The notes beneath the pieces were generated by a model. It saw nothing but the letters and a program-made list of their open reading frames with translations. It was not told the origin of the DNA and ran no database searches. Below, in pieces: positions 1-64,000 of a DNA stretch of 64,000 nt; position 1 is the stretch's first letter; every line of letters begins with the position of its first letter. Source of the stretch: Botryllus schlosseri (taxonomy: Eukaryota). Both the position numbers and the translations under genes were made by a program. The stretch is taken from contig CM119371.1 of the NCBI GenBank assembly GCA_051294905.1, positions 19,654,001 to 19,718,000 of the forward strand. Direction: 5' to 3'.

Positions 1-856
1 GCAACTATTGCAAGATAGACCAGATTCTAGAATTATGAATTACGCGCCCCTGCTCTTCAGGTAAATCTGGCCACTGGAAGCTAAGATAGGATTAAAAACG
101 CAATATAATGCAATTAGCAATATTTTTGATTAAATTAAATCTTCAACTTCAAAATTGACTACTCTATGGGGGCCCAAGACCGATGTTTGGGTGGGGTAAA
201 ATTTTGCTGTTTCGAACCTGATTTTTGCTACAAGCCACGCTAACATGCTATATAAGCCGATGGCTATGGCGGCAGGTCCAAATGTTCAGTAAAGAATTGT
301 GAAATAGCGATTGGCGCCCGTTTTGAGTAGAATAATATGAGAATACGACAAAGTGAACATAAAATTCTGCCTTCAACTTAATGCAGATAATGTAATGCAA
401 GCTGCCATTACGAAAACGGCAAAACAACGGCTCAGTTATGATATATATCAGCAGCTGTTGATTTTAATGCTTCGTTATGGAAACCGTAATGTTTTATTTG
501 ACGAGTACAAAATTTCAAACCTTTGTCTGGTGTACGTTCGTACCATATAGGCCTACTGCTCGCCAACCAGCAACGGTGAAACTGCATTTACCTATAGAAT
601 TAGAAGTATTAGATTCTATACTTTAACTAAGCAGAACCAAACATCAATACAAAAGTTGCCATTTTAACTTAGGTATAAAGGTGATGACTTATCCTGTTGC
701 GAGATAGTGCTGTCTGAAATGTATTGATAACCCGATATACAGCACGGTGGGTTTTCTTACAATCACATTAATGTACATCGAATATCTATATTTACTATGC
801 GTGGACACTTCTTACGTAAAGACGAGCAAAGCTCATAGACTACATCTGACGTAATT

Positions 857-1799
857 CAGTGTTGGGATCAAGTCACTACCTTCGAGTCACGAGTCATTTC
901 GAGTCATTGCCCATTTTGACTCGAGTCAAGTCAAGTCAATCGATTTTCAAAGGTGACTTGAGTCAAGTCAAGTCACTCGATTTTCGGAGGTGACTCGAGT
1001 CAAGTCGAGTCAAGTCAAGTCAAGTCACGAGTCAAGTCACAATTCATGTCAAGTTGCCTTTTCGAAGCCCGAGGCATGATAACGTCATTGCATTTTGAAA
1101 GCTGTCTGAAAAACAGATTGAGTGGTCATTGATTTTGAACCGATGAACGAATATAGAGTTTAATATTCACGCAAGAAGCCGCTGTATCGCTCACAGATAC
1201 GTAGAACTGCTAGACCACAGTTTATAGTTACCAGCCTAAATAGAGGATAGATACGAATTGATAGGATGCAATACATTACCCATTTACAAATCGATATGAT
1301 ACAAATCGAGCCTGTTGAGGAGTTGGTTGAGGTTGAGGAGTATATTATAAACTATATTCGAATTCAATTTCAATAAAACAAGAGGTTTGGTTGAGGTAAA
1401 AAACAGAGATTAATTACTTTACTATACTAGTTTACGACAACGTAAGCTGTAAGCTTCGATCACTTCGTTTGCGGTCAATTTATTTGTGATGTAACAATGG
1501 AGGCTCAGTAAAACGCACGATCATTAAATGATTGGTCGCGATCACGGTTGCACCAGCGTTTCGCGAACAATCCGAATATATGCAAGATTCAGTGATCTTT
1601 ATCGACACCGATTATTTGATGACTCGAAATTGACTCGTGAATTCTGCTCCGAGTCACGAGTCAATCCATATTTCTGATACGCCGAGTCAAGTCAAGTCAA
1701 GTCATTTTAGCAAAGTGACTCGAGTCAAGTCAAGTCATTCGAAAAAGGTGACTCGAGTCTGACTCGAGTCAAGTCATGACTCGAGTCATCCCAACACTG
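857..1799 (+). mobile_element. Non-autonomous hAT-like MITE, family A (GACTCGAGTCAAGTC subterminal repeats)
   Basis: TIRs CAGTGTTGGGA...TCCCAACACTG. CGTAAT flanks both sides (imperfect TSD). Near-identical copies at 4364-5231 and 21808-22749. Confidence 0.9.
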
Positions 1800-1959
1800 C
1801 GTAATAATGAGCAGTGGCATTTGAAAATCAGACGTTTGCGCTTTCAATAACTAGTATAATATCTCTTCCCTTTTCACGAGTGTTCAGTTCATGTCAAAGT
1901 CCTTGCACAAATATAAAGTAATCGTTCTTTCACAAATAAATCGATTAAATATGGGAAGT

Positions 1960-2158
1960 AGTCGATTACGATTACGATTACTTCGGGATTTTTTCAAATG
2001 TAATCGATTGCGATTACGATTACTTGAAAATGCTGTAATCGTCGTAATCGATTACGATTACTAATCGCGATTACCCCATGTCTGGTAGGTGGTACGCGAA
2101 AACTGCATAAAACCTCGATGTGGTACGTGGATGGAAAAAGGTTGGGAACCACTGGTCT
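1960..2158. repeat. (GATTAC)n-rich MITE fragment with a hAT-type end
   Basis: Repeated GATTAC/GTAATC units, ending GTTGGGAACCACTG. Confidence 0.55.
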
Positions 2159-2613
2159 AGCTTCTACGTGAAGTAATTTTGACATGAAAATCCCTACTTT
2201 CTACTTGTATTTAGATTTAAATTTACTGTATGGCTCCGACTTCCAATTAACAATCAACACTGACTATTTTGGCTATACCTCTGAATGTAATTTACCGCCG
2301 GGCAGGCATCCAGATTTATATTTCATCCGAATTACACACTCTTGGTCCTAATCTGATTGGTATAAACGTAACGTATGCAAGGATATAGAGTTATGCTGAC
2401 TGTTCGCATGCGACACGGTTCCTGCAAGCCCGGTGTTTTACTGCAATGCGTTACAGTTCAAGTATGATTTATTCTGGAGGTCGATATTCATTTCTCAAGA
2501 ATTATATATGACATTGGCCTCCAGGGTTCACTCTTGACAAAAACGCACACACTAGCTTTCGGCATTGTATCTGGAATCCAGATATGGAGACAGGAGCCAC
2601 TACAATAGTGTGT

Positions 2614-3001
2614 CCATAGTGTCCTATATGGTGTCGACACAGGCAAAACTCACGCCTCAGTGAAATTGTATCACGTCACAATTTCCATTTGGCTACAGGC
2701 AATTTGACGGTCATTCTTGACCGGCTTGCCGAGCATTAAATTTGGTAAAACGGGTATCGATCGAAAGCTGACTCTGCACTGATTACGAAAATATAAATTT
2801 TATTCCGTTCGTGTCCCTTGAACTCCCACAATCAGCCTCGAATTTTTCATTGTTATGGAGATTGGCATTGGAGATTGGCCAAATTTAATGCTCGGCAAGC
2901 CGGTCAAAAATGACTGTCAAATTGCCTGTAGCCAAATGGAAATTGTGACGTGATACAATTTCACTGAGGCGTGAGATTTGCCTGTGTCGACACCATATAG
3001 G
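2614..3001. mobile_element. Foldback MITE family C, internally deleted copy
   Basis: About 130-bp inverted arms starting CCATAGTGTCCTATATGGTGTCGACACAGGCAAA. Same sequence as the longer palindrome at 13447-14075. Confidence 0.85.
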
Positions 3002-3185
3002 TGTGTCAGCATCTGGATTAACTGGGTAGCTGTGCTGGTTAGCACATAATTCATTCACACGCATGCAGCCTAATCATAGTAATGCATGATCTCTTAATCC
3101 ATCGCGATTATAAGTTACTGTGATTTATACAAGCGTATCGCGTCGGAAGTTGAGTGACATGATTTGAAACCTGCGTCTTTCATAG

Positions 3186-6100
3186 ATTACATGACTGTCG
3201 GATCAATAGCACAACCGGCCTCCAGTTGTAAAGAGATCAATCGAGTCAGCACAGGGGCGGACAACGGACTCTACTATTTGCGAGATACGGAGGTTGATGA
3301 TACGTTCTTTTTTTGCTTTTTGTTCTTCCAAAATTTATTTACAGGTAATGATCTAAGTAATAACACTAACGGGCGTATAATATGCAGATAGCGTGTTCCG
3401 TCTACAAACATTTAAAGTCCATGTTGTGGCAAATTGATAGAAAGATCGATGGCACCGTTCTCGAAATATCCAATATTCTGGATCATTACTAATGACCCCG
3501 TTCGCTAAAATAGAATGAAATGATAGCTGTACAATAGGGCTGTTCAAAAATAACTTTTTTCCGGATTTCAGCCATTCAGGCATTAAATTGTCAGGTTACC
3601 ATAACAAAGCCTGCATACCAAATTTGGTTCAATTCCAACAAGTTGGGGTTGACAAATTTTTTGTCAACCCCATGAAAAAGTCGAGTTGTCTTTAAAAAGG
3701 ATGCAAAACAAATTCGGCTCGATTCCAACCCATACAAGCGGAGTTATTTGAGTTTTTCGTTGATAATCCTCGGATTATCGCCGAGGAATTGAGTCAAATT
3801 TGTTTTGCATCGTCTCTGAAGACAGCTCAACAATTTCATGGGGCTGACGGAAAAATTTAAATTTTTTTATAAAATTTTCCATTATAAATTAAAAATTTTA
3901 ATTGGATCTGCGGAGCCTTATACTTGTTACAATTGAACCAAATTTGATGCGCAGCGTTTTTTAGGGTAACCTGACAATTTAATGCCTGAATGGCTGGAAT
4001 CCAGAAGAAAAAGTAATGTTTGAACAGCCCTACTGTACAACCAGGGGCGAAGTCAACAGGACAATTCCAAGAGGGGAAGCGACTCGTCCTGATGTGACGC
4101 AGACATAAAAAGAGACGGAAAAATGTCCAAAACATGATTAAGGTGGCTAGTTAGCGTACTGGTATAATCCACAGCTACAACCTAAAAAACCAACGTGTTG
4201 TGGGTCCGACCGAGGTCGACTCCATAATTCCTATACCTAAGTGTTGGCGGTTTATCTATAGGCTCCTCCTCGCCACGTGCTTTTCAGCCGTTCATTCTCT
4301 ACTTCTAAGTGCAGTAAGTTTTTACATGTCTTGGAAAATGCTATTTCTAATTGTACCATGTACCAGTGTTGTGATGACTCGAGTCAGACTCGAGTCACCT
4401 TTTTCGAATGACTTGACTTGACTCGATTCAATTTGCTAAAATGACTTGACTTGACTCGGCGTATCAGAAATGTGGATTGACCCGTGACTCGGAGCAAAAT
4501 TCACGAGTCAATTTCAAGTCAGCAAGTAATCGGTGTCGATAAAAATCGGTGTCCTGCATATGTTCGGATTGTTCGCGAAACGCTGGTGTAATCCATGATC
4601 GTGCGTTTTACTGAGCCTCCATCGTTCGCTCACAAATATATTGACCGCAAACGAAGTGATCGAATCTTACAGCATACGTTGTCGTAAACTAGTATAGTAT
4701 AGTAATTGAATAGTAAAATGTCTATTTCTGTTCTCACCTTCCCCAAACCTCTTGTTTCATTGAAATTGAAATCGAATATAATTTATACAGTCCTCAACCA
4801 TTGCCACAGGCTCGAATTGATTCATCTCAATTTCTAAATGATGGGTAATGTATTGCATCTTATCAATTCGTTTTTCTATTATTATTTTATTTTGGCTGGT
4901 AACTATAAACTAAGGCTATGCAATTACTTACGTAGTTTAGCAGTTCTGCGTATATATGAGTGATACAGCGCAGCGCCTTCATGCGTGTATATTCAACTCT
5001 ATATTCGCTCATCGGTTAAGATTCAATGACCTGTATTCCAGACAGCTAGCAAAATGCAATGGCGTAATCATGCTTAATACTTCGAAAAGGCAACTTGACT
5101 TGAATGGTGACTTGACTCGTGGATTGACTTGACTCGAGTCACCTTCGAAAATCGATTGACTTGACTTGACTCGAGTCAAAATGTTCAATGATTCGAAATG
5201 ACTCGAAGGTAGTGACTTGATCCCAACACTGCCATGTACTGTACAGTGTACATAAGTGTGAATTCACAGCACTGCTACTTCCGTGGCCCATCGGCCATCA
5301 CCCATTTCGAGTTAATGACACATATTCTATGTATAGAGAATAGGTGTCATTAACATTCACCAGGAATATTTATCTCTGAAGGGGAATGTATTCCAAACGT
5401 ACTGCGACTTCAACATCGCAGGCGGCGGCTGGACTCTGGTCGCGTCCGTTCACGAAAATAACATGAAAGGGAGATGCACGGCCGGCGATCGCTGGTCGAG
5501 CGAACAAGGAAACGGCGCCAGTCATCCGGACGGAGACGGATTTTGGGAGAACAGAGCCACGCACGGGTCGGCGACTTCTGCGGCGAGCGACGATTACAAG
5601 AATTCCGGCTATTTCGCCATGAACGCTACCGACGTCATGATATGGCAAGTGCCCAACGATACTCCTCTCACCGGTTTTGGCTCAAGGTTAGTAATGCGAG
5701 ATGGCTATGGAGCTCTAGTGTTCAAAATATTTGGAGTAATGGTAATGTGGTCACATATAAAATAATGGATGGCAATACCGCGAGTGTCATAATAGCAGGG
5801 CATTCAAATAAGCGTGTAGAAATGTTGAGACAACATCATGGGTTGGCCACTACATAACAGAAAAGCGTTGTACTTAATGTATTTGATGTTGCAAAACGAC
5901 CATTACCCAATCGACTTTGAAGGCTTTCACGGTGGGAAAACAGCATCGAAATTATATAACAGTCGTTGCTAATATAACTCTTAGTGAAAGGGGCATTTAA
6001 TTTCAGAGCACGAAAAACCCGTATCTTCCTACCCCGATAATCTACTCATTACAATTAGTAATCGATTCGGATTCGAGCACTCAAATCATTGTGCGTAATC

Positions 6101-7581
6101 CAGCCCTAATTATATTAATCACAAATAACAATGATATATTATCTTTAAAAGTGAATTTTATTCTGAGTCTTGGATAAAGAATTTGGGGCACAAGATGACA
6201 AATTAATCGAAGACCTTACATGTTTTTGTCCTTGGCGTTTCTGCCGCATACAATGGAACCTGAATGTGAGTCGTCTATGATTGTGAGGTAAAATATATAG
6301 GTCTACAGGTATCTTAATTACCCTCCGGGGTTCTAGAATCATCTCTTATTACGCCAATTCACTTGAATACCAATCACACCTGCCGAGTGCAGTTCTAATC
6401 ATTGGTTCCCGTGTCACCTATTGTATTTCCCATCCCTCTTTACACTCTGAACACCGCTTTAGAGCTTTCCTGAAGTATCGCACATCAAATGGCTTCATGA
6501 CGCGCTTTGGCGGTAATCTCGCGTCGCTGTTCTCGCTTCATTACAATATAAAATCGAAGCAATACCGGACGAATCTGGACAACGGTCCCGCAATTCCTAT
6601 CACGTGGGAGGTCGGAAGCAATCAGGACTTGATGAACCTGTACGGATCAAGCATCAGAGGCGAAGTAGACGCTGGATATATCCAGGTAATTTCGCATGTC
6701 TGCGCTGTGTCAGGTTGTTTTAGTAAACAGTGATATATATAACGCGTATATTATCATCATCAAGTGATGATTGGTAGATATGGCCGAAGTAGTTAGCGGT
6801 GACGCCGTACATTCCCATTCAATTACAGGTATGTAGCCATTTCCACGACATGTCTAACTTACTTTAAATGGAAGTAGAAAATGAATGTCTTGAAAGTACT
6901 GAAGTAGTTCCAAAAAGTAAATTTATTCCAGGGGTCGCACGTTTTTAACACTTAATCGGGGGTTTAAACTTCGCGAGTTTAAAGCTGGTGATTTATTATT
7001 CCCGCCAAATTTGGTTCTGGGAAACACTCAAGCAACATGATACAGGCAAATTCAAGTATTGAGTTCAGCTGACAAAATATCGATTGGTTCCGATGCCGTC
7101 GGAGAATAAGACAAAATTTTGCCATAAAAACTAACGCTTTTTGTAACGTAACACTCATACGTCATACACCTATACAATCCCTACAATACGCATATCGCGT
7201 ACGGTGGCTCAGTTACTTGGGTAGTGAATATAGTTCGTTACGATGCAATCAATGAGTCAACCTAGCTAACACTTGGGATGTAGTAATGGGTAGCGAGGTT
7301 CAGTTAGTATATCATTATTTGGTAATGTTTAATCACTTACGTATGCGTTATAGTTCCGGGCGATCAATCACGAGCGAGACGCATTCGCCATTTGCCCAGG
7401 CGTGAAGATCAAAACGGGGAAGGGCAATATCGAACACGCGTGTATCGGGAGCACCAGCAATTCCCCAGCTCTAACACACTGCGGCGATTATGCGTGGAGA
7501 GATATCGATGATCAGAGATGGATTGCTTACCGGCTGAATCAGAGGATGATTGATTCTGTTGTGATGATATTTTACAGATGA
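3186..7581 (+). CDS. ITLN: Intelectin (X-type lectin, fibrinogen-like fold); 5' exon(s) not identified
   Basis: Exons 3186-3292, 5382-5686, 6463-6685 and 7354-7581 are phase-consistent with GT-AG introns. Translation contains PASSCKEI..ADNGLYYL, QTYCDFNIAGGGWTLVASVHENNMKGRCTAGDRWSSEQG, SDDYKNSGYF, DNGPAIP, FRAINHER, NIEHACIG and a terminal VMIFYR*, all intelectin hallmark motifs. Confidence 0.96.
4364..5231 (-). mobile_element. hAT-like MITE family A in an intelectin intron
   Basis: TIRs CAGTGTTG...CCCAACACTG. Perfect 8-bp TSD CCATGTAC. Confidence 0.95.
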
Positions 7582-7983
7582 TTTCTTAACCCGCCAGATC
7601 GCAGAAAAACATTGCATTTCCAAATGAATGTTTTGCATGAATGTTATGTGGAAATAGTACAATCGCTTCACTTGTGTCGAAAGGACGTCATGAAATTAAA
7701 GTTCAGTGTCGCGTTGAGCTGCAAATTCCGTTCGATTTTATTTTATTGTCACCTATATATCGTATTCCCTGTGTCGGGACTACGGTATTTACTGGAGTGA
7801 TTTCTGCCGTTACCGAGCACTGACTAGGCCTATATTTCTGATCAAGTATCATATGATCGAAAAAAGAAAAGATGTGTCATACCTGATAAACTTATGGTAA
7901 CGGTGATATATATAACGCGTATGATCATCAACACACTTCAAAAATCATTGATTGGTTATCTTGAAACATCATGTATTTGCCAG

Positions 7984-8115
7984 TTTCGCGCGTTCAATCA
8001 CGTCAGGAGTTAAGACCAGACCACGGAAAGTCAATATAGACACCCGAGTATCGGGAGCAACATCAATTCCCCCGACTCCAATTCACTGAGGCATGTGATG
8101 ACATTCTACAGATGA
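7984..8115 (+). pseudogene. Decayed duplicate of the intelectin terminal exon
   Basis: Acceptor cag|TTTCGCGCGTTCAATCACG (FRAFNH), then GTATCGGGAGCA and TTCTACAGATGA matching exon 4, with deletions and an early stop. The 3' flank to about 8430 resembles 7582-7895. Confidence 0.85.
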
Positions 8116-8563
8116 TTTCCTAACCTGTCGGATTTCAGTAAAGCACTCACTACTTGTGCGAATGTATGTTTCGCATGGATATTTTGGTGCAGCAATGCAA
8201 TCATTTCACTTGTGTCGGAATGATGTCTTGTAATTAGAGTTTACGGCGGCGTTGAGCTGCAAATTATGTTCGTTTTAATTACATGCACCCAACCTAACTT
8301 ATTATATTTGTCAAGGCCACGGTATTTGCAGGGGTGATTACTGTTGCGACCTAGTGCTGACTATAATGATGACAAAATATGATATTGGCAGAAAATAAAT
8401 CAGGTGTCATATCTCATAAACTTATGTAAATCGATCACGTCGTGTATCAGTTATGAATCTTGGAAATAATAAACTGACACTATCAAAATGAGTAATGACA
8501 CTACGTGTAGACGCAAATCTCGAAAATATTCAGCTGTCATGATTCAGGTGCCAGATTTTAAGA

Positions 8564-9132
8564 CAGGGGTGGGCAAACTTTTGAGCTCGCGGGTCGCATT
8601 CAACATCTGAATCCACACGCGTCAGAAATATAGTGGCGAGATTTAATATAGGCTGGTCGACCTCAATAACCAATTTGTCAAAACTATAGAGATGAAAGTC
8701 GGTTGTCCCGATTCTTAGAACAGGATTGAAGTTTAAATCTGTGAGCAGCGATCTGTTCATAGATTTACTATAATTTCACTTTTGGTTCAGTTCCAGGACA
8801 CACAATGCTCACAGCATCATAACCATGTTAGCTTCAGACACGCTTCTACTATGTGTAGATAAATATAAATGCCCCAATTCTACGCATACAGAGAACGAAT
8901 CTACCTAAGACACGTGCGAATCGGTTTTTATGAGCACATCACTGAAATAATTAAAATTAAAAATAGTAAATTACATTTTCACGATGTTTGTGGAACGCCT
9001 GTCTGCAAGGTCCCGTCAAATAAGGCCTACTTGGAAATTATATTTGAATATCCCTATAATTAATGCTGCGGCCCGCGGGGTCATCAAAACTAGGAAATAG
9101 GCCCGCGAGCACATTTGAGTTTGAGACCTCTG
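8564..9132 (+). mobile_element. Non-autonomous hAT-like element
   Basis: CAGGGGTGGGCAAAC...GTTTGAGACCTCTG ends. The internal 8620-8960 segment recurs at about 18410-18745. Confidence 0.7.
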
Positions 9133-9285
9133 AAGTAGAGTATATTACTTATGTAGAGTTGGCAATTGCATTATGACGTCACTAGACGTCGTAGGTTCGT
9201 GTTCGCGCGCGTTCGCGTTCATATGAGTCAGAACCTTTTAAGGGTTCGCACCATCCCCAGTGATAATTGTTATATTCATTTAATC

Positions 9286-10247
9286 CAAGGGCGGGCAACA
9301 TACGGCCCGCGAATGGATTTTGACCGTCCCGCAGAGAGTTTCTACGTAAAAGTAAAATTCTAATCTGAAAGTACAATTGGATAGTATATTCACATTGAAA
9401 TGAACCCGAATATTTTCGGATGGCACTAGTCAGGTGTAATCGTCAGCAACCAGTAGAGAATTGGAAACAACATTGTATATCAACAATCGGAAGGGGCCGC
9501 TCACACTTTCATATGTGTGCCTTGGAGTGGACCTTTATCAAAATACATCAGTCAAGCTTCCTCTACAGAAGGAGTTCGTGTACAATAAACGCTCTCTTTT
9601 GTGAAATTACATTCCAACCTGGTGACGTCATATTTCGTGATACGATTGTTGATATACAATGTTCTTTCCAATTCTCTCGCTGACGATTACCCCAGACGAG
9701 TGTCAGCCGAAAATATTTGGGTAGGCTACATTTCCATATGAATATACTATTCAATTGTATATTGAAGTTCTGTACCTCCAAGAAGCTCTTCATTCTGAAA
9801 GTATTGACACATTTTATGCGTCACAGAATGAATCCAAGTTTGCCAACCTGGGAAAGATGGACATGAAACTACTTGCTCTATTCGGGTGTATATATATTTA
9901 TGACCGTTAACATTAACGAGACAAGGCTACGTTCCAATATAACTGATGTTAACGTACAGTCTTTACTAAGGCTTCTACATACAACATGCAGCCAGCGTCC
10001 AAAGAACTTGTTGACAACTATCACCGGCCATATATGTCCGACTGACTTTAACGGCTGCTGTTAATAAATTCATTAAATAGGCTACTGTTTTGGTGTCTAT
10101 GCTTTAAACTTAATGTTCACATTAAATACGATTTATTCCTTATATAGGTGGATAAATTCGCGATTAATGGATATATTCGCCATGTGCCCTCCATGTGCTT
10201 CATTTTCCCATATCCGGCCCGCCGACCGTAGAAGTTGCCCGCCCCTG
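9286..10247 (+). mobile_element. hAT element with a transposase C-terminal relic and a nested palindromic MITE (about 9400-9720)
   Basis: TIRs CAAGGGCGGGCAAC/GTTGCCCGCCCCTG. TSD ATTTAATC/ATTTCATC. Relic ...RLRSNITDVNVQSLLRL. Confidence 0.85.
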
Positions 10248-10383
10248 ATTTCATCAAAGGTATGTACAATCGGACGGTTGAAGCGCCCTTCTTGCTAATC
10301 AGTCGCATTGACGAGATAAATTGATTGCATCACACAAAATTTTTATCTGCAGGAGTCTCGCCCGTGGCGTTCAATGTATGGTT

Positions 10384-11292
10384 TAGGGATGGTGTGAACC
10401 TCTGAAAGGTTCAGGTTCGTGTGAACGCGAACCGTTTTGAAAGGTTCTGTGTGAACGCGACCGTGAACCTCATGACGTCACGTGACGTCATATTGCTAAT
10501 TCCAACAGTATATATCAGTGAAGTGATAGCCTATATTAATACACGATACCTAGCGACGACTCGGAACACAGTGCTGAAGTATATATTGAAGTTTTAAACG
10601 TCGCCAAATGTATCAACTGGGGCAATCAAATGATATAATAATCCCATAAAATAACTATCTTCCGTCGCATTGCCAACAATTGCGACGAGGACTTGCAACG
10701 GAATATCAGCTTACGCCTTAACGGTGTAGGCCAGACCGAACAGTGCATTCGGCGGCTGAGTATTGCTACGATGATATTGAGCAGAGTATAAAACGCTGCA
10801 CCCCAATCGCGCCGATTTGTTTTTAGGATACAATAAACCTATATGAAATCAAGATTGACCTCGTACCTCGTACGATTTTTTACATCATACAACGATATCA
10901 ATTTCATTGATTGGTTGAATAAGCATCATTCGCTGACTACCTACATGTACTGTATATCGCTCTTGATATTGTGTGAATGCGGGTGATGCTAACAGCAGAG
11001 AGTCATTAAATATTCGAGCATATTTTGTAACAAAGCAAGTAAATTTTTTGAGATTGTGAAGGTGCATGCTCGTTTAATGTTGATTTTTTATGCTGCCAGC
11101 GCCATGCATATAGTGGCCCGCAATTGAAATACAACACGTTTCAACCAAAGATGTCATAATAAAGTGAAAATTGTAATATGAAAAAGGTTCACAGTGCAGA
11201 ACCTACAAGGTTCGTTTGTGAACGTGAACCTATAAATTTCTGAGGTTCACACACAGAACGCGAACGTGAACCGTACGTTCACACCATCCTTA
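10384..11292. mobile_element. MITE family D (GTGAAC/GTTCAC subterminal repeats)
   Basis: TIRs TAGGGATGGTGTGAAC / GTTCACACCATCCTTA. No clear TSD. Confidence 0.8.
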
Positions 11293-12977
11293 ACTATATA
11301 TTTGGATTCGAGGCTTCAACGGTGCTGGTCGTAACGTAAAGGCAGACCGGCGCGCATGAAATGCGCCATCAGACGAAAGTTTCGATATCGCAGAAAGGCA
11401 AGTTCTAGCTCCGAAAGAATCTGAATTAATCGCCATGAGTACTGTGGGAAACTTTTGAATTCCGAACCAAGTGTAATCCTAATCAGCGAAGACCCACAAT
11501 CCCAAGGGCTAATTCGCACCAATACAGAATTTCGGGATTTTTCAAGCTTTTTGAGATAAGTTTCGTCCATCCCAACCTGTATCAAACCAGACGTTACGGG
11601 CTAAACGAAACCTGTACGGAAATACGTCTCACAGTGGCAGGATACGCAAACTGTGTGCACACTGCACAGCCTAAATCCGTTGAACATTTTCTGCTAATAT
11701 ACCACAGACTCTCGAAGGTAATATACAATTAAAACTGCTGAAAAAAAAACTGTAGAATACGAGCACAAAAATCCCGCATACCAACCAACCAACCAACCAA
11801 CTACTTTTCTCAGATTCTAATAATCATCGATCCTTTTCATGTTGTTAATCGCACGCATATCCAGGGCCGTAACCGCACTCTGTCAGATCCCCCCAAAACA
11901 TTGGTCGTGGGCCCCCCATAGGGTGATAAAACTTACCCACAACACGCTATGCGCTGTTTGCCGATACTTATCATTGTTGTGCGTCCGTTTTGTGAGCCAC
12001 CTTTTCTCGCGTACACGCGCGAAGCGCAAGTAATTTCTAGACTTCGTGACTGAATCGGTTAATATGATCGTGAATTGCATATATATTGCTATCAATTTTT
12101 CTCCTCTCTCTGCTCACGTAATCTGATTTACCGGTAGCGCTGAGTGAGGTGTGTTTGAAAAGGTAGGATCCCTCAATATTAATTAAACATATTCGGGTGA
12201 ATACCTGTTGGCATGAGCAAACGGCACTTCGTCAGGCCCCCAAATAAAAATATAAAATAAAATAAAACTTGAGTATTGGGCTGGAATTGGGTGTTAAACC
12301 GACCCCCAATCACGTTTTTCGCCTTTGCCACGAAATTATAGACGTACAGTTCAGTGAGCTAGCGTGAAGCGCGAAAGTTTTCGATAATTCATGATAAAGT
12401 CGTTCAATGTGATCGGCAATTGCATATATATTTCTATCAATTTCTTGTCCTCTCTGCTCACGTAATCAGATTTACCGGTAGAGCTGAGTGAGGTGAGTTT
12501 GTAACTGTAGAGCCCGTAAATAATAATTAAACATCTTCGGACGGGCCACCCCGTTATGGTATGACCTCGTTACATGATGTTATTTCGTGACCTCCTATGC
12601 TATATCAAAAAATATAGAATCGGTATTTCTTCACCTGCATATAATTTTTCACTGCGGGATGGTATTTGTCTTGTGAGGTTTAGATTGCCAAGACAGGAGC
12701 ATTGGGCGCCAGTCATTTAGGAGCCTTTGGACAATAAAACCTAGTTGTATTTTATACAGATAACGCAGTTTTCGGTCACCATAAGGCAGTCCTATTCGTC
12801 CAAGGTTTTCTCGCTGCCGATGGAGTAGTTTTGTATTGAGTTTGCCTCACTTTCATGATTTTATGAAAGAGAAGTATAGGCTACATATGCCAATATCCTG
12901 TATTTAAATAATAGGACTCGTCAGAAGATATGAACACTTTACTGACGTCACGTTCGGCGGGAAACTATTCCCTAACC

Positions 12978-14807
12978 CAGTGGTTCTAAACCGGTGTGCC
13001 ATTTACGTCTCGCTAGTGTGCCGCGAGCGATTTCTTCGGAATTTTGAAATTATGCGCAAAATAATTCTATTTTATAGCAAACGATCAATAATATAAATCG
13101 AGATTTATGTGAAGTTTGTATATTTGACAAATCAAAATTTATATTATGCCGGCAATCAATATCCCCGTCGAATTTGCTTTACCGGGCAGATCGCGTGCTG
13201 AATTAAGTTTTGAAAAATACGTTGATTGATCGCACACAGAGCAGAGAAGGCATCGCGACGCATGTGTGACAATGCAGTTTTCTAATCCTCACTGTCTCCC
13301 CAATCACAAGCGAGAAATGAACTCATTTGGAATGGACGTTCACGTTTACAAATTCGAATTTCAAACATGGCAGTCCACATTGTGATTGTTACGTATCGTG
13401 CTGGCACTTGCGTTAAAATGTAGGCTTGTAGGACAATGTTGTGTTACCATAGTGTCCTATATGGTGTCGACACAGGCAAATCTAACGCTTCAGTGAAATT
13501 GTATCACGTCACAATTTCCATTTGGCTACAGGCAATTTGACGGTCATTTTTGACCGGTTTGCCGAGCATTAAATTTGGTAAAACGGGTATCAATCGAAAG
13601 CTGACTCTGCACTGATAACGAGAATATATATTTTATTCCGTTCGTCGCCCTGGAACTCCCACAATCAGCCTCGAATTTTCCATTGTTATGGATATTGGCA
13701 TTGGGACGAAACAATTGTGTCTGGCTCTTTTTCTCTTGAGCTACTCTCTCGTTTCGCCAGACAGCATTGTTACGTCCTGAGCTAATCTCTCGTTTCGCCA
13801 GACAGCATTGTTGCGTCCCAATGCCACTCTCCATAACAATGAAAAATTCGAGGCTGATTGTGCGAGGTCCAGGGCCACGAGCGGAATAAAATTTATATTT
13901 TCGTAATCAGTGCAGAGTCAGCTTTCGATTGATACCCGTTTTACCAAATTTAATGCTCGGCAAGCCGGTCAAAAATGACCGTCAAATTGCCTGTAGCCAA
14001 ATGGAAATTGTGACGGGATACAATTTCACTGAGGCGTGAGATTTGCCTGTGTCGACACCATATAGGACACTATGGTGTTACTGTCGATGAATATGATAAT
14101 TGAGAAGTAAGGTTGATCAAATTATATCAGTTAACAAACCTCTTCGCCGCTGACGTTATATTCTGGGCTTGTTTTAAGTATAATTGAACTGTGCGTGGCT
14201 GCCGGTAGAACTATTGAGGTATGGCTATCCTCACGCGTGCTACCCGATCTGCGTGAAAATGCATTGTGTAGCCTGGTATATAGCCTACACCTCTAGGCTC
14301 TACGCCTCCGCATTTGTTAGCGGCAATCGCGCTTGAATTCTTCGACCCAATGCGACAGTGGGAAGATTTATTGTCAAACAAATCTTATGAAATCGTGTCT
14401 AAGGGCAATCCGAAGTTTTTGTGAAGTCGTATATCAAAATCCCCCCATTTACTTCCGTCTGAATACGCCCTGTTTGTTGTAATCACAAAGGAACGATATT
14501 CTGCCCTGAGGGACACGACTATCTATCACGGTTTAGTAAGCTATATGTGGGATTCTTTAAGGGCAGAAGTTTTCCTCTAGAATTATAAAAACGGATAAGT
14601 TTATTTAAGAAAAGGAAGTAAAGAACATTTTGGTTTGAATGCAGAGGTGGTCACATTAGTCGGCGTTAATACTGGGTGCTAATAAGTATTTTGGTAGTTT
14701 GCAGGTGCCGTAAGACAAAAAAAAATCAGAACCATTGCGATGGTGTGCCGCGAACTATTTTTCATTTCCAAAGGGTGCCGCGAGGTCAAAATGGTTGAGA
14801 ACCACTG
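12978..14807 (+). mobile_element. Non-autonomous hAT-like element containing a nested foldback MITE
   Basis: Ends CAGTGGTTCTAAACC / GGTTGAGAACCACTG. CCTAACC lies near both flanks. Confidence 0.75.
13447..14075. mobile_element. Foldback MITE family C, full copy (near-perfect 630-bp palindrome)
   Basis: Inverted arms of about 270 bp. TGTTA is duplicated on both flanks. Central direct repeat CTCTCGTTTCGCCAGACAGCATTGTT. Confidence 0.92.
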
Positions 14808-15458
14808 CGGGCCTAACCCAATCGCGTTTGAACGAAATTGAATTAATCATCCTACAATGGGACCACAAGTAGGCCTACATACGGGCGAACTGTCAAGAAT
14901 GAATCGATTGTAGTTCGTGGGAAAATGCAGTAAAATTGCATGGCTCACGTGGATATTCCTAGTTTATTCTTTTTCGCTGTGACCTTCATCAATTATCATT
15001 ATTTTGATTGCCGCACAGTCAGACGGGGTATTCCCCGAGTATTGCTGCAAGAAATTAGGAATTAGCCATTTCTTTATTTATTCTTTATATTCAGAATCTT
15101 GGTTTATTTAAGTAAAGTTTTTACACGAGCATGAAATGACCATTACTATAACTACTTATGTTCATTATGAAGCCATGCGTCGCATATTGGCTACAGTTAC
15201 TGTGGATACGCACAAACGATCCACATAAAATCGCTCGAATTACGAATAATTTTTTTCGTAGCAAGTAATTTAGCAAATATTAAATTGACATCAAAAAATT
15301 GCCCGGCTGCAAATTTATACCTTCTGCGACCCATACTTCAGGAGCCCTGCACTATGATAAGACAATGAGGAGAAATTTCGGATCTTGTTTCAGCTCTGCA
15401 AAATACATGCGAAAATATAATCGGTATTATCCAGTATGATGTGTTAGTCGCGGTATGT

Positions 15459-16150
15459 TTAGGGAGGGCAGTATTCGCACACGTAGGTGTTTGATACTGT
15501 GCCGTCAGCAGTAGGCCTGATAAGTTGATAGTCGGCACCAGTCACGTCCGCAAAATTACTATTATCTCCGTCGTTATCGAAGTTCGTATCGCTGTCATCG
15601 ACATAGAGTGACAACACAACGTCACCGGCGGCGGTACGTCCTTCGAACCATTCCAAAGTTATTTCGCTCGCCTCGCGGTTCGAATCGAACAGAGTCAGCC
15701 AAACAGGGTCCGACAATGAGAGACGGTCTTCGAAAATAGCTCTGGAATTGGCGCGGACTTCAAACGTCTGTGACGTGATGGTAAACAAACTGCGGTACTC
15801 ACTTGCGATCAATCGCAGTTCTGACATTCCTATGAGCGAGGTTTACCCCTTGTGCGAGACAATCAGCGGTCGCTATTGCGTACGTTACTGGGGACTCCCC
15901 GGCCGCATAGCGACATCCTTTGTATTCAACCCAAGTTTTAAACTCGTCCTGAAATATCGCAACGTGTTTTTTGCATTTCAGAAATTATGAAACAAAATCA
16001 TTTTACCGGAATCTGTGGTTCATCTGGCTCCGACACAATGTTCTTCGTTGTTGATGTCGTCATGGCCTTTGTCGTCTCTGGAGTCATCGTGTCTTTTGTG
16101 GTCGTCGGTGGCGAAAGCAGACCTTTGCGAATATATGACTTGTTGGTAAT
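15459..16150 (-). pseudogene. Thr-rich stalk plus C-type lectin domain gene, frameshifted (pseudogene or sequence error)
   Basis: An upstream exon ending at 16007 (PPTTTKDTMTPETTKAMTTSTTK...QIP) splices over a 58-nt GT-AG intron into 15948-15459: ...YKGCRY..TYAIATADCLAQGVNLA / IGMSEL...PVWLTLFD...LEWFEG...NTYVCEYCPP*. Frame switches near 15832. The 5' part is unresolved. Confidence 0.75.
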
Positions 16151-16393
16151 TGGCATGGACAATTTTCCAAAGTGTCCATTTTATGTGCTTGACTGCTTTC
16201 TGGACCATGGAATGATCTCGATCACTGATCCCAACCGCGGCTCTAAGAGCTAGCCTTATTACGGCTCTCGTTAACCACTGAATAGCACACAAAATGTGGT
16301 AATTGACAAGTCATGGACAGTGGCTGTTGGCTTATGCGGATACTTTTCGTCAATTTCGGTATTCAATGCTAAAATAACGGATCTAAGGTATGT

Positions 16394-16815
16394 ATCATGG
16401 TATTATGAGTCGAGTCCGAGCCCAAGTCATTGTGTTGACTGCTCAGTGCTCAGTTTCCAGTTAAAGCCTTGTTAAAACAACTTTTCACGACTCTGTTTGG
16501 TGATATCGAATGGTTCGCATTTATAATATACTAATTTCCCCCACTTTTAACAGTTTCTGGTCGCATTTTCAAGTACCAGTACCAATTGACGAAATCTCAA
16601 TAGAGTGGTTATACTTTACGGTTCTTCGAAATTACAATGAAATGTCGGTCTTGGCCGTCTGAGTCTCGAGTCATATGACTTGGTTCGAGTCATGCGCAAT
16701 TCGAGTTAATATACACATTGACTCGAGTCGAGTCGAGTCATTTCCGTATTTTGAGAAAATGACTCGAGTCAAGTCGAGTCATCAGAAAATCGTGACTCGA
16801 GTCATTACAACCCTG
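16394..16815 (+). mobile_element. MITE family B fragment (related to family A)
   Basis: Ends GACTCGAGTCATTACAACCCTG. Homologous to 56750-57125 and 60140-61090. Confidence 0.8.
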
Positions 16816-17035
16816 ATAGAATTCTCCAATATGAAAATATGACTTTACACAGAGCAATAACTATGAAATGGAGGTGAATCGCGCCAAGCGAGGAAAAAAA
16901 TTCAGTTTACCGGAGCTTCGCCCTCCCTTCAGATGCTTTCACGCCGCCCAAGGGGGGCAGGCTCCCCAGTTTGAGAACCACTGATTATGCCTATATTGTA
17001 ATTCACAAAGTTTTCTGTTGCTACTGAAGTTTGGG

Positions 17036-17378
17036 AAAGGAAAAGGAAAGGAAAGGACGTAGTTCATTTTTGTCCATGATGTTTTTGCGGCATATACACC
17101 GACTCATGATACACATACACACCATCTGCGCATATGCATACCATTAGTGCATGATGTGCATATGCCGCTGGACAAGGAAGTGCAGATATAGCCGTTTTTA
17201 CGGCTTTGTAAGTCATGCACCACCCCTCCATGCTATCCCAGTAATGCATGAGCGCCAAGCAGGGAAGCCATGGATACCAGTGTTACTAATCATGTCTTTG
17301 GTCTGACCCGGCCGGGAATCGAACCCACGACCTATCGATCAAGAAGCCGGACGCTTAACCATTACGCTATCTTGTCGG
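17036..17378 (-). mobile_element. tRNA-derived SINE
   Basis: On the minus strand: box A TAGCGTAATGG, box B GGGTTCGATTCCC, a core-like GGTCAGACCAAAGAC...GCTTCCCTGCTTGGCGCTCA segment, and a (TTTCC)n tail. Confidence 0.85.
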
Positions 17379-17459
17379 AAACAGTCTATCATGGCTGAAT
17401 AATTTAGTTGTAACGCGGCACGCATAGAACACCGATGTATATAAGCTAATTATTACAGG

Positions 17460-17581
17460 TGTCGACTGTGTACTAAGGCCTTAAGGCCTTGCGGCCCCTC
17501 GTCGTCATCCTGGTCCGTACCGTACCGTACCGTACCCTACCGGGTTTTCACTGGTGTGACGAATAAATGATTGATTGATTA
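17460..17581 (+). repeat. Retroposon 3' end with (CCGTA)n and an (ATTG)n tail
   Basis: AATAAATGATTGATTGATT tail like that at 60760-60778. Confidence 0.5.
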
Positions 17582-17885
17582 AGTGATTATTTTATGTTGT
17601 GATTGTCAGGTTTCCATACAATGTAATTAAAATTGTAATTGAGCAAAATTTTTATCAACTTACAATTAAAATTACAAGTACACAAAATAAAAATGCTTCA
17701 ATTACAATTACAATTACAATTACATGAAAAAATGTAATTATTACATTCAGCTCAATTACAAATTACAATTGATCCAACTCCGTTCCCCACTACCCAAAAC
17801 TTTTGTCATTGAGGAGCAACTATACGCTTGTTTGAGTACACGCGGAACACAACCACACCAGTACGCATGGCAATCTCCTATAACT

Positions 17886-18206
17886 TAGGGTTACCATAGG
17901 AGGATTTGTCCTCCTTTTTCGGGTTTTTTAAAAATGTCCTCCAAGGACGCCGAAATGTCCTCCTTTTTGAGATTTTGTCCTCTTTTTTAGAATTTTGATT
18001 CAAAACAGGGCAGAATTCGACCGATATACCATAAAATAGCACTGAACTAACGCTCAGGCGGGTATGTCGGGAGCTGAGCGAAAGTTGACCTTTTTTTAAA
18101 GTCAACCGACTACGAAGTGGAGGAAATTTACCATTTTCAAGATTTTCCACCGGTATTCTAAGTTTGAAAATTTTGAAAAAGTGTCCTCCAGAATATGGTA
18201 ACCCTA
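17886..18206. mobile_element. hAT MITE (TAGGGTTACCATA family)
   Basis: TIRs TAGGGTTACCATA/TATGGTAACCCTA. Perfect TSD CTATAACT. Confidence 0.93.
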
Positions 18207-18844
18207 CTATAACTGCAACATAAAACGTATTGTGAACCGATACCGGAAACCCTCAAAATTTAGCGTAAGCGTTATTTCATGTCATACCGATCGTTTCGGA
18301 TGCGTTTCTGACGCCGTGATTGGTTATCTGGAGTTAAAAATGAGTTTTTGTGAACAACACGCAACTTAATTTAAAACCAGCCAAACATTGCTTTGATGAT
18401 ATCGTACGCGCGTCAGAAAGATATAGTGGCGAGATTTCATAAGCTGGCGGACCTCAATAACCAATTTGTCGAAACTATAGAGATGAAAGTCTGTTGCCCC
18501 GATTCTTATACCAGGATTGAATTTTAAATCTGTGAGCAGCGATCTGTTCAGAGATTTACTAATTCCACTTTTGGTTCAGTTTCAGGACACACAATGCTGA
18601 CAGCATCATAACCATGTTAGCTTCAAACATGCTTCTAGTATGTGCAGATAAAATATAAATACCCCAATTCTACGCATACAGACAACGAATCTATCTAAGA
18701 CACGCCTGAATCGTTTTTTTGTAAGCACATCACTGAAATAATTAGAAATGGAGTGGCCAATCTGAAATCCCACTCGTCATCCAAATTATATCACTCTGGT
18801 TGCAGCTATCCATCCCGCTGTGATAGTAAGTATTTACCTTAGAT

Positions 18845-19080
18845 CAGGTGTTCTCAAACTTTTTAAGAAACCCCCCTAACGGGTAGTTTGATGGCATGTT
18901 ACGACTGTGGTTGAGGGATTTTTAAATATGTAATTAAGACTCAATACAGAGCAATAACTGTTAATGGTATGTAAATCGCGCGAAGCGCGAAAAAAAATTC
19001 AGTTGAGCTCAGCTTCGCGCCCCCCTTTAGATGCTTTCACGACCCCAAGGGGGGCACGCCCACCAGTTTGAGAACCACTG
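18845..19080. mobile_element. Short hAT MITE
   Basis: CAGGTGTTCTCAAAC / GTTTGAGAACCACTG. TSD CCTTAGAT/TCTTAGAA. Related fragment at 16840-16983. Confidence 0.8.
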
Positions 19081-20927
19081 TCTTAGAATTATCATGGTGA
19101 AATATACAAAATAATTATCATGGTGAAATATACAAAAAAAGAGTTAATCAAGTCCCTGCATTAATTCGATTTTTAGTACGCTTTTCATCAATATTTAAAA
19201 AAGTTTCTTTACACTCTCGCGGCCAGCGGGCCGTAGTTTGCCCACCCGTGCGCTAGATAATAATAATACATCTTCGGACGTACCCGTTGGTATAATGACT
19301 TTGTTACATGATTCTATTTCGGGACCTCCTATATCTGCTATGTCAAAAGATATTGAAATCGCCAAAACGCCAAAACTAAAAGACGTACACGGTTTCAAAT
19401 TGGCATTTCTTGACCGGAAAATAATGTTCCCTCGATGTGGCATTTTTCTTGTTGTAGGACTCGGGTCGCCAGGACAGGAACATTAGGCGCCAGCCATTTA
19501 GGCGCCTATGGACATGGACAATTAAACATATATGTATTTGTATATATCGGAGTTTTCAGTCAGTACATGGGCGCACTTCTCGCAGTCGCATGTTACATAG
19601 CCTATAACTTCATATGTCTTGGCGCGTCATGGTGCGGTAATGGCCGACGCCCAACTGCCCATTTCTATAAATCATGCGTATTTTTTGGTGGGAAATAATC
19701 ATAATATCAGACAACATTAAATTGCGCTTAGCGCGAAAACATTCCTGAAAAATTGCAAAAAATACACCATGACTTATGTTAATTCACGAAATAATTTTGG
19801 GCCCCGTTCGTGCTCGGCCCCTTCAATTGGGGGTTATGGGTGCGGCAGTTACGGTCCTGAGTAAATCTTACGCAATGTTCATGCAACGCGGAGAAGACTA
19901 TTCGTTAGTTTCTCGCAGATTAACTTCAAGCTAGCCCATTGTTATTTATAACTTTGATAAACCATGTTATTTCGCCATTCCGAGAAAATAATGCGCTATT
20001 GAAATGATATCAGTATCGCTCACGCGTACGAGACCACACTAAAAAAAATCTCTTCCGTGAGACGCACGTGATTGTAAATTCTCATTCCGTCACGGAGCGC
20101 AATATTTACCTTGGCGGGCCGCACTTGTACCTCGGTTTCAGACTTCAGTGATAACACTATTTGCCCGTGGCAATGTTGCAACTAATTTCTCACGAGTCTG
20201 CGCGCCAGCGTGGTCCGTGGAACAAGAGTGCGCATACTGCGCAACGACTAAATAAACATCACTTCGGATTTTTTGTGCGCAGCTTAGATTTTCTGTGCGC
20301 AGAGACCGTTTCAGCGCTGCGCATTTGCGCACGTGCGCAGCTTAGAGGGAACATTGCTGACAAGTGCCACGCATAAACGGCCGATTCAGCTCATTCTTAG
20401 AGCATTCAAGACTTTAATTATATACCACGACAAACCCTTATAATATCAGACGAAGTCGTGTCATTGTTAAGCTTTATATTTGTATTCAATGATGGTACAT
20501 CCATTCTGAAACTAGAAACTCATACGTCATTTGCATAAGCGTCATTGCAATATTTCTTCGCGTGTTTCTGTGCTTTCCCTCGTTGAAAACAAGGCTGCCG
20601 ACTGCAACGGTTACCTTCAGAATATGCTAGTCAAGTATTAAGCGTTTTTTGTATCACATCCGGAATTAATGTTGAATCGTAATCTGCGGACCAACCGACA
20701 ACGCGCTTACAGATACACCACCGTTAGCAGACTCCTTCAACAGCAGATCAGCAAGACGCCACCGCCGTAATCATTCAAGCATAGCCGATTAGCCAATCAA
20801 GCGCCGTGATTTCGCGATTGCTAGTCTTCTCACCGTTCTATGGTCACTGGCCCGCCCCCTATACAGCAGTTGCTTTCAAGCGCATTCAGACAAATCTTGA
20901 CGAAGCTCTCGTGTGCTTATTGCAGGC

Positions 20928-21504
20928 TCATTGACGTTTTTTTTTATCAATAATCTATAGAATGAGACATGTATAGTGTATACGCATCATTTCAGAGATT
21001 TTCCAAATTATGGACAATCCTAACTTGCATGCTTATGAATCATAGGGATGGTAGTATTCAGACATACAAGATTCAAAATGTTAGAAACCACTGATGGAGA
21101 TCCAGATCCATCAGCCACGCTCGAAACATGACCGCGTGGACTTCGTAGCCTACTCACCTCTAAACAATTGTGCCGATAGGTACGCTCGTAAGATCTGCCA
21201 TACGCGGTTTTCTCGTCTACGAACAGGAGCTGCGTAGTAATATCTCGTAGTGTATCTTGGAACCGCTACATACTGTAATAACGACGCGAGAAGTAGTCTC
21301 ATTAGAAACCAAATTGAAAATTAACTCGGTTCCACACACGCTCAGATACTCACCCCTGCATGTCTAGCTGCCGGCCTATTCGAGGTCACTGCAATGGAAG
21401 AAGCCTTCTGACATATGACGCAATCGAGATCGCTATAATACCTCCCACTCACCTGCTACAAAGGTCGCCGCCAAAAGTAAGATAAAACTGGCAAAGAATC
21501 GCAT
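20928..21504 (-). CDS. Novel 83-aa secreted cationic Tyr/Arg-rich peptide precursor (5 micro-exons)
   Basis: Exons 21504-21453, 21388-21354, 21272-21158, 21090-21068 and 20954-20928 total 252 nt. Introns are 64/81/67/113 nt with donors GTGAGT x3 and GTATGT and pyrimidine-rich AG acceptors; all phases are consistent. Protein: MRFFASFILLLAATFVAVTSNRPAARHAGYVAVPRYTTRYYYAAPVRRRENRVWQILRAYLSAQLFRVVSNILNLIIDKKKRQ. Confidence 0.85.
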
Positions 21505-21607
21505 ATCGGTAGCAGATCAGAAGATATAATTCAATCTGTAGGGATGGAATTGGAGACTGACACGTGCATTGAAGTAGACTGACACTCCCGGGGAAGATCT
21601 CTGGTTC

Positions 21608-22838
21608 GGTTGTTCCATGGACATGAGCATGCGACATTACAACATGCGAGACTTCGGCATGCGACAATTTGGCATGCGACACATGAGCATGTGGGTTAAA
21701 TTACGGGTTAGGGGTAGGTTAGGGTTGGATTTATGGTTGGGTTAGGGTTAGACTTTAGGTTAGGTTAGGCTAGGTTAGGTTAGGTTAGGCTATGTTTCGG
21801 GTTGGGGCAGTGTTGGGATGACTCGAGTCATGACTTGACTCGAGTCAGACTCGAGTCACCTTTTTCGTATGACTTGACTTGACTCGAGTCACTTTGCTAA
21901 AATGACTTGACTTGACTTGACTCGGAGTATCAAAAATGGGGATTGACTCGTGACTCGGAGCGAAATTCACGAGTCAATTTCAAGTCATCAAGTAATCGGT
22001 GTCGACAAAAATCATTGTGTCTTGCATATGATCGGATTGCTCGCGAAACGCTCGTGTAACCCGTGAGAGCGACTAATTATTCAATGATCGTGCGTTTCAC
22101 TGTGCCTTCATTGTTTTTTCCGAAATAAATTGACCGCAAACGAAGTGATCGAAGCTTATAGCTTACGATGTCGTAAACTAGTATAGTAAAGTAATTTAAT
22201 AGTAAAATGTATATTTCTGTTTTCTGTTCTTACCTTAACCAAATCTCTAGGGTTATTGAAATTGAATTCGAATATAGTCTATATAGTCATCAACCATTGG
22301 CGCAGGCTCGAATGTATCTTATCGATTCGTTTCTCTATTCTCTATTTTGGCTGGTAACTATAAACTGAGGCTAAGCAATTATTTACGTAGTTTAGCAGTT
22401 CTACCGTATATGTGAGCGATATAGCGCCTTCTTGCGTGTATATTTAACTCTATATTCGTTCATTGGTTCAGAATCAATGACCGCTCAATCTGTATTTCAG
22501 ACAGCCAGCAATATGTGATGTCATAATCATGCCTCACACTTCGAAAAGCCAACTTGACTTGAATTGTGACTTGACTCGTGACTTGACTTGACTTGACACG
22601 ACTTGACTCGAGTCACCTCTAAAAATCGAGTGACTTGACTTGACTCGAGTCACCTTCAAAAATCGATTGACTTGACTTGACTCGAGTCAAAATGTGCAAT
22701 GACTCGAAATGACTCGTGACTCGAAGGTAGTGACTTGATCCCAACGCTGGGTTAGGGTAGCTGAAGTGACGCATGCTGATGTGTTCCATGCTGAACTGTC
22801 GTTTTCCATTGTTTCGCATGCTCATATGTCGGGCAACC
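21608..22838. mobile_element. Unclassified TIR element with internal TTAGG/TTAGGG repeats, interrupted by a family A MITE
   Basis: Imperfect TIRs GGTTG..GACATGAGCATGCG / CGCATGCTCATATGTCGGGCAACC. GGTTC on both flanks. Confidence 0.7.
21808..22749 (-). mobile_element. hAT-like MITE family A (nested)
   Basis: TIRs CAGTGTTGGGA/TCCCAACGCTG. TSD GGTTGGGG/GGTTAGGG. Confidence 0.92.
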
Positions 22839-23079
22839 GGTTCGGTTACCAGCCCGGTTGGGAAAAATAGCCCCTCAAAATCCAACTTTTGTATCAAATG
22901 TTCGATACGGAACGGAAATAACAAAATTTCAAGATTTCGAACCTGACTCCTTACAAAAACTCTGCTGCTCTGCCAATGAATAGAAAGTTCGAAAGGCGGC
23001 CGACTTAACTGTTTATCCAGGTAATTTTATTCATACAGACGCTTTTCTGAACAGGGAAAAAGTCACAGTTCATATATAA

Positions 23080-24025
23080 TAGTGGTTCTCAACCATTATG
23101 TCTTCTTGGACTCATGCGTACTACCGAATAAGTTTTAGTTCAAATTTAAAGGTCAATTCTCGTGCAACTGCCATCTATCTTGCGTAAATATAAACAGTGG
23201 GATGGTGATAAACGGCAGCAATTTGAATTTTCATGAAAATATTTCGTACCACATGTAGAAATTACGGAAACTTTTTTATTTATCCCTAAGCGAATTCTAC
23301 AGCTGCGTTCTGGAATCCATTGTCGTGTCTTGGAATTCCGCGTGTTCGATTTGATATGACAGTGAGCTGTAAACCAATCATTTATACGCAGACATAAGTA
23401 GCAGCAAATAGAATAATAACATATGTCAGGCTTTCGACAACACCTTTGTGTATAATCGCGACATATTTGGCACCAAGATTGATAACCGGTTATTTAATGA
23501 ACATATCACGTCCATGCTAATCATTTCTGATCAGCAGGTCATCTTGACGTTCGTCTCGATTAATATACTCCAATGGAGAAAAGGGATTTCGCGGTGTGGT
23601 TTTACTCCCTTTCGTACGGATTCGGCAATTTATTTAGGAATTACTATATTTCAAACGACTGTTAACTTATGTGCCGAGATATACAACTTTTAATAGAATT
23701 TGTTATGCAAAGATTGCGAAGTTACCTGTGACTAACCTTTCTTTTCTAACTTTGTCATCTTTTCCACAAACCCTAACAACACATCTCGAAACAGCAATAT
23801 GCGCCTAACAGCAGGCCTGCCCGATGGCAATTAAGATGAACTTGCACAGTACATCATATTTTATCTCAGACGGCCATTCTGTTGATGTGAGTAATAGCCA
23901 TTATGAAGCGAAACTGATGTATTATGATTTACTAGATTAGAAATATACAAACACATTTTTTTTTTAAATTTAGAGGTTTCGTCGAAACCTGAAAATGATT
24001 CGCGGAGCCAGGTTGAGAACCGCTG
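23080..24025. mobile_element. Non-autonomous hAT-like element
   Basis: TAGTGGTTCTCAACC / GGTTGAGAACCGCTG. TSD-like ATATATAA/ATTTATAT. Confidence 0.7.
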
Positions 24026-25392
24026 ATTTATATGATTATCACTCTACGGGTGAACTCGCGCACAACCCCAAAATATTCAACATGCACTATAACGAGAGTT
24101 ACTGTCGGATTACGGATATGTACGAAGGCGACATTTGATTTATTTTCGACAAAATTCTAAAGACATGTTGGCCAACCGCGGGTGGTAATTGTATGGCTTT
24201 GAAATCAGGAATGCAATGCTATATAGACTGGTACTCGATGTCTTTTGCGAACTCTGCGTGAACCTAAACTGATTGGAGAGCTTCTCGGGGGTAGAGAATT
24301 TCAATATATATTTGAAAAGTATATTTTGGCTTTCATTTAAAACAAACATGATTGAAACAGTGTTTGAATGAATGCGTTTAATTTTTTTAAACAGTACAAT
24401 TATGGTATAACTGTGTAAATACTTTCCAAAACACATGTTGCATGAGCTTATGGACAATTACCACCCGATATAGCCGACGTATATCGATATGGGATGGTTG
24501 AAACCCGGAAAATAGTCGGTTCAACATTAACAGTACAGATATCTCATCAAAGGAGCTATATTTACCCTATATTTTCAATTATCAATGTCAATCCACTATG
24601 ACGTCACAATTACATATCGGTGACGTCATGGCTTAAAAAAACATGTTTTAAGTAACGGCCTTGTTCTAAACATGTTTGTTTTAAATTGTTTTTTGTTTTA
24701 AATGCAACCCAAAGTATATTCGTATTGGAATGAATCCGAATATTTTCGGCTCAAACTCGTCAGAGGTCAGAAACTAGTAGGGATCTGGAAAGAACATTGT
24801 ATATCAACAATAGTACCACCAAATATAACCGGCATTGGAATTTTCAATCAGGTGATTACTAAACACGATTACCCCATGTCTGGATATAACCATACAGAAA
24901 TTCAATCCACAATATATAGCCGGGCTACAACGTATGGACAATTCAGAACACCATAGGCTAACGTTAACCGCAGCATTGTCACAAAGTGCAATGAAAAATA
25001 TATAGTCGAAAATATACCAAATTATCTGTAATGTGATAGAACTGACTTCATGGTCGCATTAAATAGGCATATTTGGGCTTTTCACGTCATTCATTCCGTT
25101 ATGACGCCATAATTAGTGATACTCGACTCGACTCGAAGCCTAATGCTCGAATCAGAATCGAATCAGTTAGGTAGACGATTTTGTCTATCCCTAGCTGTGA
25201 CCCGTTTTGACTATATGATTGGGTATCGTGAAAACTATACGAACGACTGACATAGTGTCACGTTAAATAAGGAGCCAGCGTCGAATCTGTGATGACCACA
25301 TTCGCAACAAGGTCTGCAGTTTTTGCTCTGGTCCTGGCATTACAAAATAAAAACTTCCTGGAGTCACAACTTTTCTCCTCGTCCCTCTAACC

Positions 25393-27072
25393 CAGTGGTT
25401 CCCAAAGTGGGCGCCAGCGCCCCCCTGGGGGCGTTCGCGAGCGTGAAGGGGGCGCTGGCTATGAAATGGGCGATTGGGGGGCGCTGGCTTGAAAATTGGG
25501 CGGTAGGGGGGCGCTGAGAGCAAATGCGGGTGGTGTAGGTTTAGAAGTCAACTGCTCCGTATAGTGCTGAAACGATTGATTAATAATGAGGCTAGATTCG
25601 CAGTAAATATTCATCAATAAAGAGGCTAGATTGACAGTAAAAATGCATACTAGATTCAGTCAGGGCAATTTAGGGTCGTCCGTCTATTTATTCAGCTGTA
25701 CCGGAAAAGTCCATTGTTACTTGTCAATGCTATTCCTTCTCGTCAATGGACTCATTTAGCAGTCGGCAGCATCCCCGAAAAGCGTGGTTCATTGTGTGCT
25801 GCTGTGAGAACTACGAAGTGTATTTGAGCAGTTATTGCTCACTGCAAGATGTGATGGCTTTTTAAGAGAAACTGTCTTGCATGATTTTAATATCTGTTTC
25901 AAACGATCGTGGATTTTCAACAGCGCTGTCACCGCGGCCTTCGACACGGCGTTCTGGTTGCAAGAAACGGCATCACTCCTACTTGAAGGTCGTATGAAAC
26001 CTTATAAACGTGAACATGGCACTGACCGTATTCGTTGACAAGTCAGTGATAATTCACCGGAATTTTGCGACACGTCCAATTGTAAAGTTTGCTTTGAGCT
26101 ACCGGTTCAACTCGAATACCTGATTTTGATGGACAAACATGAATCAATCAATCATCTCGTAAAATTACACGAGGATGGGTGATTTGGTTCCAGGATATGT
26201 TCCAATTAGAAATTCTTCACCGGATAATCAATCCACTCTGTGAAGTTTCCAGGCATGAAATGTTTGAGCAGCTAAGTACATTGTAGCCAGGGGTACCATA
26301 CGCCCGTAGTAACGGTTACCATACGTCCTCTTTTTTGAAAGTGTCCTCGGAAGACGCCTAAACGTCCTTTTTCATGATAATTTGTCTATTTTTTTGGAAA
26401 ATTTTGGTTGAATGTTCGTGGAAATTGGACTGAGATATAGGAATTCAGTGTTCGAGTGACGGTCTGGCGGTTTTTTCGTGACATGAGCCAGAAAAATGAC
26501 CATTTTTCAGTCAACTAGCCACAAACTGGGGAAAAATTTACCATTTTTTACGGATTTTCCTCCATCATTGTGAGTCTGAAAATTTTGAAAAATCGCCATC
26601 ATTTCAGATTCCCAAACTATGGTAACCCTAGTTGTAGTGTAAAACAATTTCGAGTTCAACCAAAAGTTCAATTTCTCCAATCAATCGTTCTGGGTACACA
26701 ATTGAATAAAAATAAACACTCTCACTATGGTCGGGTTGGCTTTTTCGTCGTTACCCTTTCCGCGCATATTTGATAGAACGCTCTCAGCGCCGTGAATATT
26801 TTCTGACTCACAGCAGAAACCTACTAGCCAGTAGGCCTACATGAAGTGAACACTGGAGATTTTAGACTGATGTTGTTCTTATCAAAACGTTAACCCAATA
26901 TGACGAGAATGATGATATTGATACACTAGCTTCATCCGTCTCAATATTAGCTGTATTAAATGCAGAAAAAGTTTCGTTTTATGATTAAACGTGGTGAGGG
27001 GGTGTCGGGGGGCGGTGGCACATTATTCGTTGTCCAAGGGGGCGGTAGCTCAAAAAAGTTTGGGAGACACTG
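25393..27072. mobile_element. Non-autonomous hAT element with a nested MITE at 26288-26630
   Basis: CAGTGGTTCCCAAA / TTTGGGAGACACTG with perfect TSD CTCTAACC. The inner MITE has ...TACCATA/TATGGTAACCCTA ends and TSD ATTGTAGC/GTTGTAGT. Confidence 0.9.
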
Positions 27073-27985
27073 CTCTAACCACTCCTCGCTTCTGGTTACG
27101 ATACCAGCAACCTAAAGTTCGGATTCTGGTTTGCTAAACCTAAAAGACCGTCCAAGTTCAACCATATACAACATTTCTGAAAAATCAAAGTCCAGTCCGA
27201 TCTGTTCCGTATTTAAGAAAGAGCCTGTATATGACACAAAACATCAGTATTTCTTCCGTAACTCGCGAACACAAGTTGTAGGGGCTTTTAGACTCGCACC
27301 GAGTAACAATAAATTGTCTATTTGTTGTCGGATCAGCGCGTGAGATTACTGCACAGATTGAGCGTGATTACAAAGTATTGCCCCTACACAGCCAGCTTCA
27401 AATAATAATATATATCCTCACAGCATTACCGTGTATCGTTCATGCCGGGGGGCAGTTCGATCTGTTGTGACATGCAATCCGGAGCAAACAGCGAGTGTTA
27501 CTGAGAAATTACCAAGATATTTCAATTCTCGAATGCTTTTGTCCAGTATAAACATATGAGATAAAGATGTTGTCTGTTTATATATATTCTAACCAGAACT
27601 GCGATAGCATCTGTCCACCGCCACGATTTACATTTTCTATCACGCTATCCACAACATCTCTCATCTCCAACATGTTTTGAGCTATAGTTCTTGCTGTTTA
27701 ATCCTACATCTTTCTGGCATTTTACTTTCTCTAATTGTAGAGTGCGATCGTAAGGTGCGAATGCATTCGTGCAAATATTCAATTCACGGTGCGTCTCATG
27801 ATCACGACTGAAATTAATCCGAACGCCGCACTGTAGCAAGACAATGCGTGTTTAAAATACATGTTATATTTTTGCGTGCAGGAAGAAATTTGTCTGGTCT
27901 TGAACAATCTTCCAAGGAATAAGGGATGAATTTTGTGCCCTGGTGGTAGCCTACTTCACTAAGCGTGTTTTCTCATACTGCTATT

Positions 27986-28179
27986 CAATGTTCCCTCTAA
28001 GCTGCGCACGTGCGCAAATGCGCAATGCTTTTACGGTCTATGCGCACAGAAAATCCAAGTTGCGCACAGAAAATCCGAAGTGATGACCTTTTTTTTAGTC
28101 GTTACGCACTGTTTTCCAAGGGTCTGCGCAGTGAGTTGGTGACTCTGCGCAGAACCGTCAAAAATTAGAGGGAACATTG
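27986..28179. mobile_element. About 190-bp hAT MITE (CAATGTTCCCTCTAA family)
   Basis: Perfect TSD CTGCTATT. Relatives at about 20170-20356, 40492-40692 (TSD GTCAGGCG/GTCAGGCC) and about 48412. Confidence 0.93.
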
Positions 28180-28779
28180 CTGCTATTCATCTTCATTGAG
28201 TTGTGCTTGAGAGAAGAAATTTTGGATTTATTACAGAGTATTTATATAAATCTTTTTTCAAAATTTTCTGTTCACCCCATGAAATTGATAAGTTGTCTAC
28301 ATAAATACAGCTCACCAAATTTTGCTCAATTCCAGCCAACGGAAGTAGAGTTATTGCAGTTTAAAAATTTGAATTTGAATAAAATAGTATTCACGGTGAC
28401 TAACCTTGTCTTCTATCATTATGGCTACTGGTTGAAATCGAGCCAAATTTGGTGTGCGGAGATTTTTAGCCAACCTAACAATTTTATCAAGCAGTCAGAG
28501 AAATTTGAACACGCTTAATAGTCCCTGAGCTGTTTACATGAAGCACGATCGACCTTGCAGTTTTGTGTGACACTGCTTTGTACATCGGATAGCGATGAAT
28601 AACCTAGGTCCTAGACCATTGCTTTTAAACCTTTTTGAGCTCCATTTGCACTTTTTTTTTGTGAAATAAATTTCGTTCGCACAAACTAACCGAAAATTGT
28701 TATACAAAAAAAAAGATGAAGATACTTTACAACATTTTCTTCAGATGTGCAACAAATTGGCTGCTATGTAGCTTAAACT

Positions 28780-30330
28780 ATAAAGTGTCTCATTGAAAAG
28801 GCCACTTTTTCGCTCGTTTTAATTTCAACTACTACACTAAAACCCTTCTCGACCAAACAAGTTGTTGGGTTTTTTACAAGAACGTCTGCTAGTGCTTGGA
28901 TGGCCAGGTCTTAAAATCTGTTCTGCACTCCTATCCAAAATACAACGTATTTGTCGCCAGTGACAAATGCTTGCTGGTAGAAATCGTTTTTGAGAGCTGA
29001 CACAAAGGTCTCGGAGGCTCCAGTTTGTCGTAAGGGTGAAAACCCCACATGTTTGCGTTGAGGCTTTTGCCTTATGTCTTGCCATATAAAGTCAAACACG
29101 ATGAAGGAGAGTAGGCACATTAGAACTCGCTACCTTATGATACACGTTGCTCCAACTTGTGTTCTGTTTTTTTCTCGATTTCCCATTTTTTGTGTCGCGA
29201 GTATATGAGAAGAGCAAATAAACTCACGGTACTGAGTGTTCGGCTCACCCATGTAAAGGAATTCCTTTTTAAAGTGACAGTAGTATGGTATGATTTTACG
29301 GACATGCATGGCACACAGAATGCGCACGCCACAGTTCTACCCAACACAGCTCTCAAAACATGTCACGCGATTTCAAATTAGGGATATTAAATTCCTGTGC
29401 GGGTAGAATTTGTACTACTGTCTACTGAGACTGGATTGCAAGAACGGGACTATTCCGTGCCGACTACGGAGCATATCCATATCGAAAGGTTTTGCCATCC
29501 AGCATCGGTCATTTTTGGTCAAGGTTTTGTCGCCTCTTATGTTTTGGCACCGCATTTTATCAGCGGTATGATGACACAAACTTTACGTCTTCATGTGCCC
29601 GACGCAGAAGGGGTTGGCCTCGAAATGAATGAGTCTCATATGCCTGAACTCGGTCGTTGCACAGCCCTACACTAGTTCATTCCAACGATCTTCATCCATG
29701 TTTTTCATCGCCGATCTCACTGCAGTTGCGGTGACTAAAAAAAAGCCCAGATACGACAGTAGGTCGAGCTATAAGTCGACGATAAAGAAAGAACCGATGA
29801 AAGCCTTGAAGATACAGAGACTGCTGAAAGAGCGCACGAGCAATTGAACATGATGAAATGCATTGAACTGTGTGATAAAATGTGATGTCGCGGAGCACAA
29901 AGCCCTAATCGGCCTATAAGCACCACTATTGTGTGTTGTTATAATAATAATAATCCCACCGGTCTTCATCCATGTTTTTCAGAAAAAAACATTCGGAAAA
30001 TTTATCATGAATTATAACCAAAGGTCGACAGATTCTCAAGATCAAGTCATATTTCTGTGTGTCTCGCTCATTGGGTAGAGTACCCAACACAGTGGCCTTG
30101 GATATGTAAAAACTATTATCGCTGGATATTTTGCAATGAATTAAACAAATATTACAGATACGCAATAACAGATAGCTCTGTCACCGTGTCGACCCAAACT
30201 TATACCCTTTGCGGCCCATACTTTAATAGCCCTTGAAGAGGTAAAAATTTGCAAATGCGAGTCTGTAACGATGGTATTTACTACTATCCTCGTGCCTCGC
30301 GCTAATCGAACAGTTATTGCGAAATTATGA
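28780..30330 (-). pseudogene. Decayed Buster/Charlie-type hAT transposase
   Basis: In-frame reading FWIGVQNRF*DLAIQALADVLVKNPTTCLVEKGFSVVVEIKT resembles the hAT dimerisation motif (FW...LA..AL..L..FPT.YL.E.GFS...IKT). The upstream part is heavily disrupted. Confidence 0.65.
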
Positions 30331-30994
30331 TGATTGTTCAGCGAAAGAAAGCAGAAAGTCAATTTGACGTCATTTTTTTCAGCCTGTCACAGGCTCAGAC
30401 GGGCTGATATACTGTATGCCTGCCACTACACCAGCTTCCAAACCAGGTTTTTGGTTACGTATTAATTATAGTGCGAAAATATTAAACTACTACGGCTTGT
30501 GAGACCTACAGTTAGTGGTGCGTCGTAAATTAAACAAGTCACAATTGAGTCGCAACTACAAACGTTACACTGCCATTGAATTTCCTATTAGGTTTATTTT
30601 AAATATTCAACATCATAAAAATTAAAAATTATTCACGATTTTCATTTAAAATCCCTGACCTAGACTAAATAAATCAACCTCCCACGTCTTGGTAAGGGTT
30701 CTGTAGTGAACCCCGATAGGACTGAAACCCGATAATGCTAACGTCTTACAAAGAAAACTACTTGCTTTCGTCGCATTGCAAAGGACACCAAAAATCGCGT
30801 TGGATGGTGATATATCAGTTTTTCCATAGAACTCATTGCAATTTTAAATAGCTTTAATTGGGCGCGAATTGAAATATTTAAGTATAGTCATACTATCGGG
30901 CAGTTTAAGCGCCCAACTCCGGACCCAACTAGGGCTGTATTTAAAACAAACGGCGTTTTATATCACTTTATTTAAATTAAAAGATGTTCTAAAC

Positions 30995-32567
30995 CAGGGG
31001 TCACCAACACGCGGCCCGCGAGGTCATATTTTGCGGCCCGCGGCCCGATTTGGAGACATTTTGGAATAACGCTCAGCGAACCATTTCGAAATGCCGAAAT
31101 TGATTTCAGTGTAAATATATTGTGGTTGTTGTTCAAAGTAGGTCATTCTACTGTGCCCAATATCACTATTGCTTCGATTCGGCAAGGTAATATCATTCTA
31201 TGCGGGAGGAATAATTTGCCGATATGAATGCGCATATTGCCTTGGCGTGCAACGGCCAACCACTGCCAATACCGGGAGGCTTGATAAACGACTTCGGGCT
31301 CTACAAGATACCATGCTTTACGAGTAGATAGTTTTCCAGCAAATAGGCTACCTTGCCTATAACTAACCCCAATATCGATTCTTCAATCCTGGGGCGGCAA
31401 ATCTGCGGCAGTAGAAGAAAAATTATGCGGGCGTCGACACTCAATTCAATTAGGATGTGTTGGCGGCTGTCAATATTATGCAAATTTAATTTACGAATTG
31501 ACTCCCTAATTATAATGAGATATTTGAATTATTCCTGAAATTTTCTTCGCGCTGCGCGCGCGTCAATGCGAGTTCATTTTTAATATTAATATAGCAGTGT
31601 CCATTGTAATCTGAGCCCCACCGTACAGATGCGAACAGCAGAGAAAAATTTTGCGCCCCATAAAGATATACCAATTTTGATCGTATTCTCCTCATCCCGA
31701 ATTAATTTTTTTCTGGTAGACCTGCGTTTGGGCGAATCCAATATATTTCCACTATAACGATAATTCTAATGGGAGGTCAAGAAATAACTGAATGCAACAT
31801 AGGAGACTAATGAGAATTGGCCCACTCAAAGATGCACCACAGCAATAATAACTTCTCCAAGTTTTTGAAGACACCGGCCGCTGCATAAACTCTACCGGTG
31901 AATCTGATCACATGCGCCGAGAAAGGATGAATTTTTGATAGTAATATGTGAAACAATACTAATAATACATTGACAAAATCCACTCATGAACATGAAAAAA
32001 ATTTTCGCGCTTGGCGCGACTACGGTCTACGAATCCCTGTTGCTCATCTTCACAACATGACTATATTCACGATCTCGGTGCCATAGTAAGCCGATATGAG
32101 TAAATAGATTTGTCCGGAGTGTACCAGCAATGGACATGGTGAGTTTAACGTAGATATTTGGCCCCAGCTTGTTTATTGGTACCACTATGCACCGGAATGC
32201 GGCCGCGGGCTACATGAGTAATCGAAATGCGACCGTGAATAGGAAAAAGGTTGGCCACCCCTCTTTTAGTTGCTACAGAGTGTTGTCTCATGGTATCGTG
32301 CGCAGCTCATAGTTCAAAATATAATGAAATTGATGAGCATGATATTTTTTTTTGTATTTGTCTTTGTTCCATAAAATATTATTCATTTTGTGGTGACTAT
32401 GCCCATCGCCCATGTCAGAGAGCACAGCATTGTACTTACGTAGAGTTATCACACGGGATTGATAAGCTGCGTTGCCTATGTTAATCTCGATATTGAAGTC
32501 ATGCGGCCCGCGGCCTCTAGGAATTTCGAAAAGTGGCCCGCGACCCATTTTGAGTTGGCGACCCCTG
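30995..32567. mobile_element. Non-autonomous hAT element
   Basis: CAGGGGTCACCAAC / GTTGGCGACCCCTG. Perfect TSD TTCTAAAC. Confidence 0.92.
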
Positions 32568-33469
32568 TTCTAAACAGTGTTTTGAAAATGCCATTTTATA
32601 AAAATTAAGTTGTTTTCTTTTCATTTCAAAAGATCATTATGCCATAATTGTGCGAATACTTTCGAAAAACATGTAGTGTAAGCATACGGACGAAGTGCTC
32701 CCTAGATATAAATCATAGGTACGGAGTGGATGATCTGATGATGATGATGACCGCCGACCGTCAAAATGTTACATAACGATGTAGTATTAGTTAAAGATAT
32801 TTTTGGTCTGTATATGACGGGAGTCGGAAGCCTTTTTCATATTTTTAATTGTCAATGTCAATCCACTATGACGTCATAATTGAAGATTTGTCTCGTCATG
32901 GCTAAAAAACTAAGAAAACAATAAAAACATGTTTTAAAACAAAGCCATGCTTTAAACATGTTGTTTTAAGTAGAACTGACTCTTGCAAAGCGTTCAACAC
33001 ACTTGAACTTCATTTTGATTCCATGATTTAGACGTGTCGGTCGTAACAAAGAAGCAGACCGACCTACAAGATCCACAACATTGGGCGCAATTTTAGATAT
33101 ATCACAATCGCAAACTCTACCTCTCAAAATAGAGATCAATCGTGACCATTTCTGTAGAAAGAGTGGAAGTCAGAACCGCGCGATGTCAGCAGAGACTCAC
33201 AACACCAAGGCCTCAATAAGAGATAAGATTCGTCCATTTTAACCCGACATAATACCGGATATTGCGGATTAAATCTGCAATGTTGAATCTGTACAAGGTT
33301 GGGTGTAATGGCGACGGATTGCTGACATTTCGTTTGACTATGGCGCATTTCCTCCGAGCATACCTGTGATCCCCCATATATAGACTATATGTCATTGAAG
33401 CTGCCAGGAATCCTGTTGGTATTATTGCGCTGTCAGGCGTACTAGCCTAACTATCAGTTCACTATAATG

Positions 33470-34392
33470 CAGGGCTGGCCAACCTTTTCAGCCAAAGGGC
33501 CACATTCGATTGACGAACTATTGGGCGGGCCACCAGCCGCGCGAAGCGCGAAATTTTTTTGAGGTTCATCGGTCAATAATATTGTCACTTGACTATATTG
33601 CGGGCCTGCTGCAGTTCGCTGGGCTAAATTTGCGAGGACTGGGCTACGCGGCGCCTGGACATATCGATATCGAAAGCTGCGACCAACATACGTCAATTGG
33701 TTGGTTGGTTTTGAGGTATTCATGGTGTTTGTCGACTACTATGGTCCTTTACACCAGATCGATATTCTTTATTTATATTCCGTAACTGCCGACTTACAGC
33801 ACGGCCCACTTCTAGGCTTTTTCTAAGACACCGCTTACGCGGATGAGGTGGCGAGGAGCCTAGAAAAACCTCCAACACGTGGATATAGCAAATGCGTCGA
33901 TTATTTTATGCCTAGGTTTCATAGTCGACGGTCTTACTGCGAGCGCAAACGCAAGGTCGCATATGTTGAACGACACTTTGTCTCGTAATCGCGAATATAG
34001 TTAGACTCAATCTGATACATTAGGCGTTCTTTCATTTTCACAAAGGGGCAACAATATCAAAAACAAGAAATCAAGCGACAACATGTTGCGAGAAGCTTGT
34101 CCAAAATTTTTACATTTGATAAACCCATCGTAAATTATTCTGCTTTATTGTAGTGTACGAATATCTACCAATATGTGACTGGCTGATGGATCTGCCAAAG
34201 CGCCGGAACTGATATTTTAGTCATCACATTTCAAGTGCCAGATACTAATCGAATTTTTGTTTATCCTTGCAAGTATGCAATCTGTGCAATCCATTTTGGT
34301 GATATTAGAAATTTGGGAAATTACTTCGCGGGCCACTCAAAACCTTCTCGCGCGCCACATGTGGCCCGCGGGCCACGGGTTGGCCGGCCCTG
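33470..34392. mobile_element. Non-autonomous hAT element
   Basis: CAGGGCTGGCCAAC / GTTGGCCGGCCCTG. Perfect TSD CTATAATG. Confidence 0.92.
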
Positions 34393-34635
34393 CTATAATG
34401 TCTGTCGGTGAACTTGCTATTTCGTCAAATACAATAATGCAAGAGGACTTATTACAATCAAACCCTCTAGTGCACAAGATCATAGTAGTCGAGCACCAAA
34501 ACCGTACATCAATATAGCTGTTCTCAGATTCATACAATGGTCTCTTCGTGCAATGTTTTTATTCGCACAAATTTCTTCATTACATCACCATTTACAAATG
34601 GTCATGTATCCGTTATGACGAGCGGAACGATTCGC

Positions 34636-37600
34636 TCAGCCTTCGGTGAGAATCGGTTTCACCGGGGAAGGAGTCCGTGGGCAAACTAATCCTGGAAATT
34701 TGGAAAGCTTGCGAACCAATTCCTGAAAAGTAAATTATGTATTGCATAACTGACTGGGTTCTTCCATAATGGTTGCATAAACCAATGCGTAAGGGATTCA
34801 TAAGCGGAGGTGTTGGTAGGTACTGGGGTGGAAGTACAAGTTAGACCGCGAATTACTACTCGATTACAGGCAGAAGTAGCAATTTCCAGGTTTTAAAAAT
34901 AGATTTGGTCGTTGCGTCATAAACTTTTAGCAGTTAATCGGAAGTAGCTACAGTGACTGACACTGACGCACAATGACCAATGACACTACTAACAGGTATA
35001 CGATTCTTTAAAATATATTCAGCTAGAACAGGGGCGGGCAACTTCTTTAGTCGGCGGGCCGGATATAAGAAAATTAAGTACTTGGCGGGCCTGATTGCTG
35101 AATCGATACATTATTCGCCCATTTATCCACATATACAAGGAATACATCGTAATTGATGAATACTGCAGAAAACAATACCTTCATATTGCAAATATATTCC
35201 ACTCGAAGCTTTTCGACTGGCCCTCTTTAGAGTGACCGCCACCAAATGAGGTTTACCCAGTTTGAAATAAAGAAATTATTTTGTCGTGGTGACGTAATAA
35301 TGGCAAGTACTCCGAGTCGCGAACGGGAGTAAACAACGCACGGTTACAACGTACACAAAATCAGCTGTAAGACAGCCGAACGACAAAAAAAACACTAACA
35401 GAAGATTCCCAGCGTGTAGAGATGTTCCTTCTGGTAACAGAGGATCGGCTTTTGCAGCTTTATGATAGTTTATTCAAGGACCTTTAAATGAAAAAGAGTG
35501 CGACCACGAGCAGCTATGGAAAACTGATTGATATTGTAATGTTTTGCACACTGGGTGTGCACTGTGCAGTAGAGGGCCAGTAGAGAAGCTTCGAGTGGAA
35601 TAAATTTGCATATGAACGCATTGTTTGCTGCAATATTGAAGTGCCGTACTCCGAAAAGCCTATTTAATTAATGTATGTATGTATTTTAACAACAGTAATG
35701 TCACTTCAAAGCCATTTCTGGCCGATAGTGACGAAGCCAATGTGGATTTGAGAATAGCATTGTCATACAGGCGCCGCCATGTCTGCTTCTATCTGATCAA
35801 TCAATCAGATTAATTAATTAGGATTTCAAGGTGTTCGATAAGCCCGGTACTCCAAATTTACCAAGATATCAATTCATTAGAGTTGAGTAGGTGACGAGAT
35901 AGCGTCGTTGTTCAACTGTGTGGCCAAGTTGATCTAGATATTTGATTCATGCGGCCCGCGTCCTCTACGAAATTTGAAAAGTGGCCTGCGACTCGTTTTG
36001 AGTTGGCGAGCTCTGGCATAAGCGGTGTCTTATAAAAGCCTAGAAGTGTGCCGTGCTACAAGTCGGCGGTTACGGAATCAAAAATAAGAATACCAGCCTG
36101 GTGTAAATGACCATTGTATTCGACAAACACCATGATTACCACAAACGACATTAGGGTTGAGTACATCGTAAATGCCGAAAACGCAGGTCTTCTCGCTTTG
36201 AAGAACTTACGCGTAAGCTCCACTCTCGCACACTGCGCGTACGTACACGTATATAATAATATACAGTCATCAACATTTGATGTAGTAAGCAAGTAGTGGG
36301 GGATCTCGGCATACTGGGTCCGCGGGCCACATTATCATGTAAGATGGAAAACTGTCCGCGGGCCGGATCCGGCCCGCGGGCCGTATGTTGCCCACCCCTG
36401 AGCTAGAAGGACTATATTCCGCACAGCTGTCATTTAAATTTCAAGCATAACATTGATGAAAGCATCTCCTACAAATACTTTCTGTTGAAAGGGAGTTGTT
36501 TTGCCGAAGAAAACTGTAAGTAGAAGTGGAAGTAGGCCTATTCTACACACATTATCACTTGACTTAGTAGTGTTAATGAGCAAAAATATTTTAGGAAGAA
36601 TGAGTACTTCGATATCATAACTCCATCTGGGTGTATACATAAGTAATACCTTAACCTGGTACTTGATTAAAGCCATGTATAAAAGAGGTGATTCAAGTTG
36701 TCACGTGACTACTTAGTGTATTTAGTGCAAATAGATATTATGAAAAGTACTCAAGTATGTTGTTGAAGGAGTAGATTGTGACGAGGGAAGTGAGTAGTGG
36801 AAAAAAATGAAACCCACCTGAGTACTTTGAACGTGTAGCAATACTATATTATCGATCACCTCAGGACTGGACAGTGGGCATACGCAATATGCTATATGCA
36901 TATAGGCTACATCGGGAGAGTATCAAACGGTATATGTTTGTATTTTGCACTATACTGACATGAGTCTAATAGTTTTGACTTACCAATTGCTTCTTTGTCA
37001 GGCAGTATCCAGATCTAGTGATGATTGGGCTAATTGGAAGAACTATTTTCGTTGATGGATAAGATGTACTTCCACGGCAGAGAGGACCCACTTGGCAGAC
37101 CAATCCTTTTCTGCGGTCGCAACGTCCGTATCGGTTGAATAAACCACCACAGCGTTCGTGTTGTTTCTTAGGTCTGACGCACACGTAGCAGCAGCTGAAA
37201 GGACAAATATATTGTTGATTCAGAAACCAAGATATCGTTATTTTGTTAGTGACAAGAAGGCAGCAATACGCAGATGTAATCAAAATAATCATTCACGTGC
37301 CTATGCACAACACATGCTACATCAGCGTGGGGCAATATAAAGACCCGGTCCGCGACAGAATTTTGATCTGCCTCCTCAGAGAGTTTTACCCTGAAAGTGA
37401 ATTTCTAATATGAAAGTAATGACAAACTGTATGCGTCACTGAATAAATCCAAGTTTGCCAACCTGAGAAAGATGGTCATGAAACTGCTTGTCCTGTTCGG
37501 GTCTACACACATTTGCGGGCAAACATTTTCGACCACGAACATTGACAAAGCAGAGCTGCGATCCAATGTAACTGATGTTCACGTGCAGTCTTTATTTAAG

Positions 37601-38048
37601 GTTCTATATACGATATTCAGCCGGAGTTCAAAGAGCTCATTGAGAACTATGATCGACCACAGATATCTGATTGACTTCAATAGCTCTTAAAGTAAATTAC
37701 GGTAAATACTGTTTTGGTCTCTGTGCTTTAAATTTAAAGTTTAACTTTAATACGTTTTATTCCTTGTATAGGTGGATAAAAACTCGATTAATGTATCGAT
37801 TCCGGGACCCCCCTTCGAGCACCCTACGTCATTTCCCCACATCATTCCCGCCGACCGGAGAAGTTTCCGGCCCTAATGCTACATGCTAACAACACCTACC
37901 CGCATCTGTCCTTTTCGGGAATCTTTTCTTGTGGACATTTGGGTCTTGGACAAGGCCTGGTGCATGGCGCGCAACTCAGTGATTTCGTTGGTGATGCTCC
38001 ATGCACTGCACCGACGCAAAACAAAACGACGAGACACAGAGTATTCAT
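34636..38048 (-). CDS. Secreted single IGFBP-N-domain protein (SIBD-like), 148 aa
   Basis: Exons 38048-37900, 37194-36984 and 34722-34636 are phase-consistent (donors GTAGGT, GTAAGT). Signal peptide MNTLCLVVLFCVGAVHG is followed by SCAPCTRPCPRPKC...DRCGCCYVC...ERCGGLFNRYGRC..GLVC...SGYC (CGCCxxC IGFBP motif assembled across intron 1). AATAAA at 34563-34558. Exon 3 is less certain than exons 1-2. Confidence 0.88.
35029..36400. mobile_element. Non-autonomous hAT element in intron 2 of the IGFBP-domain gene
   Basis: CAGGGGCGGGCAAC / GTTGCCCACCCCTG. Perfect TSD AGCTAGAA. Confidence 0.93.
37400..37875 (+). pseudogene. hAT (SPIN/GTF2IRD2-like) transposase C-terminal relic in intron 1
   Basis: KFANLRKMVMKLLVLFGSTHICGQTFSTTNIDKAELRSNVTDVHVQSL matches the FGSTYxCEQxFS...RSxLTD motif. 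Homologous to 9790-10240. Confidence 0.85.
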
Positions 38049-38120
38049 AATGTCAGCTCCCAATATTATATAACTATTCTACAAATTGGCCCTAGGGACT
38101 AATAGCGTTAGCTGCATATT

Positions 38121-38370
38121 CCCAGCAAACACAAAACTTATTAAAGATATTTTTTAAACATCTTCCATGAGTTCAAAAGATGTCCTTCAATGATGTGCAA
38201 AATATATACATTTGTCGACAGAAATGGATATATATAAGATGTCCTGTAGGACATCCTCAAAGACATTCTGATGGACATCCTCAAAGATATCCTGATAAAC
38301 ATCCTCAAAGATATCCTGATGGACATCCTCAAAGATATCCTGATAAACAGCCTCAACGATATCCTATAAG
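38121..38370 (+). mobile_element. CMC/EnSpm-type terminal fragment with 5 x 24-bp subterminal tandem repeats
   Basis: Starts CCCAGCAAACAC. Repeat unit GGACATCCTCAAAGATATCCTGAT at 38249-38368. Confidence 0.7.
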
Positions 38371-41300
38371 ATATTTTTTGTACAACTCGACCCTGAATCC
38401 TGGTTGGCTAAACCTGCTATATGCTGCACTTCACGTATGAACGAATACGACTCGTCAGTTTTACAAATCATGTATGGCTTTTTGTTCTATATTATACCAG
38501 TTCAAGATACAAAAAAATGCACTGGACTAGACCTCGGCGGAAAATTGCAATAAAAATGGATGAAGAATGAAGGTAAAATAACAGTCCGTGACAACACACA
38601 GCATAAGTTAACAAAAAGTAGACAGCAAGAGGTAGGGCCTTGTTACAGAATGAAAACTAATCGCCAATTTTTAAAATCCTTTATATGGCTTTCTGTTCTG
38701 TATGAAATCGGTACAAAATACACCCCACAAAAAACTTGAATGAAGAAAATACGTTAGCAAGAATTGGGCCTTAATTGATACAGAACTGTGCAATCACTTC
38801 AGCAAATATTTCTGCATTAGCATTAGTCCATGTTATCGGTATCGGAATAATCAGCCTCCTCGATAACAGTCTAGCTCCCGTCTTCCCAATTTATCGTCGT
38901 CCTACAACATAAATTAATTGATTACTTTGATTGATTATAGCAGTAGAGAAAAAGTAATTACATGTGTTTGGGCTGAGTACCGTGGGACGGTCATGTCAAG
39001 TCACATTCATCCAAGGAGTCCGAACCGTCTTTTGTAAATCATGACAACCTTGGTGGTGCGTGACAGCCAAGTCAAACTTTACCATCTACTTCGACTAAAT
39101 TATTGATAAAACTCTGCGCGTCAAATTTGGCTCAATTCCAACATCTAGAAGCCAAGCCAGGGGTTCTCAGCCATCTTTTGGCCATGGCCCATTGTCGGGT
39201 TTGAAAGTGTTAGGAGGCCCGCCTCTTAGCACAGAGTAGAGTCGTAGTCCTTTTCAATGTGTGGTAATCGCCACCGCCGATTTGTATATTTCTCTAACAT
39301 AGCACTTTTTTTATCTTACTAATCATATTTAAATGTAGACCTACAGCGACAAGAAATCGCGCAAAGCACGACAAAATTTTTCAATTTGATTACATCTACT
39401 TCAACAAACGACCAACAAAGTAATTTTGGGTTCAGTCGAGCTCCCCCTAATTGGGTGTTTGGAGTGTGACAGTTACGGCCCTGGAAGATAGTATAACTCA
39501 TCGGTACTTCCGCTGTTCCACTGGCGTCGCGGAACCCTATGATCCAATCCCCGCATTCGCACTGTGTGATTGGGGTTTTAGTTCCACTATGGTGGAACGA
39601 TTCTGGGCCAGCTTCAAAAATTTCTTTGGTGAACGGGATAGTATAGCTAGCTGTACAATGTACATATAGTTGGTTGTATACCTATTAACGATGCGATGTC
39701 AAAACATTAAAACCACCAATACAATCAATTCATGTTGCTCTTACATTATGTACAATGACTTTAAGGTCGGACATTTTTCGCCAACTCTAAAGATTATTGT
39801 ACTGCGCTAATCCTAAATCCATTACGATTTGTTGCGCTTCTTCCTGTGGATGCCCCTGTGGATGCCGTGTACTTCCGCAGGAAGTTGATAATTGATAATA
39901 AATTGCAATTGTGGCTATTTTTATGTTACAATAATACACCCTGCCAAAGTAACGTAAACCTACATCAAATGCACTTTAGTCCCAGTCTAATGCACACCCT
40001 TACAAGGGCATGTGACTTATGTCACTGCCAAAATACTTGGTTACTTCAGCATCAACTTGCAGTTATTAAATAATCGAAATTATTTTCGTTGCTGTTGGCC
40101 GTTCGTTGTCATTGCCGGGGAACAAAAGCCACCGTTTCCACTCCCATTTTCGCATTGTACATTGCGACTCCATACGTGCCACTACATATCATCAGAGTCG
40201 GATGAAAGCTACCTGTGGCCTACCCCTGAGTTAAGTTATTAGAGTTACAAAATTTTCAATTTATTAAAAAAATTGAATTATTTTTTAAATTTTGCTGTTA
40301 TCCCTATGAAATTGTCAAGTTGTCGAAAAAAACAATGCATAACAAATTTGGCGCAATTCCAACCAGTAGATGCGAAGTTTCAAATCCCTAATTTGGTATC
40401 TCAATAATTTCACTTCTACACGTTGGGATTGAGCCAGATTTGCCATGCCTCTTGTTCGCCACCGAAACACCCGGCCCAGAATAGTCAGGCGCAATGTTCC
40501 CTCTGATTTTTGACGAGTCTGCACACACTCACCAACTCACTGCGTGGTCCCTTGGACAGCAGTGCGTAACGACTAAAAACAATGACATCACTTAGGATTT
40601 TTTGTGTGCAGCTTGAATTTTCTGTGCGCAGAGACCGTGTCAGCACTGCGCAATTGCGCACGTGTGCACTGTGCAGCTTAGAGGGAACATGGGTCAGGCC
40701 ATTGCAATTTGAGCCCCCCTCCCATGCAGTAGAAATGCAACCAGTGGAGGATAAACTTCCTTCCCGTGTTGAAATGTGAATTGAAAGGAGTTTGAAATGA
40801 GTGATTAATTATTTGCCCAAGTTTTTTGATGACATTGGTTCCACCGCTAAATCTGAGCAAGTGCAACGAGAGGATCAAAAATTTATGCAAGACCGACAAT
40901 ATTGACGAAATTCAATAATTACAATAAATTTTTTAAAAATCACATTATGTCAAAGTTGCATTACGCGATTACAAAATAACAGTTTGGGAACCACTGGTAT
41001 AGTGTTCTGAAGAAGAATGGTAGCAGCCCTGGAGGTAGAAACGATTCACTTACTGTCAAATAATATGATAAAGAGCACAGCTGTCACACAGACGTCAACT
41101 TCATAAACAAAATTACCTTGCAAGCTCCAATAACAGTTGGAAAGCAGCCCATTTTAGCTGTAGTTGTTTGATTCTCGACCGTAGGATGAGCCACTTTACA
41201 GGCTCCTCCAAAGAGAATATAAGTAGATCAGGGGCAGCACAAAACAATGCAGCAAATCGGAATCTCCACCAGCGGTAACAATATCTCTTGAATGCGATTA

Positions 41301-44029
41301 CAGCAGTGTCAAAATTGGGATTTCAAAACATTCCAGACGCAACAGAGTTTCGCAATCAACGCACTTGTTTGTGATTTCGCCAGGTTGGATCTCAGTAAAA
41401 GAGGACTTGAAACGAGGGTTTAGCCTATAAAGCTGTGTGGTCAATAACAATTTGAAATTTAGCTGCGATGATCTTCCACAAAAAGGGAAATCAAAATACC
41501 CTACCTTGGTAAAAATGCTCTCCGTTATTGAGGGTTTTGTAATTGCGATTGTAATATTAGTAACAACTTGTAAAGAGTCAAATTTTGAAAATTTATTTTC
41601 TGTTCATTTTTGCTACACAGCTTATTGTCTTGACCGCTGACTTCCGAATAGTTGCTGCTTGGTGAAATGGACATATATATATATATATCGGTTTCGGCCA
41701 ACATGAGGCGGTACTTTTGGTCAAGGTTTCAGAGATGTGTAGATATCCCTGCAAGGTTTCCTCGCCATCGAGCTTTTTGGCGGCACACTTCACAGAGGCA
41801 CATGTCAGCCGAAATGTCATTGTCAACTTCTTGGTGTGTCGTGACGCAACACCGAAATGCTGATCTTTGTAAATTAAGCGTTTCTTGGGGGGGGGGAAGG
41901 TTACTCATATTAATACCAAGACATCTGGCCACAATAAATCACACGAAGCGCTAAGAAAATTTAAATAAAGTTTCCTTCAGCTTAATTTTCAAAATCACTT
42001 TGGGCCAAACTTCCAGCCTTCTCCAATGGGGGGTTTAGGGTGCGGCCCTGTGTTTAGTGTTCCTTACCATCATTGCATTTCAGCTTTCGGCGGTCTTTTT
42101 TGACATGCCCGTTTATCGTTCATGGATGATGATGTCTCATAGTAAAAACGAGCACTGATTGACTTGTTTTACGAAATAGGCATTTCGAAACGTACCCTAT
42201 CACGAAACAATTTGAAGCACAGACCGTGTAATGAGTAATGTGACAATGGCACAAAGAAGGTTTGAACTAAACTATATGGAAAGAGTGACTTATTGTGATT
42301 TCAATTGTTATGACATACTTTGCTACATTGGCGTTATGTTGAATATGGATTAAGCAAGCGAGCTTGCGAGGTACATAGGCTGCGTAATATGCGCGGCATA
42401 TTTCCGTTCCGGCCCAGTTTATAAGCTTATGGTTTAATTTCACGCAGTAATATTCAAAAGTAGGTTTTGTGTTTTGAATTTCAAGAAATGGACACGCGGG
42501 CTGCTCAGAATGGCTTCGCGGGCCGCACTTTGCCCAGGGCTTAGTTACATAGTCCGGCAAAGTTTGCTCTAATCAACTAAATCATACCAGTTCAGACTTT
42601 TTGCAATCACAGTAAATCAAGTTCTTTTCCAGTTGTTCCAGATGAGATAAGGTTTGACAGGGGTCTTCAATAAGATCTTCCAGCAAAATTGGGGTTGTGG
42701 TACTGTGTTTTTTTGAGTCTGCGATGATGTGACCTTTAATGATATCCATCATCTGGTTCATCTCTAACTTCAATTCTTTGATGTCTTTACGCATCAAAGA
42801 AACAGAGTGGTCACTGTATGCAGATGTTGGAGTTGATGGTGTGCACGGAGCAGCTAAAAAATTATTTGAATATAAGAAAGCTGGATTAATCATATGTGAT
42901 AAACTGATAATCTTACCATTACTCTGTGACAGGCCTCGTTGTTGACAGTCAGAATTTTGCAGTTCAACATTGCTTACAAATGAAGGAACGTCTGGAAAAC
43001 AGAGCGACGCTATAACTCAAATTCAAGAATGAATCAAAGTGTTAGAAGCTCGCTGATTGGGTTAGTTCCCTGCAACTGGCCGCTACATTCAATGTTGGGA
43101 TCATGCTGTTCTTGAACATTCTCCGAATGATGGCAAACTTGCATTGCAAGCATCATTGAAAACAGCACTCTTGCTTGTCACACTTTCATTGCCAGAATCA
43201 TAGGAGATGGCCGCAGTATTAGAATTGTTATAGGCATTGCTGCTTTAAAGGAAACACATCATCTACAAAGTATAAAAGTTTTACATAAGAATATTCTGTG
43301 TACAACATATTGGGCAGAATAACAGAGTATATTATACCCTGATCATCAGTCGAAATAGAATTATCCAAATTTTTTTTGGGCGGCTGACGTCTTCTTTAGA
43401 CTGTTGTCGTTGTTCCTCTTCAGACAATGAAGAGGAGGACAGGCTACTCTTGTCCGCAACTTCCTTCATATCAATCTTTATAAGCCTTCTCCCATACATC
43501 TAAAACAGATGGATAATATATAGATGGCAAGGTACCAGGCTTGTACAAACTACTGGATTTTTAAAAAGCACAACTAGAATTACTCAAATTTGAAAACTTG
43601 CAACTAACGACGGGCACTCTTTAGTTGTTTGGAAACTGCGGTACTGAAAAAACCGTTGGTTAGTTGTTCGTCAACTAACTAAACACGTAGTCAGTACAAG
43701 TCTGCAATACTGCAATGATACTTTATACTTGGTAGGCAAACTTTCACAAATTATTGATAAGTTTATACTTACTGGAACTGGATGAGCATTTGATCTGGAT
43801 TTTCTACAGAGACCTATTGCCCTTGTCATGTTTTCGTGGCTTCTTGTTTTTCCCCTCATCAGTGGCATTCTTTGCTTTCGTATGTGCTTCCACTGTCATA
43901 TTATTTATCTCTGGGAATTACCACGTCTTGGCTGAGCAGACAAGCGCCACGCTACACTATTATAGACAGAAGTACAAAAACATTCAAACAGAATGCATGA
44001 TTTGAGCGACCACCATGTCCTGATATTAT

Positions 44030-45408
44030 TGTAACGGGGCGCCATCTATGGCTAGTGACGACGTCATGCATATTGACGAAGCGTGTTGTAATTGATGCGT
44101 TCACTCTCTTGGATGGACGCCGTGCGAGGTGCACGTGCTGTGTTTACTGGTCATGTTTCCATGCGCCTGTGCTGCGATCTGATAGCTTGAAGAATAAAGA
44201 ACTTACAACAACACTGTTACAAATGGCGAGCACTCCAGTCTTCAAGCCTTTCAAGAGTCAGTGAGCAGTAACAAAGTGTCATGGATTTGTTGCGTAAGGA
44301 TCATGAATATATTCGTACAGAGATCAAGCGGGCTGATCGCCGGATTGACGACATGGTTGAGGCCCAGAAGAGTATTCTCGATCAAGTATTGAGTATTGTG
44401 CAAAGTTTCGGAGGTTCGCCTGCGCATCCAGTGCGATTTGTTAAACCCTGTAACGAGGTTGAATCGTCGGGAATTGTTCCGAGAAAGCACGAAAATGTTG
44501 GTGCACTCGTTTTGCCTGGTCTGGCTGATCCTGTGTTGTCCGAGGTGTCTGCTAAGTTGGATGGTTCCTTAGCACATCTTGAAGATTGTGGATCTGTGAT
44601 GGTGTCTGCTAAGTTGGATGATTCCTTAGCGCATCATGATGACTGTAGGCCTGTGATGGAGCCTGATGTGTATGCTAAGAGGGATGATTCCTTAGCACAA
44701 CTTGAGGATTGTGAGCCTGTGACTGAGGCCGAGGTGGCTGCTAAGAAGTATGATTCCTTCGCGCAACGTGAGAATTGCGGGTCTGTTGTGACATGTCATA
44801 ACATTGAAGTTGACCCGAGCTTGGACTTGAAAGAGTTGACCGTTTTCGAGAAAATCTGGAATAAGTATAATGCTCCGTTTGTTCTGTTGCCGACGGAAGA
44901 CAAAACGTACTGCGTCCGTACTGATGTCAGCAAGCTGAATTCCATTACTGTACAAGACGTTATCAAATGGTGCGGTGAAGAAATTGAGGACCTTGCTTCA
45001 CATAACTGGGTGGATGGATCGACAGACCTGATGATGATCGACAAGATTGTTTGGAATTTCATGTTTTTATTGTTGTGGGCTATTTGTTTGGCCTAGTCTT
45101 CATGATGTTGTATGTGTCTTTTTGCCTTTGATTCGGGTTTCCATTTGATGTGTTATCGGTTTTAGTTTAGAGGTAAATGTTCCTCGTGTTACCTCTAAAA
45201 AATTGGAGGGGGGTATATGTAACGGGCGCCATCTATGGCTAGTGATGACGTCATGCATATTGACGAAGCGTGTTGTAATTGATGCGTTCACTCTCTTGGA
45301 TGGACGCCGTGCGAGGTGCACGTGCTGTGTTTACTGGTCATGTTTCCATGCGCCTGTGCTGCGATCTGATAGCTTGAAGAATAAATAACGTACAACAACA
45401 CTGTTACA
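44030..45408 (+). mobile_element. Complete miniature LTR retroelement (TRIM-like, Gypsy-type signals)
   Basis: LTRs 44030-44221 and 45218-45408 (TGTAAC...GTTACA, 4 differences seen). 4-bp TSD TTAT. PBS-like TGGCGAGC after the 5' LTR. PPT GGAGGGGGG at 45205-45213. Confidence 0.95.
44281..45096 (+). CDS. Orphan 271-aa ORF of the mini LTR element (coiled coil, 4 internal repeats, hydrophobic C-terminus)
   Basis: Uninterrupted ORF filling most of the internal region. No RT, INT or PR motifs seen. Confidence 0.75.
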   Translation: MDLLRKDHEYIRTEIKRADRRIDDMVEAQKSILDQVLSIVQSFGGSPAHPVRFVKPCNEVESSGIVPRKHENVGALVLPGLADPVLSEVSAKLDGSLAHLEDCGSVMVSAKLDDSLAHHDDCRPVMEPDVYAKRDDSLAQLEDCEPVTEAEVAAKKYDSFAQRENCGSVVTCHNIEVDPSLDLKELTVFEKIWNKYNAPFVLLPTEDKTYCVRTDVSKLNSITVQDVIKWCGEEIEDLASHNWVDGSTDLMMIDKIVWNFMFLLLWAICLA

Positions 45409-48400
45409 TTATATAATCCAGCACTGTCACTATAGCTCATGATATTCGCAAAAGTGCAAACCAAACCAAGGTCTATACTTTATGACATTATACCATACAC
45501 CGAACCTACGTTTAATATTAAGCATATATAAATTACCATGCACCCTATACCCTATATCCTCTTCTCAAACCCAGTACTGTATAATATATCCTGTTCCCAA
45601 ACCACAATCCTTACCCGTCATCTTACAACAACTAACATATGCTTCGTAATTGACTTATCAGGTAATAAATAAAGTAACTTACATGTTAGCATCGTGAAAG
45701 AGATGATTCGCAGACGACCTTGACCAAAGAAAGGAGTTCTCTTTATACTCGCTAACATGTGCCTCAAACTCGAACAACCAAGCGTAACATACTCACCCAA
45801 TTCAAGATGAGCCATATCTACTAAAAAGTTTTTTAAATATGTATATTGTAAGTTATAAGTTCGTATTTTGTATCTACATTGCGGCGACATTGCGCTTACA
45901 TTATCGACATTGCGCCGGCATTGTCGACATTGCGCTGGTATTATCGACATTGCGGCAACATCATCGACATTGCTAGCTGTCAAGTATAATATCAGTTATA
46001 ATTCTTTGAATATAAGTATATTTCACGGTATAAGTTCGTATATTGCACCTACATTGCGCCGACATTGCCGACATTCACAAAGTAGATGGACCCGGCTGAG
46101 CCTCACTTTACCATGATTAATTCCTGAACGCGACTAAACCAAACCCACAGCTGCAGCTAAGCCGCCATTATGAGAGTGAGAGCGCTTTGTCTGCCAGTAA
46201 TATATTTCGCGCCGAGACTTGTATTCGCGTGGGAGAAATGACCTCTCGTTTACACTCCGGATCAGGAACCGGATTCGGCGCAGTATTTCAGCGATACAGT
46301 ACAGCCGGACTGGATGCGGATTCTGAATTTAATTTCGACTGCGGGATTTTAGCAAGAAGCTTACTTATAATCTTAAATACTATATCATGATTTTGGCAGA
46401 AGTTTTTCGAACGCAAAACTGGAAATTTTCCAGCCGGATTTTGCGGACGTTCAAATTGCCACCTAGAGCCGGATGGATTCGGATTCGAAAATTTGGGAAT
46501 CAGACCATCTCCGGAGGATTTAGAATCCGACTGCGTAATTATAGATAACTAACCTACGGAGGTTAGTTATCTATAGCATAATACACTAATACCCAAGCAC
46601 CGAAAGCAGCGGATGGGACGGAGCGCGATGATGTGGGCTAATATGATATTGAAGTTAATTGGTTTGATATCATATCGGCCGTCGAACACAAGTATGGAGA
46701 ACAAATATGATATGGTGCTTGGCTATCGCCGGGGCCTTGGGAAGCAGAAATATATCTAGACACAAACTGTTCGTTTGTATTGTCCTGTAACCAGATGGCC
46801 TACGTGACAAAGTGATACGTTTTGGAGTACTCAAGTATGTTTCGTCTTGGTAGGAATCAGCGAAATGGACGGTTTCTGTCTCTGTAGTATGCATGATATT
46901 CCGCTCTACTATCGTTGCATGTTGGCATAACCACATGACTTAGATAGAGAGCTAAATATTAAGGTCATAGTTTATTCGATTAGGCCAGGATCAGGCCCTG
47001 GCCAGCATTGAACTCGATGTATGCTTCAATCACGAAAGTAGAATTGCCTATGAACCATTGAAAAACCTTCAGATAATATCTGACAACACTGTAACGTGTA
47101 TGGCAACCAGGGTTCGCTATATATAGACTTTGCCAACGCTTAGACCGCTATAGGCATTGTCAAATGAGATGATGTCCCGGATCTCAAAGGCGAATGTGAT
47201 CCCTGTCTCATTGCGTGGCGATATTTATGCTCCAGAGTCACGGGACGAAGCAATTAATCCTTGATAGTAACAAAATACCTCACTCGTTTAATGATCGAAA
47301 ATGCTTGTCTATATTCTCCCTACGGCAAGGTCAAGAGATAATTGTATCGGATTGAAGGAAATCTTTATTTGCATAATCACAGGGCTGAAGCAGTGGTACC
47401 CACGGCTCTGGCAAAGTCTGCGTTTCTGCGAAAATGTACTTTATACATTAAGCAGTATCCATTCCCATAAGTGGTAAAAGCAGCGAATATTGATATTCAA
47501 ATGCAAATAGAAACACCGTTTCAGTGTTCTACTAAATTGTAAGTAAATCTAACTCTTTTGAAGGCATGCTGAATCATAGTTAAGGAAAAGTGTGAATAGG
47601 GAGGTCAAGGCCCACAATTGAGTATATTAGTAGTAAGTTCTCAATTGAGTGGTTTGTAAAAAGTAGATATAGGTAAATCCAGATTTTCCTACAATTAGAT
47701 CATGATTCCTCCCTGGCGTTACTATGTATAGATGTTCACGGTGTTCGTCCACTTGTTGTATATGCAGACTGTTTTAATTGAATTTGATTGTCGGTCTTCA
47801 TATTCAAATTCTGTAATTGCTCGGGATCTCAACGCATTAATCATTTCCCAGTCGCCAACAATTGAATATCGCGAACAGTACATATTTGAATATTGCGAAG
47901 GCGCCTGAGCGATTTAAAACATATTAAATATCTTTTGAGTAACATAGCTTCCAATTAGCTAAGGCCGATATTCATGCGTTGTGACGTGTCATGTAGGGCT
48001 ACCCTATTTTGGAACCAGGAAAGGAGGACACATTTTTAAAATCTTAAAGTTAATTTACCGAAATTGAAAATAGCTGATTTTGAATTATTCACTGGAAATC
48101 TTGCTGTGTTGACTAAAAAATAAAAAAAAGGCCATCACATCAACTCGGCTCCCGAATCCCGCGTTATTTGCGCCACGTTTGTGGTGTTGATTTAAACAAG
48201 GGTTATCGTTTTGAGTCGACTCCGGAAAGACGCGTTCGACGCGTCTGCAATACCTATTTCGTGTCCTTTATGCCGATTTCCAGTTGACTCTGTACATTAG
48301 CCTCGCTTTTAAAGCTGTAAAGGAGTACGAATTGCTCAAAAGGGGGACGTTTTCAATTTCTTTAAAAAGGAGGACAAATCATCCTAGAGGATGACGCATG

Positions 48401-48884
48401 GTAACGAAAGTATACCCTCTAAGCTGCACGCGAGCGCGCACTTCTGCCACAGTCTGCGCACACAAAAAATATGTGCCACGCCCACACAAAGTCCACATGT
48501 GGTTCGTAAAATTACATTGTCTTACTCAAATGGCATTGATGTGCATCTGAACACACTGACGACCTTTTTAGATGTACAAATGTACATCACTAATTTGTAA
48601 TCAGTAGATTCGTAATTAGATGAAGCGACGCCATCTCGGTAGAAAGGTGGATTTCAACCCGAGTGCTCGGAGATACAGCATTTCCTCTCTCCATCGGACG
48701 AGTAAGTTAATGTTCCTCTTTTTAAAAGTATATTGTATCTGCGCCTATAAGCGTCGCATTGCGTCGCCAGCATTGCCAGGGCTCCTAGGGTCATTTCGAT
48801 TTTGAAGTGGGCGGACACACTAATGAGGCGATGTGGGCATGCTGGGACACAATGTGGACGCCGCAGAAAAATGACGTAGCAGTA

Positions 48885-49848
48885 GGGGAGATGTGGTACC
48901 AATGGATCACTGGGACCAAAAATACTTTGAAAATTCTCTATGATAATTCCATGATTACACTCCGTGAACTTGTCTACAATTGCTTGCTGGCAAAATCTTT
49001 CCTCACATACAAAAAAATTCGACGTGCGCGAGCTATGGGGTCTCTCACAGATGTTTTTTGTTTTTAGGGGTGTAAAGTAAATTTATATCGACATATACAT
49101 TTTTCTTTGTAACCTTCAACACGAAGAAACCAGCAATCATTTTTATTGTGAAGTGCAGGGCTTGTATCTGGCTATATAATGGCACCTATTATTTTTTTCA
49201 GTACTTTCCTTGAGTGGAATTTTTTTCGATTCATATATAAAAGTCGTAGTGTGGGGACCGATGATACAATAGCCAAATCAAGCAAAATAATCAAGCATAC
49301 TAATCATAAAACAAATGAAACATGCCTACGTACAGAAAATCTTTATGTAATAATTGCATATGATGTTTTATCGCTATAACGAGGTGTTTGGAAGTCACAC
49401 TGTCGATTTTCGGGCAATATGTACGTACCCTCAAATTTATAAGTCCGAGCCTAAATCGAAACGTGATTTTATGACAACATTTGAGTTAATATTTATTCTA
49501 TTTCTTGACGGTTGCGATCAAACATTCTTCTTTGGCTTACTGTAGCTTAGATTATAATACTGAGCAAGAAAAGTTGTCACATCTGAGGTATTTAGGGTAT
49601 ATGTGTCATAGGTCCCCGCGGGTCGTGTGCCATTGGACCCACCGGGTGGGGACCGATGACACGTTCGAGCAACAAATTTTGAACGTCCATAGATATTTTT
49701 TGAAAAGACGGATATTCATGTATATGTGCGCGATAGGTAGAGCTTGTATGAAAGTGCTGAGCCAGCAAAAGACCTGCTGTTTTCGGCTGAACATTTTGGG
49801 GCCAGCGATCATTTTCCAATTTTTTATCCATCGGTACCACATCTCCCC
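48885..49848. mobile_element. Tc1/mariner (pogo-like) non-autonomous element
   Basis: TIRs GGGGAGATGTGGTACC / GGTACCACATCTCCCC flanked by TA on both sides. Confidence 0.85.
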
Positions 49849-51229
49849 TATATATTTAGTAATAGTTCTCATGTGAATACAAAGTTATATAGTTGGGCTA
49901 TAGCACTACACTCTAAATTTTTTTCCGTTGGTGACAACATCTAAGAGAACGCGTTGCGTGTAAAAAAAAAGAACATCTGAAAAGGTGTTCGTGTTGTTGC
50001 TTGGCGTTGCCAGATACTGTGTTGTCTCATATAACCGTTGTCAAACGCTGTGTTGTCTGATATAGGCGTTCTCCACGATATCGCCCACGTAACGGACACG
50101 AAAAACTACTAAATAATCTGGCCGACACGAATGCTATCTCTCTGCAGCTTTTTCTTACTAAATAATCTGGCGTACTCGGCCCACACCCTGTCGCTTGTAA
50201 CTCCGCATCATTCTAGTTCACAATGACATCATTATATTCAATGTCAATATTTATATTCAATGTCAATATGACATCATAAGTGATAAAACGAAACCATCAT
50301 TGAAATGTAAAAGCAATGCACTGCACAATGAAGCAAGACTGCTGCTAGTAAAAATAAAGAATCATCGGCACAGTGATAAATTATGTGCTTCAAGAACAAT
50401 ATGAGCATGCGACATACTTAGTTTGAGTAACTTGAGCATATGACTTTATAACGTAAAAACACTTCTGAAATGAACCCGTAAATATAGCCCCGGTGTACTG
50501 CAAAATTCAACCCATATACTGAAGTGTCACGCTTCAAAGTCGCATGCTTATGTCCAAGGATCTAATGGAATGGAGTATAATAACAAAATATTGTCAAGGA
50601 AAACAAGACAGTCAGTGTGTCAATACTAAGGTAGAGTATGAACAACTGGTACAGTCATATTCAAGTCAAATTAGTGGGCCTATCACGCCTTTACAGTATG
50701 TGCTCAAAATTTTTGAAGAAATTTTTCAATTATCCAGTAACACTAAATCCAACCCAAATGCTGAAAGAGTCACACGCTATCCAGCCACATGTTCATGCCC
50801 ACGGATTCAATGGACTGATAAATATAAATGAAATATTGCAAATAAAAACAAAGATAGTGTCCTAAGATAAAACTAGAGTATGAACTACTGTTCCACAACT
50901 TGCACAGCAATAACCAAGTCAAATTACTTAGCCTATTAGGCCCCTCACCTATGTGCTCAAAATTGTTGAAGGCATTATTCAATTTTCCACAGACACTAAA
51001 TTCAACCAACATGTGTCACGCACTATCAATTCACATGTCTGTCCAGTGTCGACAAAGCTAATGGATTTATGTATACCAACGAAATAGAAGCAAATGATGA
51101 ACTACTGTTTAACAACTTGCACAAAAGTAACCTTATGTCAAAGAAAGAGGTCTATTATGACCTTACAGCATGTGTTCGAATTTTCTGAAGAAATTATTCA
51201 GTTTTTCAGACACATATTGGGTGTTTTTG

Positions 51230-54200
51230 TCGCCAACAACTACTCTCTGAATAAATGCCAGGAATTGAAATTCCTTTGGGTATGACACATCCTAGGCACA
51301 ATAACATGCCATCATATCGATTAAAATATCGAACACCGTTGCGCCATCGTTACCACAAGGGACGGATTCCCCAACAGCTAGGATCCAGCCTTGAATGGAC
51401 CCATCCTGATGTCTTGCGACAACTAGATGTGGAGGATCATGCTTTTGACTCCTGTTCTCTATGTCGTGAGCCTGAAACATGTGCACAGACATATATTCAA
51501 GTACTTGCATACAAATTTTTGTTATCGCTTCCAAAAAAATCTGAAGTCATCAGATAAGGACATCCATAATATACATCAGTTAATAGGTTAGCATTTCCTG
51601 CCTAAACATATTCCTATCACATATCAATGGAAGTGGCAATTATGTATTATTATGTACCTGTTGGACTAGCAAAGCAGTTAAACCGCTTTTTTGCCGACAA
51701 TTAATTCTTGCATCGGTAAGCTCCGACTGTAGTTTCAGCAGTTTGGTGAGCTCATCCTTGTCACCTTCAGTGGACTGATGAAATGAAATGGTAAAATAAT
51801 TATTACTAATTGTGGAGCACACTAAATTTGCAAGCCCAAATTTACCTGAAATATTACATCCAATATATTTATCATATTTTGATAACTGCTTTTCATGTCT
51901 TCAATGGTGGTTGGTGCAATTATCTTGAACTCTTCTCTGATCTGAGATGAAAAGCAAATTCATCACAAACACTGATAGAAATGGTTGATAGCATTAGACG
52001 AGGAGCGGGCAGCCTTTTTTGCTATTCACGACCGCGTTTCGATTTCCTATGTAGCCCACGGCTGCATTTCAGTGCATAGTTATAATGAACTATATTGACA
52101 CCAAATGCCCACGTTGAACTTTCCATGGTATATTTACAGTGAGTTATGGACAGACCATGTAGCCATGACGTCTTACTCGACGGATCGAAATCACGAGTAG
52201 TCGTGCAGATATGAATAACTATAGTGGGATTGAGGTTGCAGTTTAACATATTACTATCAAATATGTAAGCAGATATGGTAGGCCGTGGCTATGGCTGCCA
52301 CAATATATTACGCAACAAATGCGTTACGCTCACATCAAAGACTAAAATCAATGAATGAGTTTGCAATCGCAGAGAAAAACAGGCAGACTTTTATTTGTGC
52401 ATGTCAACATTATCTCTATAGCAGACTTGCGAACTAAACAGTCCTAGTTGTCTGATTTTTCTAATATACATGCAAGAAGGTGTTGTATTGCTCGTACACA
52501 CGTGCAATTGCCAATAAAATATACGTAACAGTTAATTTGATGACTTGAAATTGACTCGGAAATTTTGCTCAGAATCACGAGTCAATACACATTTATGAAG
52601 CGCTTGAGTCAAGTCATTTTGCTCATTGACTCGAGACAAGTCAAGCCACGCCAAAAAGTTGACTCGAGCCAAAGCAACACAGTGGTATAAGAACTATAAA
52701 GTGATTATAATATGGTTCCATGATATAATAACCACACTCACCAGTTTGATATCAGTCAAGGAAGGGAACAGATCAAGTATTTCCGACAGGGGAATGTCTT
52801 TTTGAATTATCTTGGAACGTCGATGTCCGTAGAGGTAGTTGAAAAGAAAGACAACTTTTTTCCAATCGCGATTGACATTCAAAAATTCACTTCGAAGCTG
52901 GAGAGAAGCTTCTTCGGCATTTAGAATGGATCCACCTAAAATCGCACATTTGAAGTATTCACCAAAAACATTGAAAATTGTACTTCTGGCCTATTACTAT
53001 TCCCATGACTCCGTGTCCACTCGGGTCATTTTCGTGTAACCATTGAGTCAGCCCGAGTTATAGTAATTCTAATAAAGGTCGCGTCAAAGTCTAACTCACA
53101 AATTTCAGTCACGCATCGTTTAAGCATAGTGCTGTAAACGACTATCGTCTGAGGGTCAGGGTTTATCATCATGAATTGTAAATGTGGCGAAATAGTGAAA
53201 CTTCTACTGCATGGACGCGGATAGTGAAGTTTAATGAATAGTTTAAGGCTTTCGGAGCAATAGAGCGAATTTTCACTTTAAAAGATATATGCGCCACTTA
53301 TATATTGTAAAATTATTTAAAATATAAAATGTCGTCGCGGACCACACAAAATGATCTGGCGGGCCGCATGCTGCCCGCGGGCCGTGTGTTTGAGACCTCT
53401 GTTCTAAACCATACCTGAAGTCACAAGCGAAGTATTGCTTTTGCCCTGAGGTGCAGCGAGATTTCTCAGAAGTCTAAGTTGTCTTAGTTTCTGGGACAAC
53501 TTCTTGTTGAAATTACGCTTGAAAGCAAATGAAAATATGATTGCAAATAAATATAGGAAAAAACAACGGAGATTTGACTTTACCCAAGGTGGATGTTGCA
53601 AAGTTGATCCTAGACATGGATACTTTTCTATAAGTGCCTTTCCAAATTTGGAATAGGCCGACTTTCCAGTCATGTCACCACTGCTGAGGATGTGATTGGC
53701 ACACTCTTCCACAACAAGATGTATGACTTCATATGCAGCTCGTGCCTCGAGAGCCTGTCGCACTTCGTAACTGAATTCGGGTAAAGGTATCCCATGAATT
53801 CGTTTGGAGTGATTGCCGCTAGATGACGGCTGCAATATTACTATAAACAGGATTGTGTTAAACTATATTTATTTGGATATATTACCCCTTCGTCTACACT
53901 TGTATCAGGCAGGGTATCTGGTACGGACAGATCGGTCATCATTTCTTCCTCGTCTTTGCTGGTTGGTACGGACTTCTGAAGCATACAGTTGGGATGGGTA
54001 GTTGCAAAATATTACCAAATAAATCAATACGAGTTTCACAGCTGCGCAAGATGCTACACCGTCAATGAACGGCTCTGCTATGGGCCAAGTGGTATCCGAC
54101 GCTTCTGCCAGTGATTGTGCATCAACGTCGAACGATTTCTTCGGAGGGATGATGGTATACGGCTCAGATGAAGAGACAGAAGCATCACACGGATTTTATG

Positions 54201-54400
54201 AAGCCTCGGTCAACATCTTTTTCCATAACTGAAATATCAACATCAACTTGCATACACACATTCAACAGCAAATGAGTTGCTTCTACCTCTTGTAATTTCA
54301 GTAGACGGCGTGTAGTACCAATATTGAATAACTGCCATAGATGTTTGTCGACAACTTCGGTGAAAACATCCGAGTCTATATCATTATCTGAAAAATAATT
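51230..54400 (-). pseudogene. EnSpm accessory gene (SAM domain, SAMD3-like), multi-exon, disrupted
   Basis: DNDIDSDVFTEVVDKHLWQLFNIGTTRRLLKL (SAM), IPLPEFSYEVRQAL...KYPCL, and DMMACYCA*DVSYPKEFQFLAFIQR ending at a GTAAGT donor. Confidence 0.7.
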
Positions 54401-54659
54401 GACGCTAAGTTGCAAACAGAACTCAATATGGCGATAAGACTGAAACCCCATAACTACAAACACCAAACATGCCCAACATTCTTAGTCATCACAAACCGCT
54501 GCGTGTTGATATTATGACTGATTTGAGGCCACAGAAAATCACGATCAGAAATACAGCACAATCCGTGACTACTGCCATCTTCAACGGCAAATGAATTCAT
54601 AGCAGACTCATGTACAACAGTTTATCAATGCATATAAATTCTGGAAAACCATCATCTTG

Positions 54660-55455
54660 GAAGCTGTCAACTAGGATATCATCTACGACCTACGTTGTAT
54701 GCGATGTTTTTGTGCAAAACTCGTGTAGCAGTAACAACACACGCGTCTAATTGACAATTCTCAAACTCCATTAGTTCCGGATAATCTGCAACTGGTGCAG
54801 TGGTTTTGTCAGCAACAACAGTTTCGTCCTTCAAAAAGTTGATTTTTCTCACACCGTTATTATCAATCATTTTCATACACATCCACTTCTGGTGATGAAA
54901 ACTAAGACTCAGGGGAAGATTTTTGAAATTAAACCACCTCTTTTGTTTAAAAAATCCATTCTTAGCCTCATATCTCATATACACGAATGAAAACCAAGGG
55001 GACCAAACGCCAACAATTGCCATGACATGTGTACAAGAAAATGCATTTTGGGAGTAAATGACAAAGTTGCATACAATCGCTTGAATTCTTCATTGTGGAT
55101 AGCTATCAAGCAAGTTAGGTCATACGCCACATTGGGTGAACTGACAAAAGAAAATGACACCTGCACAATTTTAAGCAGTCGAACTAAATTCAGATTCCAT
55201 ACTTTGTGATGAAGAATCTAATACAATTACTTCATTGACGAGGTCATTCAAATCAATTTCAACCTGTCCGTTATGATGTGTCCCACAATGATTTTTGAAA
55301 CGATTATTATTTTCAAATCTTTTCCGACAAACCGTGCAAGTTAAGATCAAACTTGGATGATCCTTGTGGCGCTTCAGCAAGTGTTTTCCAAGATTATCTG
55401 GACTTTCAAAAAATGAGCACAGCCACCAGGATTGTACAGACGTGACATTATTTGA
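54660..55455 (-). pseudogene. Internally deleted EnSpm-type transposase
   Basis: N-terminal C2H2 fingers (CTVCRKRF..NHCGTHH) lie directly next to the C-terminal TPKMHFLVH..FGPL..SC/MRYEAKNGFFKQ motif. Frameshifts and stops are present. Confidence 0.85.
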
Positions 55456-56749
55456 GGAACTTAAGATCGGTCGAAGTATTATTTCTGCATTAATAGCATA
55501 TATCTGTAAAATTTATATAAATGATTACACTTGGTAGTACCATTCAACCCCACCCAAGATGCATAAAAATGAAATGAGTGTAGAGAGGTTTCACACGTCA
55601 ATCAGGAGAGATATCAAAGCACACGAACAAATCATCACTGCCAACTATACATCATGATGTAGCCTACACAGGTGATGTGAAGAAACAATAATGAGGATCA
55701 ATCAGTTTATATTTCGCTCACCAACAATTTGCACAAAACATGTTCATAGGGAACACTGATTCTTGCTGATCAAGCAATCATGTATCGATGTTTGCGATGA
55801 ACCAGACAACGAAATAACAGAGAATTTACAAGTGGAATTAAACTCTTCTATCAAGGATAGTTATCAGAGGATAGGAATAAAATGATCACTGCCGACTTAA
55901 TTATCACGTAGACTACACAGGCTTGGCAGAGAGATATGTACCTTTTTCTTAGGTCAAGTTGTTTGCCAATCAACACTACGTCCACACGGCATGTTCAGGG
56001 GGAACACGAATAGGGTAAGGTCATGCTTAAAACCTCTCGATGTCTGAAAATGACATCAACCACCTAGACCACATCTGTCTAGTCTTCAGTACTTCATAAT
56101 TAAGCAAGCAAAGGATGCAATACCTGGCAAATGACCAGCATCTTGTAAATTTCCTTAAAACTTCCGAAAGTCATTACATCAGCCTAACTTGGCCCTTATT
56201 GCGCTAATGTTAAATCATACCATCAGGTAACATACAAACGAAGGCGACAAATGCTTTAGCTTTTACCTTCCCATTTATCGATATGGTGAGATGCGATACC
56301 GTTAATGGCTAAGAAACCTCTCAAATCGGCGCAAGCTCTTCCTGTCATGGTGTCGTATCGCAAAAGAACCACGTGGCGGTGTTCGACGGGAGATGACGTT
56401 GTCAGTATTGGGAAAAGGTGAACGCGAAAAAAGGAAAGACATCAAACTTCTCTCGATCGCGGCGTTGTTGACACGATTAGCCGTTGCCACCAACGGAAAA
56501 TACTGTGCTAGTGTTGTCTCGAATTTAGAGTGTATATATCCTAAAATCTCGTTGGAAAATGCAAATACAAAATTAGTCAAAAACTCCGAATTTTCGTTGC
56601 GCATGGCAAAATGCATGCGCAAAATATTCTGATGATGTATCCAATTTCCACAAATGCACTGGTTACTATAATTTATGTAAAATGTAGGTTTTTTGCTTCA
56701 TGCGCCTACTTTTTAGTGCAGAGCATGGACCGGAGACTTTTCTAGCGTT

Positions 56750-57125
56750 GACTCTAGTCAAGTCGAGTCCGAGTCAAAGTGTTGTTACTCGAGTCCGAGT
56801 CCAAGTCATTGTGTTCACCGTTCAGTTTTGACTTCAATCCGTTTCAACCCACTTTTTTCAACTCTGCTCGAGTGATGTAGAATGGCTCGCCTTCATAATA
56901 TCGTAATATTCCTCGGTCCTAACAGTTTATGGCCCTGTTTCCCAAGTATCAGGACTGATCGACGAAATACCAACAATGTGGTCACTCTGCTATTCTTCGA
57001 AGTTACGATGAGCTGTATGTCTTCACCTTCCCAGTCTCGAGTCGTATGACTTGGTTCCAGTCGTGCACAATGACTGGAGTACAAACCGAGTCGATACACA
57101 AATTGACTCGAGTCAAGTCGTTTTA
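56750..57125 (+). mobile_element. MITE family B fragment
   Basis: GACTCGAGTC repeats; homologous to 16394-16815. Confidence 0.75.
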
Positions 57126-57526
57126 CCTATTTGAAAATGCTACTAGTAGATCTAAAGTAGGGCTTGGATCAACGATTTGATTATGGATAGGTGGATAGTA
57201 GCAAGGTACTTTCAACTTATGGAGATTCGCAATCATCTTTTCACTACTTTCCTGCTTGGACAAGTGGTATAGAGTAATTCTGTATGACTTGACGAATAGA
57301 GTCCCAATCAGTTCCGGAGCAGACACATTTTCAACATAATCAAACCTCTAATTCTGTGGTTTCCAACGTGGGCGAAAATGTTAAAACGTCCTGCGAGATA
57401 TATCTAATTAACACGGCCAACAAAGTGCTCGTGAAGACAGCCTATTCAGGTCAACTCAACGGACAGTAATCGCGGACACCGGTGTTCCGAGCACTTACTC
57501 AAAAAATACCTTTTTTTTCAGTCAAG

Positions 57527-57915
57527 TCACCATCGATACCGTAGTGGTGACTATAAGCGCCTACTAATCGGGCGGCTCCGATTCGATTCCCGTCGGAGGT
57601 TTATCTGGGCTCTTCTTCGCCCGCCGTCACCGTTCTTACGGCGACAAAAAAGACCTGACGAAAGAAAGCACTAATGAGTAATGGAAAGAACTAGAAAGGG
57701 CCACGGCTTCAAAAAGATCAACATCGCAAAGAACTGTGACGGTGGGCAGTGGGCACTCCAGGCCGAGGTGGATGTCAGCCTAGAAATACCGCAACTGCGC
57801 GTCGTTTGGCATCCTCCTATCCGTTTATTACATCGCATTATTGTGTCTTAATGGCATTGTACATTGTGTGTGTCTTGTTCAGATGAAAATATAACTCAAC
57901 AATTTATTGATTGAT
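57527..57915 (+). mobile_element. tRNA-derived SINE (second family)
   Basis: Box A-like CGTAGTGGTG, box B-like GATTCGATTCCC, and an ATTGATTGAT tail. Confidence 0.65.
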
Positions 57916-58144
57916 CAGATTTAGGTGGATAAATCTCACTTTTCTATGTCCGCTTTTTCGGATCCGCAAATATACGGGACTACAATTTGTGTCGAGCTTG
58001 ATCAGTCGAAAATTGGGAACCCCCGCTCTAATTAAACATCTTAGGCCATGAAAAATATTGATACATTTACATCCATGAAATCGACATTTAAAACAATACC
58101 TTTACCGCAAGCACAAGTGTAGCTCCGCCAACTCGTCGATCGTT

Positions 58145-58942
58145 TAGGCTTACCATATTTTGGAAATCTAAAAAGAGGACACTTTTTCATAAATTTAAGA
58201 CCCGCAAAACCAGAGAAGGATTCTCAAAAATCGGTGAATCCAGTGGTGGCCCTACGAACGGGGGGGCCCTGGGCGAGACTTACCGGGGGGCCCTATAAGC
58301 ATCTAACCGTAACTTCTGGGGGACTCCGCCCCCAGACCCCCCTTTTCCATCTGTTTTTATTATCTATCTTTCACCACGCCAAGGTTTGGCCAGGTGCTGG
58401 ATTCGGCCATGTCTATTATTGCATGTGTGCAAGGATTATTGCATGTGTGCAAGTAATTCTACCGCATGCAGAGACGTGATGATTATCGGGATATGGGGCT
58501 TTTCTAACTAATGCAGAGATTTGATGATGATTGACACATCATATTCTTGCTTGGTACACGGATTTCCATGTATATTCGTTATTATTCTTGAAAAAAGCGC
58601 ATAATCCGAATAGGGGGGCCCCTTCGACCAGGGGGGGGGCGGGCTACCGCCCACCTCGCCCACCCCAAAAGCCACCACTGGGTGAATCGTTCCCACTTTG
58701 TGATCGGTTGACTAAAAAAAGGTCAACTTCCCGCTCAGAGCTCCAAAAAACATTTTTCTCTCCACATTGCTGCTGTGCTAATTTACGGCATATCACGCGC
58801 ATTTTGCTCTAAATGTGACCTAAATTTTCAAAAAAGAGGACAAAATCTGAAAAAAGAGGACAAAAAGGCGTTCTCCGAGGACACTTTCAAAAATGTCAAA
58901 AAAGAGGAGGAATCCTCTTAAAAGAGGACTATGGTAATCCTA
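58145..58942. mobile_element. hAT MITE with a second hAT MITE nested at 58241-58680
   Basis: Outer TAGGCTTACCATA/TATGGTAATCCTA with TSD CGATCGTT. Inner CAGTGGTGGC/GCCACCACTG with TSD GGTGAATC. Confidence 0.93.
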
Positions 58943-60139
58943 CGATCGTTGCTATATAGGGTAACCACTTACCATATGTCCTCTTTCAAGAGGATCGATC
59001 AATCAGGTTTAATAATATTTTCCTCGTTTCAAAACATCACAAGATTGCGATACAATGAAATGATCGTAATGTGTCGATTAACTTGGAGAGCCATTATGAT
59101 CAGACATCCACCTACCACAGGCTTCATTGAGAATTAATATACTGATTATGCTTACATGAATGTCAAACATTATAATTTATATAGGCCTACCATTAATCGG
59201 ATGGATGGACAATTTGGACATGGAAATAGAAAGATAATTTGATGGTCAGCCGCTTGTATTATGTTGACTCGCGGGTTGGCGCTCCTATTATTTTTTAAAG
59301 TGCACGTCGCTACTTATAGTGGCCGGCACACCAGGTGCGAGTCATGTCTTGTTCAAGTACTCCAATCCAGTTAAGGAACGCAAGCACGTTTCCGCAAGTA
59401 TATCGCATCAATGTATATTATATATCATTGATCGCACCGCGTATTCACAGACGCGTCGAGCAAGGCACTTGTATCTCTAGGACGCTTTTCACATGAAATC
59501 CCCCTCAGCGGCAGTAAGTGTCACGCCTATATTGTGAGTACTTGTGACTGCAAACCTGGTCAGTGGTCATTACACGTTCAGTCGTTCACGCAGAGTGATC
59601 TGGTTTCTTGAAATGTATGTTGTCCCGATTTGAGATAACCGACATAACTCTTACGTATTTTGAGCTAGAAATATGATAAGTGGCATTTGAAACAGACGAT
59701 TCAAATATAGCTAACAAGAGTGTATGTAATATATGGATATAGTTTGGTTGAATTGAACAACTTTAGGAATCAGATTTAGCGACCCAGCGATTTTGATTCA
59801 ACATTTAGCGACATCTAGCGAATGTCGACACCAGATTTAGCGATTTTTGTCTATCCGGAGTTGACTACAATGTTTACATTCCGTAGTTTTTACATTATTT
59901 TAGATATAGTTTATTCTGGCTTGAAGTTCCCGGAATTAGTGTTCCAGTATATTTTTGTCGAAGCTCGGCAAATCTAGTGTTTTTTCATGAAAAAGATATT
60001 TGTAGTAAATGCGGATGCTATTTTGATGTGCTTCAAATAATTTATACTTGAAGAGACGGCAATTACTATTCGTATTTGGTCATCATTTCGCACCGCACGA
60101 GTACCAAGCAAGAACAACCCAATGACAATGCAGTATTGT

Positions 60140-61090
60140 AACCAAGTCTCGCGGCTCCGAGTCGCAAGTCAGTCTCACTTTCATAGTCTTGAATCCAGTC
60201 ATTTTCAATTAACTATCGAGTCAAGTCCGAGTCCAAGTCAGCGAGCAGAGGGTCGAGTCTGGGTCATGGTATTATGACTCCAGTCCCCGAGTCAAAGTCA
60301 TTTTGTTGACGGCTCGGTTTCCAGTTAAATTCTTGTTGAACCCACATTTTATAACTCAATTTGGTGATGTATCGGATGGTTCACATTTATAACAATATTT
60401 ATAATATAACATTGTGGAACAGCATATCGCCGGCTATCCGACAGTCGTCGAGCATGTCCGCATTCAAGTCGAAATACAAGCAATTTCTTCTAAATCAATA
60501 CTAGCCAGTCTCCAGGATTACCGGACCACGGCCTAACATCTACCTCGCCCTCCACCACATGCCACCTCATTTTGTCGCTTGCGTCTTATATTCTCTGCAT
60601 TACTTTTCATTCAGTGTGCATGCCTCTTATTTACTTCGCCTAGGCTAAGGTAGGTGTCTGATCTTAATGGCTACTCCAAGTTGTTTCGTCACCTTCCTAT
60701 CTTTTCATTGTATCGCAGTCTTTTGATGTTTTGAAACGATGAAAATATTAATAAACCTGATTGATTGATTGATTGAACATTTATATTAATTTATATTATA
60801 GGCCTACTTATTTCCATCACTTCTAGCAGTTTGTAGTCGCATTTTCAATTACCAACGTACCAATAGACGAAATACGAATAATGCGGTTACTTTATTATTC
60901 TTCGAAATTACAATGAAATGTCTGTCTTGGCCGTCTGAGTCTCGAGTCATATGACTTGGTTCCAGTCATTCGCAATGACTCGAGTTCAAGTCGAGTCAAT
61001 ACACAGATTGACTCGAGTAGAGCCATTTCCATATTTTGAGAAAATGACTCGAGTCATCAGAAAATCGTGACTCGAGTCATTACAACCCTG
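60140..61090 (+). mobile_element. MITE family B copy interrupted by an L2/CR1-like LINE 3' end (about 60410-60778)
   Basis: The family B end TACAACCCTG is present. The insert encodes ...FKSKYKQFLLNQY* followed by an (ATTG)n tail. Confidence 0.75.
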
Positions 61091-62171
61091 GGACAATGCC
61101 TTGCTTTCTGAACATTCCTATCAGTAGCAGTCTAGCAGACTGTTTAATATCCTGAGATTAAATCCAGGACTTTCACCCCTCTGTAAACCTGATCGTAGTT
61201 TACGAGTGAAGTTTATATGACAAAGACTGAAATAGACTGGGACTGGGTCAGCCGTCAAGCTTGTCGTAGTTTTTATCCTAGCGTGAGACGCAGGGTTTCA
61301 AGTCCCAGAAGTCAAAACTCTGCTACTCATTCCAAGCGAACAGGATAGGCTACCATGCTCCAATTGACTGGACCCAATATTGAATAGTTGGTGGATGTAT
61401 AGCCCGGCGATATAGGACTACACCCAGTTATATATATCCTTGGTCGAATGCCTTGCCAGAATGTGAAATTTTAGGGCCAAATTATTTTAAAAAGGAAAAA
61501 AATTGTATTTTGTCCTACACTTACTAGGCTACTGCCATTTTAATTCATTACAGTGTTCCTATGTAGATAGATTTCTTCGAGCCTTGGACAGTGGAATACC
61601 GTACTCGAGAAATTCGAGTGCACGATGTTACTATGAGTGTCTCAGACCTTTTTACTTTTTAGCTACACAAAGTAAAATTTTGTTATGGGGAAATAAAATA
61701 CATTGCAATATTGTCAGATGTCGAAAGAATGCAGAAAGCGTGATGATTTTGTCATTTGCTGAGTATTCTCATTATGTTGTTGTTTTGAATCAGTTCATTT
61801 TCTTTATCGTTCACGATTTACTAAATAATTTTGGCCTAAATTTCAAAACTATAGTGTATTTTTTGTCAATCTAGTGTTATTTAGTTGCCAAATCTAGTGT
61901 TTTTTTTCACGAATCTCGAGTGGCACCACTGCTGACTATATCCACAGTTGTGATAGCTACGATAGATGAGTATGACCATGCGGCCTTTAGTTGTAGGCTA
62001 TTTCTAGAATCGACAATCTGACCCCTAAATGGAGGGAAGCGTAAACATTGTCGGTTCATTCTTTTTTCTTAGAAAGCAACATTTTGGAATTGCACTGATT
62101 GCAATACTGTATTTTTGTTACATTTTTGCAGCATAAGTAGTTATAGGTGTCTAACTGATCTCCTATGAAAT

Positions 62172-63764
62172 ATGGCTCCAACGGAATCTTCCTTGCATCC
62201 ACGGTTAATGCTGGATTCCATGAATGCATTGAAAGACGAAGAACAGTTTTGTGACATCACGATTGTGACTGGCCAAGATGAAATCAAGGTTCACAAATTT
62301 GTATTGATTGCCGCGTCGGAATATTTCCGAGCCATGTTTTCGAGTGATACAAAAGAGACAAATACTGGGATTGCCTCATTCCCTGACACTCCTGGGGATG
62401 TCGTGAAACAATGCATCAACTTCATTTATACTGGGAAAGTTGATTTAACTTTGGATCACATCACTGATTTCATAAAAGCATCGGATATGTTTTGCCTCCA
62501 TGACTTGACGAATCTCTATGTTGAATTTCTTTCTGTGAATGTAACCGTGGGAAATGTAGCGGATATGCTGTCGGTGGCTCTACTTTATCAGAAGGAACTT
62601 TTGAAAACCAACATTCAAATATTTTTTCGGGAAAATCTCAAGACATTTGTCGAGTCACAAGAACTGCAGTCATTAACAAAAGATAAATTCCTCGACATGC
62701 TGTCTCTTGTGGAAAATTGGGGTAAGAAATATGAAATGTTGAAATGGAAGGCAGTAGTGACCTGGGTCAAGCACGACATTGATGAACGAAAGGGCGCGTT
62801 TGATGATTGCTTCCGTTTAATTGATCTATCATTTCTTCCCCAACAATTTATACGAGAAAATATTGTTTGTGAGGCATTGGTGACTGATTCAAAGAAATGC
62901 CTGCATAAGATAGTGTGCTATGATTATACATTGGATAAAAGTTCGAAAGTGCCCATGGCTTGTGGTCAACAGATGACAGGCATCATATCATGTGACACTA
63001 AATCCAGGATGGTGTACAGGTACAGCCTAATTGAAGAAAAGTGGTCGCTATTTTCGCCACTTCCTTCCGGAATATCAACAATGTGGCTCGGTGTAGTTGA
63101 GCATAAAGGAATAATTTATATCACAACCGGCAATGCAGTCTTCCGTTATAGTGAGTTGAAATGGAAAAAGTTGTACGAGAACGATTCGGAGGAAGAATAC
63201 AGCAGGTGTATCATATGTGGAAAATACATAGCTATGGTTACACATGGACAAGTAGTCCTATATGAAATTGGCGTTGGCACGTCGTCATCAATTAAAATCA
63301 AAAGAAATGCACAATACACTAGTAATACATTTGCTATTACGAGTATGGAAGGATGCATTTATGTCATTGATGTTCTACAGTGGAGTGCTAACTCACATGC
63401 TTTTCGGATCAATTCGAGAACCATGCAGTGTATCCAGATCTCACCGATACCAATTTCAATCGCGGAAGGATCTGCATTTGGGTACAATGGGAATGTTTAT
63501 GTTATCAGTATCGATTCTAAGCGAGTTGTATTCTACAATGATATAACCAGGACATGGCAAGTTATCCCAGGTCTTGTCATCGGAAAATACTACGCAGGAT
63601 GCAAAGTTCATATCTCAGACAAGTTGTGTATACATGGAGAACGATTGGGAAAAGCGATAGGTACTGTAGAACTGGAAAAGTTCGTAGTATCTGAAGAAGA
63701 TAAGCAACCGCCCGTTCCGAAAGATATGGGTGTTACTGTTTGGTGCATGTCATTTTCAAAATGA
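62172..63764 (+). CDS. BTB-BACK-Kelch-like protein (KLHL-type Cul3 adaptor), coding region intronless
   Basis: 530 aa. BTB motif FCDITIVTG..IKVHKFVLIAASEYFRAMF, BACK motif WKAVVTWVKHDIDER, and degenerate propeller repeats (YNDITRTWQVIP). Strong acceptor TTTTTGCAG at 62131, 40 nt upstream of the ATG. Confidence 0.93.
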   Translation: MAPTESSLHPRLMLDSMNALKDEEQFCDITIVTGQDEIKVHKFVLIAASEYFRAMFSSDTKETNTGIASFPDTPGDVVKQCINFIYTGKVDLTLDHITDFIKASDMFCLHDLTNLYVEFLSVNVTVGNVADMLSVALLYQKELLKTNIQIFFRENLKTFVESQELQSLTKDKFLDMLSLVENWGKKYEMLKWKAVVTWVKHDIDERKGAFDDCFRLIDLSFLPQQFIRENIVCEALVTDSKKCLHKIVCYDYTLDKSSKVPMACGQQMTGIISCDTKSRMVYRYSLIEEKWSLFSPLPSGISTMWLGVVEHKGIIYITTGNAVFRYSELKWKKLYENDSEEEYSRCIICGKYIAMVTHGQVVLYEIGVGTSSSIKIKRNAQYTSNTFAITSMEGCIYVIDVLQWSANSHAFRINSRTMQCIQISPIPISIAEGSAFGYNGNVYVISIDSKRVVFYNDITRTWQVIPGLVIGKYYAGCKVHISDKLCIHGERLGKAIGTVELEKFVVSEEDKQPPVPKDMGVTVWCMSFSK

Positions 63765-63789
63765 TAGGTGTTTATATATCAGTTCCACT

Positions 63790-64000
63790 GCGGTCATTGC
63801 CCCGAATATTTCAATGACTTCTTTACCTCGGAATCAAAAGCGCACAAGTACAACACATGAGCGTCCACGTCGTCCAAATATCATATGACCGACCTGAAAG
63901 ATCATCCCTCCATCAAATAGGCCGGACCTGATGTGTGGAACAGTATCCCGCCGGCCATCCGAACGTCGACGAGCATGTCCAGTGTCCACATTCAAGTCGA
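63790..64000 (+). mobile_element. L2/CR1-like LINE ORF2 C-terminal fragment
   Basis: PEYFNDFF....HKYNT...SIK.AGPDVWNSIPPAIRTS; overlaps in sequence with the 60410-60480 fragment. Confidence 0.7.

Follow-up and report, generated by a model that had tools for sequence, protein, structure and literature searches.

A mini Gypsy-derived LTR element of Botryllus schlosseri with an in-frame gag/pol patchwork ORF, possibly retained for its Gag helix

We analysed a window of 64,000 nucleotides of Botryllus schlosseri DNA (GCA_051294905.1, contig CM119371.1, positions 19,654,001 to 19,718,000 of the forward strand), and found in it a small LTR element (the mini element) whose features are listed in Table 1 in coordinates of the window. 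A sequence-only reading of the locus had described LTRs about 98% identical, a TTAT target duplication, a primer-binding site (PBS)-like site, a polypurine tract (PPT) and a single open frame of 271 aa, and each of these was borne out, with 188/192 identical positions between the two LTRs (3 substitutions and 1 indel apart). Together with the TG...CA LTR ends, these are the signals of a non-autonomous Ty3/Gypsy derivative. The tRNA-Arg 3'-end pattern occurs at 12 places in the genome, compared to 0 for a control pattern, and ARAGORN, run on four of these tRNA loci, called six of seven genes as Arg(ACG) and one as Arg(GCG). In the mini family, the PBS region opens an ATG-started upstream ORF of 13 codons; the autonomous copy used for comparison below has no ATG at that position, and its equivalent sequence continues in frame into gag.

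Table 1. Features of the mini element and of its main ORF (window coordinates).
Feature	Position	Strand	Remarks
Left target-site duplication	44026..44029	.	TTAT
Whole mini element	44030-45408	+	1.38 kb, LTR to LTR
5' LTR	44030..44221	+	192 nt, TGTAAC...GTTACA
Upstream ORF	44223..44264	+	13 codons; overlaps PBS; frame differs from main ORF
PBS	44224..44238	+	pairs with 3' end (CCA included) of host tRNA-Arg(ACG), 14/15 bases
Main ORF	44281..45096	+	271 aa; Gag-Pol patchwork by alignment
Gag N-terminal segment, codons 1-45	44281..44415	+	Gag 1-45; predicted helix, hydrophobic heptad pattern
Codons 60-89	44458..44547	+	Pol 204-233, in the linker between protease and RT; weak dUTPase resemblance in parent
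Four tandem repeats	44545..44790	+	57/66/66-nt spacing; amplified from Pol ~249-268
Codons 153-185	44737..44835	+	Pol 249-281; takes in last repeat
Codons 183-226	44827..44958	+	Pol 359-402; decayed reverse transcriptase (RT) start
Variable tail, codons 244-271	45010..45096	+	copy-specific hydrophobic stretch
3' untranslated region (UTR)	45108..45217	+	~75% identical to autonomous family
PPT	45205..45213	+	GGAGGGGGG; pattern with LTR junction confined to mini and autonomous family
3' LTR	45218..45408	+	191 nt
AATAAA in 3' LTR	45380-45385	+	
Right target-site duplication	45409..45412	.	TTAT

The element lies inside a dispersed repeat (window 43700-44029 and 45413-45543) that the genome matches dozens of times and that in a single-cell RNA run is transcribed mainly from the opposite strand. 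This flank recurs at 16 other places at 83-89% identity over most of 330 nt, with 56 matches in total. Reads and one contig run straight from one flank into the other with the element missing but, because the flank itself is a dispersed repeat, these joins may come from paralogues, and we dropped their interpretation as an insertion polymorphism. Elsewhere in the window lie an intronless ORF of 531 codons (62169-63764, + strand) that appears BTB-BACK-kelch-like by eye, as well as MITE-like inverted-repeat families and a GACTCGAGTC-rich repeat (839-1800, 21807-22767, 2608-3001 and 13441-14076).

A search of the whole genome (496 Mb), in which copy counts are lower bounds, returned at least 36 matches to the element. 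Seven of these, the window copy included, are young full-length siblings of 1330-1408 bp that are 91-96% identical to the window copy, and the others are one old interrupted copy (L021), solo LTRs and partial matches. The seven young copies sit on seven contigs, indicating independent insertions of the deleted form, and carry 4-bp target duplications (TTAT, GTAT, ATAC, ATAG, CTAT, ATAC and GTAG), while their LTR pairs range from 192/192 identical (two copies) down to 185/192; in L021, 167/196 positions are identical. The near-identical LTRs and the dispersed copies support the initial view of a young non-autonomous LTR element. The sequence-only reading would have been undone by a one-off deletion product of a Gypsy element, and this is what we found in part: the mini is a deletion product with a gag/pol-derived ORF, but it is no one-off, given seven dispersed copies with duplications of their own. 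In L002 and in L004 the two LTRs are identical, although the ORFs of these two copies are 6.4% apart, indicating that most change arose in lineages that were still transposing. As informative sites among the copies are mutually incompatible, which points to mosaic ancestry, we counted variants per site and not on a tree. In L021 (G000:C5 ~22945373-22947434), the leader is interrupted by 2.06 kb of inserted DNA that has terminal inverted repeats, is flanked by an 8-bp target duplication and is hAT-like by the usual criteria; the L008 leader has an 8-nt duplication with two altered junction bases at the same site, which looks like an excision footprint.

Among the at least 31 LTR matches we found no autonomous element with the same LTR, only minis, solo LTRs and fragments. 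Partial matches led to a full-size Gypsy family with ~9 RT loci that are 88-100% identical, whereas identity drops to 55-59% for the next families. The autonomous copy that we compared measures 5.7 kb, with LTRs 215/216 identical and a 4-bp duplication, and has nothing but gag and pol between its LTRs, namely a 416-aa Gag and a Pol frame of 1273 codons in which Pfam recognised protease, RT, RNase H and integrase, arranged as in Gypsy elements. In the Atlas, its Gag groups with PNMA/Retrotrans_gag proteins, and a protein database search with this Gag gave one distant match. Mini and autonomous family have the PBS, PPT, LTR ends and 4-bp target duplication in common. The PPT-LTR junction pattern is found at 16 genome sites, which are the 7 minis and 9 sites at autonomous-family LTRs. 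The PBS pattern occurs at 64 sites (control 3), of which minis and autonomous copies account for 7 each and the other 50 fall into two classes, and a tRNA-Arg PBS is also present in four of the five other Gypsy RT loci examined; hence, the assignment of a helper rests on the PPT, the LTR ends and homology. On these grounds, the related full-size family likely supplies the enzymes that copy the mini in trans. As the synonymous distance between the two is 0.6-2.0, the mini probably descends directly from a lineage that is sister to the autonomous family.

Two other small LTR families have the same primer site and exceed the mini in number, with 35 and 15 PBS sites versus 7. At the sites examined (11/35 and 5/15), an LTR pair, where present, mostly bounded a small element of ~840 or ~1225 bp, and none had a Gag, Pol or mini-protein match in the sense of the element, indicating that coding is not needed to parasitise the Gypsy machinery in this genome. 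The first is a TRIM family of ~835-845 bp (L045, L048, L050, L051, L059 and ~30 further PBS sites) with 167-nt LTRs, a tRNA-Arg PBS and 4-bp duplications, whose longest ATG ORF, of 33-88 aa, is unconserved in the five copies checked. The second (L053 and L055) is ~1225 bp long with 228-nt LTRs and a tRNA-Arg PBS, and both copies have an antisense-strand ORF of 120-123 aa.

As judged by alignment, the mini ORF is an in-frame patchwork of gag and pol pieces of the Gypsy family in the same genome. We aligned its segments to the autonomous Gag and Pol, with 1000 shuffles per segment, and none of the shuffles reached the score of codons 1-45 (29/45 residues identical to Gag, 64%), 60-89, 153-185 or 183-226. 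The pieces run colinear with their parental counterparts, and the three junctions preserve the parental frames despite gag and pol being in different frames, for which the chance is ~1 in 27. The four repeats of the sequence-only reading were confirmed. The first matches Pol 254-265 (score reached by 5/1000 shuffles), whereas the middle two alone have no Pol match (506 and 371 of 1000) and align with the remaining repeats at the DNA level; since the first and last match Pol and the middle two align to them, the repeats are an amplified piece of the protease-RT linker. Their units are multiples of 3 nt and vary in number (3 in L008, 5 in L021 and 4 in the window copy). The RT piece has changed at 7 of 17 columns that do not vary among the parent and five further RT copies of the same genome. 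A candidate in-frame integrase match of codons 222-262 failed, with 782/1000 shuffles reaching its score. Two earlier statements are thereby overturned, as the interior is not free of pol (codons 183-226 correspond to the start of RT, and 60-89 and 153-185 to the Pol linker) and the protein is no orphan, its pieces tracing to the gag and pol of a resident Gypsy family. Only residues 1-45 of the 416-aa Gag are retained, under apparent selection as described below, and the ORF holds no intact enzyme or capsid domain. Searches with the mini ORF gave no Pfam family at E up to 10, no scoring protein among 557 database candidates (lengths 149-475 covered) and no usable Atlas match. In the autonomous family (L025), Pol residues 214-258 of the linker are weakly dUTPase-like (best E 0.017; 8/9 matches are dUTPases), and Pfam calls no dUTPase in the autonomous Pol linker, which makes the case for a dUTPase-like origin of the repeats a weak one; the linker is present too in the five other Gypsy loci examined.

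The C-terminal tail behaves differently from copy to copy. From about codon 244 onward, the DNA weakly matches the pol end and the 3' UTR start of the parent (E 0.0036), with the pol-end match read out of the Pol frame, and the seven ORFs are 271, 293, 293, 257, 257, 242 and 271 aa long. A hydrophobic stretch (19-residue hydropathy 1.6-1.8) occurs in 4/7 copies, the other three stopping upstream of any such stretch; in the three other tailed copies, the tail differs from that of the window copy after codon 264, and they lack the indel from which the final residues of the window copy stem. By this comparison, the hydrophobic tail arises where the frame reads on into T-rich 3' sequence. Hence, the hydrophobic C-terminus described earlier is real in the window copy and not family-wide, and the proposed membrane anchor falls, with the tail missing from three copies and its frame differing among the rest.

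We found the ORF to be free of stops up to codon 242 in all seven copies. Against 130 variants in codons 1-242, ~4.6 stops were expected at the overall substitution rate (Poisson ~0.01 for 0 versus 4.6) and 5.6 at the synonymous rate. No sibling ORF is disrupted before codon 243, where the earliest stop occurs, in the copy whose LTR pair has diverged furthest; with this lone stop set aside, codons 1-245 give a Poisson value of 0.007-0.026, and with it counted, codons 1-260 give a p of 0.04, or 0.12 under high transition bias. Stop-polymorphic codons number 2 in the coding frame versus 4-19 in the other five frames. The alignment has 12 gap blocks, of which one, a whole 66-nt repeat unit, lies within codons 1-245, and 11, most of them not multiples of 3, lie outside. 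Counted as 8 to 4 independent frameshifting events all outside codons 1-245, they yield a rough binomial p of 0.002-0.05, with several clustering in simple sequence. A neutral origin of this pattern, in which the founding deletions happened to leave an open frame, the family is too young to have lost it and the protein is inert, is in our view unlikely: the sample is small, p rises to 0.04-0.12 once the stop at codon 243 is counted and non-coding TRIMs thrive in the same genome, but luck would then also have to supply three in-frame junctions, repeat gains and losses that stay in frame (3, 4 or 5 units) and frameshifts confined to the outside, and stops are indeed present in L021, which is old and dead, two of them in the equivalent of codons 1-242.

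Protein-level constraint is seen only in codons 1-45, a boundary that was fixed by homology before the dN/dS test. Across the seven copies, this region has 6 non-synonymous and 8 synonymous changes (dN/dS 0.25), whereas codons 46-242 have 82 and 34 (dN/dS 0.89), so that the suspicion of a selected ORF holds for the absence of stops and for the Gag piece and not for the sequence of the remainder. The two regions differ in non-synonymous density (Fisher p 0.0009), with replacement sites in codons 1-45 depleted threefold, and do not differ in synonymous density (0.24 against 0.22, p 0.82), which points to a constraint on protein rather than RNA. It is a modest signal from a small sample of seven copies and 14 changes, all 14 private to single copies; the test within codons 1-45 gives p ~0.01-0.03, borderline after five regions, and the comparison with L021, which decayed long after insertion, gives a dN/dS of 0.63 that is not significant. 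AlphaFold2, run on an alignment of eight close sequences (mean pLDDT 38), predicted a helix at residues 2-43 as the sole credible element (pLDDT 65-77 in the first four ten-residue blocks), with 11/13 a/d heptad positions hydrophobic, consistent with the N-terminal coiled-coil-like segment noted earlier; residues 44-242 remain below pLDDT 50. The near-neutral replacement rate after codon 45, the disordered, low-confidence model past residue 43 and the decay of the RT piece would all suit an inert protein, which leaves the non-synonymous deficit limited to the Gag piece without a cause. Alternatively, translation alone may matter, with ribosomes having to reach a point near the 3' end, be it to spare the RNA nonsense-mediated decay or to get to the assembly site, and the peptide being irrelevant. 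This fits stops being avoided where dN/dS is near 1, as well as every ORF stop falling 226-399 nt from AATAAA, and excerpts of a Ty1 study describe translating RNA as nucleating assembly sites (PMC3945221). We nevertheless hold it to be quite improbable, because it would put the low dN/dS in codons 1-45 down to chance or an RNA signal, whereas silent sites there vary normally.

Transcription of the mini family is low-level at best. We sampled 3-13% of each of three RNA runs. In the single-cell run, second-mate reads, presumably sense 3'-end tags if the chemistry was standard 3' tagging, lie on the strand of the element at 45120-45347, shortly before the AATAAA, with a depth of up to 30; they carry variants of the sibling type, and at the PPT some of them resemble the autonomous family. 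A 3' UTR site specific to the mini has ~12 reads from 10 starts, and mini-type reads amount to about a dozen among 22 million. The bulk runs show a depth of 1-5 over parts of the ORF in both orientations. None of the runs that contain the element is recorded as RNA in the index, which counts neither for nor against expression. One run (X14), labelled as a different organism, has contigs with near-identical element pieces, for which a sibling species, a wrong label or a mixed sample are candidate reasons.

We suggest that the mini, a non-autonomous Gypsy derivative likely copied by a helper, keeps its ORF because the Gag helix brings the element's own RNA into the helper particle, an account to which we give an even chance. 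Multiple deletions of a Ty3/Gypsy lineage have left the cis signals and the in-frame gag/pol patchwork. The mini RNA would be translated, and the helix, as a coiled coil, would pair with helper Gag, such that the nascent Gag helix carries its own RNA to the assembly site and the benefit accrues in cis. The rest of the ORF would serve as a stop-free spacer indifferent to sequence, placing the stop near the poly(A) site (226-399 nt) so that the RNA escapes nonsense-mediated decay, or alternatively keeping the nascent chain tethered for longer. A product acting only in trans is a public good that non-autonomous copies would be expected to lose, and constraint across dispersed mobile copies thus suggests a benefit to the encoding RNA. 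In its most specific form, as a "tagged hitch-hiker" (a Gypsy element reduced to its cis signals and a 45-residue Gag coiled coil which, while being translated, docks the encoding RNA onto helper Gag), the idea is tentative, and we would lean somewhat against it. Available parts of the literature bear on it in both directions, as the N-terminal coiled coil of the Gag-derived protein Arc mediates self-association (PMC11880080), whereas Ty1 Gag is described as lacking cis-preference (PMC3945221), which counts against the cis model, as does the 13-codon upstream ORF that precedes the main start.

A Gag-tipped protein could instead act in trans as an inhibitor that controls the copy number of the autonomous family and is kept by host-level selection, as excerpts on truncated Ty1 Gag (p22), which inhibits in trans (PMC4599808), and on the dominant-negative coiled-coil fragment of Arc (PMC11880080) would allow, along with the limitation of the autonomous family to ~9 RT loci. 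We regard this as very unlikely, since the constraint spans dispersed, still-moving copies with intact LTRs rather than one fixed locus, and the element relies on the very machinery to be inhibited. Last, the accessory, env-like or captured membrane-anchored gene of the sequence-only reading has next to no probability left: database silence (no Pfam match, no homologue among 557 candidates of similar length, no Atlas match) and a hydrophobic stretch in 4/7 copies would fit it, but all well-aligned parts of the ORF derive from gag and pol, the tail is absent from 3/7 copies and frame-variable in the rest so that no anchor is conserved, and the autonomous copy has gag and pol alone.

It is understood only in part how LTR retrotransposons choose which RNA to package and why some deleted copies transpose more than full-length ones. 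The principal example of a fusion protein that acts in cis comes from the mouse element IAP 1-delta-1, whose primary paper is Saito et al. 2008. If the selection signal in the mini holds, the cis function would be narrowed to a 45-residue Gag helix of little-studied role and the cis-acting fusion trick would have arisen in Gypsy elements too; were docking by the helix true as well, the family would amount to a deletion series made by nature, mapping cis-preferential packaging to the N-terminal helix of Gag. If the signal is chance, this is an ordinary deletion family. In either case, caution is due with "orphan" ORFs of small LTR elements, which can be frame-locked gag/pol patchworks missed by Pfam.

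Among the mostly open-access papers that our search covered, we found no published small Gypsy derivative with only the Gag N-terminal helix. The mini resembles TRIMs in being small, with two LTRs, PBS, PPT, target duplication and no mobilisation enzymes, but at 1330-1408 bp its copies exceed the <1000 bp given, with the absence of mobilisation proteins, in the available part of one source (PMC10886601), and its interior is a long, apparently selected gag/pol-derived ORF. Like the plant TR-GAG elements, as far as they are described in excerpts of PMC8704663, it is a non-autonomous LTR element whose one ORF derives from gag and whose genome also harbours an autonomous relative, although TR-GAG encodes Gag over its full length (562 aa in the case cited there) and the mini an N-terminal helix plus Pol debris. 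According to partial sources, the Ty1 p22/p18 restriction factor is likewise a truncated Gag product of an LTR retrotransposon, and defective interfering RNAs with in-frame deletions are likewise helper-dependent deletion genomes whose frame is kept open, but the latter belong to RNA viruses and not to integrated retrotransposons, and serve as an analogy only. On our best reading, the mini would work most like IAP 1-delta-1, which in the accessible portions of two papers is likewise a non-autonomous element with an internal deletion and an in-frame gag-pol fusion, needing Gag and Pol in trans, and whose fusion protein "functions in cis" (PMC6466679, PMC7411935). By the same partial accounts, IAP 1-delta-1 is a betaretrovirus-like ERV from which a single stretch of 1.9 kb was deleted, an origin (class II ERV) that the mini does not share, its parent Gag being PNMA/Retrotrans_gag-like and its Pol Gypsy-type. 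The mini, with its putative effect in cis, is in contrast a far smaller Gypsy derivative of 1.38 kb with at least three in-frame deletions, and it keeps 45 Gag residues without capsid, nucleocapsid or enzyme domain.
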